Assembly (NCBI GenBank): GCA_950097015.1
Contig: CATNEN010000012.1
Coordinates: 682,001-746,000, forward strand
Direction of reading: 5' to 3'
DNA from: Macrostomum hystrix
Taxonomy: Eukaryota > Animalia > Platyhelminthes
Length of the DNA stretch: 64,000 nucleotides
Below, piece by piece: positions 1-64,000 of the stretch (the first letter of the stretch is position 1; each line of letters starts with the position of its first letter). The notes under the pieces were generated by a model. The model worked only from the letters and a program-made list of their open reading frames with translations. It had not been told where the DNA came from and ran no database searches. The position numbers and the translations under genes are program-made.

Positions 1-1247
1 GTCCTGACACTGAGTAGCTGGAGTCCTGAGACTTAGTAGCTGGAGTCCTGAGACTTAGTAGCTGGAGTCCTGACACTTAGTAGCTGGAGTCCTGAGACTT
101 AGTAGCTGGAGTCCTGACACTGAGTAGCTGGAGTCCTGACACTGAGTAGCTGGAGTCCTGACACTGAGTAGCTGGAGTCCTGACACTTAGTAGCTGGAGT
201 CCTGACACTTAGTAGCTGGAGTCCTGACACTTAGTAGCTGGAGTCCTGACACTTAGTAGCTGGAGTCCTGACACTGAGTAGCTGGAGTCCTGACACTTAG
301 TAGCTGGAGTCCTGACACTTAGTAGCTGGAGTCCTGACACTGAGTACGTAGCTGGAGTCCTGACACTGAGTACGTAGCTGGAGTCCTGACACTGAGTAGC
401 TGGAGTCCTGACACTGAGTAGCTGGAGTCCTGACACTGAGTAGCTGTAGTCCTGACACTTAGTAGCTGGAGTCCTGACACTGAGTAGCTGGAGTCCTGAC
501 ACTGAGTAGCTGGAGTCCTGACACTGAGTAGCTGGAGTCCTGACACTTAGTAGCTGGAGTCCTGACACTGAGTAGCTGCAGTCCTGACACTGAGTACGTA
601 GCTGGAGTCCTGACACTGAGTACGTAGCTGGAGTCCTGACACTGAGTAGCTGGAGTCCTGACACTGAGTAGCTGGAGTCCTGACACTGAGTAGCTGTAGT
701 CCTGACACTTAGTAGCTGGAGTCCTGACACTGAGTAGCTGGAGTCCTGACACTGAGTAGCTGTAGTCCTGACACTTAGTAGCTGGAGTCCTGACACTGAG
801 TAGCTGGAGTCCTGACACTGAGTAGCTGGAGTCCTGACACTGAGTAGCTGGAGTCCTGACACTGAGTAGCTGTAGTCCTGACACTTAGTAGCTGGAGTCC
901 TGACACTGAGTAGCTGGAGTCCTGACACTGAGTAGCTGGAGTCCTGACACTGAGTAGCTGGAGTCCTGACACTTAGTAGCTGGAGTCCTGACACTGAGTA
1001 GCTGCAGTCCTGACACTGAGTACGTAGCTGGAGTCCTGACACTGAGTACGTAGCTGGAGTCCTGACACTGAGTAGCTGGAGTCCTGACACTGAGTAGCTG
1101 GAGTCCTGACACTGAGTAGCTGTAGTCCTGACACTTAGTAGCTGGAGTCCTGACACTTAGTAGCTGGAGTCCTGACACTGAGTAGCTGGAGTCCTGACAC
1201 TGAGTAGCTGGAGTCCTGACACTGAGTAGCTGGAGTCCTGACACTTA
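1..1247. repeat. 22-bp minisatellite (GTCCTGACACTGAGTAGCTGGA), runs off the window edge
   Basis: Tandem unit read directly; variants (CTT/CTG, 4-bp TACG insertion) recur with a 426-bp period. Confidence 0.97.
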
Positions 1248-2576
1248 GATCAAACAGCAGCGTCACTATCACTCTGGATGTTGCTTCATGCATCGGTGAA
1301 CACTGGTCTTGAATTCAGAGAACAAAAAATATACTTTAATGCTGTTGTTTATTTATTTTACCACTAGTTGTTTTTAACAGCTCACTAAGAATTATTAATG
1401 AAGGCATAAAATTTATGTCACATTGATTCAGATCTTTTTCTAAGAAAAATGCTTTAAATTTTAATTTTGATTTTAATTTTAAACAATGTGATGTGCTGTA
1501 GACTGCTGAGCAGCCTCCAGACAATCCGTGATTCAGGCTGTCCTAGGTCTGTGGGAGGGCTGGGGTGTAGGTAGCTTGTGTTTCCCGTGCACATTCACCT
1601 CCGCTCGCCACCCCCTCCTCTTTCTCTCTCTCGTTCCAGCTCTGTCTGCGCACTGAGTTACATTGCACGCCATGGTGCAATCGCTTCGGTTCGGAAGAAG
1701 ACTGGCAGAATATCGCTCAAATGCTCCTACTATAAGTAGAGCACAGTCTGACGAATACGCAGGGTTGTGTTAGCATTATGGTAGCACAACTTCTCTACTT
1801 TCATGGCACTGTGTGGACTGAAATTTCTTCATGCGTTTGTGCTTACCGTTTGTGTTTGCAATTCATTTACTTTGCCTCCTGAGACTTTAGAAACTTATTG
1901 TCGAGCTAGGCCATACATAGCATTTTGAAGCTTTGTATATCGCCCGTTCGAGTATAAGGTCCACAGGGGCTAACAGGACGTAGTCCGAACAAGGAAAGCA
2001 CGAGATTACTTAGCAATCGGAGCCTGACTACCGGGTTGCTTCCACTGCGACGAAGCACCAGTGTTGAGGCCGGATACTTTCCTCTCTGAATCTAGTTCCT
2101 GTCTTGGTTATTTGCACCATTTGTGTGTGCCACGCTACCACAGGTGCAACAAATGTAATGAGACTTACAAAAAAAAAATCTGTGTCAAACTCTCAGACTC
2201 ACTCATTCGGCAAACAGTATGATCGTCAATGCATATATATCGGAGCCAGAATTTAAATTTTCTCAAACCTAGAGTTATAAATTATTAATTAATCCACACA
2301 CCTTAGTAATATATGAACTGGGGACTGTTGCAAACACTGAATACCCGACTGGACTGCACCTTATAGGATACAGGACGCGAGTGCCCACAATGATCCCAAA
2401 TCTGGGACAAGACATACAAGATGGCGTTTGAGTACAGCGGGAGTACAGTATACGGAGCATGAAGGAGTACAGAATTCCTGGCCTATATCTGATCTCCGAC
2501 GCTACCCCCATTTAGAGCCGCGCATCTTAAAAAATGCCACGGCTCGCCTGGTGCCGGGGAGACGCCCAAAGCCACA

Positions 2577-2799
2577 CCCCACGGCCCCCCGCCCCACCAC
2601 TGGCCAATGACAGCGCAGCAGGGGGAAGGCGACAGCTAGACAGGGTGAATCCGCCAGGCCGACAGCCAATCCGAGTGCAGTAAACAAGCCCCACGGCCCC
2701 CGCCCCACCACTGGCCAATGACAGCGCAGCAGGGGGAAGGCGACAGCTAGACAGGGTGAATCAGCCAGGCCGACAGCCAATCCGAGTGCAGTAAACAAG
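2577..2799. repeat. Two-copy 111-112 bp direct repeat containing GC-box, CCAAT and GTAAACAA motifs
   Basis: 2577-2688 and 2689-2799 are near-identical. Confidence 0.9.
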
Positions 2800-3513
2800 C
2801 GATTAACACAGCTACGGTTAAATGACACCTAGCAGAAAGAGAGCTTACGCAAAACATTGACGCAAAAATGAAATGCAAGACTGGGAAGAGAAACCTCTAG
2901 GGATTGAGTTTGCAAACCCCCGGTCCCAGTGTACTCATTGGGATCACAGTGACTCTATGCTCAGAGCCTTTGAGATAAGTTTTGCACCGGTTGCTTGGAT
3001 TCCGTTTCGATTTATTCGAACGCCTTTCCAAATACTCGTAGTTCACCCATTTTGGAAGACTATAAAAAACTAGGATCGCGAGATTCATAGGGAGGGGTGA
3101 ACATCAGGTCCAGACAAATAATAGTCGCGTCACGGAGTGAGTGTGCGATTGTAAGGCAACGATGAAAGCTTGAAACTCAGTAGAGGTGGAGGAAGCTCAA
3201 TCCAAGCCTCTCCTAAGTCCGCCTACTCCCTCTCAGTCTAAGCGCCAACCTCATCCACTATCCACCCCTCTCTGTCTCTCTGTCCAAACCAAGCCTAGCC
3301 CGTTCTGTGTTTGACGAGCCGGTGGGGGGGGGAGGCCGTGTAACTAGGGGAGGCAGGCTATGGACATGGCATTTTCTATGCCCAGTGTTAAATAAGCCTG
3401 TGTAGCTGGCTGTTAAAGAGCTATTGTGGTATTGTGACCGAGCAGGCTCTTTAGCTTCCACTGGCTCAGTAAGCAGCAGCAACAACAGAAGCGGCAGCAG
3501 CAGGGACATTCAC

Positions 3514-6500
3514 ATGAAATCTGAAGCACACACAGCAACTCAGATTGTGTGGGAACTCTGCTTTAAGTGCTCCTCGTGTTACACTAAACGAAAGGTGAGC
3601 TGAAACACGCAAAACTTTCTTGTAGGAGTTACTCTCCTGGGCATTTTTTACAATACTTACAAATTTTATCGATCCAAAGACCAAAAAGTACTATTGCTTC
3701 GTAGTGTCAGATACTTTGGATACTATCCATGTATAGTATATTATGGTCGGTGGTAGTGTCAGATACTTTGGATACTATCCATATATAGTATATGATGGTC
3801 GGTGGTAGTGTCAGATACTTCGGATACTATCCATATATAGTATATGATAGTCGGTGGTAGTGTCAGATACTTTGGATACTATCCATGTATAGTATATGAT
3901 GGTCGGTGGTAGTGTCAGATACTTTGGATACTATCCATATATAGTATATGACGGTCGGTGGTAGTGTCAGATGGTCTGACAGAATGGTGTTTGGTAGTGT
4001 CAGATGGTCTGACAGAATGGTGTGTGGTAGTGTCAGATGGTCTGACAGAATGTTGTTTGGTTGTGTAAGATGGTCTGACAGAATGGTGTTTGGTAGTGTC
4101 AGATGGTCTGACAGAATGGTGTGTGGTAGTGTCAGATGGTCTGACAGAATGGTGTGTGGTAGTGTCAGATGGTCTGACAGAATGGTGTGTGGTAGTGTCA
4201 GATGGTCTGACAGAAGGGTGTGTGGTAGTGTCAGATGGTCTGACAGAAGGGTGTGTGGTAGTGTCAGATGGTCTGACAGAATGGTGTGTGGTAGTGTCAG
4301 ATGGTCTGACAGAAGGGTGTGTGGTAGTGTCAGATGGTCTGAAAGAATGGTGTGTGGTAGTGTCAGATGGTCTGACAGAATGGTGTGTGGTAGTGTCAGA
4401 TGGTCTGACAGAATGGTGTGTGGTAGTGTCAGATGGTCTGACAGAATAGTGTTTGGTAGTGTCAGATGGTCTGACAGAATGGTGTGTGGAAGTGTCAGAT
4501 GGTCTGACAGAATGGTGTGTGGTAGTGTCAGATGGTCTGAAAGAATGGTGTGTGGTAGTGTCAGATGGTCTGACAGAATGGTGTGTGGTAGTGTCAGATG
4601 GTCTGACAGAATGGTGTGTGGTAGTGTCAGATGGTCTGACAGAATGGTGTGTGGTAGTGTCAGATGGTCTGACAGAATGGTGTGTGGTAGTGTCAGATGG
4701 TCTGACAGAATGGTGTGTGGAAGTGTCAGATGGTCTGACAGAATGGTGTGTGGTAGTGTCAGATGGTCTGACAGAATGGTGTGTGGTAGTGTCAGATGGT
4801 CTGACAGAATGGTGTGTGGTAGTGTCAGATGGTCTGACAGAATGGTGTGTGGTAGTGTCAGATGGTCTGACAGAATGGTGTGTGGAAGTGTCAGATGGTC
4901 TGACAGAATGGTGTGTGGTAGTGTCAGATGGTCTGACAGAATGGTGTGTGGTAGTGTCAGATGGTCTGACAGAATGGTGTGTGGTAGTGTCAGATGGTCT
5001 GACAGAATGGTGTGTGGTAGTGTCAGATGGTCTGACAGAATGGTGTGTGGTAGTGTCAGATGGTCTGACAGAATGGTGTGTGGTAGTGTCAGATGGTCTG
5101 ACAGAATGGTGTGTGGTAGTGTCAGATGGTCTGACAGAATGGTGTGTGGTAGTGTCAGATGGTCTGACAGAATGGTGTGTGGTAGTGTCAGATGGTCAGA
5201 TGGTCAGTGTCAGATTATATAGAAGTCCTTGGGTCTTATAAGCTTAAGGGGTATTGATGCAACTTCAAATAGAACAAGAAAGAACAAGTGCAGACAAATA
5301 AGCTAGCAGCATCACAATTTATTGCCAGACTGTACTAGACCAGTTCAAGAATAACAATTAATCGATAATTATCGAAATTGCTCGCCTTGAACGCCCTCAG
5401 CTTATCATCGTGCTGACGGTACTGGCCCTATCGGGCCTGCTAGTGAGCTGGTGCCATATCCACAGAGTTAAGTCTACAACCAGGATCCCTAGAGTCTGGT
5501 TTAGCCGCTACCCAAGCATTGCCTTGGCAGGAAATGAAGTTAGCAGCGGCAGCATCAGCGCTCACTTGCTGCCGGCGACAACTGCAACTAAATCGACAAC
5601 GGCAAAGCCAAGGATTCCGCTGACACCAGCGGGCGTGCCCAAGGTCATTCATTTTATCTACCGGGCCAGTGACGTCATCGAGCCGTACCGCGAGGCCCTG
5701 CGCTCCTGCGTGACCCAGAACCCGGACTGGCGGGTGGTGCTGTGGACTGACGCCGCCATCCAGGCCTTCATGCAGCGCCACTTCCCGCACCAGATCAAAG
5801 TGTTCGCAGCTTTTCCACACAAAATTCAACGCTCTGACGCGATTCGGTACCTGATCATGTACAAGTTCGGCGGTGAGTGGACACTGTCTGGTATTAATGT
5901 GTGTGTGTTCTCAGGGGTTAATGGAGTGGAATTTTGGGAGTGGAATAATCAGTATTAATCAGTATATCAGTAGTGCATAAATACGTAAGGGCTCTCTAGT
6001 CTAATTAGTAATATATTGTACTTTACCTTACCAGGATGTTTCAAACTCTGTTGGTTTGAAAGATATTTAGCTAACATATAGTTGTCTTGTGGTAGTCCCA
6101 GATTTATTCATTTTATGGTTTTCTCAAGCGTCCATTTTAACTGACTAAATCCTCATTTAAAGAAACTGCTTCTGAGTTCTAGTCTTTCCTAAATCCTAAT
6201 CATTCCAAATCCCAGGCAATCCCACAGCAGTACCTACCTGCATCTGGTGGTTCTCTGTTCTTCCCTATATCTCGCCCTCTTCCCCTTTTTTGAGGCTTCA
6301 GGTAAATTGCATTGTCTAACCTAAAGTGGATTTCACACCAACCACTGCTGAGCATCGATTGCATTGTGCAGAGCATTCCGCCTTGCCGCATTCTGCAGCA
6401 TTGTACTCAATTTAAATGCTGAAATTGCAGGCCTGTACATGGATTTGGACATGACCTGTCACGGCACCCTGCTGCCCAGTCTGGCTCCCTACAGCTGCTT

Positions 6501-9500
6501 CTTGGATTGTGAGAGGCGGCACCAGACTCAGTTCATTCACAACCGGCCTTACTCAGCAATGAACTCAGCTATGGGCTGCACGCCAGCTCACCCGTTCTTT
6601 TTCAAAGTCATGGACTTTGTGTTTAGGCCGGAAAGGACGAGGGGACCATTCTCATTTCCGCACAGTGAGGCTTGCGAACATTGACATTCTGCTATGAGGC
6701 GCTGTGTTAACTTTATCCGCAATGTTTTCCGTTGCAGCCATATTCGTCACCACTGGCCCCATGATGCTCACGCAACTCTATGACGAGTGGAACAAAAACA
6801 CCTCCAATCCCACTGTGGTTATGCTCAATGAGACCTATTTCTCGCCGAAGATCAATCCGCGCAGCGGGGTCTATGGCAACTGCAGGAGAAGTACATTCTT
6901 CTATATATATGTTGTTTTCATTAGAATGAAGTGCTAGTGAATGGTTTAGGATTGGGATGAGTTTAGACTGGGATAAGTTGGGACTGGGATGAATTGGGAC
7001 TGGGATAAGTTGGGACTGGGATAGGTTGGGACTGGGATGAGTTTAGACTGGGATAAGTTGGGACTGGGATGAATTGGGACTGGGATAAGTTGGGACTGGG
7101 ATAGGTTGGGACTGGGATGAATTGGGACTGGGATAAGTTGGGACTGGGATAGGTTGGGACTGGGATGAATTGGGACTGGGATAAGTTGGGACTGGGATAA
7201 GTTGGGACTGGGATAAGTTGGGACTGGGATGAGTTGGGACTGGGATGAGTTTAGACTGGGATAAGTTGGGACTGGGATGAATTGGGACTGGGATAAGTTG
7301 GGACTGGGATAGGTTGGGACTGGGATGAATTGGGACTGGGATAAGTTGGGACTGGGATAAGTTGGGACTGGGATAAGTTGGGACTGGGATGAGTTGGGAC
7401 TGGGATGAGTTTAGACTGGGATGAGTTTAGACTGGGATAAGTAGGGACTGGGATGAGTTGGGACTGGGATGAGTTGGGACTGGGATGAGTTTAGACTGGG
7501 ATAAGTTGGGACTGGGATGAATTGGGACTGGGATAAGTTGGGACTGGGATAGGTTGGGACTGGGATGAATTGGGACTGGGATAAGTTGGGACTGGGATGA
7601 GTTGGGACTGGGATGAGTTTAGACTGGGATGAGTTTAGACTGGGATAAGTAGGGACTGGGATGAGTTGGGACTGGGATGAGTTGGGACTGGGATGAGTTG
7701 GGACTGGGATGAGTTGGGACTGGGATGAGTTGGGACTGGGATGAGTTGGGACTGGGATGAGTTGGGACTGGGATGAGTTGGGACTGGGATAAGTTGGGAC
7801 TGGGATGAGTTGGGACTGGGATGAGTTGGGACTGGGATGAGTTTAGACTGGGATGAGTTTAGACTGGGATGAGTTGGGACTGGGATAAGTTGGGACTGGG
7901 ATGAGTTGGGACTGGGATGAGTTGGGACTGGGATAAGTTGGGACTGGGATGAGTTGGGACTGGGATGAGTTTAGACTGGGATAAGTTGGGACTGGGATGA
8001 ATTGGGACTGGGATAAGTTGGGACTGGGATAGGTTGGGACTGGGATGAATTGGGACTGGGATAAGTTGGGACTGGGATAAGTTGGGACTGGGATAAGTTG
8101 GGACTGGGATGAGTTGGGACTGGGATGAGTTTAGACTGGGATAAGTTGGGACTGGGATGAATTGGAACTGGGATAAGTTGGGACTGGGATAGGTTGGGAC
8201 TGGGATGAATTGGGACTGGGATAAGTTGGGACTGGGATAAGTTGGGACTGGGATAAGTTGGGACTGGGATGAGTTGGGACTGGGATGAGTTTAGACTGGG
8301 ATGAGTTTAGACTGGGATGAATTGGGACTGGGATGAGTTGGGACTGGGATGAGTTGGGACTGGGATGAGTTGGGACTGGGATGAGTTGGGACTGGGATGA
8401 GTTGGGACTGGGATGAGTTGGGACTGGGATAAGTTGGGACTGGGATGAGTTGGGACTGGGATGAGTTGGGACTGGGATGAGTTTAGACTGGGATGAGTTT
8501 AGACTGGGATGAGTTGGGACTGGGATAAGTTGGGACTGGGATGAGTTGGGACTGGGATGAGTTGGGACTGGGATAAGTTGGGACTGGGATGAGTTGGGAC
8601 TGGGATGAGTTTAGACTGGGATAAGTTGGGACTGGGATGAATTGGGACTGGGATAAGTTGGGACTGGGATAGGTTGGGACTGGGATGAATTGGGACTGGG
8701 ATAAGTTGGGACTGGGATAAGTTGGGACTGGGATAAGTTGGGACTGGGATGAGTTGGGACTGGGATGAGTTTAGACTGGGATGAGTTTAGACTGGGATAA
8801 GTAGGGACTGGGATAAGTTGGGACTGGGATAGGTTGGGACTGGGATGAATTGGGACTGGGATAAGTTGGGACTGGGATAAGTTGGGACTGGGATAAGTTG
8901 GGACTGGGATGAGTTGGGACTGGGATGAGTTTAGACTGGGATAAGTTGGGACTGGGATGAATTGGGACTGGGATAAGTTGGGACTGGGATAGGTTGGGAC
9001 TGGGATGAATTGGGACTGGGATAAGTTGGGACTGGGATAAGTTGGGACTGGGATAAGTTGGGACTGGGATGAGTTGGGACTGGGATGAGTTTAGACTGGG
9101 ATGAGTTTAGACTGGGATAAGTAGGGACTGGGATGAGTTGGGACTGGGATGAGTTGGGACTGGGATGAGTTTAGACTGGGATAAGTAGGGACTGGGATGA
9201 GTTGGGACTGGGATGAGTTGGGACTGGGATGAGTTGGGACTGGGATAAGTTGGGACTGGGATAAGTTGGGACTGGGATGAGTTGGGACTGGGATGAGTTT
9301 AGACTGGGATAAGTTGGGACTGGGATGAATTGGAACTGGGATAAGTTGGGACTGGGATAGGTTGGGACTGGGATGAATTGGGACTGGGATAAGTTGGGAC
9401 TGGGATAAGTTGGGACTGGGATAAGTTGGGACTGGGATGAGTTGGGACTGGGATGAGTTTAGACTGGGATGAGTTTAGACTGGGATAAGTAGGGACTGGG

Positions 9501-10146
9501 ATGAGTTGGGACTGGGATGAGTTGGGACTGGGATGAGTTTAGACTGGGATAAGTAGGGACTGGGATGAGTTGGGACTGGGATGAGTTGGGACTGGGATGA
9601 GTTGGGACTGGGATGAGTTGGGACTGGGATGAGTTGGGACTGGGATGAGTTGGGACTGGGATGAGTTGGGACTGGGATGAGTTGGGACTGGGATAAGTTG
9701 GGACTGGGATGAGTTGGGACTGGGATGAGTTGGGACTGGGATGAGTTGGGACTGGGATGAGTTGGGACTGGGATGAGTTGGGACTGGGATGAGTTGGGAC
9801 TGGGATGGGTTAGGATTTGGGAAAATTTGAGATGGGATGGGTTGGGATTACAATCTAGCAAGCCAACGCATCCAAGAATAGATCCAGCTGCCTTCCTGAT
9901 TCTGCAGTAGCTCAAGGTCTGAAGAATCGAGCCGGAGGTTTGTCTGCCAGCGAGCGAGTCTGCCTTGAGCTGCAGCAGCTAGGCTTTGAGAACAGTGACA
10001 GACTGTTCATCACCAACCGGACAGTGGCCATTCACCAGTTCACGCACCTTGGCTATCACAATCAGAATTCGCGCACCTTCAATGTACACAAGGAATTTCC
10101 ACGAGTCATGACATATGAACAACTGGAAGCAGACTCCTCCTCCTAG
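3514..10146 (+). CDS. Type II membrane GT32 (DXD) glycosyltransferase, SUR1/OCH1-like, about 392 aa, 5 exons
   Basis: Exons 3514-3594, 5401-5872, 6431-6664, 6738-6890, 9908-10146; all GT-AG, phases 0/1/1/1, total 1179 nt. Short tail ending KRK, then a TM segment, then VPKVIHFIY, WTD, RSDAIRYLIMYKFGGLYMDLD, NSAMG..PAHPFF, TTGPMMLT and AIHQF motifs. Exon 1 and the exon 4 donor are less certain. Confidence 0.88.
3701..3960. repeat. 52-bp tandem repeat x5 (intron 1 of GT32 gene)
   Basis: Units start at 3701, 3753, 3805, 3857, 3909. Confidence 0.95.
3961..5197. repeat. 33-bp minisatellite with internal hairpin TGTCAGA-TGG-TCTGACA (intron 1 of GT32 gene)
   Basis: About 37 near-identical units; shares GGTAGTGTCAGAT with the adjacent 52-mer. 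Confidence 0.97.
6950..9810. repeat. 16-bp G-rich minisatellite (TTGGGACTGGGATGAG), about 2.9 kb, intron 4 of GT32 gene
   Basis: Tandem unit read directly. Confidence 0.97.
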
Positions 10147-10166
10147 GAAGCCGCGCTCTTGTCTTG

Positions 10167-10560
10167 AGTCCCTGAGTAGTTTATGTGCTGATACAGGAGT
10201 CCCTGAGTAGTTTAGGTGCTGATACAGGAGTCCATGAGTAGTTTAGGTGCTGATACAGGAGTCCCTGAGTAGTTTAGGTGCTGATACAGGAGTCCCTGAG
10301 TAGTTTAGGTGCTGATACAGGAGTCCCTGAGTAGTTTAGGTGCTGATACAGGAGTCCCTGAGTAGTTTAGGTGCTGATACAGGAGTCCCTGAGTTGCTTA
10401 GGTGCTGATACAGGAGTCCCTGAGTAGATTAGGTGCTGATACAGGAGTCCCTGAGTAGATTAGGTGCTGATACAGGAGTCCCTGAGTAGTTTAGGTGCTG
10501 ATACAGGAGTCCCTGAGTAGATTAGGTGCTGATACAGGAGTCCCTGAGCAGTTTAGGTGC
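10167..10560. repeat. 31-bp minisatellite just downstream of the GT32 stop codon
   Basis: Unit GAGTCCCTGAGTAGTTTAGGTGCTGATACAG, about 12-13 copies. Confidence 0.95.
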
Positions 10561-11149
10561 CTATGAAGCCTTTTACATAGCCTCTAAAAACAATTGATGT
10601 GTGATCTAGTTTGACGCAGTGCCATTGAAATAAATATCTGAAATTTTTTTTGCTTTCTGTTTTAAAAGTTTCTGCATGCAATAATCAGTGTCAATGTACA
10701 ATTATCGCTTTGCAAAGGTTTCTCTGGTTGTTGTTAGTGTTTTACAAGAAATATAAGCCAAACATATTACACGCTGAACAAATGGCAATCACGTTAAGGC
10801 GGTCTGCTTGTGTAAGACTCAATTAATTTCATGCTCGGACAGAAGCACGGATAGCTCAAATCATGAATTTAATTACATTTAAAAAAAACTTGAAAATAAT
10901 AAAAAGCCTAATTGCATGTTCATGTGTACCTTTAAGTAGTATCTGATGAAAGATGCGCATGATTTGGCCAGAAATATTTTCGTAATTTTTCTAGTTAGAA
11001 AATATACAAATATTTTTTTTCTAATTTCAAGCGAAATTTTTATCTATGAGCCGAAATGGCTGCAAATGTCATTAATTTTCATTAACAAGCATTTGGATTC
11101 AATTGCAAGAGCCTAATGTGTCACGAGCTGATAGAAGTTCAAATATTTA

Positions 11150-12078
11150 TTCTGTACTAAATATTCTAATCCTGTACTAAATAATCAAATCCTGTACTCA
11201 ATATTCTAATCCTGTACTAAATAATCAAATCCTGTACTCAATATTCTAATCCTGTACTAAATAATCAAATCCTGTACTCAATATTCTAATCCTGTACTAA
11301 TAATCAAATCCTGTACTCAATATTCTAATCCTGTACTAAATAATCAAATCCTGTACTCAATATTCTAATCCTGTACTTACCAATATAATCCTGTACTTAC
11401 CAATCTAATCCTGTACTCACCAATCTAATCCTGTACTTACCAATCTAATCATGTACTCACCAATATAATCCTGTACTTACCAATCTAATCATGTATTCAC
11501 CAATCTAATCCTGTACTCACCAATCTAATCCTGTACTTACCAATCTAATCATGTACTCACCAATATAATCCTGTATTCACCAATATAATCCTGTAATCAC
11601 CAATCTAATCCTGTACTCACCAATCTAATCCTGTACTTACCAATCTAATCATGTACTCACCAATCTAATCCTGTACTCACCAATCTAATCCTGTACTTAC
11701 CAATCTAATCATGTACTCACCAATATAATCCTGTATTCACCAATATAATCCTGTAATCACCAATCTAATCCTGTACTCACCAATATAATCCTGTAATCAC
11801 CAATCTAATCCTGTACTTACCAATATAATCCTGTATTCACCAATCTAATCCTGTACTCACCAATATAATCCTGTAATCACCAATCTAATCCTGTACTCAC
11901 CAATCTAATCATGTACTTACCAATCTAATCCTGTACTCATCATTCCAATCCTGTACTCATCATTCCAATCATGTACTCACCAATCTAATCCTGTACTCAC
12001 CAATCTAATCCTGTACTTACCAATCTAATCCTGTACTCATCATTCCAATTCTGTACTCATCATTCCAATTCTGTACTG
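11150..12078. repeat. 20-bp minisatellite (CAATCTAATCCTGTACTCAC), with 40-bp dimeric variants at the left end
   Basis: Tandem unit read directly. Confidence 0.95.
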
Positions 12079-12946
12079 TCCAGTTCTATTCTTTATGTCA
12101 GCTGTGCTTCACAAAAGTGTACTGACAATTTTCATAAGAGCCATTTAACAATGTTGTTTTGCTTTTCAGATTTGCATATTTGCCTCTGAAATGGTCATTT
12201 CCTTTCCTTAGTTCAGGTGCTCGATTAGGTTTAATATAATACAAAGCTATAAGGCTTAGAGCTGGGTATAGTCAGTAATTACTGAGCCGTCTAAAAATGC
12301 CGCCTTCTAAATTGCAAGCCGCATACTTTCATACTTTCAATTTACTGCTGGCTGTTTTGCGCCAGTCATCAAAGGCACACAAAATTAGCAATATCATAGC
12401 TATAGCATTGTGTTTGACTATCAGTAAGTGACCTCAGCTCTCACTGCATAGCTTGTTAGCTTGGATAATGCCGCACGGCCAAATATTACTGCTGAAATTT
12501 GGACACATGCGCATCGTGAAAAAGGGATCGAATGAACAGATAGAGAGAGGCTAATTGGCCTGTTGCCAGTAACAACGCATAAACAATAGATATCAAAGCT
12601 GAAATCTTGAATATTGGAGAGAAGCAGAGATTGTCTGGTCACGGCATTAGTCATGCATTCGTCACCGAATGTACCTTGGCCAGTATCCCTCCGCGTCAAT
12701 AACATGCGCGGCGGCCCATTCCCTCGACTGGCCTTTTAGACCTAAACACACGCCTTACTCTGCAAGCAAACTTGCCCAAAACCAGTCGCGCTGGGTTAAG
12801 CAGCCTGTGCGATATCGATTCTAGCATGCTCTTCACCTTGAGCCCAAATTGCGCACGTCGCCTCCCTTTGTGGCCATTTCTGCTTCTCCGATAACAATTT
12901 ATCGTGGCGGTTGGGTTTCGGCCAACCCCAGAACCGGGCGTTATTG

Positions 12947-13029
12947 GCTTTTGGGGCGGGTGGCTCGCCTTGCGCTGCCAACATGCGGGTAGAACCAATT
13001 TTAGAAGTCTCTCTGGCAGCAGCTATATA
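12947..13029 (+). promoter_or_regulatory. Putative PLAC8 core promoter (inverted CCAAT, GC box, TATATA at 13024-13029)
   Basis: ATTGG and GGGGCGGG precede CTATATAG, about 90 bp upstream of the ATG at 13117. Motif inference only. Confidence 0.4.
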
Positions 13030-13116
13030 GACCACACCCAGAACCGATTCCATACGGCCAACGGACCAGTTTTCTTCAGTCTATAGTGTGACGCGAATAT
13101 TGTGTGACTCGGCAAC

Positions 13117-13531
13117 ATGGGCGAATTCCAGCATGGACTGTGCGGCTGCTTCGATGACTGCGGTGAGTTTTGCTATTCTAATGCTATTCTAAATTTGGTT
13201 CGCCTTGAGAACACTACTCAACAGCTTTTGCACCCTCTGACCCGATGCAGGCCTGTGCATCATCACATACTTCATTCCGTGCTACACCTTCGGCAAGAAC
13301 GCCGAGGCAGTTGGCGACAGCTGCCTGCTGTGCGGTCTGGGCATGGCCTGCGGCCTCGGCTTCATCCTTGGCCCCATTGTGCGCGGCAAGATCCGAGAGC
13401 GTCAGGGCATCGACGGCAGCTTCATTGGCGACTTCTGCATCTGGTTCTTCTGCGGCTTGTGCGCCCTGATCCAGGAGGGTCAGGAGGTCAAGAGCTTCTC
13501 CATGAGGGGCCAGACTGTGGAGCGGGAATGA
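13117..13531 (+). CDS. PLAC8/cornifelin-family cysteine-rich protein, 108 aa, 2 exons
   Basis: Exons 13117-13162 and 13251-13531 (phase 1, G|GTGAGT...CAG|G). The join reads MGEFQHGLCGCFDDCGLCIITYFIPCYTFGKNAE...RGKIRERQGIDGSFIGDFCIWFFCGLCALIQEGQEV, a typical PLAC8 signature. Confidence 0.95.
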
Positions 13532-14358
13532 GACTGTGGCTCAGCAGACTGTTGCGTCAACCATTACTTAATAATGTAAACGCTTTCCAGACCTTTCTTC
13601 TAAGAAAAGAAGCAGTTTTTTCTCGTTCCGCCCCCAGCCCAAGCCCAGAGCTCAGTAAAACTCAATAGTTTTACTGTCTTGCATATATTATACCAGCATT
13701 ATTATTTAACTATTTTATATTGGCAATGAAAGAGGTTAAATGATTGTCAAGCACACACCTGCATGACTTTGGTTTACCTGAAAAACAACCTGCAAAATCG
13801 TTCAATGGAAAAACTTTTAAAGCCTTACTAGCCTTACTTTAAAATCGGCTCGTCTTTCCGCTTGTTGTTTATTTCGATTTTCATGAATCTATACCAGATT
13901 AGAGTCAATTCTACACCATCCGACTCCAGGGGCTCTACTGTAAGTAGAACTGAGCGAAAATTCGGGCCGTTAATAACTACTGCCCCACCCCACGGGACAC
14001 GAGCATCTGCAACGTGAGGGCCGCGAGCTGCACAATGCTCTCTTGCTTTCCTTAACTGTACTCTGCCTCTGAGCACTGTCGCACAAAATTTATTCTCTGC
14101 TTACACTACTCAGAATAATGGACCGACTATTGTGCTTGAAATATCTGTACTTCGAGGCCAAGCACAATGCAAGATGCGCAGAAAATTGCGCGGTCAGCTA
14201 GAATATGGCCACAGTCTTTCTACCTATCTGTCAACAAGCAGCTCCTACATAACACTGAATATCTCGGTTTTCCGGCCCGCCCATTAACTCTTTGAGCACA
14301 ATCTGCCTGTCTAAGTGCCCACCATCAGATTCTGCTTCTAGTTTGAGAGCTGAAAGCA

Positions 14359-17300
14359 ATGCGTCTTCTTCTGGCACTTTGCCTGAGTGCCGTCCTGATT
14401 CTTGGCGCCTACGCCATCCCCATGGAGGTCATCAGGGCGCTGGCCTCGCCTCCGACACCGCCTGCTGCTCAGCGGCTGCCTCTAGAGCACTCTGGAGGTG
14501 GTGAGCTCACCTATTGAACAATTTCATTTGAGCACAATAAAGTCTAGGATTAAAGTTGAATGACATGATACAGTTGCAGATAATTGACGAAACATGCATT
14601 GACGTGACTCATTGAAGTACCAGATTTAGCTGTGTCTCATTGAAGTACCAGATTTAGCTGTGTCTCATTGAAGTACCAGATTTAGCAGCTGTGTCTCATT
14701 GAAGTACCAGATTTAGCTGTGTCTCATTGAAGTGCCAGATTTAGCTGTGTCTCATTGAAGTACCAGATTTAGCTGTGTCTCATTGAAGTACCAGATTTAG
14801 CTGTGTCTCATTGAAGTGCCAGATTTAGCTGTGTCTCATTGAAGTGCCAGATTTAGCTGTGTCTCATTGAAGTACCAGATTTAGCTGTGTCTCATTGAAG
14901 TACCAGATTTAGCTGTGTCTCATTGAAGTGCCAGATTTAGCTGTGTCTCATTGAAGTACCAGATTTAGCTGTGTCTCATTGAAGTGCCAGATTTAGCTGT
15001 GTCTCATTGAAGTACCAGATTTAGCTGTGTCTCATTGAAGTACCAGATTTAGCTGTGTCTCATTGAAGTACAAGATTTAGCTGTGTCTCATTGAAGTGCC
15101 AGATTTAGCTGTGTCTCATTGAAGTGCCAGATTTAGCTGTGTCTCATTGAAGTACCAGATTTAGCTGTGTCTCATTGAAGTGCCAGATTTAGCTGTGTCT
15201 CATTGAAGTACCAGATTTAGCTGTGTCTCATTGAAGTACCAGATTTAGCTGTGTCTCATTGAAGTGCCAGATTTAGCTATGTCTCATTGAAGTACCAGAT
15301 TTAGCTGTGTCTCATTGAAGTGCCAGATTTAGCTGTGTCTTATTGAAGTACCAGATTTAGCTGTGTCTCATTGAAGTACCAGATTTAGCTGTGTCTTATT
15401 GAAGTGCCAGATTTAGCTGTGTCTCATTGAAGTACCAGATTTAGCTGTGTCTTATTGAAGTGCCAGATTTAGCTGTGTCTCATTGAAGTGCCAGATTTAG
15501 TTGTGTCTCATTGAAGTACCAGATTTAGCTGTGTCGTATTGAAGTACAAGATTTAGCTGTGTCTCATTGAAGTACCAGATTTAGTTGTGTCTTATTGAAG
15601 TGCCAGATTTAGCTGTGTCTTATTGAAGTACCAGATTTAGCTGTGTCTCATTGAAGTGCAAGATTTAGCTGTGTCTCATTGAAGTACCAGATTTAGCTGT
15701 GTCTCATTTAAGTGCCAGATTTAGCTGTGTCTCATTGAAGTACCAGATTTAGCTGTGTCTCATTGAAGTACCAGATTTAGCTGTGTCTCATTGAAGTACC
15801 AGATTTAGCTGTGTCTCATTGAAGTACCAGATTTAGCTGTGTCTCATTGAAGTGCCAGATTTAGCTGTGTCTCATTGAAGTACCAGATTTAGCTGTGTCT
15901 CATTGAAGTGCCAGATTTAGCTGTGTCTCATTGAAGTACCAGATTTAGCTGTGTCTCATTGAAGTACCAGATTTAGCTGTGTCTCATTGAAGTGCCAGAT
16001 TTAGCTATGTCTCATTGAAGTGCCAGATTTAGCTGTGTCTCATTGAAGTACCAGATTTAGCTGTGTCTCATTGAAGTACCAGATTTAGCTGTGTCTCATT
16101 GAAGTACCAGATTTAGCTGTGTCTCATTGAAGTACCAGATTTAGCTGTGTCTCATTGAAGTGCCAGATTTAGCTGTGTCTCATTGAAGTACCAGATTTAG
16201 CTGTGTCTCATTGAAGTACCAGATTTAGCTGTGTCTCATTGAAGTGCCAGATTTAGCTGTGTCTCATTGAAGTACCAGATTTAGCTGTGTCTCATTGAAG
16301 TACCAGATTTAGCTGTGTCTCATTGAAGTACCAGATTTAGCTGTGTCTCATTTAAGTGCCAGATTTAGCTGTGTCTTATTGAAGTACCAGATTTAGCTGT
16401 GTCTCATTGAAGTACCAGATTTAGCTGTGTCTCATTGAAGTACCAGATTTAGCTGTGTCTCATTGAAGTACCAGATTTAGCTGTGTCTCATTGATGTACC
16501 AGATCTAGCTGTGTCTTATTGAAGTACCAGATTTAGCTGTGTCTCATTGAAGTACCAGATTTAGCTGTGTCTCATTGATGTACCAGATCTAGCTGTGTCT
16601 TATTGAAGTACCAGATTTAGCTGTGTCTCATTGATGTACCAGATCTAGCTGTGTCTTATTGAAGTACCAGATTTAGCTGTGTCTCATTGAAGTACCAGAT
16701 TTAGCTGTGTCTCATTGAAGTACAAGATTTAGCTGTGTCTCATTGAAGTACCAGATTTAGTTGTGCCTCATTGAAAGACCATGGTATCAAAATGACCAGT
16801 TTGCTGCGATAAACAGTGCAATTTTATAAATTTTTTGATATTTCAGAAGATCTCTCAGACTCGCAGCAGCAGCAGAGCAAGAAGGGTTTGCTCAGCCGCA
16901 TCTACAAGACCAAGGTTATCAACCTGCCAAGCAGAGGAATGCAGATTGTGCTGCTGCCGTGAGTGAGGCTTCATGAGCCACGAGTCAGTCCACCGGGCAC
17001 ATGTACCACTGTGCCTTTGAGCCTTCCAGTCAACACATAAATCTGCCAGATCTATCTAAATCTACCAGATTCTATCCTAAATTTACCAGACTCTATCCTA
17101 AATTTACCAGATTCTATCCTAAATTTACCAGATTCTATCCTAAATTTACCAGACTCTATCCTAAATTTACCAGATTCTATCCTAAATTTACCAGATTCTA
17201 TCCTAAATTTACCAGACTCTATCCTAAATTTACCAGATTCTATCCTAAATTTACCAGATTCTATCCTAAATTTACCAGACACTATTCTAAATTTACCAGA

Positions 17301-18144
17301 TTCTATCCTAAACCTTCCAGATTCTATCCTAAATTTACCAGATTCTATCCTAAACCTTCCAGATTCTATCCTAAATCTACCAGATTCTATCCTAAATTTA
17401 CCAGATTCTATCCTAAACCTTCCAGATTCTATCCTAAATCTACCAGATTCTATCCTAAATTTACCAGATTCTATCCTAAATTTACCAGATTCTATTCTAT
17501 ATTTACAAGATTCTATCCTAAATCGACCAGATTCTATCCTAAATCGACCAGATTCTATTCCAAATCTAACAGATTCTATCCTAAACCTTCCAGATTCTAT
17601 CCTAAATCTACCAGATTCTATCCTAAATCTACCAGATTCTAACCTAAATCTGTCAGATTCTTCGCCAAGCCCACCAGTCTACTCCTAAAGCTACTCGAGT
17701 CTACATCTAAACCTACTATAGATTAAACCCCCTGAATACAACAGACTTATAAAAATTTACCAGTCCACCGAATTTATCAGCTTACCTGTGCCACAAGCCT
17801 ACTAGAAATAGCCAATCAGCAGTATGATAACAGCTCAAACGCGTGGCTCCACTCGCAGGTGGAAGTGCTACAATCAGTCCAGCTGTCAGCAGAAACCGAA
17901 GTGCGTGGCAGCTGGTGGCCAGACAGTCTGCACCACAGAGTGCTACGCCTGCAACTCTTGTGTGCAACCGAAAATAGTCAGGAAGAAGCTGAAGAACGGA
18001 AAGATCAGCGAGACGCGAAAGAGTTACATTCGAACTCACCGCTGCGGCGCCTGCTTTAGCCGATCTCAGTGCTCTGAGCCCACCTGCCCGGCGCCGAAAC
18101 CGTGCACTCTGCACTCCAAGGATGACAAGATGGCGATTCTTTAA
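14359..18144 (+). CDS. Orphan secreted cysteine-rich protein, about 179 aa, 3 exons
   Basis: Exons 14359-14500, 16847-16958, 17859-18144 (donors G|GTGAGC and CC|GTGAGT; acceptors TTTCAG| and CTCGCAG|G; phases 1/2; 540 nt). Signal peptide MRLLLALCLSAVLILGAYA; 12 Cys in the last exon. If unspliced, exon 2 would stop at 16962; alternative acceptors at 17820/17823 are also in phase. Confidence 0.75.
14629..16773. repeat. 28-bp minisatellite (intron 1 of Cys-rich gene)
   Basis: Unit TCATTGAAGTACCAGATTTAGCTGTGTC, about 76 copies. Confidence 0.97.
17045..17660. repeat. 21-bp minisatellite (intron 2 of Cys-rich gene)
   Basis: Unit CTATCCTAAATTTACCAGATT. Confidence 0.95.
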
Positions 18145-18224
18145 ATGATGCCAGAATATTGGTTGCGAGAACTTTTTACGTTTGACTCTGCTAACAAATC
18201 GTTGTTGGGTTGGGCCAAGGCTTA

Positions 18225-18808
18225 GAGGAGGGCAAGGCATGGGGAGGGGCAAGGCGTGGGGAGGGGCAAGGCGTGGGGAGTGGCAAGGCGTGAGGAGGGG
18301 CAAGGCGTGGGGAGGGGCAAGGCGTGATGAGGGGCAAGGCGTGAGGAGGGGCAAGGCGTGAGGAGGGGCAAGGAGTGGGGAGGGGCAAGGCGTGATGAAG
18401 GGCAAGGCGTGGGGAGGGGCAAGGCGTGAGGAGGGGCAAGGCGTGATGAGGGGCAAGGCGTGAGGAGGGGCAAAGCGTGGGGAGGGGCAAGTCGTGAGGA
18501 GGGGCAAGGCGTGGGGGAGTTGCAAGGCGTCGGGAGTGGGCAAGGCGTAGGGAGGGGCAAGTCGTGAGGAGGGGCAAGGCGTGGGGAGGGGCAAGGCGTG
18601 AGGAGGGGCAAGGCGTGGGGGAGTTGCAAGGCGTCGGGAGTGGGCAAGGCGTAGGGAGGGGCAAGTCGTGAGGAGGGGCAAGGCGTGGGGAGGGGCAAGG
18701 CGTGAGGAGGGGCAAGGCGTGGGGAGTTGCAAGGCGTCGGGAGTGGGCAAGGCGTAGGGAGGGGCAAGTCGTGAGGAGGGGCAAGGCGTAGGGAGGAGTG
18801 GCAAGGCA
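18225..18808. repeat. 17-bp G-rich minisatellite (GGGGAGGGGCAAGGCGT)
   Basis: Tandem unit read directly; starts about 80 bp after the Cys-rich gene stop. Confidence 0.95.
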
Positions 18809-19683
18809 TGACGTGGTGGAATGGGTAATAGAGTGGGTTATTGCCGAAGTTTAATACACGTATATGCTTCTGAAGTTTCTACCGTGTGTTCAATGAGTTT
18901 TATTATTACAGAGATCTTCGAACGTATTTACGACTTCTTCAATAAAACATGCTTATCTGTGACCAATTAACTCGAGAACATACCAAACAAAAAAATTGAA
19001 AATTTTTAAACCGTCGACAGTATGTGGTAAAGCTTCGTGCCATTTATTTTCAACTGAAGATGATGATGAAATTCAATCATGAAACTAACATTTGATACTT
19101 CAGTTACATTTATGTAAGTCACGAAATGAAAACTTCAAATAGTTCAAAGAATTTTAAAGGCTCGATTTGTTCTTTTATTATGGCATCGCAAATGCTTGCA
19201 CTCTAACATTTGGTGACAGTTGGAGTTGAAATTCAAGAACAGCTTCATTCAACTGCGTCGACAGTAGCAGATTTCAGATTGAGTTAACTTCTCCAGTTAC
19301 AAAGTTTTTTAATTGTCACTATTGAATCTTTGAACTAAAACGCGTGTAATTCTAGCAGTATCCGATTACGAATATTACAGTGTGTTATCAAAGGCTGTGT
19401 GGGCCGCTGCACTAGTTAAGTCTTTATCATGTGCACCGATTTATTGAATTTTGAGAAACATGATTGACAGCATTCATGAATTGAAGGCTGTCATTTGACC
19501 TTCTTGAACGTTGCCAAGGTAACACCGTTAAACACAAACAGAGTATTTAGCATAGAAGATGGGCCTGAAGTTACTAACTACCTTGTAGCAGATCCTCAGA
19601 ACTGCGCTGCGTAAACTGACGGCTGTGAGTAGATCAGCAAGAGGAACTCAAGTAAGTCATCTTTCATACTCTGCCACTGAGCA

Positions 19684-20178
19684 CTGAAGTTCCTGGATGA
19701 GATAGCAGCGGGTCTCTGAAGTTCCTGGATGAGATAGCAGCGGGTCTCTGAAGTTCCTGGATGAGATAGCAGCGAGTCTCTGAAGCTCCTGGATGAGATA
19801 GCAGCGGGTCTCTGAAGTTCCTGGATGAGATAGCAGCGAGTCTCTGAAGTTCCTGGATGAGATAGCAGCGGGTCTCTGAAGTTCCTGGATGAGATAGCAG
19901 CGGGTCTCTGAAGTTCCTGGATGAGATAGCAGCGAGTCTCTGAAGTTCCTGGATGAGATAGCAGCGGGTCTCTGAAGTTCCTGGATGAGATAGCAGCGGG
20001 TCTCTGAAGCTCCTGGATGAGATAGCAGCGGGTCTCTGAAGCTCCTGGAGTGGATAGCAGCGGGTCTCTGAAGCTCCTGGATGAGATAGCAGCGGGTCTC
20101 TGAAGCTCCTGGATGAGATAGCAGCGGGTCTCTGAAGCTCCTGGATGAGATAGCAGCGGGTTCTCTGAAGTTCCTGGA
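19684..20178. repeat. 32-bp minisatellite, probably in a 5'UTR intron of the DEG/ENaC gene
   Basis: About 15 units; a CAA|GTAAGT donor at 19651/19652 lies just upstream. Confidence 0.95.
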
Positions 20179-20277
20179 TTATATTATTAAGTTTATTAAG
20201 TTTAAGTTTATTATTAAGTTCCTGGATATTAGCACGCATTAGAATTAGAAGATCGCACGCACCAATCGGCAGTCGAG

Positions 20278-22991
20278 ATGCTCCGCTCAGCGCTCAACTC
20301 AAAGGCCGACCTACACAGGGCGGCTACGGCAGCCGCCTTCGATGACGACGGGGAAGTTGGCGCGCAGCAGCAGCAAGTGGCCAACACGCATGGCATATTC
20401 CGGCTGAGCCAAGGCTCGGGGGTGCAGCGTGTTCTGTGGGCTCTGGTGGTCATCGGTGTTTGCGTTGGATTTATATTGCACCTGGGCATGCTGGTGCAGC
20501 AGTACACGTCCTATCCGGTCAGCACAGAGCTGGAGGCGCGCACGGATTTCTTTGAATTTCCCGACGTCACAATCTGCTCAACTAACTACATGAGCATCAC
20601 CTACGGCTACGACGCGGTGCCCAGCCCCATGGCGTTGCCCGGTCGAGTCCGGGGCCTCGTCGATATGATCTACGACGTGTCCAGATTTTTGTACCTGCTC
20701 AACCAGACGGACATGAACATCAGCGTGCCCACTAATCCCTACACCTCCTATCGGCACGGGAAGCTGGCACTGAACAAGATTGCATTCAGGTGAGGTGCTG
20801 CTGCTGATTATTTCTGTTTCAGGCTCTTATTCAAACTGTGAAAATCCTAATTTCTCATCCTGCAAGGTCCAAACAGTTTCCGGATCCGTACGAGATCGTC
20901 CTGTTTTGCCGCTTCAACTCCGCTCCCTGCAGCTACTTGAACTTCACCATCTACAAAGACGACGAGCTGTTCAGCTGCATGACATTCGCACCGCAGAACA
21001 ACACGGTGGTCACAGCCGGTCCGGGCAATGGGCTCTACCTGGTGATGTTTACCTACAGCTCATCCTTCTTCACTGACGAAGAGGAGATTAATGATGTGCC
21101 CGGCATGAAGGTGGTGCTGCATTCGCGAGGCGAGTATAAAAGTGATTTAGCCAGAATGACGTGTTCCTCAAGATTTCCTTCGGCGAATAACTCGGTGATG
21201 AAGTTTCACTGATGAAGTTCGGCCCCTGCATCGTTTTAACACCTTCTCTACTCCGCCTCACTTCCTAATGTCTTGTTCGTCCTTTGCGTGTCGCATTCGC
21301 TGTGTCATCTCTCCCTTTTCCAATCTCCGCGTCTCACCTCTCTAACCACTCTCCTGTCTTATCTCTTCTCTGTCTCACCTCTCTCATTTTTATCTCATGT
21401 TTGTAATACATTTGTATATTTCCAATGTCATACCTCAGCCCGCCTTCATTTTTTTTAACGCAGGGGTAAAGCCCAACTTGAACGGCCCATACGTGATGGC
21501 GCCGCTGAAGTACAAAACAGAGGCCGTAATTGACACGTCCGTGCAGGAGAAGGTCGACCGCAACAGCTACCACTGCCTAGAAAGCATGCCGAATGTCACG
21601 TACATCACCGACTACAGCCAGCTGACTGGGCCGGTGAACACCAGCTTCGTTGGCACCACCGAGGACTGTCGGGTGCGCATCATGCAACAGGAATACCTGG
21701 ATACCTGCGGCTGCCTGGCTACGCACCTGCCAAAGCCCGCCGACCTGTACGCCCGGGCCAGTCCCGGAGTCTGTCACGACATCAACGAGCACGTCCTATT
21801 CCGCGACATATTCTTCAGCTCGCCGACGCCCGCTTACACCTACTATATTATTCGTAATGATAGCTGGTACAACTATCCGCTGAGTGACTACATAGTCCAA
21901 TACAGGGACATGTACAACGGCACTATAGCACGCCTGGACTGCTACCAGCGGGTGCTGGACCGACAGAGCAGGGACGGCGTGGACACCCGCAGCTGTCCGG
22001 TGCTGTGCCGGATCAAGTCGCACGAAGTCATGCCCCGATACTACAGGTGGCCAAACAGCGCGACCTATTCAGGCCAGGCGGTCAACAACCTGGCCACACA
22101 GGCCTTGGAGGTAGCCAAAGCCAAGGGCTTCGACCAGCGAGGGCTGCAGGAGCTGGTCACCAACTATGCCGAGCGTGTCAAGTACTATGTCGGCGTGCTG
22201 GATCTGTTCCCCAGGGACCTGACCGTGCAGATGAGCATCGAGAGCTGGGCCTATCCGCTCAGGAATTTCTTCTCCGATTTGGGTGGCATTCTGGGTGAGA
22301 ACTTCGCCTGCTGCCTTCCGTTGGTAGTTGACAAGGAGTGTGTCTGTGTGTGTGTTCCTTTCTACTTTAAGTCATGAAAAGTTTAAACTCAACTTGAAAT
22401 TCCGACGCATCAAGAGGTCGGGTCTCATCGGCCCGGTGGAAAATTTTTGTGTCATCGAATAGGACAAATGTTCAAGACTTTCATTCACCCAGCTGTAGAA
22501 TGGGTGGTAGCCTCTTTGAATAGCTGCGACTGTGCCACTGGCTGCACATCTGGCCCAACTGGGTAAGGTGTCGTCTTTCAATCATTTCTTCAGGTCTGCT
22601 TTCCTTTTTGCTTGCTTCCTTCCGGAAGTCATTTCATGTTAAAGATTATCTTTTTTTCCGTGAGGTTCTTGCCTCCGCTCAATATTTTAGCCAGATTATT
22701 TTATGTTGCCAATGACGCTCAACTCGGACCAACTCAACTCAACAAAGATCAACGACTCTCGCACCAATCACCGCAGGCCTATGGATCGGCGCGTCGATTG
22801 TGACCCTAGTGGAGATCCTGGAGCTGGTGATGTACGCTGTGCTGCTGGCCCACAAGAAGATTGCCGACCGCAGGCGCAACCGGGTGATCGTCATTGAGCC
22901 AAAGAGTCAGCAGCCGGAGCAGCAGAAGCCGCCAGAGTATGACAACGCCGAAACAGACGTTGAAATATACAAGCCAGAAATGAAGCGGTAG
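20278..22991 (+). CDS. DEG/ENaC (amiloride-sensitive sodium channel superfamily) subunit, about 606 aa, 4 exons
   Basis: Exons 20278-20789, 20867-21129, 21464-22294, 22777-22991 (1821 nt). HG motif (NTHGIF), TM1, FPDVTICSTN, Cys-rich thumb (CGC, CPVLC), FFSDLGGILG|LWIGAS with intact GAS belt. Intron 2 donor is either GC (21130) or a weaker GT (21142). Confidence 0.93.
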
Positions 22992-24049
22992 ATCGGTTAA
23001 GATCTACGCGCTAACAGACAATCGGAGATGGACAAATGACATATTCGATTTACTGCCTCAGTTAGCAAGCACCGAACAAAAGTTGTTCTATTCTCTTATG
23101 CAACCAGAAAAAACACTATATACGTAACATAGGCACCAGTTTTACACAGACTATCTAGTAAACAAGAACAGCTGGAGAACAGCGGCTAAAGTTGCAGATA
23201 GTTGGGCCATAGACAGTCGTCAGTGTACAATTATTTCTGTTCTCCTTCTCTTTCTGCACAATTATTTTGTCACAATAAAACAACTTTCTCCCGATAAATA
23301 TGCGAAAAGCCTACTTAAATCAATATAGTAGTATATGCACTAAGTAAAAATATAAAGGCAATTAAAACAGAAATTGCACAATGATATTTTTAAGCTGTGT
23401 ACAGAACCGAAATAATAATTTAAGAATAGGATTAGAAATGGAATTGAAATCCTGGTGAGATTAAAATCTAGAATTGTCAGTAGCGAAGTCTAATAAAATA
23501 AGTCATAGGCGAAACAGCCATGATTAATCTGGGCTCATTGCTGCAAACGATGGCTTCATGATAAGTATTTGCTATAATAACAAAATTTTATTTTACACAG
23601 ACAGACCACAATTTGAATGCAGAAAATCGGATAGCGCTACTTCTAGGGCAAAAAAACGCGAGAAATGTCTTTTAGGTTAGCATAATGGCAATAAAGTCGT
23701 ACTGATACGGCACTCATTTTCATTTTATCTATTCTTCGTGTACGCAATGCGTGTAAATTTAATAGCGGGCATAATTTACTCAAGAAAGCGAAGTCAAACT
23801 AAGGTAATAGGCAAATAGACAGGGAAAGTTTCTCACTGAGATTTATCATTCATGATAAAATTAAATAAACATTGATTCTACGAAAAAAAACATAATTGCT
23901 CGCTATAAATTTAGATGCAAAAATGCCAACGGAGCTACTTACACTGAGTATACGAATGCATATGACAACTATTTTTTGTTTCAGTTTACTCAACCGTCTG
24001 AATTGAGTCTTTTTTGCAGTTACCCCTTGTTTAATCACTTGTTCATCCT

Positions 24050-24610
24050 GCAGCACCCACCACCTCATTTTCTCACTCCAGCCTGCAGCACAAACCACCT
24101 CATTTTCTCACTCCAGCCTGTAGCACCAACCACCTCACTTTCTCACTCCAGCCTGTAGCACCCACCACCTCATTTTCTCACTCCAGCCTGTAGCACCAAC
24201 CACCTCATTTTCTCACTCCAGCCTGCAGCACCCACCACCTCATTTTCTCACTCCAGCCTGTAGCACCAACCACCTCATTTTCTCACTCCAGCCTGCAGCA
24301 CCCACCACCTCATTTTCTCACTCTAGCCTGCAGCACCCACCACCTCATTTTCTCACTCCAGCCTGTAGCACCAACCACCTCATTTTCTCACTCCAGCCTG
24401 CAGCACCCACCACCTCATTTTCTCACTCCAGCCTGTAGCACCAACCACCTCACTTTCTCACTCCAGCCTGTAGCACCCACCACCTCATTTTCTCACTCCA
24501 GCCTGCAGCACCCACCACCTCATTTTCTCACTCCAGCCTGCAGCACCCACCACCTCATTTTCTCACTCCAGCCTGCAGCACCCACCACCTCATCTTCTTA
24601 CTCCAACCTG
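24050..24610. repeat. 35-bp minisatellite
   Basis: Unit CCTCATTTTCTCACTCCAGCCTGCAGCACCCACCA, about 16 copies. Confidence 0.95.
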
Positions 24611-25153
24611 AACAATCTAACACCACCATCGTATTATTCCTACCAGGTTTCCACATAGGGAGCTTAAAAACTTAAACCCAAACATTCGACCGAAGGCTTA
24701 AAAAGGTGTCCTAATAAGGTAGTTAGACTTAAAAGGCTTGTAAATAAAAAGCCTTTATTCTGTTTTATGTAATGGCCATTCAAGCTATATTAAAAGTGAA
24801 TAATTTTCAGTTGAATCTTACAGTTGTTTGCTCAGCCTAACAAAGCTATCTAGAAATACGAACACTAAAACAAAAGAAATGGAGAAAAACTATAAAGAGT
24901 CAAAAAATGAATCGAGTAGATTTGCAATAATTGTTTGTTAGCAAGCTGGGCATGAAGGGAATAATGTTACATTTCTAAAAAATTACAATATTCTTAGTGA
25001 GTACGCAGCTACTTGTCCGACAGAAACCAGCACCCTCAGGAGTACAAGTCTTAGATAACTAAAGGCAAAGTTGAAAAAATTGCAGATTAATTAAGCTGCT
25101 GAAGATTTACCATAAGCCTAGGAATCTAACAATTCAACAGAATTGGGCAAGAC

Positions 25154-28100
25154 TCAGGGCTGTGAAGGCCGCCCAGTCGGCTCCTTGCCCTTCACAGACA
25201 GCAGCTTTTCCTTGTCCAAAGTCTCCAGCAGTTTGGTGAGTTCGCTAGAGCTCAGGCGAAGATTCTCGGAGCCCAGCAGTTCGATCACCTGAGTAGGGAA
25301 TTCCAGTGGGCGTGCGCACTGATAGAGAACTGAATCCTATCTTAATTCTAAAATTAAATAACCCGAAAAATCTTACAGCAATAAAAATCTCGTTAAAATC
25401 TCGAAATTATGCTTTAAGAAAACCAACTTAAAATACTGCTTGTGGGATACCGAAATTGCTTAAGATCCCATGTATGGGATATCGATACAACTCAAGATCC
25501 CATGTATGAAATATCGATACAACTCAAGATCCCACTTATGGGATAGCAATACAACTCAAGATCCCACATATGGGATATCGATAGAACTCAAGATCCCACT
25601 TATGGGATAGCAATACAACTCAAGATCCCACATATGGGATATCGATACAACTCAAGATCCCCCTTATGGGATATCGATACAACTCAAGATCCCATGTATG
25701 AAATATCGATACAACTCAAGATCCCATGTATGAAATATCGATACAACTCAAGATCCCACTTATGGGATAGCAATACAACTCAAGATCCCACATATGGGAT
25801 ATCGATACAACTCAAGATCCCACTTATGGGATAGCAATACAACTCAAGATCCCACATATGGGATATCGATACAACTCAAGATCTCACTTATGGGATATCG
25901 ATACAACTCAAGATCCCACTTATGGGATAGCAATACAACTCAAGATCCCACATATGGGATATCGATACAACTCAAGATCCCACTTATGGGATAGCAATAC
26001 AACTCAAGATCCCACATATGGGATATCGATACAACTCAAGATCCCACTTATGGGATAGCAATACAACTCAAGATCCCACATATGGGATATCGATACAACT
26101 CAAGATCCCATGTATGAAATATCGATACAACTCAAGATCCCATGTATGAAATATCGATACAACTCAAGATCCCACTTATGGGATAGCAATACAACTCAAG
26201 ATCCCACATATGGGATATCGATACAACTCAAGATCCCACTTATGGGATAGCAATACAACTCAAGATCCCACATATGGGATGTCGATACAACTCAAGATCC
26301 CACTTATGGGATATCGATACAACTCAAGATCCCACTTATGGGATAGCAATACAACTCAAGATCCCACATATGGGATATCGATACAACTCAAGATCCCACT
26401 TATGGGATAGCAATACAACTCAAGATCCCACATATGGGATATCGATACAACTCAAGATCCCACTTATGGGGTAGCACCACTTATGGGATAGCAATACAAC
26501 TCAAGATCCCACGTTTGGGATATCGATAAAACTCAGATCCCACATATGGGATATCGATAAAACTCAAGATCCCACTTATGGGATAGCAATACAACTTAAG
26601 ATCCCACATATGGGATATCGATAAAACTCAGATCCCACATATGGGATATCGATAAAACTCAAGATCCCACTTATGGGATAGCAATATAACTTAAGATCCC
26701 ACATATGGGATATCGATACAACTCAAGATTCCACTTGATTTTGAGATACTAATCGAATTTTTTAAGCGACTCGTTTAAACGATCTCATCGCTAGCGATAT
26801 CAAGGCCTCACCTTAACAACGTGTTGCACTTCAATCTTGCCGTCCTTGTCCTCGTCCAGCACCTGCAGGATGCGCTCCCACTTGTCATTGTCCGGCATCT
26901 TCTGCAGCCGTCGCAGGGCTAGCAGAATGTCGTTCATTGACAGCACCTGCTCCCGATGCTTGGCAATCTGGCTGGCCAGCTGGCGCCCCTTCGCCGCCGC
27001 GCCGTCGCTCGAAGACTCGGCGGCGTCGCCGAGCTCAGCATGTGCGCGCTCGGCCTTGTGCAGCCGACGTTCCAGGGCCTCCTTCTCTGAGTAGACCTTG
27101 TCGAACATGCCGTCCATCTCGTGCAGCAGCTCGTCCACTTTGGCCGATAAGAGCTTGGCAGTCTGGGCAGCGGCATTTTGTTAACGGAAGTTTTTAACCT
27201 AAGTCAAATCTGAGAAATCCCAGAAGAAAAGCAAAAAATACAGAAAACAAATGTTAAAAAAATTTTACTAATTGCAGGAGGGCTGCGGGCGAAGGCACAT
27301 CATTTGGTGACACTAGAACTGCAGCCAGCGAGAAGGCAATGGGATTCGCTGACACCTGAGCGCACACGCACACAGATACTGTACTAAGTCATACGCTCAC
27401 ACAGGTGTGTACATCTGCCCTGACTTTCTCAATTCTCATCGTCAGGCAGTGTACACTCTCACTGTGCCTTGGAGGCTGGCCCTCGAGCGGCTGCGCCCCA
27501 AAAAAATGTGCCCCACCGCCGCGGAATCGAGCTGAGGGACCTAGTGCGAGAAACAAACACATTAGACTGCTCTGACACTCACCCCCACGAAACAAATCTA
27601 TAGAACCCCAGAATAATCTTTAGAGTACTAATCACGCTCAGAATCCCAAAATCAATTAAGAAATCCTTAAATCAATCTACGAATCCCAAAATCAACCCAT
27701 AAGTCTCGAACTCGAAGCCCATACAAGCGACACTCACCCGCTTCTCCTCTTTGCTGCGCTCCCGGGTGACTCCGCCAACAACCGGCGCGTCGGCCAGGCC
27801 GCTGAAGTACTCGCTGAGCTCTTCTTTGAGTTCGCGTATCTCCTCTTCGTCTAGCGCCTTGGCCGACACCGCGTCGATTGCCGACTCCAGCGCCTGCAGA
27901 TCAGCGGCTCCGACGTCGATATCAGCGGCGGCGGCGGCGGCGCTAGCTGGCGATGATCGATTGGCGGCAGCAGTCTCGGCCGGATCCACAAGCTCCTCAG
28001 CGAGGCCAGCTGTCGCCTTCTCTTTCGCTTCCTTAGTCTTCTTTGTGGCCTTTTTATCGGCCTCCTCTGACTGGATGGCCCGATCGCGGCTCTTTAACGC

Positions 28101-30346
28101 CTCTAGCCGGATGCGACTGTCGGCCTCGGAGCTAGAGGCCTCGGCGGAGCGCACTGCTGTCTCGGGCAGGCTGCCGATCACCTTGCGCAGCCGCTCCTCG
28201 GTGTCGACGCTGTCCGGGAAGTGCAGCAGTCTGGACAGCAGCAGCAGGGAAGCCGGCACGCTGCGCACCAGGTGCAGGTCCAACCACTGCAGCAGCTGCT
28301 GCCGAAGCCGATCCTCGGAGACGCCCAACGCCGGCATGCCGCGGGCCCGGCAGGCGGCCTGCAGTTCGACAACGTTGAGCCGGTCGACGCCTTCGTCGCG
28401 AATCATCATGTCGTCCGCGTGCAGCTGACGCAGCCGAAGCTCCAACTGAAGCAGGATCATCGCCTTTGAACCGACGGCTGCCATGTCGAGCAGTTTGCAG
28501 ATGGCCACCAGCTGCGGCCGCTCCAGGTTGTCAAGTGTCAGCTCGTCGGCGAACAGCGCCGAGAAGCGCAGGAGCTCGTCTGTGGTGGCGTAACGGCTGG
28601 CCGTGGTGCACTTCTGCATGAAGCGGCGAAAGTCGGCAAGACCCTCGCGACTGGATTTGTCCTGGAAGGGATTTAGAATTCAAGTTGGGATTTCTGAGAA
28701 AAGGCATATTCCGTGAGTTAGGAAAGTTACTGCCAATTTGGATATTTGGTGAATAAGGCATTTCCTGTCAATTAAAATATTTGGTGAATATAGGATTTCC
28801 TACAAATTAGGATATTTGGTGAATGAGGGCTTTCCTGTGAATTGGGATATTTGGTAAATATGGGATTTCCTGAGAATCGGGATATTTGGTGAATAATGGA
28901 TTTCCTAATAATTTGGATATTTGGTGAAGAAGGCATTACCTGTGAATTAAAATATTTTGTGAATAAGGGATTTCCTGAGAATAGGGATATTTGGTGAATA
29001 ATGGATTTCCTAATAATTTGGATATTTGGTGAATAAGGCATTTCCTGTCAATTAAAATTTTTGGTGAATATGGCATTTCCTACAAATTAGGATATTTGGT
29101 GAATGAGGGCTTTCCTGTGAATTGGGATATTCGGTAAATATGGGATTTCCTAAAAATTAGGATATTTTGGTGCATATGGGATTTCCTGAGAATAGGGATA
29201 TTTGGTGAAAATGTGATATCCTGTGAATTGGGATATTTGGTGAAAATGGGATATCCTGTGAATCGGGATATTTGGTGAAAATGGGATATCCTGTGAATCG
29301 GGATATTTGGTGAAAATGGGATATCCTGTGAATTGGAATATTTGGTGAAAATGGGATATCCTGTGAATTGGGATATTAGGTGAACGAGGGAATTGCCGGA
29401 ATTTATGATATTTGGTAATTCGGATACAATCTAAAATTTGGGATTTCTAAACTTTTGGATGTTTAGTAAGCTCTTGTATTTTAGTGATTTGAAAGTTTTT
29501 GAAAGCTAGGAGACTTACTGAGATAGTATCATAAGTTTAATCGCCACGCCACTCACCTTAGCCTGAAAGCCCTCGTACAGAGTCTCCTGCAGAAACTTTG
29601 CCGTTTCCAGTTTAGCCTTGAGCTTAATGCGCAACTTCTCAGCCTCCTTATCCTTCTCCTTGAATGTGCTGGGCAGCATGAAGGGCATGAACTTGAGGTA
29701 GAATGGCAGCAGGAACTCCATGAACGGTATGACAATGAAGAACAAGAATGGCACCATGCGGAACAGGTCGGCCACAGTTCGGACCAGGTGCCGCCTCTCC
29801 CGCCTGGAGATGGTGGCGCCACGCATGTACTTTAGGCTGATGCGCAGAGCGATGCGAGTCTCTAGGGCCAATAGCTTCAGGCCGTTCCAATAGTGCAACA
29901 CTTCATGCCAGATCCGGCTGGCCAGTGACGGCTTCAGGGCTGGCGTCTGCGGCTGCGGCTTGGCCGGCCGGGTCTCCTCGCTGGCCCAGCGGCGGCAGCC
30001 GGTGTGAACATTTCTTAGAAACAAGGCCTGCGGCCTTGGTAAAAGATGAGGCCGGAGAAGCTGCTGCTGCTTTTGCCGCTCCAAATTATTTCGATGCGTT
30101 CCCGAGCTCACTGAGATGTGCCGGCTGGAACAGTATACAAAGCAAGGTTGCTAGCTGATTTTAATACAAACAAAATAATACAAAACCAAATGCTGTCAAG
30201 CACATTTTAGACTTTATTATATCGTTGGAATTAATGATATAGGGTATGAAATCTCAAGCACAAATAAATGCTTACCATAAAGAAAGTCCCATACCAAATC
30301 TTTGAAGGCAAAGTCTGTTTCCATTTCTGAGAACAACATAGTTCAT
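25154..30346 (-). CDS. LETM1: LETM1 mitochondrial inner-membrane Ca2+/H+ (K+/H+) exchanger, about 682 aa, 5 exons
   Basis: Exons (minus) 30346-30276, 30124-29557, 28661-27738, 27162-26812, 25288-25154; phases 2/0/0/0; 2049 nt. Arg/Leu-rich presequence, TM with FIVIPFMEFLLP, LETM1 domain (LTLDNLERPQLVAICKLL, ELQAACRARGM), coiled coil, EF-hand DEDKDGKIE. Confidence 0.93.
25464..26735. repeat. 32-bp minisatellite with ATCCCA-N4-TGGGAT hairpin (LETM1 intron 4)
   Basis: About 39 units. Confidence 0.96.
28735..29415. repeat. Degenerate ~33-bp tandem repeat (GGATATTTGGTGAA core), LETM1 intron 2
   Basis: The core recurs at roughly regular spacing with divergent flanks. Confidence 0.85.
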
Positions 30347-31968
30347 TTTGTCACTGAAATGAAAAAATTGAAAATAAAATAACAGTTTATTGAAAAAAAA
30401 TAAAAGAAAAAATGCTATTAGTTCTGATGAATAAAAAATTCCTCAATTCTGAAAAAGTATAATAATTAGGTAGCTACATAAAAACATTACAACCCTATAA
30501 TTTTATAAGCATGCTGTCTTCTAAATATGTATCACCCATTTGATTTTTGCCTAAGACATTGAATTCCTTGAATCATGTAAGAATAATTGAACAATTAACA
30601 ATATCAAATTGCCAAATGAAACCCGAATCCTAACATATTAAAAAGTATTAAGCCAAACAGGGGTAAGTCAGTTTTTTAACAATAGTTATTTAAAGCCTTT
30701 GACACAAAAAATACATATTTATAGCTAGTCTGTCTAAAATTTCAAGAGTGAAATACTGTCTAGTAACTATTTTTTTAATTGACAAAAATGCTAAGTTTTG
30801 TTTTCTAATCCACTAACCACAATTCTTCGCTATTTGAAAATGTGTAAAATGTGAGCAAATATAGGGCTAATATAGGGTGGCACATATAAAACAACTGTAG
30901 AACATTTGCTTGTTCCTATGACACATTCTATTCACTCATATTACATGATACCCTACAAATAAATATCATATTTTGGGGATCAGATTATAAAATTGATGAA
31001 AAATATGTTGAGTTTTGTTCAGACAAAGAAACATACAAAAATACCTACCATATCTTTTACATAGATCATAGGGATCATAAAACAAAAGGCCCAGGTTTAA
31101 TAGGACTAATCCAAGAGGATTGTAAATGAACTAATTACATTACTAGTTAGTGCCTACAAAACTGCTATATAAAAATATATAGCTGTCTGAGACTGAATAT
31201 AAAGCAAGGAGGTCAGACTAAAAATGATATTTTATTTGATTAAAAGCATTGAAGATGCAGCTCTATAGAAGACTGCCTACTCTAGAGATTCTCTACAAAA
31301 ATGTTTTTTTAGAAAAACATAACTTTTAAGGCCTGGCTAGCACACACAAAAAAGAAAACGAGTAATCAAAACAGCTTTACATAGATAGGCCTACTTCTGA
31401 TGCTTCAATGTGAAAATGGCCACATATAAAATGGCCTCAAAAAACTATTATCAGATTATCTAATATTGGGAAAATTAACTGGCCAAAATTTAACTGTGTA
31501 ATATGCAATATTTAGGCCTAATAAATGTTAGACACTTAAATGTGTCCAAAACATCATAATTCATTATGATGCAACCATAAATAGGCCTCGTAATATAATT
31601 CTTGGCAGCATATTTTTTGCTATTTTATTTTACAGGGTGTAGCCCGGCAAGGTCATAAGGAAATAAATATTTAAATTGAAAAAATACCACAACACAAGTA
31701 GCTTCATGTGTTACGGGTAATGTATCATCAACCAAACAAGAATGTGTATTTTTTTAACTTCAAACCTAAGCTACAGATTTTCTATTTAAGATATGATGAA
31801 AAATCAAAAGCCAAGTTATAGAATACAGTTACATCTTTCTAAAAAGTATCAGCTTTGGCTATTTTATCAAATAGAAAAAAGTTATTCCTGCTTTTTATCT
31901 AAAACCAAAAAATGATTTTCATGTACCTATCTTCAAACCAAACAGAGAATTTGATGTTTGGTTTTACA

Positions 31969-32925
31969 GATCCTAGACACTTCGTCATCTTACAACTTTG
32001 TCATCTTACAACTTCATCATCCACTTGGAAGGTAGGACACTTCGTCATCCAGCCAATTGGCATGCTTTAAAGTTTGGTCAGTTCGTCATCTACTAATAAC
32101 AAATAAGCAATTAAGTTCGTCATCAATAAAGTGGTAACAGGACGATTCGGTAACAGACAATTCGGTAACAGACAGTTCGGTAACACCACAGGACAGTTCA
32201 GTAACACCACAGGACAGTTCGGTAACATATCAAGGGACAGTTCGGTAACAATTGATTAAACTGGATCGGAAGGGTTTTTGCGAAATTATTTTATGTTTAG
32301 TTTGGTAAAGTTACAAAGTAAAGTCAATAGCACTTCGAACCATATTTAGCTTTTCGAAATATGAGTATGAGGTTGCATTTTGCATGTTACATATTTCACA
32401 TTTGGGCGTCAAATAGCGACAATGTACCGTCATCAAGTCATTCATACAGTCATCAAGTGAGGCCAAATTTCGTGTGATCACACAATTTGCACTAATTTTT
32501 CATCCCTTTGTACATCCCTTTGAACGAGCCTTTACCCTACTTGCACACTCTAAATGACATGTCAGTTTCAGATACATCAGTAACATCAGTCAGTTGTGTC
32601 CTAGCAACGATAGTAGATACATTGTTAGAACAAACCTAGATTCAATAAAGTGAGGGTGGGGTGGTGGGGCAGAGTCACACACTTCACGTCTTAAAATGCC
32701 AAAAAGAGGTGTCAAAACTGATTTCATTATAAGAGTTGAAAGAAAGGTGCCAACACTATGTGAGGAGGTGGGGAGGGGTGGTTCTGTTCTAACTTTGAAA
32801 ACTTATTGTTTTATATATGACGAAGTGTCCACAAGTCTAAGTCTCTTCATCATCCACCCTCTGAGATATTGGACAGATCGTCATCTGGATGACGAAGTTG
32901 TAAGATGACGAAGTGTCCAGGTACC
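31969..32925 (+). mobile_element. MITE family A copy 1, interrupted by a 508-bp nested insertion
   Basis: TIR (G)GATCCTAGACACTTCGTCATCTTACAAC...; flanking duplication GGTTTTACA at 31960-31968 and 32926-32934; homologous to 38088-38490 and 63054-63477. Confidence 0.88.
32134..32641. mobile_element. Nested insertion inside MITE A copy 1
   Basis: Absent from the other two copies; TCAATAAAGTG duplicated at 32123-32133 and 32642-32652; the left end has GACAGTTCGGTAACA tandem motifs. Confidence 0.75.
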
Positions 32926-35067
32926 GGTTTTACAATTTGAGTGAGTGGTTTAATCTTATTTTAAGGAGTGAACTATCATGAAGTATGTAATTTGAAAGCA
33001 TTTTTCATGCTCTATAAATAACTACATTTATGGTCATTTAATTGGCAAGCAACCACATACAATCTTCGTCTAAAGTACATACTGAAAAAATGTTGTTAAA
33101 AAGTATGCTTTTGCAATAAAAATTTCTACTGAAACATCAATATCTTTCTTTCCTCTTAATGCTTCATTGCACATCATGCCTCAGCTTGTAGATAATTTCT
33201 TCAACTTTCAAATTAGTTGTTCTGTGAAACACAATAGCTTGTTTCTGTCTTGCATGAGACCAAGGAAGAAGTCAAAATTCTTGTTCGGTTTTGAAGATAC
33301 ACTGTTCGGTTGATGATACATTACCTCTACTGTTGATAAAATTATATGCCATTGTTTATCGGATGGTAATTATGGTCGCGTCATAAGCGTGGCCGTTGTA
33401 TCGTCTGGCCATTTTATTTTTTTGGTACATTTAGCGCTGTACAGCTTTTTAAGCAACTCATACTGTTGGCCAACTGATGTTACAGAGGAAGGTCAATATC
33501 GCCTTGCTGTTTTCCACGAAAAAAACAAGCACGTTGTCGAATTATAGTTTTAGTTTTTGTAAGTGAGTAACACATTGTATATCTATCAAATTTTCTATAT
33601 GAAACGTCCGAATTGGAGAATGCCTCTAGTAAATCTTTATGAAGGGTAAATGTAAACATGTTGTTTTACTTTCGCAAGTTTAAAACTTTGTTCACGTCGA
33701 TGGCCGCGCAGGGTTCGCATAAATCACAAATTATCACTCGCTCAGATTTTGAATAAGCGTATCAGCCAATTAAAGTTTCAAACATCCAGTAGAAATCACA
33801 TGATACTGCATGTTGCTATGCAGTTGGCCTCAAGTAACTGCAAAGACAACCAAGCAGAAGAGATGTGGCTGGGCTCCATTTTCTCTGAAGCAAGGAGTTC
33901 TATTTTACACGATAAAATTTGAAACGTTTAAAATAAAGAAAGACCAGATAAGAAAGACTTTGGTAATTTAGTATGGTGGTATACTATCTAATAATTTTAT
34001 TTTTGTATCTTAACGGAAAGAACAACTGGATTAAATATTATTTTGCTAATTGATCTATTAGATATTAAGCCGAATCGGATTAGCGCCGCCGATATAAAAG
34101 TAAGTAGCCGCTGTTTCGTTTCATTTTGAACCGTTAATCCACATGAACAGTGCGCTAATTAACAAGTCACTAGATTTTAATTAGAAATGATACAACTTTT
34201 TGTTGGCATTCGGTAAAACGACGGTTGTGCAAAAGTTACGGAAAGTTGGCATGAAATCTTCATTTTTCATTGCTTTTGATGCAACGTAAAAATGAACTGA
34301 ATTTATAGGGAGTGTTTTTAGAGGGAGATTTTATGTTTGATTCTCCGCGCAATAACTGCAGCTGTGCCACTGGCTGTACATCCGGGTCCAAACTCGGTTA
34401 GGTGGAACTTTTATTTCTCCATCTTGATTTTAAACTAATCCATTTAAATAAAGACAGAAAGCTAACTTGCCTAACAATTTTGATTGCATGTTTGCTAGCT
34501 GATGTAGAGTTTTAACCTATCTGGATTGTTTTAAACAAGAATCGATCACTGCAAACAAAGTAGTGTACACGATTATGACGAATCAAAAAGGAAAAAATTA
34601 AGCCGTGATTTCGTAAATAAAAGGACAACACAGAATTAAACACGAGATAGTAGGCTAGGTAGCGTAGATTCAAAAAAGGAATCTTTCCATGTAAATAAAG
34701 CGAATAAATTCGTTAGGAAAGCACAACATTGAAATTCTTTTCTCTATAAGAAGTTGTATAGAAGAGTAATTAACAGAAAGAGCGAACTCGCTTTGAATAT
34801 ATAATACTAAAGAACCAGACTGGAGTTGTAATAACAGTTAATCAAAAGTATAATAGATTACATTTGATAGCTAGGCCTCTACAGCAGTGAAAATACAAAA
34901 CATACTGCAGTAACGCAAGAGCACTTTTACACGAAACATTAAATTTTCCAGTGAATTTGTACTCAGTATTCCGGCTTTTTACAATATTTCGTAATCCTCT
35001 AGAAGTCGTGTTTCTAAGTAGCCGAGTCAACTGCCTGACTATGAAATATTTGCAGATAGCATTGTGC

Positions 35068-37216
<2,149 letters not shown>

Positions 37217-38087
37217 TCAAGCTGCAATAAAAGTTTGTCATTTGTTAGATGTTATGATGTCATTTTGTCATTTGTTATGACACATTTTTTAATGTGTCAT
37301 AAACAACCCAATTCGAATCTGAGTATAAACAGAGTAACCTAGCATAACTTAACATAATAAATAAGCAATAATTTAAGTTATGCTCGTGAAAAAACTCAGT
37401 TCCTTAACTAAAAAATTCAAATATCCTAAGAAGTATGCTACCATTTAACTAGAAGGATTCAAGTTGATTATTAAGAGTTATCTCATATGTACAAGGGTAC
37501 CACAAAAGTCCATGTACTTTTTTAACTTCAGCCATTTCTGGCCAATCAGAAATATTCTGAATGTGGCAGTTTAAAAGAAAATGATCTGCCTGTGAAAATC
37601 ACTTGTTGTTTATTCATATATATTGGCATTCTCAAGATATTTTACTTCTAGTGCCCCACCCCCTGTACTACTTCTACAAAGTGCTATAGACAACAGCTTT
37701 AAATTTGACATCTACTTCAATGAAACATCTATAATGGTTTGAAACAGAAAGGACAGTAAAAATTTATCATCAACTTTGTCCTGAGGCTTCTTTATGTAGT
37801 CGCCACCACACTGCACACACTTTCTGTCATTGGGTGTGCATATCATCAATGGTATTGGCAAAATCTAAGTGCTGCATCTCATGAAAAAGAACTTAGCAAG
37901 TCAAAGCCTTAAGATCCCCACAACAAGAAAATATTTGTCCACACAGAAGCTTCATTTTTGGGATGATGGTGAAGTCAGCTGGTGACTAGGCCTAATGTGG
38001 AGAGTAAGGTGGGTGTGAGAGCAGCTTGAAGATGGTCTGCTCAATCATCTCCACTGTCTTCCTGGCCATGTAGAGGCAGTATTATGG

Positions 38088-38490
38088 GATCCTAGACACT
38101 TCGTCATCCACTTGGAAGGTAGGACACTTCGTCATCCAGCCAATTGGCATGCTTTAAAGTTTGGTCAGTTCGTCATCTACTAATAACAAGCAATCAAGTT
38201 TGTCATCAATAAAGTGAGGGTGGGGTGGTGGGGCAGAGGTGTGAACACACTTCACACTCTAAATTGTCAAAAAATGTGTCAAAACTGATTTCATTATAAG
38301 AGTTGAAAGATAGGTGCCAACACGATGTGAGGAGGGGTGGGGAAGGGTGGTTCTGTTCTAACTTTAAAAACTTTTGTTTTATAGATGACATGTCCACAAG
38401 TATAAGTCGCTTCGTCATCCACCCTCTGAGATATTGGGCAGATCATCATCTGGATGACGAAGTTGTAAGATTACAAAGTGTCCAGGTACT
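38088..38490 (+). mobile_element. MITE family A copy 2 (403 bp, uninterrupted)
   Basis: Flanking duplication GTATTATGG at 38079-38087 and 38491-38499. Confidence 0.88.
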
Positions 38491-41400
38491 GTATTATGGT
38501 ATTGTCATGGTGATTAAAGTATGGCTTGAGTTTCTGTGTTGTGGCACAATAGTGTTCAGCATTGCTTGTTTGTCTATCTTCCAAGAACTCGATTGTGAGT
38601 GGGCCACATCAATCAAAGGAAATTGTCATCAAGATTTTCTTAGAGTGCTTGTTGCAGTGAGCCAAGTACCCTGCCTTATATCATAGAGATAACAAAGTGT
38701 CTACAAGTCTTGGTCCCTATGTTTTCCATCCTCTTAGACCCTGGACACTTCGTTATCCAGATGACGAAAAGGTAGATGACAATTTTTTTACAGGAAGTAA
38801 AAAAGTCCCTGAGGCTTGACCAATGTATAACACTGGTCAAGTATATTTTATAAAAAGTTTAAGTAAAGTAAAGTTTAAGCTAAATAATTTTCATTAAAAA
38901 ACTGCTGACTTAACCATAATTTGCGTATATTTATATACTTATTCTTCAAATTTAAAATGATATTTATTACAAACACTACAACTACAACCAGACATCAGAC
39001 CTAACTGAATTCCAAACCAACCAAGAACCAAATACAAAAATACTGTAGGTCTTGGACGAGATTGTAGGCTTTCTTAATGCTTTTGTATTGTAATGAACGA
39101 TTAGTCTATAAAAAGTATGCATATGTGAAGATCGCTGCTTCACATGGTATAATCATGTAAAGCTGCTGACCGACCTTTAAAGTTAATGGTGGAATAAATT
39201 TTTATTTTAAGTACGTGCGCTTTATTTCTCAGGGCCCATGCAATGTAACAAAACGTAACTAAGTTCGCCTTTCCCAGACGACGGAACATGCCAAAATAGT
39301 TTAGATTATAATATCCAACAGCTGTATTATGACTTATTTTTCAGCTAAGTAAATGTTGAAATACATCCACAGATTTAATATTGCTCAGATTGGAACAATT
39401 GTGTGTGGAAGCTACGCCGCACGCATCGTGCTTCACAATCCAATCAACGTGCTGCCCAAAATTTGAAAAGACCATAGCTGCACAATGCGAATGTCAGCTA
39501 CGAAATTGTTGTCTTCTTTCTACCAGAAAGTATTCTTTCTACCAACACTTTAGTTCATTCCTTACGTATTGAATGCTTTATATAAGTTTGGCTTCCTGTC
39601 GTTAAATCAAAATGTTTGCCGTTTTCATGAAGTTTTTTAGAGTTGCGATTGATTGATGTATTTCTTAAATACTTAAATACTGTGAAAGCACAGCTCAGCA
39701 CCTAAAACCACAGACACACTAGCTTCAACTAAAAAGTAAAGAACTTATCCAGCTTTTAGGTGAAACGAATTTACAAAAAAGTGAAAACAAACGAAGCGAA
39801 AACTATATCTGTGGTTTTTCCTAGGTGTTGCGTCTGAAATGCATTGTTTATGTCTGTCGTCGGGCCCTCTCTTCAATTTGCTATTCTGCTGTTGTCTCCA
39901 ATTACTTAAGGTTTATTCACTCTTTTAAATTCACCTCCTTCAAGGATTATTATTAAACTATGGAATTACTATTTATATATAAATGATTTCCAGATAATCT
40001 GATGTTATGACAATAATTCCAGCCTTCGTAATGAAAGACTCATTTGTTATATGTATTTCTGTAGGTAGCGATTTGCGTGTGTCCGAGCGGCAAGACACTT
40101 TTAATAATAACTTGTCATAGGCCTAACGCACTGGTTTATTAATACTTTTCTACAATACGTACTGATTTGAGTTTCCAGTCCTAGTCGGGTTACCAATTGA
40201 CTAGTGTTGCCCAGTCAATCACACAGTCTGAATGACTCCCTTGCTTTTAATTCTAATACAGCTTGGCTTTGTCTGAATAGGGAATGTATGAAATACGTAA
40301 AACACTTTTTAACGAGAATAAGTAAGACACTGTTTAATTCGCGAGTGAGCGCGGAACTCCGGTCACTTTCTTCCTCAAATTCTCCTGTATTTATATAATA
40401 AATTAAAATTGGGGTGGTGTACCCCACTAAAACACGGACCTATTTAAACAAAATGTATACGGTAAAATATTATTTCGCGCTAATTTAACTTTTGAAATAT
40501 TTGATAATTATACGCTGCCTCATGTCTAGTGTAAGTCCATGTTATAGATGCATCTTAATATAGCTAAATGAAAACCTGTAAATGAATAAAATGTATTTTT
40601 GAAATCTATAACTACACAGGTGATTTTGTTGGACTCCAGCTCTGTAATATCCTTCTATTCCATGTTAATAAAAAACACTGCACATAAACATGATGGGGAC
40701 GTTGAAAATTCCTTTTCAGTCAGGCAAACGAAGAATCCGCTTTGTTAATGCCAAACAGACACCATGCGCCAATTTTGAGGTTTAAACCTGCGCTACTTAA
40801 TAGTATAGCAACAAAGATATTAATAGAAGGTCTTTGTGTCATTACTTAACTTGTCCTTAATCGACTTAGTTGTTGTTGAATCAACTCATCAACCCAGAAA
40901 TATTCAAAGCACAAATGGGAAAGCTCAAGAAACTTTATTTACAGCAAAATTCGTGCGACAAAGTAACAAAAGACAGAAGCATTTCGTTATTGCTTTGGTA
41001 AATTTGATGAGGCCTATTTCTCTCGAGCATGATTTCATGCAGAGCCACGCACAAGTCAAAGCAAAAACAATTCTCAAAATCATATATTGTAAAGCCAGTT
41101 GGCAATAAACAAACTAAAATTGCCTCCTCATGAGGTCTTAAAACTGCATCAGACGATTCAAGTGTCGTTTCTTCGAATCAAGCAGCCTATGAAATTGACG
41201 GTCAGCAAGAGCTCAGAATCTGCAATGTATAAATAATCAACCCCAGAGCAGTATATAATCTCTCCCGTTTATTCATTTATCTGTGGCCGTCAGAGCGACT
41301 GAGAACTTGTTTCTCGGCCGAGGCGCAGCCGAGGCCAGAGAAACGAGTTTGAAGTCCGTTCTGGCCATAGACAAATGAATAAACGGGAGAGATAGTATTT

Positions 41401-41708
41401 TCCCCCAACTTGGCTCGGTCTTGCGGAAAAAAGAACTATAGCTCAACAGTCTATGGTTCTGATCGAACCGGAACAGTCCCGAGTTTGATGCGATAGCGAC
41501 AGTTTGATGCACCGCTGTGTAACCAATTTAATTACAACGCTTGCGCACGAAATAGCTGAAGGCATGGCTGAAGACATTAGTGGGGGATAATGAGTACGAT
41601 TCTTTCCATCGGCTAGAACTTCAACGATCATAGCCATAGACAAAAATGGCGCACCAAGATAAAGATATAATCATTTAATTAAGAAGAGTCCGAAATACGC
41701 TCGTATAA

Positions 41709-41999
41709 CAATATTGATAGGCTGCAGAGGGCAGAGATGCAGAGGGCAGAGATGCAGAGGGCAGAGGGCTCCCGCAAAGCAGCCTATTCATATTAGTGTT
41801 GTAGTTAGCCTACGCGCGTTGAAACGAGGTTGATACTAACGGCAGCCCGCCCTCTGCTGTTGTCTGTGGTCGAATTCCATTGATATGCACTGCGGGCGGA
41901 CCGTGAAACGCGTTTCACGCCCGCTAACTACAATATACCGAGGTGCGTAGCGCCTCGACGTTTTACCTCGTTTCAGCCCTCTGCAGCCTATCAATATTG
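41709..41999. mobile_element. Possible 291-bp MITE
   Basis: Perfect 24-bp inverted repeats CAATATTGATAGGCTGCAGAGGGC at 41709-41732 and 41976-41999; TSD ambiguous (GTATA on both sides). Confidence 0.6.
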
Positions 42000-42736
42000 G
42001 TATATTGCACTTATGCACTTGACGGCCATAGACAACTTTCTGGTGGGTACACGGCTGCAAAATGCTGTAATAATATAAATTACTTTGATGTACACCAGAA
42101 AACGTTGTCTATGGGCCTGTGTCTCAGCGTCGCATGAGTCAAAAAGTCGTCACCGCGATGCTTTACTTGAAAAAAGAATTTGGTTAGAACTAAAATGACA
42201 AATTTCAAAGGTTTGTGCTCCAGTCTATTTTCGCAGAGCTAATCGTGACTTCAATTTTTTCATGATTTCGCTTCTCAGAATGAGACAGGTGGGGGTTTTC
42301 ACTAGAGCTAAGTGGGCTTTCACTGTGGAATTTGAAGAGATTCCTCAGCAACGGCCTAATCAATGACAATAAGTACTTTATATAGCGTTAAGGTAAAAAA
42401 CCGAACTCCTTCAGAGGCAAGATGAACAATTGGAATGACCGACCAACACCTAAGCAAACGTCGTTAAGAGCTGCGGCACAGCTACATTGGGTGTGATTTC
42501 TATATTTCTATCTCCATGATCCTCAGGGAAAGCCAATAGAGTCCAAGACACAAACGGTTGGTATGAATTTCTTATTTGCCATTTTTTTCAACAAGATTGT
42601 CCGCCTGGGAAACTCTGTGCTAATCCAATAGATTCCAATGTATTTGTCATCGAATTGAAAGAAATAAGTATTTTAGTAACTGGGCTGGCAGACTTTGACC
42701 TCCGTCACAGCTGTCGTCCAATAGGTCTCGGGGTCA

Positions 42737-43529
42737 TCACTGGGAGCTCTTCTTGTTCAGCCGTGCCCAGGGGTATTGCGCCAGTGTCTGCTCTCGGACC
42801 TGATCGGCGCAGTAGGCTAGCAGAGTGTCCCGGGTGCAGAAGCCGCAGCAGCAGTCCAGGAATGGGTCCCGCTGACCCGGGTTGGGCCGGAGGCACGGGT
42901 TCTTGTCGACCGAGGACTTCACAGCCGGCGATTTCGGGCCTGAAATTCGGCCAGAATGACTAATGTAGTTGAAAAAACAGCAGATGCAAAATGCGCATTA
43001 ATCACAGCTCGAACAATGGAATCAGTTCAGCTCACTCCTAGACGGCTGCCGGAACAGGTCCAGGACTGTGTCCTTCTCGGGCATGTAGACTCCGCCATGG
43101 TTTTTGCAGGTGCGAATCATGAGGAACACGAGCGGCATTCCGCATGCTTTGTAGAGCCTCGATGCGGGCCGGCCGGACTGCAATGAGGAAAAAGGGATTT
43201 TCCGAATGTTACTAGCAGCCAAATTTCTGCGAAGAGCAACGAGCTCGTGAATGAGCATCGCCCACCTCGAAATGGCGATCAAACCGACCCGTCTGCCTGG
43301 CCTGCATGTCTTGAGTGTTCCTGGAACCGCCACTGGTGGCAACTGCGCCAAGAGGCAGCAGCAGCAGCAGCAGCAGCAGCAGCGGCAGCGATGGGTGCCG
43401 CAAACCGTGAGTGCATGAAGCAGTTGGTGTGGCTGAAGTCCTGCAATGTCAGATGTGAGGAGTGTGATACGCATCTCAACTGCATCTGGGCCAAATAATA
43501 CAGACAAAATACAGACAAGCAATTTACAT
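42737..43529 (-). CDS. Insulin/IGF-like peptide precursor, about 173 aa, 4 coding exons
   Basis: Exons (minus) 43529-43528 (AT), 43440-43266, 43177-43036, 42939-42737; introns 87, 88 and 96 bp, all GT-AG and in phase; 522 nt. Leu9 signal peptide; B chain CGMPLVFLMIRTC (C-G-x10-C); A chain CCCGFCTRDTLLAYC (CC-x3-C-x8-C). The first exon is inferred. Confidence 0.85.
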
Positions 43530-43674
43530 TTTCTATCTAGATAGTTTCTAGTTAGCAATCGATTGCAGAGAGGAGGCAACAAGGCGTTTGCTTGAGTAGC
43601 AGGTGCACAGACTCAGGTCTATTCGAGCTAACCGAACTGCGGGCTAGCGATGAAGCGGAGACTCTTAGCGCTGC

Positions 43675-43681
43675 ATTTATA
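43675..43681 (-). promoter_or_regulatory. TATA box (TATAAAT) of the insulin-like gene, with a GC box and CCAAT motif upstream
   Basis: About 150 bp upstream of the inferred first donor; GGGTGGGCGG near 43695 and CCAAT near 43777. Confidence 0.55.
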
Positions 43682-43814
43682 GGCCGTAATCTCCGGGTGG
43701 GCGGATTAGTGAGTTGCTGGGCCCTGCAATCAGACAGGCGGCCCAGCCCAACCCGGGCTGGAGAGCAGTGTGCCAACCAATAGATGGAGGCTCGTACAGG
43801 TGGGCTCGCTCAGC

Positions 43815-44118
43815 TGTTCTAACACGTTGTTGTTCTTCGAACAGGTGATTGGGTCCTGGTCTAACAGGTTGACGATTTTGAACAGGTTATTGGGTCCTTG
43901 TCTAACAGGTTGACGATTTCGAACAGGTGATTGGGTCCTTGCTTGTCTAACAGGTTGACGATTTCGAACAGGTGATTGGGTCCTGATCTAACAGGTTGAC
44001 GCTTTTCGTACATATGATTCGGTCCTGGACTAACACATTTATCTTCTTCGAACAGGTGATTGGGTCCTGGTCTAACAGGTTGACGATTTCGAACTGGTGA
44101 TTCGGTCCTGGTCTAACA
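43815..44118. repeat. Degenerate ~41-bp tandem repeat
   Basis: Unit about TTCGAACAGGTGATTGGGTCCTGGTCTAACAGGTTGACGAT, about 7 copies. Confidence 0.88.
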
Positions 44119-44755
44119 GTTAAGCAGTGCCATATAATTATGGTCTATTAACTTGTAAAGCAGAATGACGAATATCAGTCATGATTAAAAGGTTATATAT
44201 TTAAAACGGCATTCCTTGAAGATCGTCACTATTGTAGGGACCAATGCGGATCACGTGGATGACTGCAGCAGTCTGGCATTAGTTCAGCACCATTCGATAC
44301 GTGCCAAGGAGCCTGACACACCTGGCCATACAAGTCCGGCCACTATAAAATTGGCTTATTTATGCGCGAGATTCTCCTTAAGGTGCATCGGCGCAGTTTA
44401 TAGAATCGAAGCACCGATAACAGTTCACTTTCCTCTCGCTCGTGGCACATCTGCCAATGCTGGCACCGATTTGGTCGAATTCGAGACCAAGCCCAAGATT
44501 TAGTCCACGCTTCAGCATCAGCTGCTTGTTAAAAAAGGGTACAATAGTTATGAAAAGTTATGATCCTCGCTTGGAACAATGCCTGAAATTATAAGCTTAT
44601 CAACTGATACCTATTTAATGGGTCTAGAGATCGATAAATAGAAATTACTGTACACCTAGCCTAGCTTGGCCAGATGTACAGCCAGTAGCACAGCCGCAGC
44701 ATGTTGTGTACACCTGTACAGTCCGTGAACTGGGAGGCCGCCACAACGAGGCGCT

Positions 44756-44952
44756 TTCGACGTTGAGAAGTCTCCTATCCCTGCAGTGCGATTCGACGTT
44801 GAGAAGTCTCCTATCCCTGCAGTGCGATTCGACGTTGAGAAGTCTCCTATCCCTGCAGTGCGATTCGACGTTGAGAAGTCTCCTAACCCTGCAGTGCGAT
44901 TCGACGTTGAGAAGTCTCCTAACCCTGCAGTGCGATTCGACGTTGAGAAGTT
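44756..44952. repeat. 36-bp tandem repeat, about 5.5 copies
   Basis: Unit TTCGACGTTGAGAAGTCTCCTATCCCTGCAGTGCGA. Confidence 0.93.
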
Positions 44953-46132
44953 TCAATGTTCGAACAAAAAGTGTCGGCCTTGGGAAATTGATGGTTTGTA
45001 AAACGCCTCCCGCCATAAACAGCAAAATCCCTCAAGAACACAACTCGCTTCTCTGAGATTGGCACTCCCGGCAGCTCAGTAAGAAATCTGAAGCGCCAAC
45101 CCCTGGGGCTGCAAATTCGCACATTATCGATAACGGATAACGTTAGTAAGAGCAATAATAAGAGCTAATCGCTTTACTGACACGTCGGCTTGCTGTTTCT
45201 CAGGTAAATAGTCGCATATTTCGGCAGATAGAAGGATCAAAAGATTATTATAAAGATGAGATATTATAGGATCCAATAACAACAGAAGCCTCTAGATCAT
45301 CTTGAATTAAAGGCCGCGAAAGCTAGCATTTTAACAATAAATCCCTTCTGAGTCACGCAAAGACTGCTCAACTATGTCATAATTTCGTACAATAACCTCT
45401 TAGCCATCTGCCTTCGCCTAGTCAAATTATACAAATGCTTATTTGTAATATTCTAATTGTACCATTCTCCAGCCTGATCCAGGTGAAATTCGGAGAGAAA
45501 CTTAGAGGGAACTTAACATTGGGGAGATGAGGTTGTATCACAGCAAGGTCGAACATTTTCAAAAGCGTTAGGAAATAAATTTATCTAGTTTTTTAATAGT
45601 AAAAATAGTTTTCTTAGAAACTGCCGCTCGCTGGCCGTTCTCTGAGACTGTAGACAAATATATCAATCCGAGATTCACGAACCCAGTCGCAGCTGCCACA
45701 AACTGGAGCACCAATTCGACAGCGGATCGAGTGATTCCGGCTTTTAGTCTGCATGCTCCATCTTCATAGGATTCGCATCTGGCGAATGACCAATTTGAGA
45801 ACTAATTGAGCTGCAATTATAAATCGCTGCTCTGCCGTTTACGAGCAGACTGAATGCAAAACTGCTAGTTTTCTTATTTCAGAATTTGCTCATTCCTCAC
45901 AGTTAATGGTTTGTTTTTGCTTAGTAATGGCAGAAATAATTTACAGGAAAAAGCAGCGACTGTCTGCAACAACTCCGTCAAAATCATAACCCTTCTACTT
46001 ACGCCTTGTTGGCGATTCAATTAACTCTGAGCCTATTTAATCTAATGTACTTCAGCGACTTCCATAACTGGCTAATCTAGCGTCTGGGATAGTAATTGCT
46101 GGAATGAAAAAACAGGACAATTCTCGGGACCT

Positions 46133-46680
46133 GATGCAGGTCATTCTGCAGGCAATCATGCAGGTCATTCTGCAGGCAATCATGCAGGCCATTCTGCAGG
46201 CAATCATGCAGGCCATTCTGCAGGCAATCATGCAGGTCACTCTGCAGGCAATCATGCAGGTCATTCTGCAGGCAATCATGCAGGTCATTCTGCAGGCAAT
46301 CATGCAGGCCATTCTGCAGGCAATCATGCAGGCCATTCTGCAGGCAATCATGCAGGTCATTCTGCAGGCAATCATGCAGGCCATTCTGCAGGCAATCATG
46401 CAGGTCATTCTGCAGGCAATCATGCAGGTCATTCTGCAGGCAATCATGCAGGTCATTCTGCAGGCAATCATGCAGGTCATTCTGCAGGCAATCATGCAGG
46501 TCATTCTGCAGGCAATCATGCAGGTCATTCTGCAGGCAATCATGCAGGTCATTCTGCAGGCAATCATGCAGGTCATTCTGCAGGCAATCATGCAGGTCAT
46601 TCTGCAGGCAATCATGCAGGTCATTCTGCAGGCAATCATGCAGGTCATTCTGCAGGCAATCATGCAGGTCATTCTGCAGT
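46133..46680. repeat. 24-bp minisatellite (TGCAGGCAATCATGCAGGTCATTC)
   Basis: About 23 copies. Confidence 0.96.
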
Positions 46681-47276
46681 CCATGATTGAGGTAATTTTT
46701 CAAATAAGGCAGGTAACGTCTAGTTCAGAGGGACCAGGTCTCAGACTTGCTAATTCCCAAAGGAGCCTCCCTTATCAGTTCCGTCCGCTTTCTGCTCCAA
46801 ACCGGATATCGTCTCGGAAAACTGCAGCCTTTTCTTTGAAGAACAATGAGGCCAGCAGCAAAGGAACAAATCAAAGAGCATTTCAGCACCCTGAGCTTCC
46901 TATTTCTAATGAATTTCGTTATCTGAGCGTATCTACGGCTACTTTTTGGTGTCCTATTTAGGTCTGAATGAAATGAAATACTGGTTAGAATTACTCCCAC
47001 GCCACGTCCAGTCATTAAAATTATGCTTTCCCTGGCTCGGGCAATGCATGAAATTAAAAGCCTTTGAATCATTGCGTCTTGAAACCACTTCCTACGAAAC
47101 TCGTTTCCTGTTACATGAAAAGTGAAAATTATCTCTTGCCTGTCTCATCTCTCCCCTCTGTATAAAAACCTTTTGCTGCGACAATCGGTGATGATCGCAA
47201 AGATTGTGAACTATTTTTAGCTTGAAAAATTATGTCCCACTTTAGAGTGCAACCAGAAAAGGCATGCTAAATCACG

Positions 47277-49083
47277 CCATAGAATACGAGCTAACAACCG
47301 TACTAGCTATACCATTACCATAGAGTACGAGCTAACAACCGTACTAGCTATACCATTACCATAGAGTACGAGCTAACAACCGTACTAGCTATACCATTAC
47401 CATAGAGTACGAGCTAACAACCGTACTACTCGTAGCTATATTATTACCACAGAATACGAGCTAACAACCGTACTACTCGTAGCTATATCATTACCATAGA
47501 GTACGAGCTAACAACCGTACTAGCTATATCATTACCATAGAATACGAACTAACAACCGTACTAGCTATATCATTACCATAGAGTACGAGCTAACAGCCGT
47601 ACTACTCGTAGCTATATTATTACCACAGAATACAAGCTAACAACCGTACTAGCTATATCATTACCATAGAGTACGAGCTAACAACCGTACTAGCTATATC
47701 ATTACCATAGAGTACGAGCTAACAACCGTACTACTCGTAGCTATATTATTACCACAGAATACGAGCTAACAACCGTACTACTCGTAGCTATATCATTACC
47801 ATAGAGTACGAGCTAACAACCGTACTAGCTATATCATTACCATAGAGTACGAGCTAACAACCGTACTAGCTATATCATTACCATAGAGTACGAGCTAACA
47901 ACCGTACTAGCTATATCATTACCACAGAATACGAGCTAACAACCGTACTAGCTATATCATTACCACAGAATACGAGCTAACAACCGTACTAGCTATATCA
48001 TTACCGCAGAATACGAGCTAACAACCGTACTAGCTATATCATTACCATAGAGTACGAGCTAACAACCGTACTAGCTATATCATTACCATAGAGTACGAGC
48101 TAACAACCGTACTAGCTATATCATTACCACAGAATACGAGCTAACAACCGTACTAGCTATATCATTACCATAGAATACGAGCTAACAACCGTACTAGCTA
48201 TATCATTACCGCAGAATACGAGCTAACAACCGTACTAGCTATATCATTACCACAGAATACGAGCTAACAACCGTACTAGCTATATCATTACCATAGAGTA
48301 CGAGCTAACAGCCGTACTACTCGTAGCTATATTATTACCACAGAATACAAGCTAACAACCGTACTAGCTATATCATTACCATAGAGTACGAGCTAACAAC
48401 CGTACTAGCTATATCATTACCATAGAGTACGAGCTAACAACCGTACTACTCGTAGCTATATTATTACCACAGAATACGAGCTAACAACCGTACTACTCGT
48501 AGCTATATCATTACCATAGAGTACGAGCTAACAACCGTACTAGCTATATCATTACCATAGAGTACGAGCTAACAACCGTACTAGCTATATCATTACCATA
48601 GAGTACGAGCTAACAACCGTACTAGCTATATCATTACCACAGAATACGAGCTAACAACCGTACTAGCTATATCATTACCACAGAATACGAGCTAACAACC
48701 GTACTAGCTATATCATTACCGCAGAATACGAGCTAACAACCGTACTAGCTATATCATTACCATAGAGTACGAGCTAACAACCGTACTAGCTATATCATTA
48801 CCATAGAGTACGAGCTAACAACCGTACTAGCTATATCATTACCACAGAATACGAGCTAACAACCGTACTAGCTATATCATTACCATAGAATACGAGCTAA
48901 CAACCGTACTAGCTATATCATTACCGCAGAATACGAGCTAACAACCGTACTAGCTATATCATTACCACAGAATACGAGCTAACAACCGTACTAGCTATAT
49001 CATTACCATAGACTACGAGCTAACAACCGTACTAGCTATATCATTACCGCAGAATACGAGCTAACAACCGTACTAGCTATATC
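47277..49083. repeat. 41-bp minisatellite with 48-bp variants
   Basis: About 43 units; the variant pattern repeats with a 715-bp period. Confidence 0.96.
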
Positions 49084-50004
49084 AGGACCCTTAATCCCGG
49101 GATCCCGAACACAGACAAAAAGCAGGAATCCTGGGAATTGGGACCCCTATCGTCAAGGCAATACAGCTGAAACTCGAAATCGAACATTGAGAAACAGCCC
49201 CTGGCGAAAGGAAATAGCGACTTACAAATAATCAATGTCAAAACTTTTAAATTCAAAAAAGCTTTTTGGTTAAGATGCATTGAAGGCGATGTGATGGGAT
49301 TTACGACGTAATCAGACAGTGTTGAGAAAAATAAATAAACCCACAAGGAACAGCTCGATGGCAAAGTCGCGCTCTAAATAAACTGTATTTTAGAACCTTT
49401 CACATTTCAAATATATAGGAAACAACACTAAACAACAAAGCACAATGGAGGAGCCTGGATTGCTAAAAAATTGCTGCCTCGCTAGGACAATCGCAGATAC
49501 TCGCAGTGAATCGCCGTGTTTTTTCAAACTGAAACTAAGAATACACCCGCACAATGAAAGCTCTGGCTTCGTGGGACCGCAATAGTTTCCGTTTGAAACC
49601 GTAAAAAAGACGAGACAGACAATGGTAGACAAAGTAGCGGCTGCAAATTGTCTATTCAAAGGCTAGGTAGTTTTCTTACGAATTCAGCATCTAAACAAGC
49701 ATATTTGTAACTGCTGCATCTCCGATTCAATTGAGTCCATGAGTTTCAAACTGCATATAATTCGTTCCCAGTTGTTGTTGCCAGGCAAAACCGACACGCG
49801 GGTTACTTAGAAGAATAGGCCGGTGTCGGTGGAGTCGCTACAGAAAAAGTTAGAAACGTTCTCTAACGATCATTTTTAGGCTGGCTATAAAAGGGCATTT
49901 TAAAAAACTCCGACATGAGGTTTTGATTGTGATTTTCGCCAACATTAGCAAAAAATCGGCCCATTCATCTGGCAGTCTTTTGGTGCTGATATGAGCTGTG
50001 CATC

Positions 50005-51290
50005 TATGAGGGTGAGCCAAAAGTTTCCGGAATTTTTTCAGCTAGATCTTCGAACAACTTTTGTTTTTTGTAAACCTCAAAAGTGGCAGTCATCCACTAG
50101 CATGCTTGCATGCATGCTTCTATCTCTTTTACTCAGAATCAGCGCATCTCTTCAGCTCTGCTTGAATAGCCGCTATAGTAATAATAATGGACATGCCTAA
50201 ATACGAATGGCGAGCTATTCTGCTCAACCACTTTCATGCTGGAAGAAATGCAGCCGAGGCACATCGCGAGCTATCAAGTCTGATGGGTCATCATGCACCC
50301 TCTAAGTCTACGATGCACGAATGGTTCGCTCGCTTTGCAGAGGAGGACTGGAACCTGTCCGACAAACCAAGGTCAGGTCGACCCCCCACTGCCGATCAAG
50401 GTGATGTTCTCCATGCCCTAGAGGACAACCCGGAGAACAGTGTGCGCAAGTTGTCGGCCACAACTGGAGTGCCCTACAGCACAGTTCGACGGAGCCTGCA
50501 TGATGCAGGCAAGGTTCCGAAGAAGCCGACTCTGGTACCCCACGAGCTGACTCCCCAGCAGATGGGCACTCGGGTCGAGATGGCAACTTCGAACCTCCTC
50601 CAGGCCCACTCGCCATATTTCCTAAAGTCCATCATTGTGCAGGATGAGAAGTGGGTCGCATATGAAAATCCTATCGCATCGGCAGTCTGGGTCAATGCTG
50701 ATGAAGAGCCACCAATCTGCTCCAGGTGAGACCCCCACTGTGGGAAGGAGCTCTTGTCCTTCTGGTACTGCTCATCGGGCCCCATCTTCTGGGAGCTCAT
50801 CCCGCATGGTGTGGCTGTCACTGCTGCTGTCATCTGCGAAGAACTGAAGCAAGTTGCCCACCGGCTGCGATCCGTGTGCCCAGGGCACCGGGACAAAGTT
50901 TATTCTGTTTGACAATGCCCGACCACACAAGGCTAGAATCACCCAAGCCAAACTCGCGAGCCTCGGCTTCAGCGTTTTGCCTCACCCACCTTACTCGCCG
51001 GACCTCGCCATGTGACTACCATGTGTGCAGATCCCTCCAGAACTTCTGTGATGGTCGGCGGTTTGCGAACAAGCAGCATGTGGAGTTAGCAGTGCAGGAA
51101 TGGATCGACTCTAGGCAAAGGAGCTTCTGGATGGAGGGGATTGAGGCACTGCCTATGAGATGGGAGAGAGTAAAGGTCTTGAATGGAAACTACCTTAAGG
51201 TATGTTACGTTTTAATCTGTTGACTTTGAATGCGAAAGTTGACTATGTTGATGCAATAAAATTCCGGAAACTTTTGGCTCCATCCTTCTA
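50005..51290 (+). mobile_element. Full-length mariner (Tc1/mariner, DD34D-type) transposon
   Basis: TA at both ends; TIRs TGAGGGTGAGCCAAAAGTTTCCGGAATT and AATTCCGGAAACTTTTGGCTCCATCCTTC; about 1.28 kb. Confidence 0.93.
50187..51223 (+). pseudogene. Disrupted mariner transposase
   Basis: HTH region, (W>L)VPHEL, QDEKW, FDNARPH, PYSPDLA..DY. One in-frame TGA (50727-50729) and two frameshifts (+1 near 50900, -2 near 51009). Confidence 0.9.
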
Positions 51291-51944
51291 ACAGAGATGG
51301 AAGTCAGTCATGTAAACAAGTTGGCGCACTCAGGCACTAATCTGCAGCAGACTCTTCCTACGGTGATTGCCTAATCCGCCCACTTAAACAATTAGGAGTG
51401 GCCCAGAGTGCAGCAGAATTCTAACTAAATAAGAAAGCAATCTCAACAGGCAAATTAGTACGCCAATTTTCTTGTTGATGGCCAGACACGGTTAGGTGGG
51501 CTGAAATGATTTTTTGCTTTAAGGAATTATAGATAGAACAAAACTCGACTGCAAGAATTGCTTTCAGTCTAAATCTGCTCGCCGGATCTACACAAAAGCG
51601 TTCAGCCTTCTAATTCTGTTAAAGTTTTATTTCATCAAAACAAATCGGGCTGAGCTACCTTCTAACTCCTTACATTAGTTGCACATTACTTTCTGGTTGC
51701 TTCGTCAATCGCAAGGTTACAATAATAAAGGGGTGGGAGAAAAGTCGAATGTCGCATTTATGGTTTGTAGGGCTGTGGCATTCGTTAACACATTAAGCAA
51801 GCACACAGGAGAAAAACAAAGATTTTAATATTTTAATTGGAGTGTTGAATATAATGGCGTCTAATTTATTAACTCAGGTGGGCTCAGGGCCTTTGAAGGG
51901 TTTACGAAGCATGAGAGAGAGCTCAGGTAACAAATGCCTCTGAA

Positions 51945-52412
51945 GGGGCTCAGGGGACTCTAAGAAGGCTCAGGGGACTCTAAGAAGGCTCAGGGGACTC
52001 TGAGATGACTCAGGGGACTCTGAGATGGCTCAGGGGACTCTGAGATGGCTCAGGGGACTATGAGATGGCTCAGGGGACTCTGAGATGGCTCAGGGGACTA
52101 TGAGATGGCTCAGGGGACTCTGAGATGGCTCAGGGGACTCTGAGATGGTTCAGGGGACTCTGAGATGGTTCAGGGGACTCTGAGATGGCTCAGGGGACTA
52201 TGAGATGGCTCAGGGGACTATGAGATGTCTCAGGGACTCTGAGATGGCTCAGGGGACTCTGAGATGGCTCAGGGGACTCTGAGATGGCTCAGGGGACTCT
52301 GAGATGGCTCAGGGGACTCTGAGATGGCTCAGGGGACTATGAGATGGCTCAGGGGACTCTGAGATGGCTCAGGGGACTCTAAGAAGGCTCAGGGGACTCT
52401 GAGATGGCTCAG
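51945..52412. repeat. 20-bp minisatellite (GGCTCAGGGGACTCTGAGAT)
   Basis: About 23 copies. Confidence 0.95.
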
Positions 52413-53239
52413 GTAGCAAGACCAGTAAGTGAGACTCGGCTTACGCAGCATGCCTACAGAGCAGTTCAGCAAGCTGTTAGAGAACACAGAGGCAGTTATT
52501 CTGAGACGCTATTTTGTTGGGATGACGGACAAAAAAGCAAATAATTAAAGCGAAAGCTTTCAGGATGATTACTTCAGACCAAAGGCAGACAACACAGACT
52601 ACCGCTAGAACTTCTCAAGCTTGTCTCTATGGCAACCCGAATTATTTTTTAGGGATTATCAAAGTGCTAGGAAGAATAAGAGAACAGATATAAGTAAATG
52701 ACAAATGGCTCCAGCGCTAGAGAACACACGGACAGCATTTTATAAATGGCATGACATTAAATGAAATTTTACTCTAAAGAAACTGTTCGAGACACTGGGT
52801 TGGGAGAAAAAATAGCAGTGCGTCTTAAGTTATTGAGACGCCACCTATTTATCCCAAACCGGCGAATCCCATAGCACAGAGAACAGCAACAGCAACTACA
52901 AAGCCAGAAAACGGCTTCAATCAAACAATCAACCAGTCAATGCCTATAAAATATAGCAGAAAAACTGTTCTAAACATCAAATTTAGTTTGTGTCGCACGA
53001 ATTGTCAAGCCAGAAGGAGGACCAACAAAACAGTTAAGGGGGAGGCTTAAGCTGTGGAAATTGTAGGCAAAAATAATTAATTAAATTCACTTCACGCAGA
53101 ACACTTGCACTCTTAACATATTGAAGAATGGATGGGTTTAAGAGAATCACTGTTAATTATCGTAATAGATCAGGCAAAACTAGGAGAGATGCGGACAGCA
53201 CTAGAGCACAGAATTCTAGAATCTAAAATCAGATAGAGT

Positions 53240-56200
53240 TCACTCCACCACCTTGATTGGCGAACCCTTTCTGATCTGGCCCCAGCCGATGAGGCGCCAG
53301 TGCTTGTCAACTCGACGCGACAGGGCGATCTTCTCGCCAATCTCTGTGCAGACGGGCTGGTTGAGGGCGATGCGAGCCAGGTCGTTCTTCACTGCTATCA
53401 CTCGGCAGCCGGTGGACAGGGAGCCGATGTTCACCATGAGCAGCTCAGCCTTGGCCAGCTTTTGCACCTGAAATTCGGAACTAATTCATTTAACTTGAGA
53501 GGCTTATCAGTCCACGCTTGAGCTGGGTAGGGTGACTGATTAGCCTGAGGTTGAGCTGGGTAGGGTGGCTGATTACCCTGAGGTTGAGCTGGGTAGGGTG
53601 GCTGATTAGCCTGAGGTTGAGCTGGGTAGGGTGGCTGATGAGCCTAAGGTTGAGCTGGGTAGGGTGGCTGATGAGCCTAAGGTTGAGCTGGGTAGGGTGA
53701 CTGATTAGCCTGAGGTTGAGCTGGGTAGGGTGACTGATTAGCCTGAGGTTGAGCTGGGTAGGGTGGCTGATGAGCCTAAGGTTGAGCTGGGTAGGGTGGC
53801 TGATTAGCCTGAGGTTAAGCTGGGTAGGGTGGCTGATTAGCCTAAGGTTGAGCTGGGTAGGGTGGCTGATGAGCCTAAGGTTGAGCTGGGTAGGGTGGCT
53901 GATGAGCCTAAGGTTGAGCTGGGTAGGGTGACTGATTAGCCTGAGGTTGAGCTGGGTAGGGTGACTGATTAGCCTGAGGTTGAGCTGGGTAGGGTGACTG
54001 ATTAGCCTGAGGTTGAGCTGGGTAGGGTGGCTGATTACCCTGAGGTTGAGCTGGGTAGGGTGGCTGATTAGCCTGAGGTTGAGCTGGGTAGGGTGGCTGA
54101 TGGTCCTGAGGTTGAGCTGGGTAGGGTGGCTGATTAGCCTGAGGTTAAGCTGGGTAGGGTGGCTGATTAGCCTAAGGTTGAGCTGGGTAGGGTGGCTGAT
54201 GAGCCTAAGGTTGAGCTGGGTAGGGTGACTGATTAGCCTGAGGTTGAGCTGGGTAGGGTGACTGATTAGCCTGAGGTTGAGCTGGGTAGGGTGGCTGATT
54301 ACCCTGAGGTTGAGCTGGGTAGGGTGGCTGATTAGCCTGAGGTTGAGCTGGGTAGGGTGGCTGATTAGCCTGAGGTTGAGCTGGGTAGGGTGACTGATTA
54401 GCCTAAGGTTGAGCTGGGTAGGGTGGCTGATGAGCCTAAGGTTGAGCTGGGTAGGGTGGCTGATGAGCCTAAGGTTGAGCTGGGTAGGGTGACTGATTAG
54501 CCTGAGGTTGAGCTGGGTAGGGTGACTGATTAGCCTGAGGTTGAGCTGGGTAGGGTGGCTGATTACCCTGAGGTTGAGCTGGGTAGGGTGGCTGATTAGC
54601 CTGAGGTTGAGCTGGGTAGGGTGGCTGATGGTCCTGAGGTTGAGCTGGGTAGGGTGGCTGATTAGCCTGAGGTTAAGCTGGGTAGGGTGGCTGATTAGCC
54701 TAAGGTTGAGCTGGGTAGGGTGGCTGATGAGCCTAAGGCTGAGCTGGGTAGGGTGGCTGATGAGCCTAAGGTTGAGCTGGGTAGGGTGACTGATTAGCCT
54801 GAGGTTGAGCTGGGTAGGGTGACTGATTAGCCTGAGGTTGAGCTGGGTAGGGTGGCTGATTACCCTGAGGTTGAGCTGGGTAGGGTGGCTGATTAGCCTG
54901 AGGTTGAGCTGGGTAGGGTGGCTGATTAGCCTGAGGTTGAGCTGGGTAGGGTGACTGATTAGCCTGAGGTTGAGCTGGGTAGGGTGGCTGATTACCCTGA
55001 GGTTGAGCTGGGTAGGGTGGCTGATTAGCCTGAGGTTGAGCTGGGTAGGATGGCTGATGGTCCTGAGGTTGAGCTGGGTAGGGTGGCTGATTAGCCTGAG
55101 GTTTCCTAATATAATCCTGAAGTAAGAATAGTCAACTTAACCAGGTCCAGGTTTATTACTTGCAGTAGCGATTCCGAAATTTAGTGGCATATTTAAAGGA
55201 AAAAGTGCTACTAATCTTTTACAATAAGAAAACAGCGGCAAACCTTGGCACCCTTCTTATCGCCCTCGGTGCGGACGCCCAAAAGTCGGCGCAGCAGGAA
55301 GAAGCTGATCTCCAGTTCGATATAGATGCTGGGCAGGGTGCCAACGGCGCCTAGCACCATGCCGATCATGCGATCGGCTCGGCACAGAGTCGGATCGACC
55401 ATGGTGCCGACACCGATCAGGCCGCCTGGCACGGCGTATTGCAAATCATTGCGCTCAGTGAATAGGGAGACAATGCGCGACATGATTGGCCGGCAGGTCA
55501 TGCGGCCCTCGGCGCCCTTCGAGATGATGCCCGGCCGGACTTCGACCTCCTGGCCAACGCGGAGGACGCCGCGCAGCACGGAGCCGCCGGCGACGCCGCC
55601 TTTCAAATCGTCCACCTCGGAGCCTTGAGGGTCAAGGTGCGATGGAAATTCATCCATTATAGATTGAAACAGCAACAATAAAGTAGTTGAAATTCTCGTT
55701 ATTCACTACTTAAAGTAGACGATCGAGACCAAATTTTTTTTGTGTAAATGAGGCGCGAAAGCTGTTCAGTGCAGGAGTTTTCGTGAGAATTGATATGGCT
55801 ATCGGCTACGTAGCAAAAGCTGGTTTGTTTTTAAAAGTGCATTGGCAGCACAAGGAACGAAGGCCTAGTTAAAGAGCTGTAACTGCAAACATAAATGTCG
55901 GAATACCTGGCTTATTCACGTCGAAGCTGCGTATAACAATGAGCCTAGGATCGCTGGTGAAGTCGCGCAGGGGTACAGGCACCTTCTGGCAGATGTACTC
56001 GCACACAACGTCAATGTTGTAGCCAAGCTGCGCCGAAATGGGCACCACAGGACTACCGTCCGCTACTGTGCCCTTGATGAAGTCCAAGATGGCCTCGTAC
56101 TGGGTGTGCGCCTCCTGCTCCTTGATCAAGTCGATCTTATTCTGAAGAATGATCAGATGACGCAGTCGCATGATTTCAACAGCGGCCAGATGCTCGGATG

Positions 56201-56675
56201 TCTGCGGCTGCGGGCAGGCCTCGTTACCGGCGATCAGTAGCAGAGCGGCGTCCATGACAGCGGCGCCGTTCAGCATAGTGGCCATGAGGATGTCGTGACC
56301 GGGACAATCGACAAACGAAACGTGACGCTGAACCCGAAATCGGCCTGAGCAGCCGGGCCTGTCGCACGGGAAATCGTCCGGATGGGCGGAGCCTTTGCTG
56401 CGGAAGCAGCCGGGCCTAGGGCACAGCTGATTGTCGCAGCGATAGATCTTGGCATTGGCGTAGCCCAGTTTAATGGTGATGTTGCGTACCAGTTCATTCT
56501 TGTGACGAATGGTGTGCACGCCTGAGATGGCCTTCACTACAGTGGTCTTGCCGTGCGCCACGTGGCCGATGGTGCCAATGTTAATGGTGGCCTGCCGGCT
56601 AATCACCTCAGGAGTCAGAGGCGTGAGTTTGCTCAAATCCAGTTTACTGATATCCTGTTCAGCTAAGTGATCCAT
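53240..56675 (-). CDS. EIF2S3: Eukaryotic translation initiation factor 2 subunit gamma, 458 aa, 3 exons
   Basis: Exons (minus) 56675-55907, 55623-55244, 53467-53240; 1377 nt. [34 protein letters not shown]|[31 protein letters not shown]. Confidence 0.98.
53519..55104. repeat. 33-bp minisatellite (eIF2-gamma intron 2)
   Basis: About 48 units; variant pattern recurs with a 528-bp period. Confidence 0.97.
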
Positions 56676-59165
56676 GATTGCCTATTGGTTGAGTCCCAGT
56701 TGCTGAAAAATTTCATTTAGAATGCTATTAGTCTAATTAAAAGCTAAAACATTTAAAAGTCCATGGAAAGAAGTCATAACTTTCATGTATAACTTATTGT
56801 CAGCATTTACAATAATAACTTATGTAATAGTTTCATCATATAACATGTACATACAAATATTTTTATGCATGCAAAGTGTAACTAGCAAGCCAGCAATTAC
56901 ATACCTATTCTAGATATGGCTTACAGGTATAGATACTGTAGGTATGTCTAGCTAACTAATGTTTGCTAGCCTCTAACACAAATGTCCTCATGGCTCAATT
57001 CTGTTGCAATACTATTTGTGTGTAGCTCACACAAATGTCCTCATGGCTCAATTCTGTTGCAATACTATCTGTGTGTAGCCACCGAGAGTAAGTGTATTGG
57101 TTCAACTGTGATTTTTTGTTCAAAGGTTTTGTTTTTTGTTTTGTAATACACTATACTGTATTATAGCAAAAACTTTTCCTTTAACTATATGAATTCAAAT
57201 TAAATGATTTCAATGAATAAATAAAGGCAGTTTCTATTTGTCTGGTTAACTGGACAATTGACCATTTTGGATATTTGTTTTGTTCACTGGTCACTGGTTA
57301 TCTTTTTTTCTGGTTAGAAGAGCAGAAATATAAATATCAGGAATATATAGATTACTGTATTGATTTCTTGTTGTTATACTTTAGAATATATCAATAAACT
57401 GAAATTAAGGAATTTCACATTTTTATCAGAAGCAATTTAATCTCATCACACTTCACACATCAACCACAAAACCACTATAAGAAAAAATATGTGATAAGAA
57501 CTTTAAAATCCCCTTATAAGTAAATTGACTTGTTTTTGGAAAAGTACACTCTACAATTGAATCATACATGTACAACCTCCCAAATCTTAGCCAGCCGTGC
57601 AACTTAGTTTTTGCTCTATTTGTGACTTAGTTTGCTCTCAGTTACGATTTAGTTCGTTTCATTGCTCTATTTACGACTTAGTTTGCTCTCATTTGCTCTA
57701 TTTTCTCTCCCATTTTTCCTTTTCTTCATGACTTCCTTTTTTGTCCCTTGGTCCCCCCTTTGATTTTTTGCGCTTGGTTGATTGGTTTTTGTGACTTACC
57801 TTGCTTGGCCCTCGTTTCACCTGGCCGGTTCTGTTGGCTGGGTGTTGCACATGTATGAATTGAATCAATAGAAAATTGAGCCAAAAACTGCCATATTCTG
57901 GTGAATAACATTTAATAGCTCAATAGCTCAATAGTTGGCAACAAGTGTAATTTAATTCCCTAAATTAAAGTGTCTTCATTACTCATTTACATGCATATGC
58001 AATTTCTATCATTCAGAAATTTTAATTTATTTTACATAAATAAAAATATTTTTACAGAATATTTTATTCTACTTGTGGCTATATTGATTCAAGAAATTAT
58101 GGTATTTTGTTTGGCTTGTTTTGAATTTTAAAATGTAACAGGGCTTATGAATATACTTTTCTCTCTCTTGGTGGCGTATTCTTCTGGCCTCTTTTGTTCC
58201 TTATTTCTCCCTCTAACTCTTTGTATTCTCCCTTATACTTTATCTTGGTGACCCTGAAAAGGGCCATTTTAACTCCACAACTCTTACATTGTGGGTTTCC
58301 CTTAAGATAGCGCTTTTGTACTGGCACGAGCAGTTTATCCTTCTAAGGCACTGGTCTCTTATTCTCTAATCTTAGCTGGGTGTTTCTCCAGGATTAGAGG
58401 GTCATAGCCTCAAACTGTCTTATTTCCACTCTGGACACTTATCTCCTTAGTATATTAAATAACACAACAACATCTTTAAGATGTTACTTAGATATTGCCT
58501 TTTCTTTGGCTCACTGGCAAGGTGTATTTTTGACAGTAAAATTTTCTCCTTTATATATTGTTCCTAAAATTTGTTTTAATAAAGTATAATTTCCCTAAAT
58601 ATAATATATAATATTTTGAATATATGGCATATAGATTTTTAAGCACAGAAATATAAAAATATTTGAAATATACTGTATAGTGCAAAAATATTGAACTATT
58701 ACAAAAACTATTGTAATGATGAATGATTATTAGTGTTTATAAAAAATGTTTATGAAATCCAAAGAAGCATGTGTGGACACATAAAACAAAGAGTTTGACA
58801 AACCTCCAAAAGACATGTAGTGACTAGTTGTATCTAAAGAAAAAGAGTGATGATTTTTTATCTTTGTGAGTCTATAGTGAATATTTTTCTTACAAAAATA
58901 TGTCTTCAATTATTTATGAAAAACATTGAGTATCACATTTTTATATTTCTATTGGTTTTCTTAGATTGAAGTGAAGTTTGATGCAATTAAACTACTTTTG
59001 ATAAAAAAGTGATAAGAAAATTGATATTTCAGACACAATAATATGATAGTCCAAAGAACAATAAAAGAATTAATATGGTAATCCATTTATTACTGATACA
59101 TGGACAAATAAAAAGGATAGCTATTTGTCTAGTTAACAGGACAAATAACAACTACCATAAATAAA

Positions 59166-59855
59166 GGCAGAGCTTATTCCCACGGTCCCGTGCCGATAAA
59201 TTTAAATTTTATCCACACGGATCCGTGCCGATAATTTTCTGCTTATCCACACGGCAGCTTGTATGAATAGGTCTACAACTCTTTATATATGCCGTGCCGT
59301 TAATTTCAATTTTATCCACATGGTTCTGTTTTTTTGAAACAAAGCCCTTTCGGGTTTGAACGTTTTGTTGAACCCTCGAGCCAATAGATCGACAAAGTTG
59401 CCAGTGTGTTACGACTGTGTTCTACATTTCGACCTACACATTCATTAACCAACATTAATGTCAGATTGTCGATTTGTCGACTTTGCGTTGTGTACATTCA
59501 AAAGGCAATGGAGCAAATTACATTTTAGCAGTGTTTCTCAGAAACGTAAGCTTTCAAACAGTAGAAAAAACAAAGGATAATAAACGCGCAAGGACAGGCA
59601 TATTAGCCACAAGTTGTATTTAAGTATTGTTTATCATCAGTAATAAAGCGCTTTACTGACTGACAATGCAAAATTGGATAGGGACCGAAAAGCAAGACCG
59701 GGCACCGAAACGCTCGGCACCGAAAAGCACAGGCACCGAAATGCGCGGAAACCATTCATATAAGCTGCCGTGTGGATAAGCAGAAAATTATCGGCACGGA
59801 TCCGTGTGGATAAAATTAAAATTATCGGCACAGGACCGTGGGAAAAAGCACTTCC
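59166..59855. mobile_element. MITE family B (Mutator-like), 690 bp
   Basis: Long TIRs of about 110 bp beginning GGCAG(A/T)GCTTATTCCCACGG; 9-bp TSD ATAAATAAA at 59157-59165 and 59856-59864. Confidence 0.88.
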
Positions 59856-61573
59856 ATAAATAAATTTAAACATTTGTGATCACCAAGAACACTCACAGTT
59901 TGCCCTCAGTTTAGTAAATACTGTACACATTGATAACTATAAAACAAGTAACACTAGTTTCTATTGAAAAAGGAAAAACTGACCTAACTTTAAGATTCAC
60001 CAATTAGCTAGATGACAGTATCTGATCTGGAAAGTGAATGACAATAGTGTAAGATATAAAAAAACTATGATGAAGTGTCCAGGACCCATAATGGGCAAGC
60101 CAGTGTAGTACTAGTAGGTTAAGTTCCTAAATATAGTACTTTGGTAGGCCTAGTAGTAGTTATAAACATGCTGATTAAATTATGTCAATAATAGGTAGCA
60201 ATGAGAAGCAGACCCAGTATTATAGCTAGGTTCCCAAATAATATATTATTATTAAAACAGGCTTTACAAAAAGTCTTTTAGAATTATCTAGATCCCTTGC
60301 ATTGCATAGAAAAAAGTAGCTGCATGGTTTCTTCACCGAGGAACATTCAAGGGCATTTCTGTGGATGGTAAGGCATCTGTATTTAATTGTGTACAGTAAA
60401 AAATATAGTCATATAGGCTAAACAACAAGATACTATCTATACATATGTCAAGATAGCTAGCTTTTTAGCACTATTAAAATTTAAAAAAATAATATACACA
60501 TGAAAATGAAACTTGAAAGATTGCAGCTAGCTAGAAAAGTAAGTTAAGAATTTATTAAGTTACTAACCCAAAGCAAATAAAAAATAGACATGAGTCATTA
60601 AAATTCATGAGATCAAAATAGCAAGTTATTGCATTAGTGAAGCTTTTTTGCAACACTAAAATGTAAGTCTAAAATACAATCCGTTTTTATCGGGGTTATG
60701 GCTCCTAGTCCTCTGGTCTTGCTCTGATTCGCAATTATCTAGCAGCCTAGCTATAATAATGAACAACAGTATGTTATGTTGACTTATGATCAATGGCAGC
60801 ATTAAGGAAGAAACTTTCATTTCATTTTGGTATAAAGCTGTCTATTCTTTAACTTTTTCGAATTCGGGAATTCGTTACTTGCGCAAATACAGCGAATGTT
60901 TTAGATTACTAGGCCCTACCAAATTTGTAATAATTACTTAGATAGAGCAAATACGGCGAACACGAGCGCGCGCGCACAATTGTTTCATCATCTTGTTTAA
61001 ACGCGATTTGATTTGAAACGAACTTTTTTCTTGCTTTAGAATTGCTGCAGGATATGCAAACGTGTTTTGATTTTAGGTACAATGAAGTAACTAATTTGTA
61101 TTATGCTTCTGTATTTCCAGACTATAGTTTTGTTTGACTTATTAGTTGTGAACATTTTTAAATAAAAGTGTGTTTTGTCATGTGATCCAACTTTTACAGT
61201 ACATGCATGGCTCCTCGTCGTTTATTCGGGCTTTAAACTGTTGTCGAGCATAACATTTTGTCTCATTTAATGTTTTTTCTAGATAGGCCCTATTCTATAT
61301 TATTATTTTATAATTTCTCAAGTCTTTGATCATTTGCTTCAAGTTTAAGTGCTTTCTGTTCTTAATGTGTCTTGTATTATCTTTTTCTTTAGCTAGGACT
61401 CCTTTGAGTTAAAGGTGTTATTTTCGAAAAAAAATTATTTTCGGAAAATCTCATTTTTTGTCGACTGTCATTGATTTTATTATCACTACTTCAATGTTTG
61501 GCGACAAGTCGCCTAAGTGATCAAAACTTGTCACCGAAGTCAATTCGCCAAAATGACTTGTCGGTGTTGTCGC

Positions 61574-62755
61574 ACGTTAGCAACATTTTACCGCTCGGTA
61601 AAAACTGCTAACTTTACCACATAGTAATGACTATGTGGAATTTACCGCACTGTTTAAGTAACCTCATTTCAGGCTTGGACTATGCAGTAGACTATGCAGA
61701 AATTACCGCATGGTGAAGTTAGTGGTTTTTACCTCACTGTTTATTAAAAGGAGATCAACAATGGTAGATATCTGGTGGTTGCCAAAAAGTTAACTATGGT
61801 GAGCCCTCTAGGCGCATTGCTAAAGTCTAAAGACAATGGGAAAGTTCACCTCAGTCATGACTGCAGCAAGCCCATAGGCGGCTAGGCTATAAACAGTGCA
61901 GTAAAAACAGCTAACTTTACCGTGCGCTAAATTCCACATAGTCCAAGCCTGAAATGAATTTATTTAAACAGTGCGATAAATTCTGCATAGGCCTAGTCTA
62001 TCATATAATAAGGTTGGTTAAACAGTGCGGTTTTTTAATGTGTTATAAGGCAGTGCTTATCCCTACGGTACCGTGGTAATAATTTTTGTCTTATTCCTAC
62101 GGTACCGTGGGAATAATTTCCTGCTTATCCGCACGGCACACTGACGAGATAGCTGTCCTATCTTCAACATATTCCGTTGGCACTGTCAGACATTTTTTAT
62201 GGACCTATTTTAACTTGGCCTAGAATAAAGTAATAGACTGGATTATAGACTTAGAAGGCTTGAGCTATAAGATTAGAAAAATACACACTTCAGTTGTATT
62301 CTTTTGAATATATAAATAATAGAAATATATATTTTATATACTTTAAAAAGCCACCGTATTGGGTAACTACTTGCGAAAAAAGCAGAAAACTTTAATTTGT
62401 TTACTTGCTTTTAAAAACCGGAAGAAAAAAGGAAAATTGCAGTCATGGTAAAAAGATAGATGATAGGACAGCTATCTCGTCAGTGTGCCGTGCGGATAAG
62501 CAGGAAATTATTCCCACGGAATATGTTGAAGATAGGACAGCTATCTCGTCAGTGTGCCGTGCGGATAAGCAGGAAATTATTCCCACGGTACCGTAGGAAT
62601 AAGACAAAAATTATTTCTACGGTACCGTGGGGATAAGCACTGCCATGTTATAAACAGTGCGGTAAAAACCACTAACTTCACTGCAGGGTAATGTGTTGCC
62701 ATTACTATGTGGTAAAGTTAGTGGTTTTTATCGCGCAGTAAAATGTTGCTAACGT
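61574..62755. mobile_element. Foldback/MITE-like element hosting MITE B copy 2
   Basis: About 56-bp imperfect inverted repeats ACGTTAGCAACATTTTAC...CACATAGTAATG; TSD unclear. Confidence 0.65.
62049..62644. mobile_element. MITE family B-related copy 2 (596 bp)
   Basis: Termini GGCAGTGCTTATCCC / GGGATAAGCACTGCC; flanks (G/A)TGTTATAA on both sides; part of the right TIR is internally duplicated. Confidence 0.85.
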
Positions 62756-63053
62756 CGTTGTCACCAAAATGACTATCTCCAAAGTGACTTTTTGCCCAAG
62801 TGATCATAACCCCCTGTGACCTATTTCAATGTCATGTCAATGAATCTAAATTATCCATATCATTTGCCAAAAATTCTATGGTATATTCTTGACCAAGAAT
62901 TTTGATCCTGATATTTCAGTTTTTAGCATTAGACAATAAAGTGTATGTGTTTATGTGTAAACATCAAAATGGACTGCAATGGACCACAACAGCCTGCAAT
63001 GCTAATGTAGTAATGGACTGCAGTGTAGCAGTGGGACTGAGGCAGTAGTTTTT

Positions 63054-63477
63054 GGTACCTAGACACTTCGTCATCTTACAACTTCGTCATCCAGATGACG
63101 ATCTGTCTAATATCTTAGAGGGTGGATGACAAAGAGACTTAGACTTAAGAACACTTCGTCATCTATAAAACAAAAGTTTTCAAAGTTACAACAGAACCAC
63201 CACTCCCCACCCCTCCTCACATCGTGTTAGCACCTATCTTTCAACACTTACAATGAAATCAGTTTTGACACCTCTTTTTGACAATTTAGAGTGTGAAGTG
63301 TGTTCAAACCTCTGCCCCACCACCCCACCCTCACTTTATTGATGACGAACTTGATTGCTTGTTATTAGTAGATAACGAACTGACCAAACTTTAAAGCATG
63401 CCAATTGGCTAGATGGCGAAGTGTCCTTATTTCCAAGTGGATGACGAAGTTGTAAGATGACTAAGTTTCTAGGATCC
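63054..63477 (-). mobile_element. MITE family A copy 3 (424 bp, opposite orientation)
   Basis: 9-bp TSD GTAGTTTTT at 63045-63053 and 63478-63486. Confidence 0.9.
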
Positions 63478-64000
63478 GTAGTTTTTTATCTGTGTGTCAA
63501 TTGATGTTTTATTTGCTAGACATTTTTTAAATCAGTAAATCATAAATATAATCTGAACTTGCACATGTTTGACCAAGTAAGTTATACTGCAACTCATATT
63601 TTGCTGTTTTTCACTATTGAGATTTTAGAATGTCAAACAGATATGAGCAACCTTTTAAAGTTGCTTGAAAGCACAATGTAATATATATATATATATATTT
63701 CCTTGTTCCCACTCTAGTCCATTGTAGTCCATTTTTGTGTTTTCTACCCAGAAAAATATGGGCTAAACCATAGTCAAGAAAGTGTCCAGTGTATACAGAA
63801 ACTAATTCTAGGGCCAACCAAGCATGTACACAATGTATGATAATTTCAATAGCCTTATTTTGAATTTACACCATATGATGAAGTCATTTCTTTATCATTT
63901 TCCTTACTTAAGAGACATATGAAGATACATTAATAGCTATGTATCCAGATAACTAAATATATGGATATTTCCAAATATTCCAATATCAAACAATCTTACC

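What the first reader, a model, noticed from the sequence alone, without database searches (positions are those of the whole stretch)
42737..43529. Hidden IGF-like insulin-family gene with an 8-cysteine pattern
No single ORF shows it, but four phase-matched exons give signal peptide, an N-terminal extension, B chain (ACGMPLVFLMIRTC), a C region, A chain (DCCCGFCTRDTLLAYC) and a 23-aa tail. Beyond the six canonical insulin cysteines there are two extra: one in the C region (KNPC) and one within CCC, suggesting a fourth disulfide. No KR/RR pair flanks the C region, so it may stay single-chain and IGF-like with a D/E-type tail. Flatworm insulin-like peptides are few and divergent (e.g. planarian ilp-1, which acts on neoblasts and germline), so this is a candidate growth or regeneration hormone that automatic annotation would likely miss.
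Basis: partly seen in the sequence, partly recalled or inferred. Interest (0 to 1): 0.75.

Follow-up and report, generated by a model that had tools for sequence, protein, structure and literature searches.

The report
Divergent flatworm insulin-like peptide gene
This is a real, spliced gene for a secreted insulin-family hormone in a Macrostomum flatworm. It is a divergent but ordinary member of the eight-cysteine flatworm insulin-like peptides, and its counterpart in M. lignano is already in UniProt as an insulin/IGF-domain protein.

Summary
On the minus strand, exons 43177-43036 and 42939-42737 carry the insulin B-chain motif (C-G-X10-C, then GGVY) and A-chain motif (CCC-X2-C-X8-C). They are joined in phase by a 96-nt GT-AG intron. 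Upstream, exon 43440-43266 codes a poly-Leu signal peptide.

A whole-library HMMER search with the last exon found one relative: Macrostomum lignano A0A1I8HS64/A0A1I8HI28, which UniRef names 'IlGF domain-containing protein'. It is collinear with exon 3, one split codon and exon 4, without a gap, and keeps all eight cysteines.

The same genome matches the published M. hystrix assembly in size and contig count. It holds three Pfam-positive insulin genes with the same CCC motif, the same extra upstream cysteine and the same phase-1 intron. The CCC-X2-C-X8-C signature is already published for schistosome ILPs.

This lineage has lost both dibasic cleavage sites and has a conserved tail, so a single-chain IGF-like product is plausible but unproven. 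The start codon (ATG split across intron 1) is only one of several formal solutions.

Pfam does not score the exons or the orthologue, and the fold searches were blank.

Earlier notes of this scan record other ILP genes on other pieces of this genome. Verdict: new member of a known kind, of modest interest.

The parts
43675..43681 (-). TATAAAT, a possible TATA box about 150 nt upstream of the proposed ATG
   Evidence: Found by direct reading. It is a single 7-mer, so support is weak and it is inferred only.
43528..43529 (-). Proposed end of exon 1: the 'AT' of a start codon split by intron 1 (donor AT|GTAAAT). Uncertain.
   Evidence: One search found 47 formal ATG/donor/acceptor solutions. This one is among the three nearest, has the donor closest to the usual GTRAGT consensus, and has an intron length (87 nt) like the other two introns. 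There is no transcript evidence.
43441..43527 (-). Intron 1 (87 nt, GT..AG), proposed
   Evidence: GC 0.41
43266..43440 (-). Exon 2: signal peptide (poly-Leu h-region, AVA|TS-type cleavage motif) and N-terminal extension
   Evidence: The translation is. The poly-Leu frame and the FDRHFE end align to the N-terminus of M. lignano P0004 (local score 49 against 23.8 +/- 4.3 for shuffles, 0 of 500 reaching it).
43178..43265 (-). Intron 2 (88 nt, GT..AG, phase 0)
   Evidence: a pyrimidine tract lies before TTGCAG
43036..43177 (-). Exon 3: B domain (C-G-X10-C, then GGVY) and the first half of the C domain
   Evidence: Translation. It is 53% identical to P0004. hhalign against the paralogue B exons gives P 5.4e-5. 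GC3 is 0.79.
42940..43035 (-). Intron 3 (96 nt, GTGAGC..TTTCAG, phase 1) in the C domain
   Evidence: All three paralogues have a phase-1, 81-96-nt intron with a GTGAG donor at the matching place. Removing it leaves exon 3, one codon and exon 4 collinear with P0004.
42737..42939 (-). Exon 4: rest of the C domain, extra Cys (NPC), conserved GQRDPFL linker, A domain CCC-X2-C-X8-C, 23-aa tail with KK, and the TGA stop
   Evidence: Translation. It matches P0001 at E 3.1e-9, 43% identity. hhalign against the paralogue A exons gives P 4.1e-5. GC3 is 0.83.

Best explanation
Window 43529-42737 (minus strand) is an intact gene of about 173 codons for a secreted insulin-like peptide. The genome matches the Macrostomum hystrix assembly.

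Shown:
- Three GT-AG introns of 87-96 nt separate a signal-peptide exon, a B-domain exon and a C/A-domain exon.
- The product is the orthologue of the M. lignano 'IlGF domain-containing protein' A0A1I8HI28/HS64.
- It is a distant paralogue of three Pfam-positive insulin genes of the same genome, with the same cysteine layout and the same phase-1 intron.

Inferred:
- After signal-peptide removal the protein folds into the insulin core: a B helix plus two A helices, held by the three canonical disulfides.
- A fourth disulfide links the middle-run cysteine of CCC to the cysteine 13 residues upstream. This staples the strongly conserved NPC..GQRDPFL extension onto the A domain.
- Both dibasic sites that flank the C domain in the paralogues are lost here and in M. 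lignano, and the C domain keeps its exact length. The hormone therefore most likely stays single-chain (IGF-like), perhaps trimmed at the KK near the C-terminus.
- It probably signals through an insulin-receptor-type tyrosine kinase, of which the genome has at least one, to control growth, stem cells or germline as planarian ilp-1 does.
For: - Motifs, phases and splice sites were read directly.
- The orthologue was found by exhaustive HMMER and named by UniRef. The alignment is gap-free across the exon 3/4 junction, with 53% and 43% identity and 8 of 8 cysteines kept.
- Three PF00049-positive loci exist in the genome. They carry CCC plus an upstream Cys and a matching phase-1 intron.
- Profile-profile matches to their B and A exons give P 5.4e-5 and 4.1e-5, in the right order.
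- Local HMMs rank these exons first.
- phmmer of P0004 against the PDB returns only proinsulin (E 0.7-0.9, spanning B to A). The orthologue-only profile returns only the DILP5 A chain.
- ESM Atlas neighbours by features and by structure are insulin clusters.
- The AF2 model of P0004 places helices on the B domain and twice on the A domain.
- GC3 periodicity fits the proposed frame.
- An IR/IGF1R-type kinase lies next to two L domains on contig C9.
- The CCC-X2-C-X8-C signature is published for schistosome ILPs (PMC5391603).
Against: - Pfam PF00049 gives no hit for the single exons, for P0001 or for P0004, and the six-frame PF00049 scan of the genome did not pick this locus.
- The AF2 model is of low confidence (pLDDT 52), and Foldseek and VIA-align found no insulin fold.
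Splicing is supported only by comparison with a protein model of another species, which is itself an automatic prediction without a start Met.
- Exon 1 and the start codon are ambiguous, with 47 formal solutions.
- Single-chain status, disulfide pairing and the receptor are inferences.
Confidence: 0.85

Rival explanations
1. It is the same gene, but the product is a classical two-chain insulin. The C domain would be excised at monobasic sites: the conserved R/K at the end of exon 3 and the conserved K/R three residues before the extra cysteine. The N-terminal extension would be removed at the conserved basic residue five positions before the first B cysteine.
For: Basic residues are conserved at these three places between the window and M. 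lignano. The paralogues keep a basic residue at -5 from the B cysteine and are clearly two-chain types with KR, RRR or KK sites.
Against: None of the monobasic sites has a conserved upstream basic residue at P4, P6 or P8 in both species (read). The paralogues' KR is K-S here and G-A in M. lignano. The C domain has exactly the same length in both species and is 34% identical.
Confidence: 0.3
2. It is an unexpressed or decaying duplicate (pseudogene) of an insulin-like gene, whose open frames persist by chance.
For: No transcript evidence was obtained. No in-frame ATG lies directly upstream of the signal peptide. Pfam does not recognise it.
Against: All exons are open, and all three introns have canonical sites in matching phase. 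GC3 is 0.79-0.83. Eight of eight cysteines and the GQRDPFL block are kept at only 43-53% overall identity to M. lignano. That is the pattern of purifying selection on the fold.
Confidence: 0.07
3. The cysteine pattern is a coincidence, or the last exon belongs to another cysteine-rich family, such as a zinc-ribbon protein like mitochondrial ribosomal protein bL32m.
For: phmmer of exon 4 alone against the PDB gave only bL32m, at E 0.6-1.0.
Against: That match is not significant and lacks the second CxxC. A bL32 match above the Pfam cut-off lies elsewhere in the genome (C38, 25.9 bits). The full orthologue matches only proinsulin. The B exon, signal peptide, intron phase and paralogue profiles all fit insulin.
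Confidence: 0.02

Closest known systems
Macrostomum lignano 'IlGF domain-containing protein' (UniRef100_A0A1I8HI28 / A0A1I8HS64)
   Same: It is the orthologue. It has the same order of poly-Leu signal, extension, B domain, C domain of identical length, NPC..GQRDPFL..CCC-X2-C-X8-C and a tail with a dibasic pair near the end. Identity is 53% and 43% over exons 3 and 4.
   Different: It comes from another species. It has about 35 extra residues before the B domain, ending in FFFQ, which may be a retained intron in that automatic model. Its tail ends GKR (a possible amidation signal) rather than KK. No Met is recorded there either.
The three PF00049-positive insulin-like genes of the same genome (C2:6.768 Mb, C38:4.889 Mb, C7:9.734 Mb)
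   Same: They share C-G-X10-C, then G.(V)Y; CCC-X2-C-X8-C with Y before the last Cys; an extra Cys upstream of CCC; and a phase-1 intron of 81-96 nt in the C domain.
   Different: They keep KR before the A extension and RR, KK or RRR after the B domain. They end 1-11 residues after the last Cys. The extra Cys is 10-11 residues before CCC rather than 13. They score above the Pfam cut-off, whereas this gene does not.
Parasitic flatworm ILPs (SjILP/SmILP, EmILP1/2) and planarian ilp-1
   Same: The published A-chain signature CCCX(2)CX(8)C and the gene structure with B and A exons split by an intron match (PMC5391603). They are secreted ligands of flatworm insulin receptors (PMC3923246).
   Different: Sequence similarity to these proteins was not tested here, because no sequences were on hand by reference. 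The schistosome introns are 8-12 kb, against 96 nt here.
Single-chain IGF-type peptides (vertebrate IGF-I/II; insect DILP6/IGFLP, the latter from my own knowledge)
   Same: There is no dibasic processing at the B/C and C/A borders, and there is a C-terminal extension beyond the A domain. IGF-I/II are among the PDB hits of the family profile.
   Different: The C domain is about 32 residues up to the extra cysteine, against 8-12 in IGFs. A fourth disulfide is likely. No direct homology closer than to insulin was seen. Single-chain status is not shown.

Membership tests
Insulin/IGF/relaxin superfamily (Pfam PF00049, SMART IlGF) | B-domain motif C-G-X10-C with Leu/Val core positions and G-x-aromatic after the second Cys | tested here: met
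   ACGMPLVFLMIRTC followed by KNHGGVY. The Cys, Gly, Leu, Cys and Gly columns are invariant with the paralogues.
Insulin/IGF/relaxin superfamily (Pfam PF00049, SMART IlGF) | A-domain motif CC-X3-C-X8-C with a hydrophobic residue at -4 and Tyr/Phe at -1 from the last Cys | tested here: met
   CCCGFCTRDTLLAYC, aligned with the paralogues. It also fits the PROSITE insulin signature as I recall it, which was not checked against the database.
Insulin/IGF/relaxin superfamily (Pfam PF00049, SMART IlGF) | Score above the curated Pfam threshold | tested here: not met
   No PF00049 hit at E<=10 for the exons or for P0001, and none at E<=0.01 for P0004. The locus was not picked by the genome scan. The UniRef name of the orthologue implies a SMART IlGF hit, which was not rerun here.
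Insulin/IGF/relaxin superfamily (Pfam PF00049, SMART IlGF) | Demonstrable homology to accepted members | tested here: met
   hhalign of the orthologue pair against the B and A exons of Pfam-positive paralogues gives P 5.4e-5 and 4.1e-5. PDB hits of P0004 and of the orthologue profile are to insulin-family chains alone, but weak (E 0.6-0.9). The family profile that includes the paralogues hits proinsulin at 6.5e-8.
Insulin/IGF/relaxin superfamily (Pfam PF00049, SMART IlGF) | Signal peptide and precursor order signal-B-C-A, with an intron in the C domain | tested here: met
   Poly-Leu h-region and an AVA|TS motif in exon 2. Phase-1 intron in the C domain, as in the three paralogues. No signal-peptide predictor was run.
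Insulin/IGF/relaxin superfamily (Pfam PF00049, SMART IlGF) | Insulin fold (B helix, two A helices, three disulfides) | tested here: inconclusive
   The AF2 model of the orthologue has helices at the expected places, but pLDDT is 52. Foldseek and VIA-align were blank. The ESM Atlas structure neighbours are insulin clusters with TM 0.45/0.63.
Flatworm eight-cysteine ILPs | CCC-X2-C-X8-C A-chain signature plus one further cysteine | tested here: met
   The signature is published for schistosomes (PMC5391603). It is present here with the extra Cys 13 residues upstream. The same layout occurs in three paralogues and in the orthologue.
IGF-type single-chain peptides | No proteolytic removal of the C domain; D/E-type C-terminal extension | not testable with these tools
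   Dibasic sites are absent in both species, and the tail is conserved with a terminal KK/KR. Actual processing needs peptidomics.
Ribosomal protein bL32 (PF01783) | Zinc-ribbon CxxC...CxxC and a Pfam score | tested here: not met
   There is only a non-significant PDB match (E 0.6), and the second CxxC is absent. A bL32 match above the cut-off lies elsewhere, on C38.

The most novel reading that the evidence does not exclude
Macrostomid flatworms keep a distinct insulin-superfamily hormone that is never cut into two chains. It would be an IGF-like single polypeptide whose long C domain and conserved NPC..GQRDPFL segment are stapled to the A domain by a fourth disulfide. It would work alongside classical two-chain ILPs on the same receptor(s). 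That would give a lophotrochozoan parallel to the vertebrate insulin/IGF and insect DILP/IGFLP split.
Probability: 0.35. Interest if true: 0.5.

Novelty: new member of a known kind. Interest (0 to 1): 0.3.

Why it matters
The finding adds one well-supported gene model to the insulin-like peptide set of a flatworm used for work on regeneration, stem cells and reproduction. It also shows that at least one ILP lineage is divergent enough to escape the Pfam insulin model. Both cleavage sites are lost in two species, which makes this the best candidate in this genome for an IGF-type ligand. The M. lignano orthologue can be tested directly by RNAi or transgenesis. Beyond that it is an ordinary family member. 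The eight-cysteine pattern and the CCC motif are known flatworm features, and earlier notes of this scan record several other ILP genes and an insulin receptor in the same genome.

Tried and rejected
- Pfam on each exon, on the 186-aa read-through ORF, and on P0001 and P0004: no family.
- Word-index protein search with the B exon (region of the 186-aa ORF) and with the A exon: no candidates. A third search with P0001 found only itself.
It was useless.
- Paralogue search with each exon in the own genome: only self hits, so the gene is single-copy.
- AF2 of the orthologue with a shallow alignment gave pLDDT 52. Foldseek PDB and VIA-align wide gave no meaningful match. The second fold job was not used, because no deeper alignment was available.
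I could therefore not fetch the DNA or transcript source of the orthologue, nor look for transcript contigs.
- bL32m reading of exon 4: rejected.
- Start codon donated by the spliced leader, which ends in ATG in Macrostomum (PMC10468722): the only two AG acceptors before the signal peptide (exon starts 43440 and 43432) put such an ATG in the poly-Ala or poly-Cys frame, not the poly-Leu frame that the orthologue supports. Rejected by reading.
- Alternative without intron 2 (the 186-aa ORF, poly-Cys frame): rejected, because the orthologue has poly-Leu.
The orthologue, taken by its id, served as proxy.

Full report
**1. What is in the sequence**

Read on the minus strand, window 43177-43036 is an open 47-codon stretch. 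It contains A-C-G-M-P-L-V-F-L-M-I-R-T-C followed by K-N-H-G-G-V-Y. That is the insulin B-chain spacing C-X11-C, with Gly after the first Cys, Leu-Val at the core positions, and a Gly-x-aromatic turn after the second Cys.

The stretch ends at a GTGAGC donor (43035). Ninety-six bases further on, a TTTCAG acceptor (42941-40) opens 42939-42737. With the split codon, this exon reads on through K-N-P-C, a linker, D-C-C-C-G-F-C-T-R-D-T-L-L-A-Y-C (CC-X3-C-X8-C), a 23-residue tail and TGA.

Upstream, 43440-43266 codes a 58-residue stretch with nine consecutive Leu and an A-V-A|T-S motif. It ends at GAG|GTGGGC in phase 0, opposite the phase-0 acceptor TTGCAG|TCC at 43178/43177.

That ATG is followed in the DNA by TAA, but it overlaps a good donor (AT|GTAAAT). 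Spliced to the acceptor before 43440, which supplies a G, it gives Met in the poly-Leu frame.

The four pieces add up to 522 nt, or 173 codons plus the stop.

**2. Is it more than chance?**

- Third-position GC is 0.79 and 0.83 in exons 3 and 4. Second-position GC is 0.47 and 0.52, and overall GC in the three introns is 0.41-0.48.
- I built HMMs only from the B exons and only from the A exons of three other insulin genes of this genome. Among 4,486 six-frame segments of the window and unrelated loci, these HMMs rank the two exons first (E 0.019; best domain E 0.025).
- Scaling to the whole genome and requiring both hits adjacent and in order gives roughly 0.002 expected chance pairs. This is my own estimate from those numbers.

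**3. Relatives**

- Word-index searches were blank.
- Family scans were also blank, so I used the exhaustive HMMER search with exon 4. It returned one real relative, P0001 (E 3.1e-9). Two other hits are repetitive proteins that I take as unrelated.
- P0001 and its cluster mate P0004 are UniRef100_A0A1I8HS64 and A0A1I8HI28 of Macrostomum lignano, named 'IlGF domain-containing protein'.
- Aligned by reference, exon 3 matches P0004 at 53% identity and exon 4 at 43%. Exactly one P0004 residue is left between them, which is the split codon, and there is no gap. All eight cysteines are kept.
- The distance from GG(V/L)Y to the extra cysteine is 32 residues in both species.
- P0004 also has L-P-L-L-L-L-L-L and, further on, G-P-F-D-S-Y-E-E opposite the window's G-R-F-D-R-H-F-E at the end of exon 2. 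This supports the poly-Leu frame and an intron at that point.
- P0004 has about 35 extra residues there, ending F-F-F-Q. That looks like a translated pyrimidine tract plus CAG, so the automatic model may retain an intron.

**4. The family in the same genome**

- G000 has 220,453,370 bases in 42 contigs. The published M. hystrix assembly is about 220 Mb in 42 contigs (PMC10468722).
- A six-frame PF00049 scan finds three loci above the cut-off, on C2, C38 and C7, but not this one.
- Each of those three has a B exon (C-G-X10-C), an A exon with C-C-C-X2-C-X8-C, and a further cysteine 10-11 residues before the CCC, just after a K-R site.
- In each, the best-consensus donor (GTGAGT or GTGAGC) and acceptor give a phase-1 intron of 81-96 nt, four to five codons before K-R. 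The window gene has a phase-1, 96-nt intron with a GTGAGC donor, seven codons before the aligned K.
- Profile-profile comparison of the orthologue pair with the paralogues' B exons and A exons gives two independent matches in the right order (P 5.4e-5 and 4.1e-5).
- The 'two extra cysteines' are therefore a family trait. CCCX(2)CX(8)C is stated as the schistosome ILP signature in PMC5391603.
- The 'C-region' cysteine is better read as part of an N-terminally extended A domain.
- The segment N-P-C-x-R-P-x-x-G-Q-R-D-P-F-L-x-C-C-C is the best-conserved part of the protein between the two species (13 of the first 18 positions, counted). This argues that it belongs to the mature hormone.

**5. Membership in the insulin superfamily**

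- The cysteine motifs, core residues, precursor order, intron and homology to accepted members are all met.
- The curated Pfam score is not met. There is no PF00049 hit for the exons, P0001 or P0004.
- phmmer of P0004 against all PDB sequences returns only proinsulin, aligned from the B to the A domain, at E 0.7-0.9.
- The orthologue-only profile returns only the DILP5 A chain, at E 0.6.
- With the paralogues added, the profile hits proinsulin at 6.5e-8 and IGFs. That mostly reflects the paralogues.
- ESM Atlas neighbours of P0004 residues 90-185 are insulin clusters, both by features (0.85, a lead only) and by structure.
- AF2 on P0004 with a ten-row alignment has pLDDT 52. It places helices on the B domain (94-113) and twice on the A domain (160-166, 171-180).
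- Foldseek and VIA-align found nothing, so the fold test is inconclusive.
The orthologue, by its id, was the proxy.

**6. How it most likely works**

Shown:
- The gene has an intact, spliced structure and a secretory-type N-terminus.
- It has insulin B and A domains.
- The genome holds a receptor with two L domains and an IR/IGF1R-type kinase on C9 (best PDB match IGF1R at 1.7e-46).

Inferred:
- There are three canonical disulfides plus a fourth, between the NPC cysteine and the middle-run cysteine of CCC.
- The paralogues have RRR, KK or RR-KRR after the B domain and KR before the A extension. The window gene has none, and M. lignano has none either: the KR position reads K-S here and G-A there.
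- With the C domain fixed in length and a conserved tail ending in KK (KR in M. lignano), a single-chain IGF-like product is the best guess, at about even odds.
- Two-chain processing at conserved monobasic residues is the main rival.
- The physiological role (growth, stem cells, germline) is by analogy with planarian ilp-1, which I know from the literature but could not read here.

**7. The 5' end**

- No in-frame ATG precedes the signal peptide.
- Enumeration gives 47 ATG/donor/acceptor combinations within 1.7 kb.
- The split ATG at 43529 is among the three nearest. It has the donor closest to consensus and an intron length like the other two. A TATAAAT lies about 150 nt upstream.
- An ATG donated by the spliced leader (PMC10468722) would fall in the wrong frame at both available acceptors.
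- The first exon therefore stays a proposal.

**8. Rivals**

- Pseudogene: unlikely, given the open exons, GC3 and selective conservation.
- bL32m-like zinc ribbon: rejected.
- Chance: rejected (section 2).

**9. Verdict**

This is a real insulin-like peptide gene. It is the orthologue of an already catalogued M. lignano protein and a divergent paralogue of ordinary flatworm eight-cysteine ILPs. Earlier notes of this scan record other ILP clusters (eight- and ten-cysteine) and an insulin receptor on other pieces of this genome.

It is a new member of a known kind.

Noticed in passing
G000 contigs C1 24.5-27.4 Mb, C9 1.03-1.09 Mb, C3 4.4-4.8 Mb and others: The receptor L-domain family (PF01030) matches at 45 or more places. 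Many are long intron-less open frames of about 580 aa arranged in clusters. This looks like a large lineage-specific expansion of L-domain proteins, separate from the insulin receptor.
   Followed up: no
L038 (G000:C9:366000-375999), minus strand 2885-4547; L domains at C9:378962-379096 and 384422-384742: A receptor gene with two L domains and three kinase exons. Its best PDB matches are IGF1R and insulin receptor (1.7e-46), so it is an insulin-receptor-family tyrosine kinase. A second pair of L-domain matches lies at C33:248917-252172.
   Followed up: partly
window 43355-43389: A (CTG)n/(GCA)n triplet repeat of about 12 units codes the poly-Leu core of the signal peptide. All three frames of this strand are open across it (poly-Leu, poly-Ala, poly-Cys), which creates a misleading 186-aa ORF (43582-43022) that runs into the B-domain exon.
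   Followed up: yes
window 43814-44119, 44756-44951, 46134-46679, 47277-47475: Four tandem-repeat arrays lie just upstream of the gene, with periods 41, 36, 24 and 41 nt. The 24-nt array has about 23 near-identical copies and gives long spurious ORFs on both strands.
   Followed up: no
window 50187-50726 (+), continuing to about 51223: An ORF with a Mos1-type mariner HTH_48 domain (2.5e-13). It is probably a mariner-family transposase remnant. The following 165-aa ORF has no Pfam match.
   Followed up: partly
window 36878-37189 (-): The first coding exon of a ubiquitin-conjugating enzyme (UQ_con, 3.7e-40) lies about 5.5 kb downstream of the insulin-like gene on the same strand.
   Followed up: partly
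P0004 residues about 56-90 (M. lignano A0A1I8HI28): The M. lignano model carries about 35 residues with no counterpart in the window gene. They end in F-F-F-Q right before the B domain, which looks like an in-frame retained intron in that automatic gene model.
   Followed up: no
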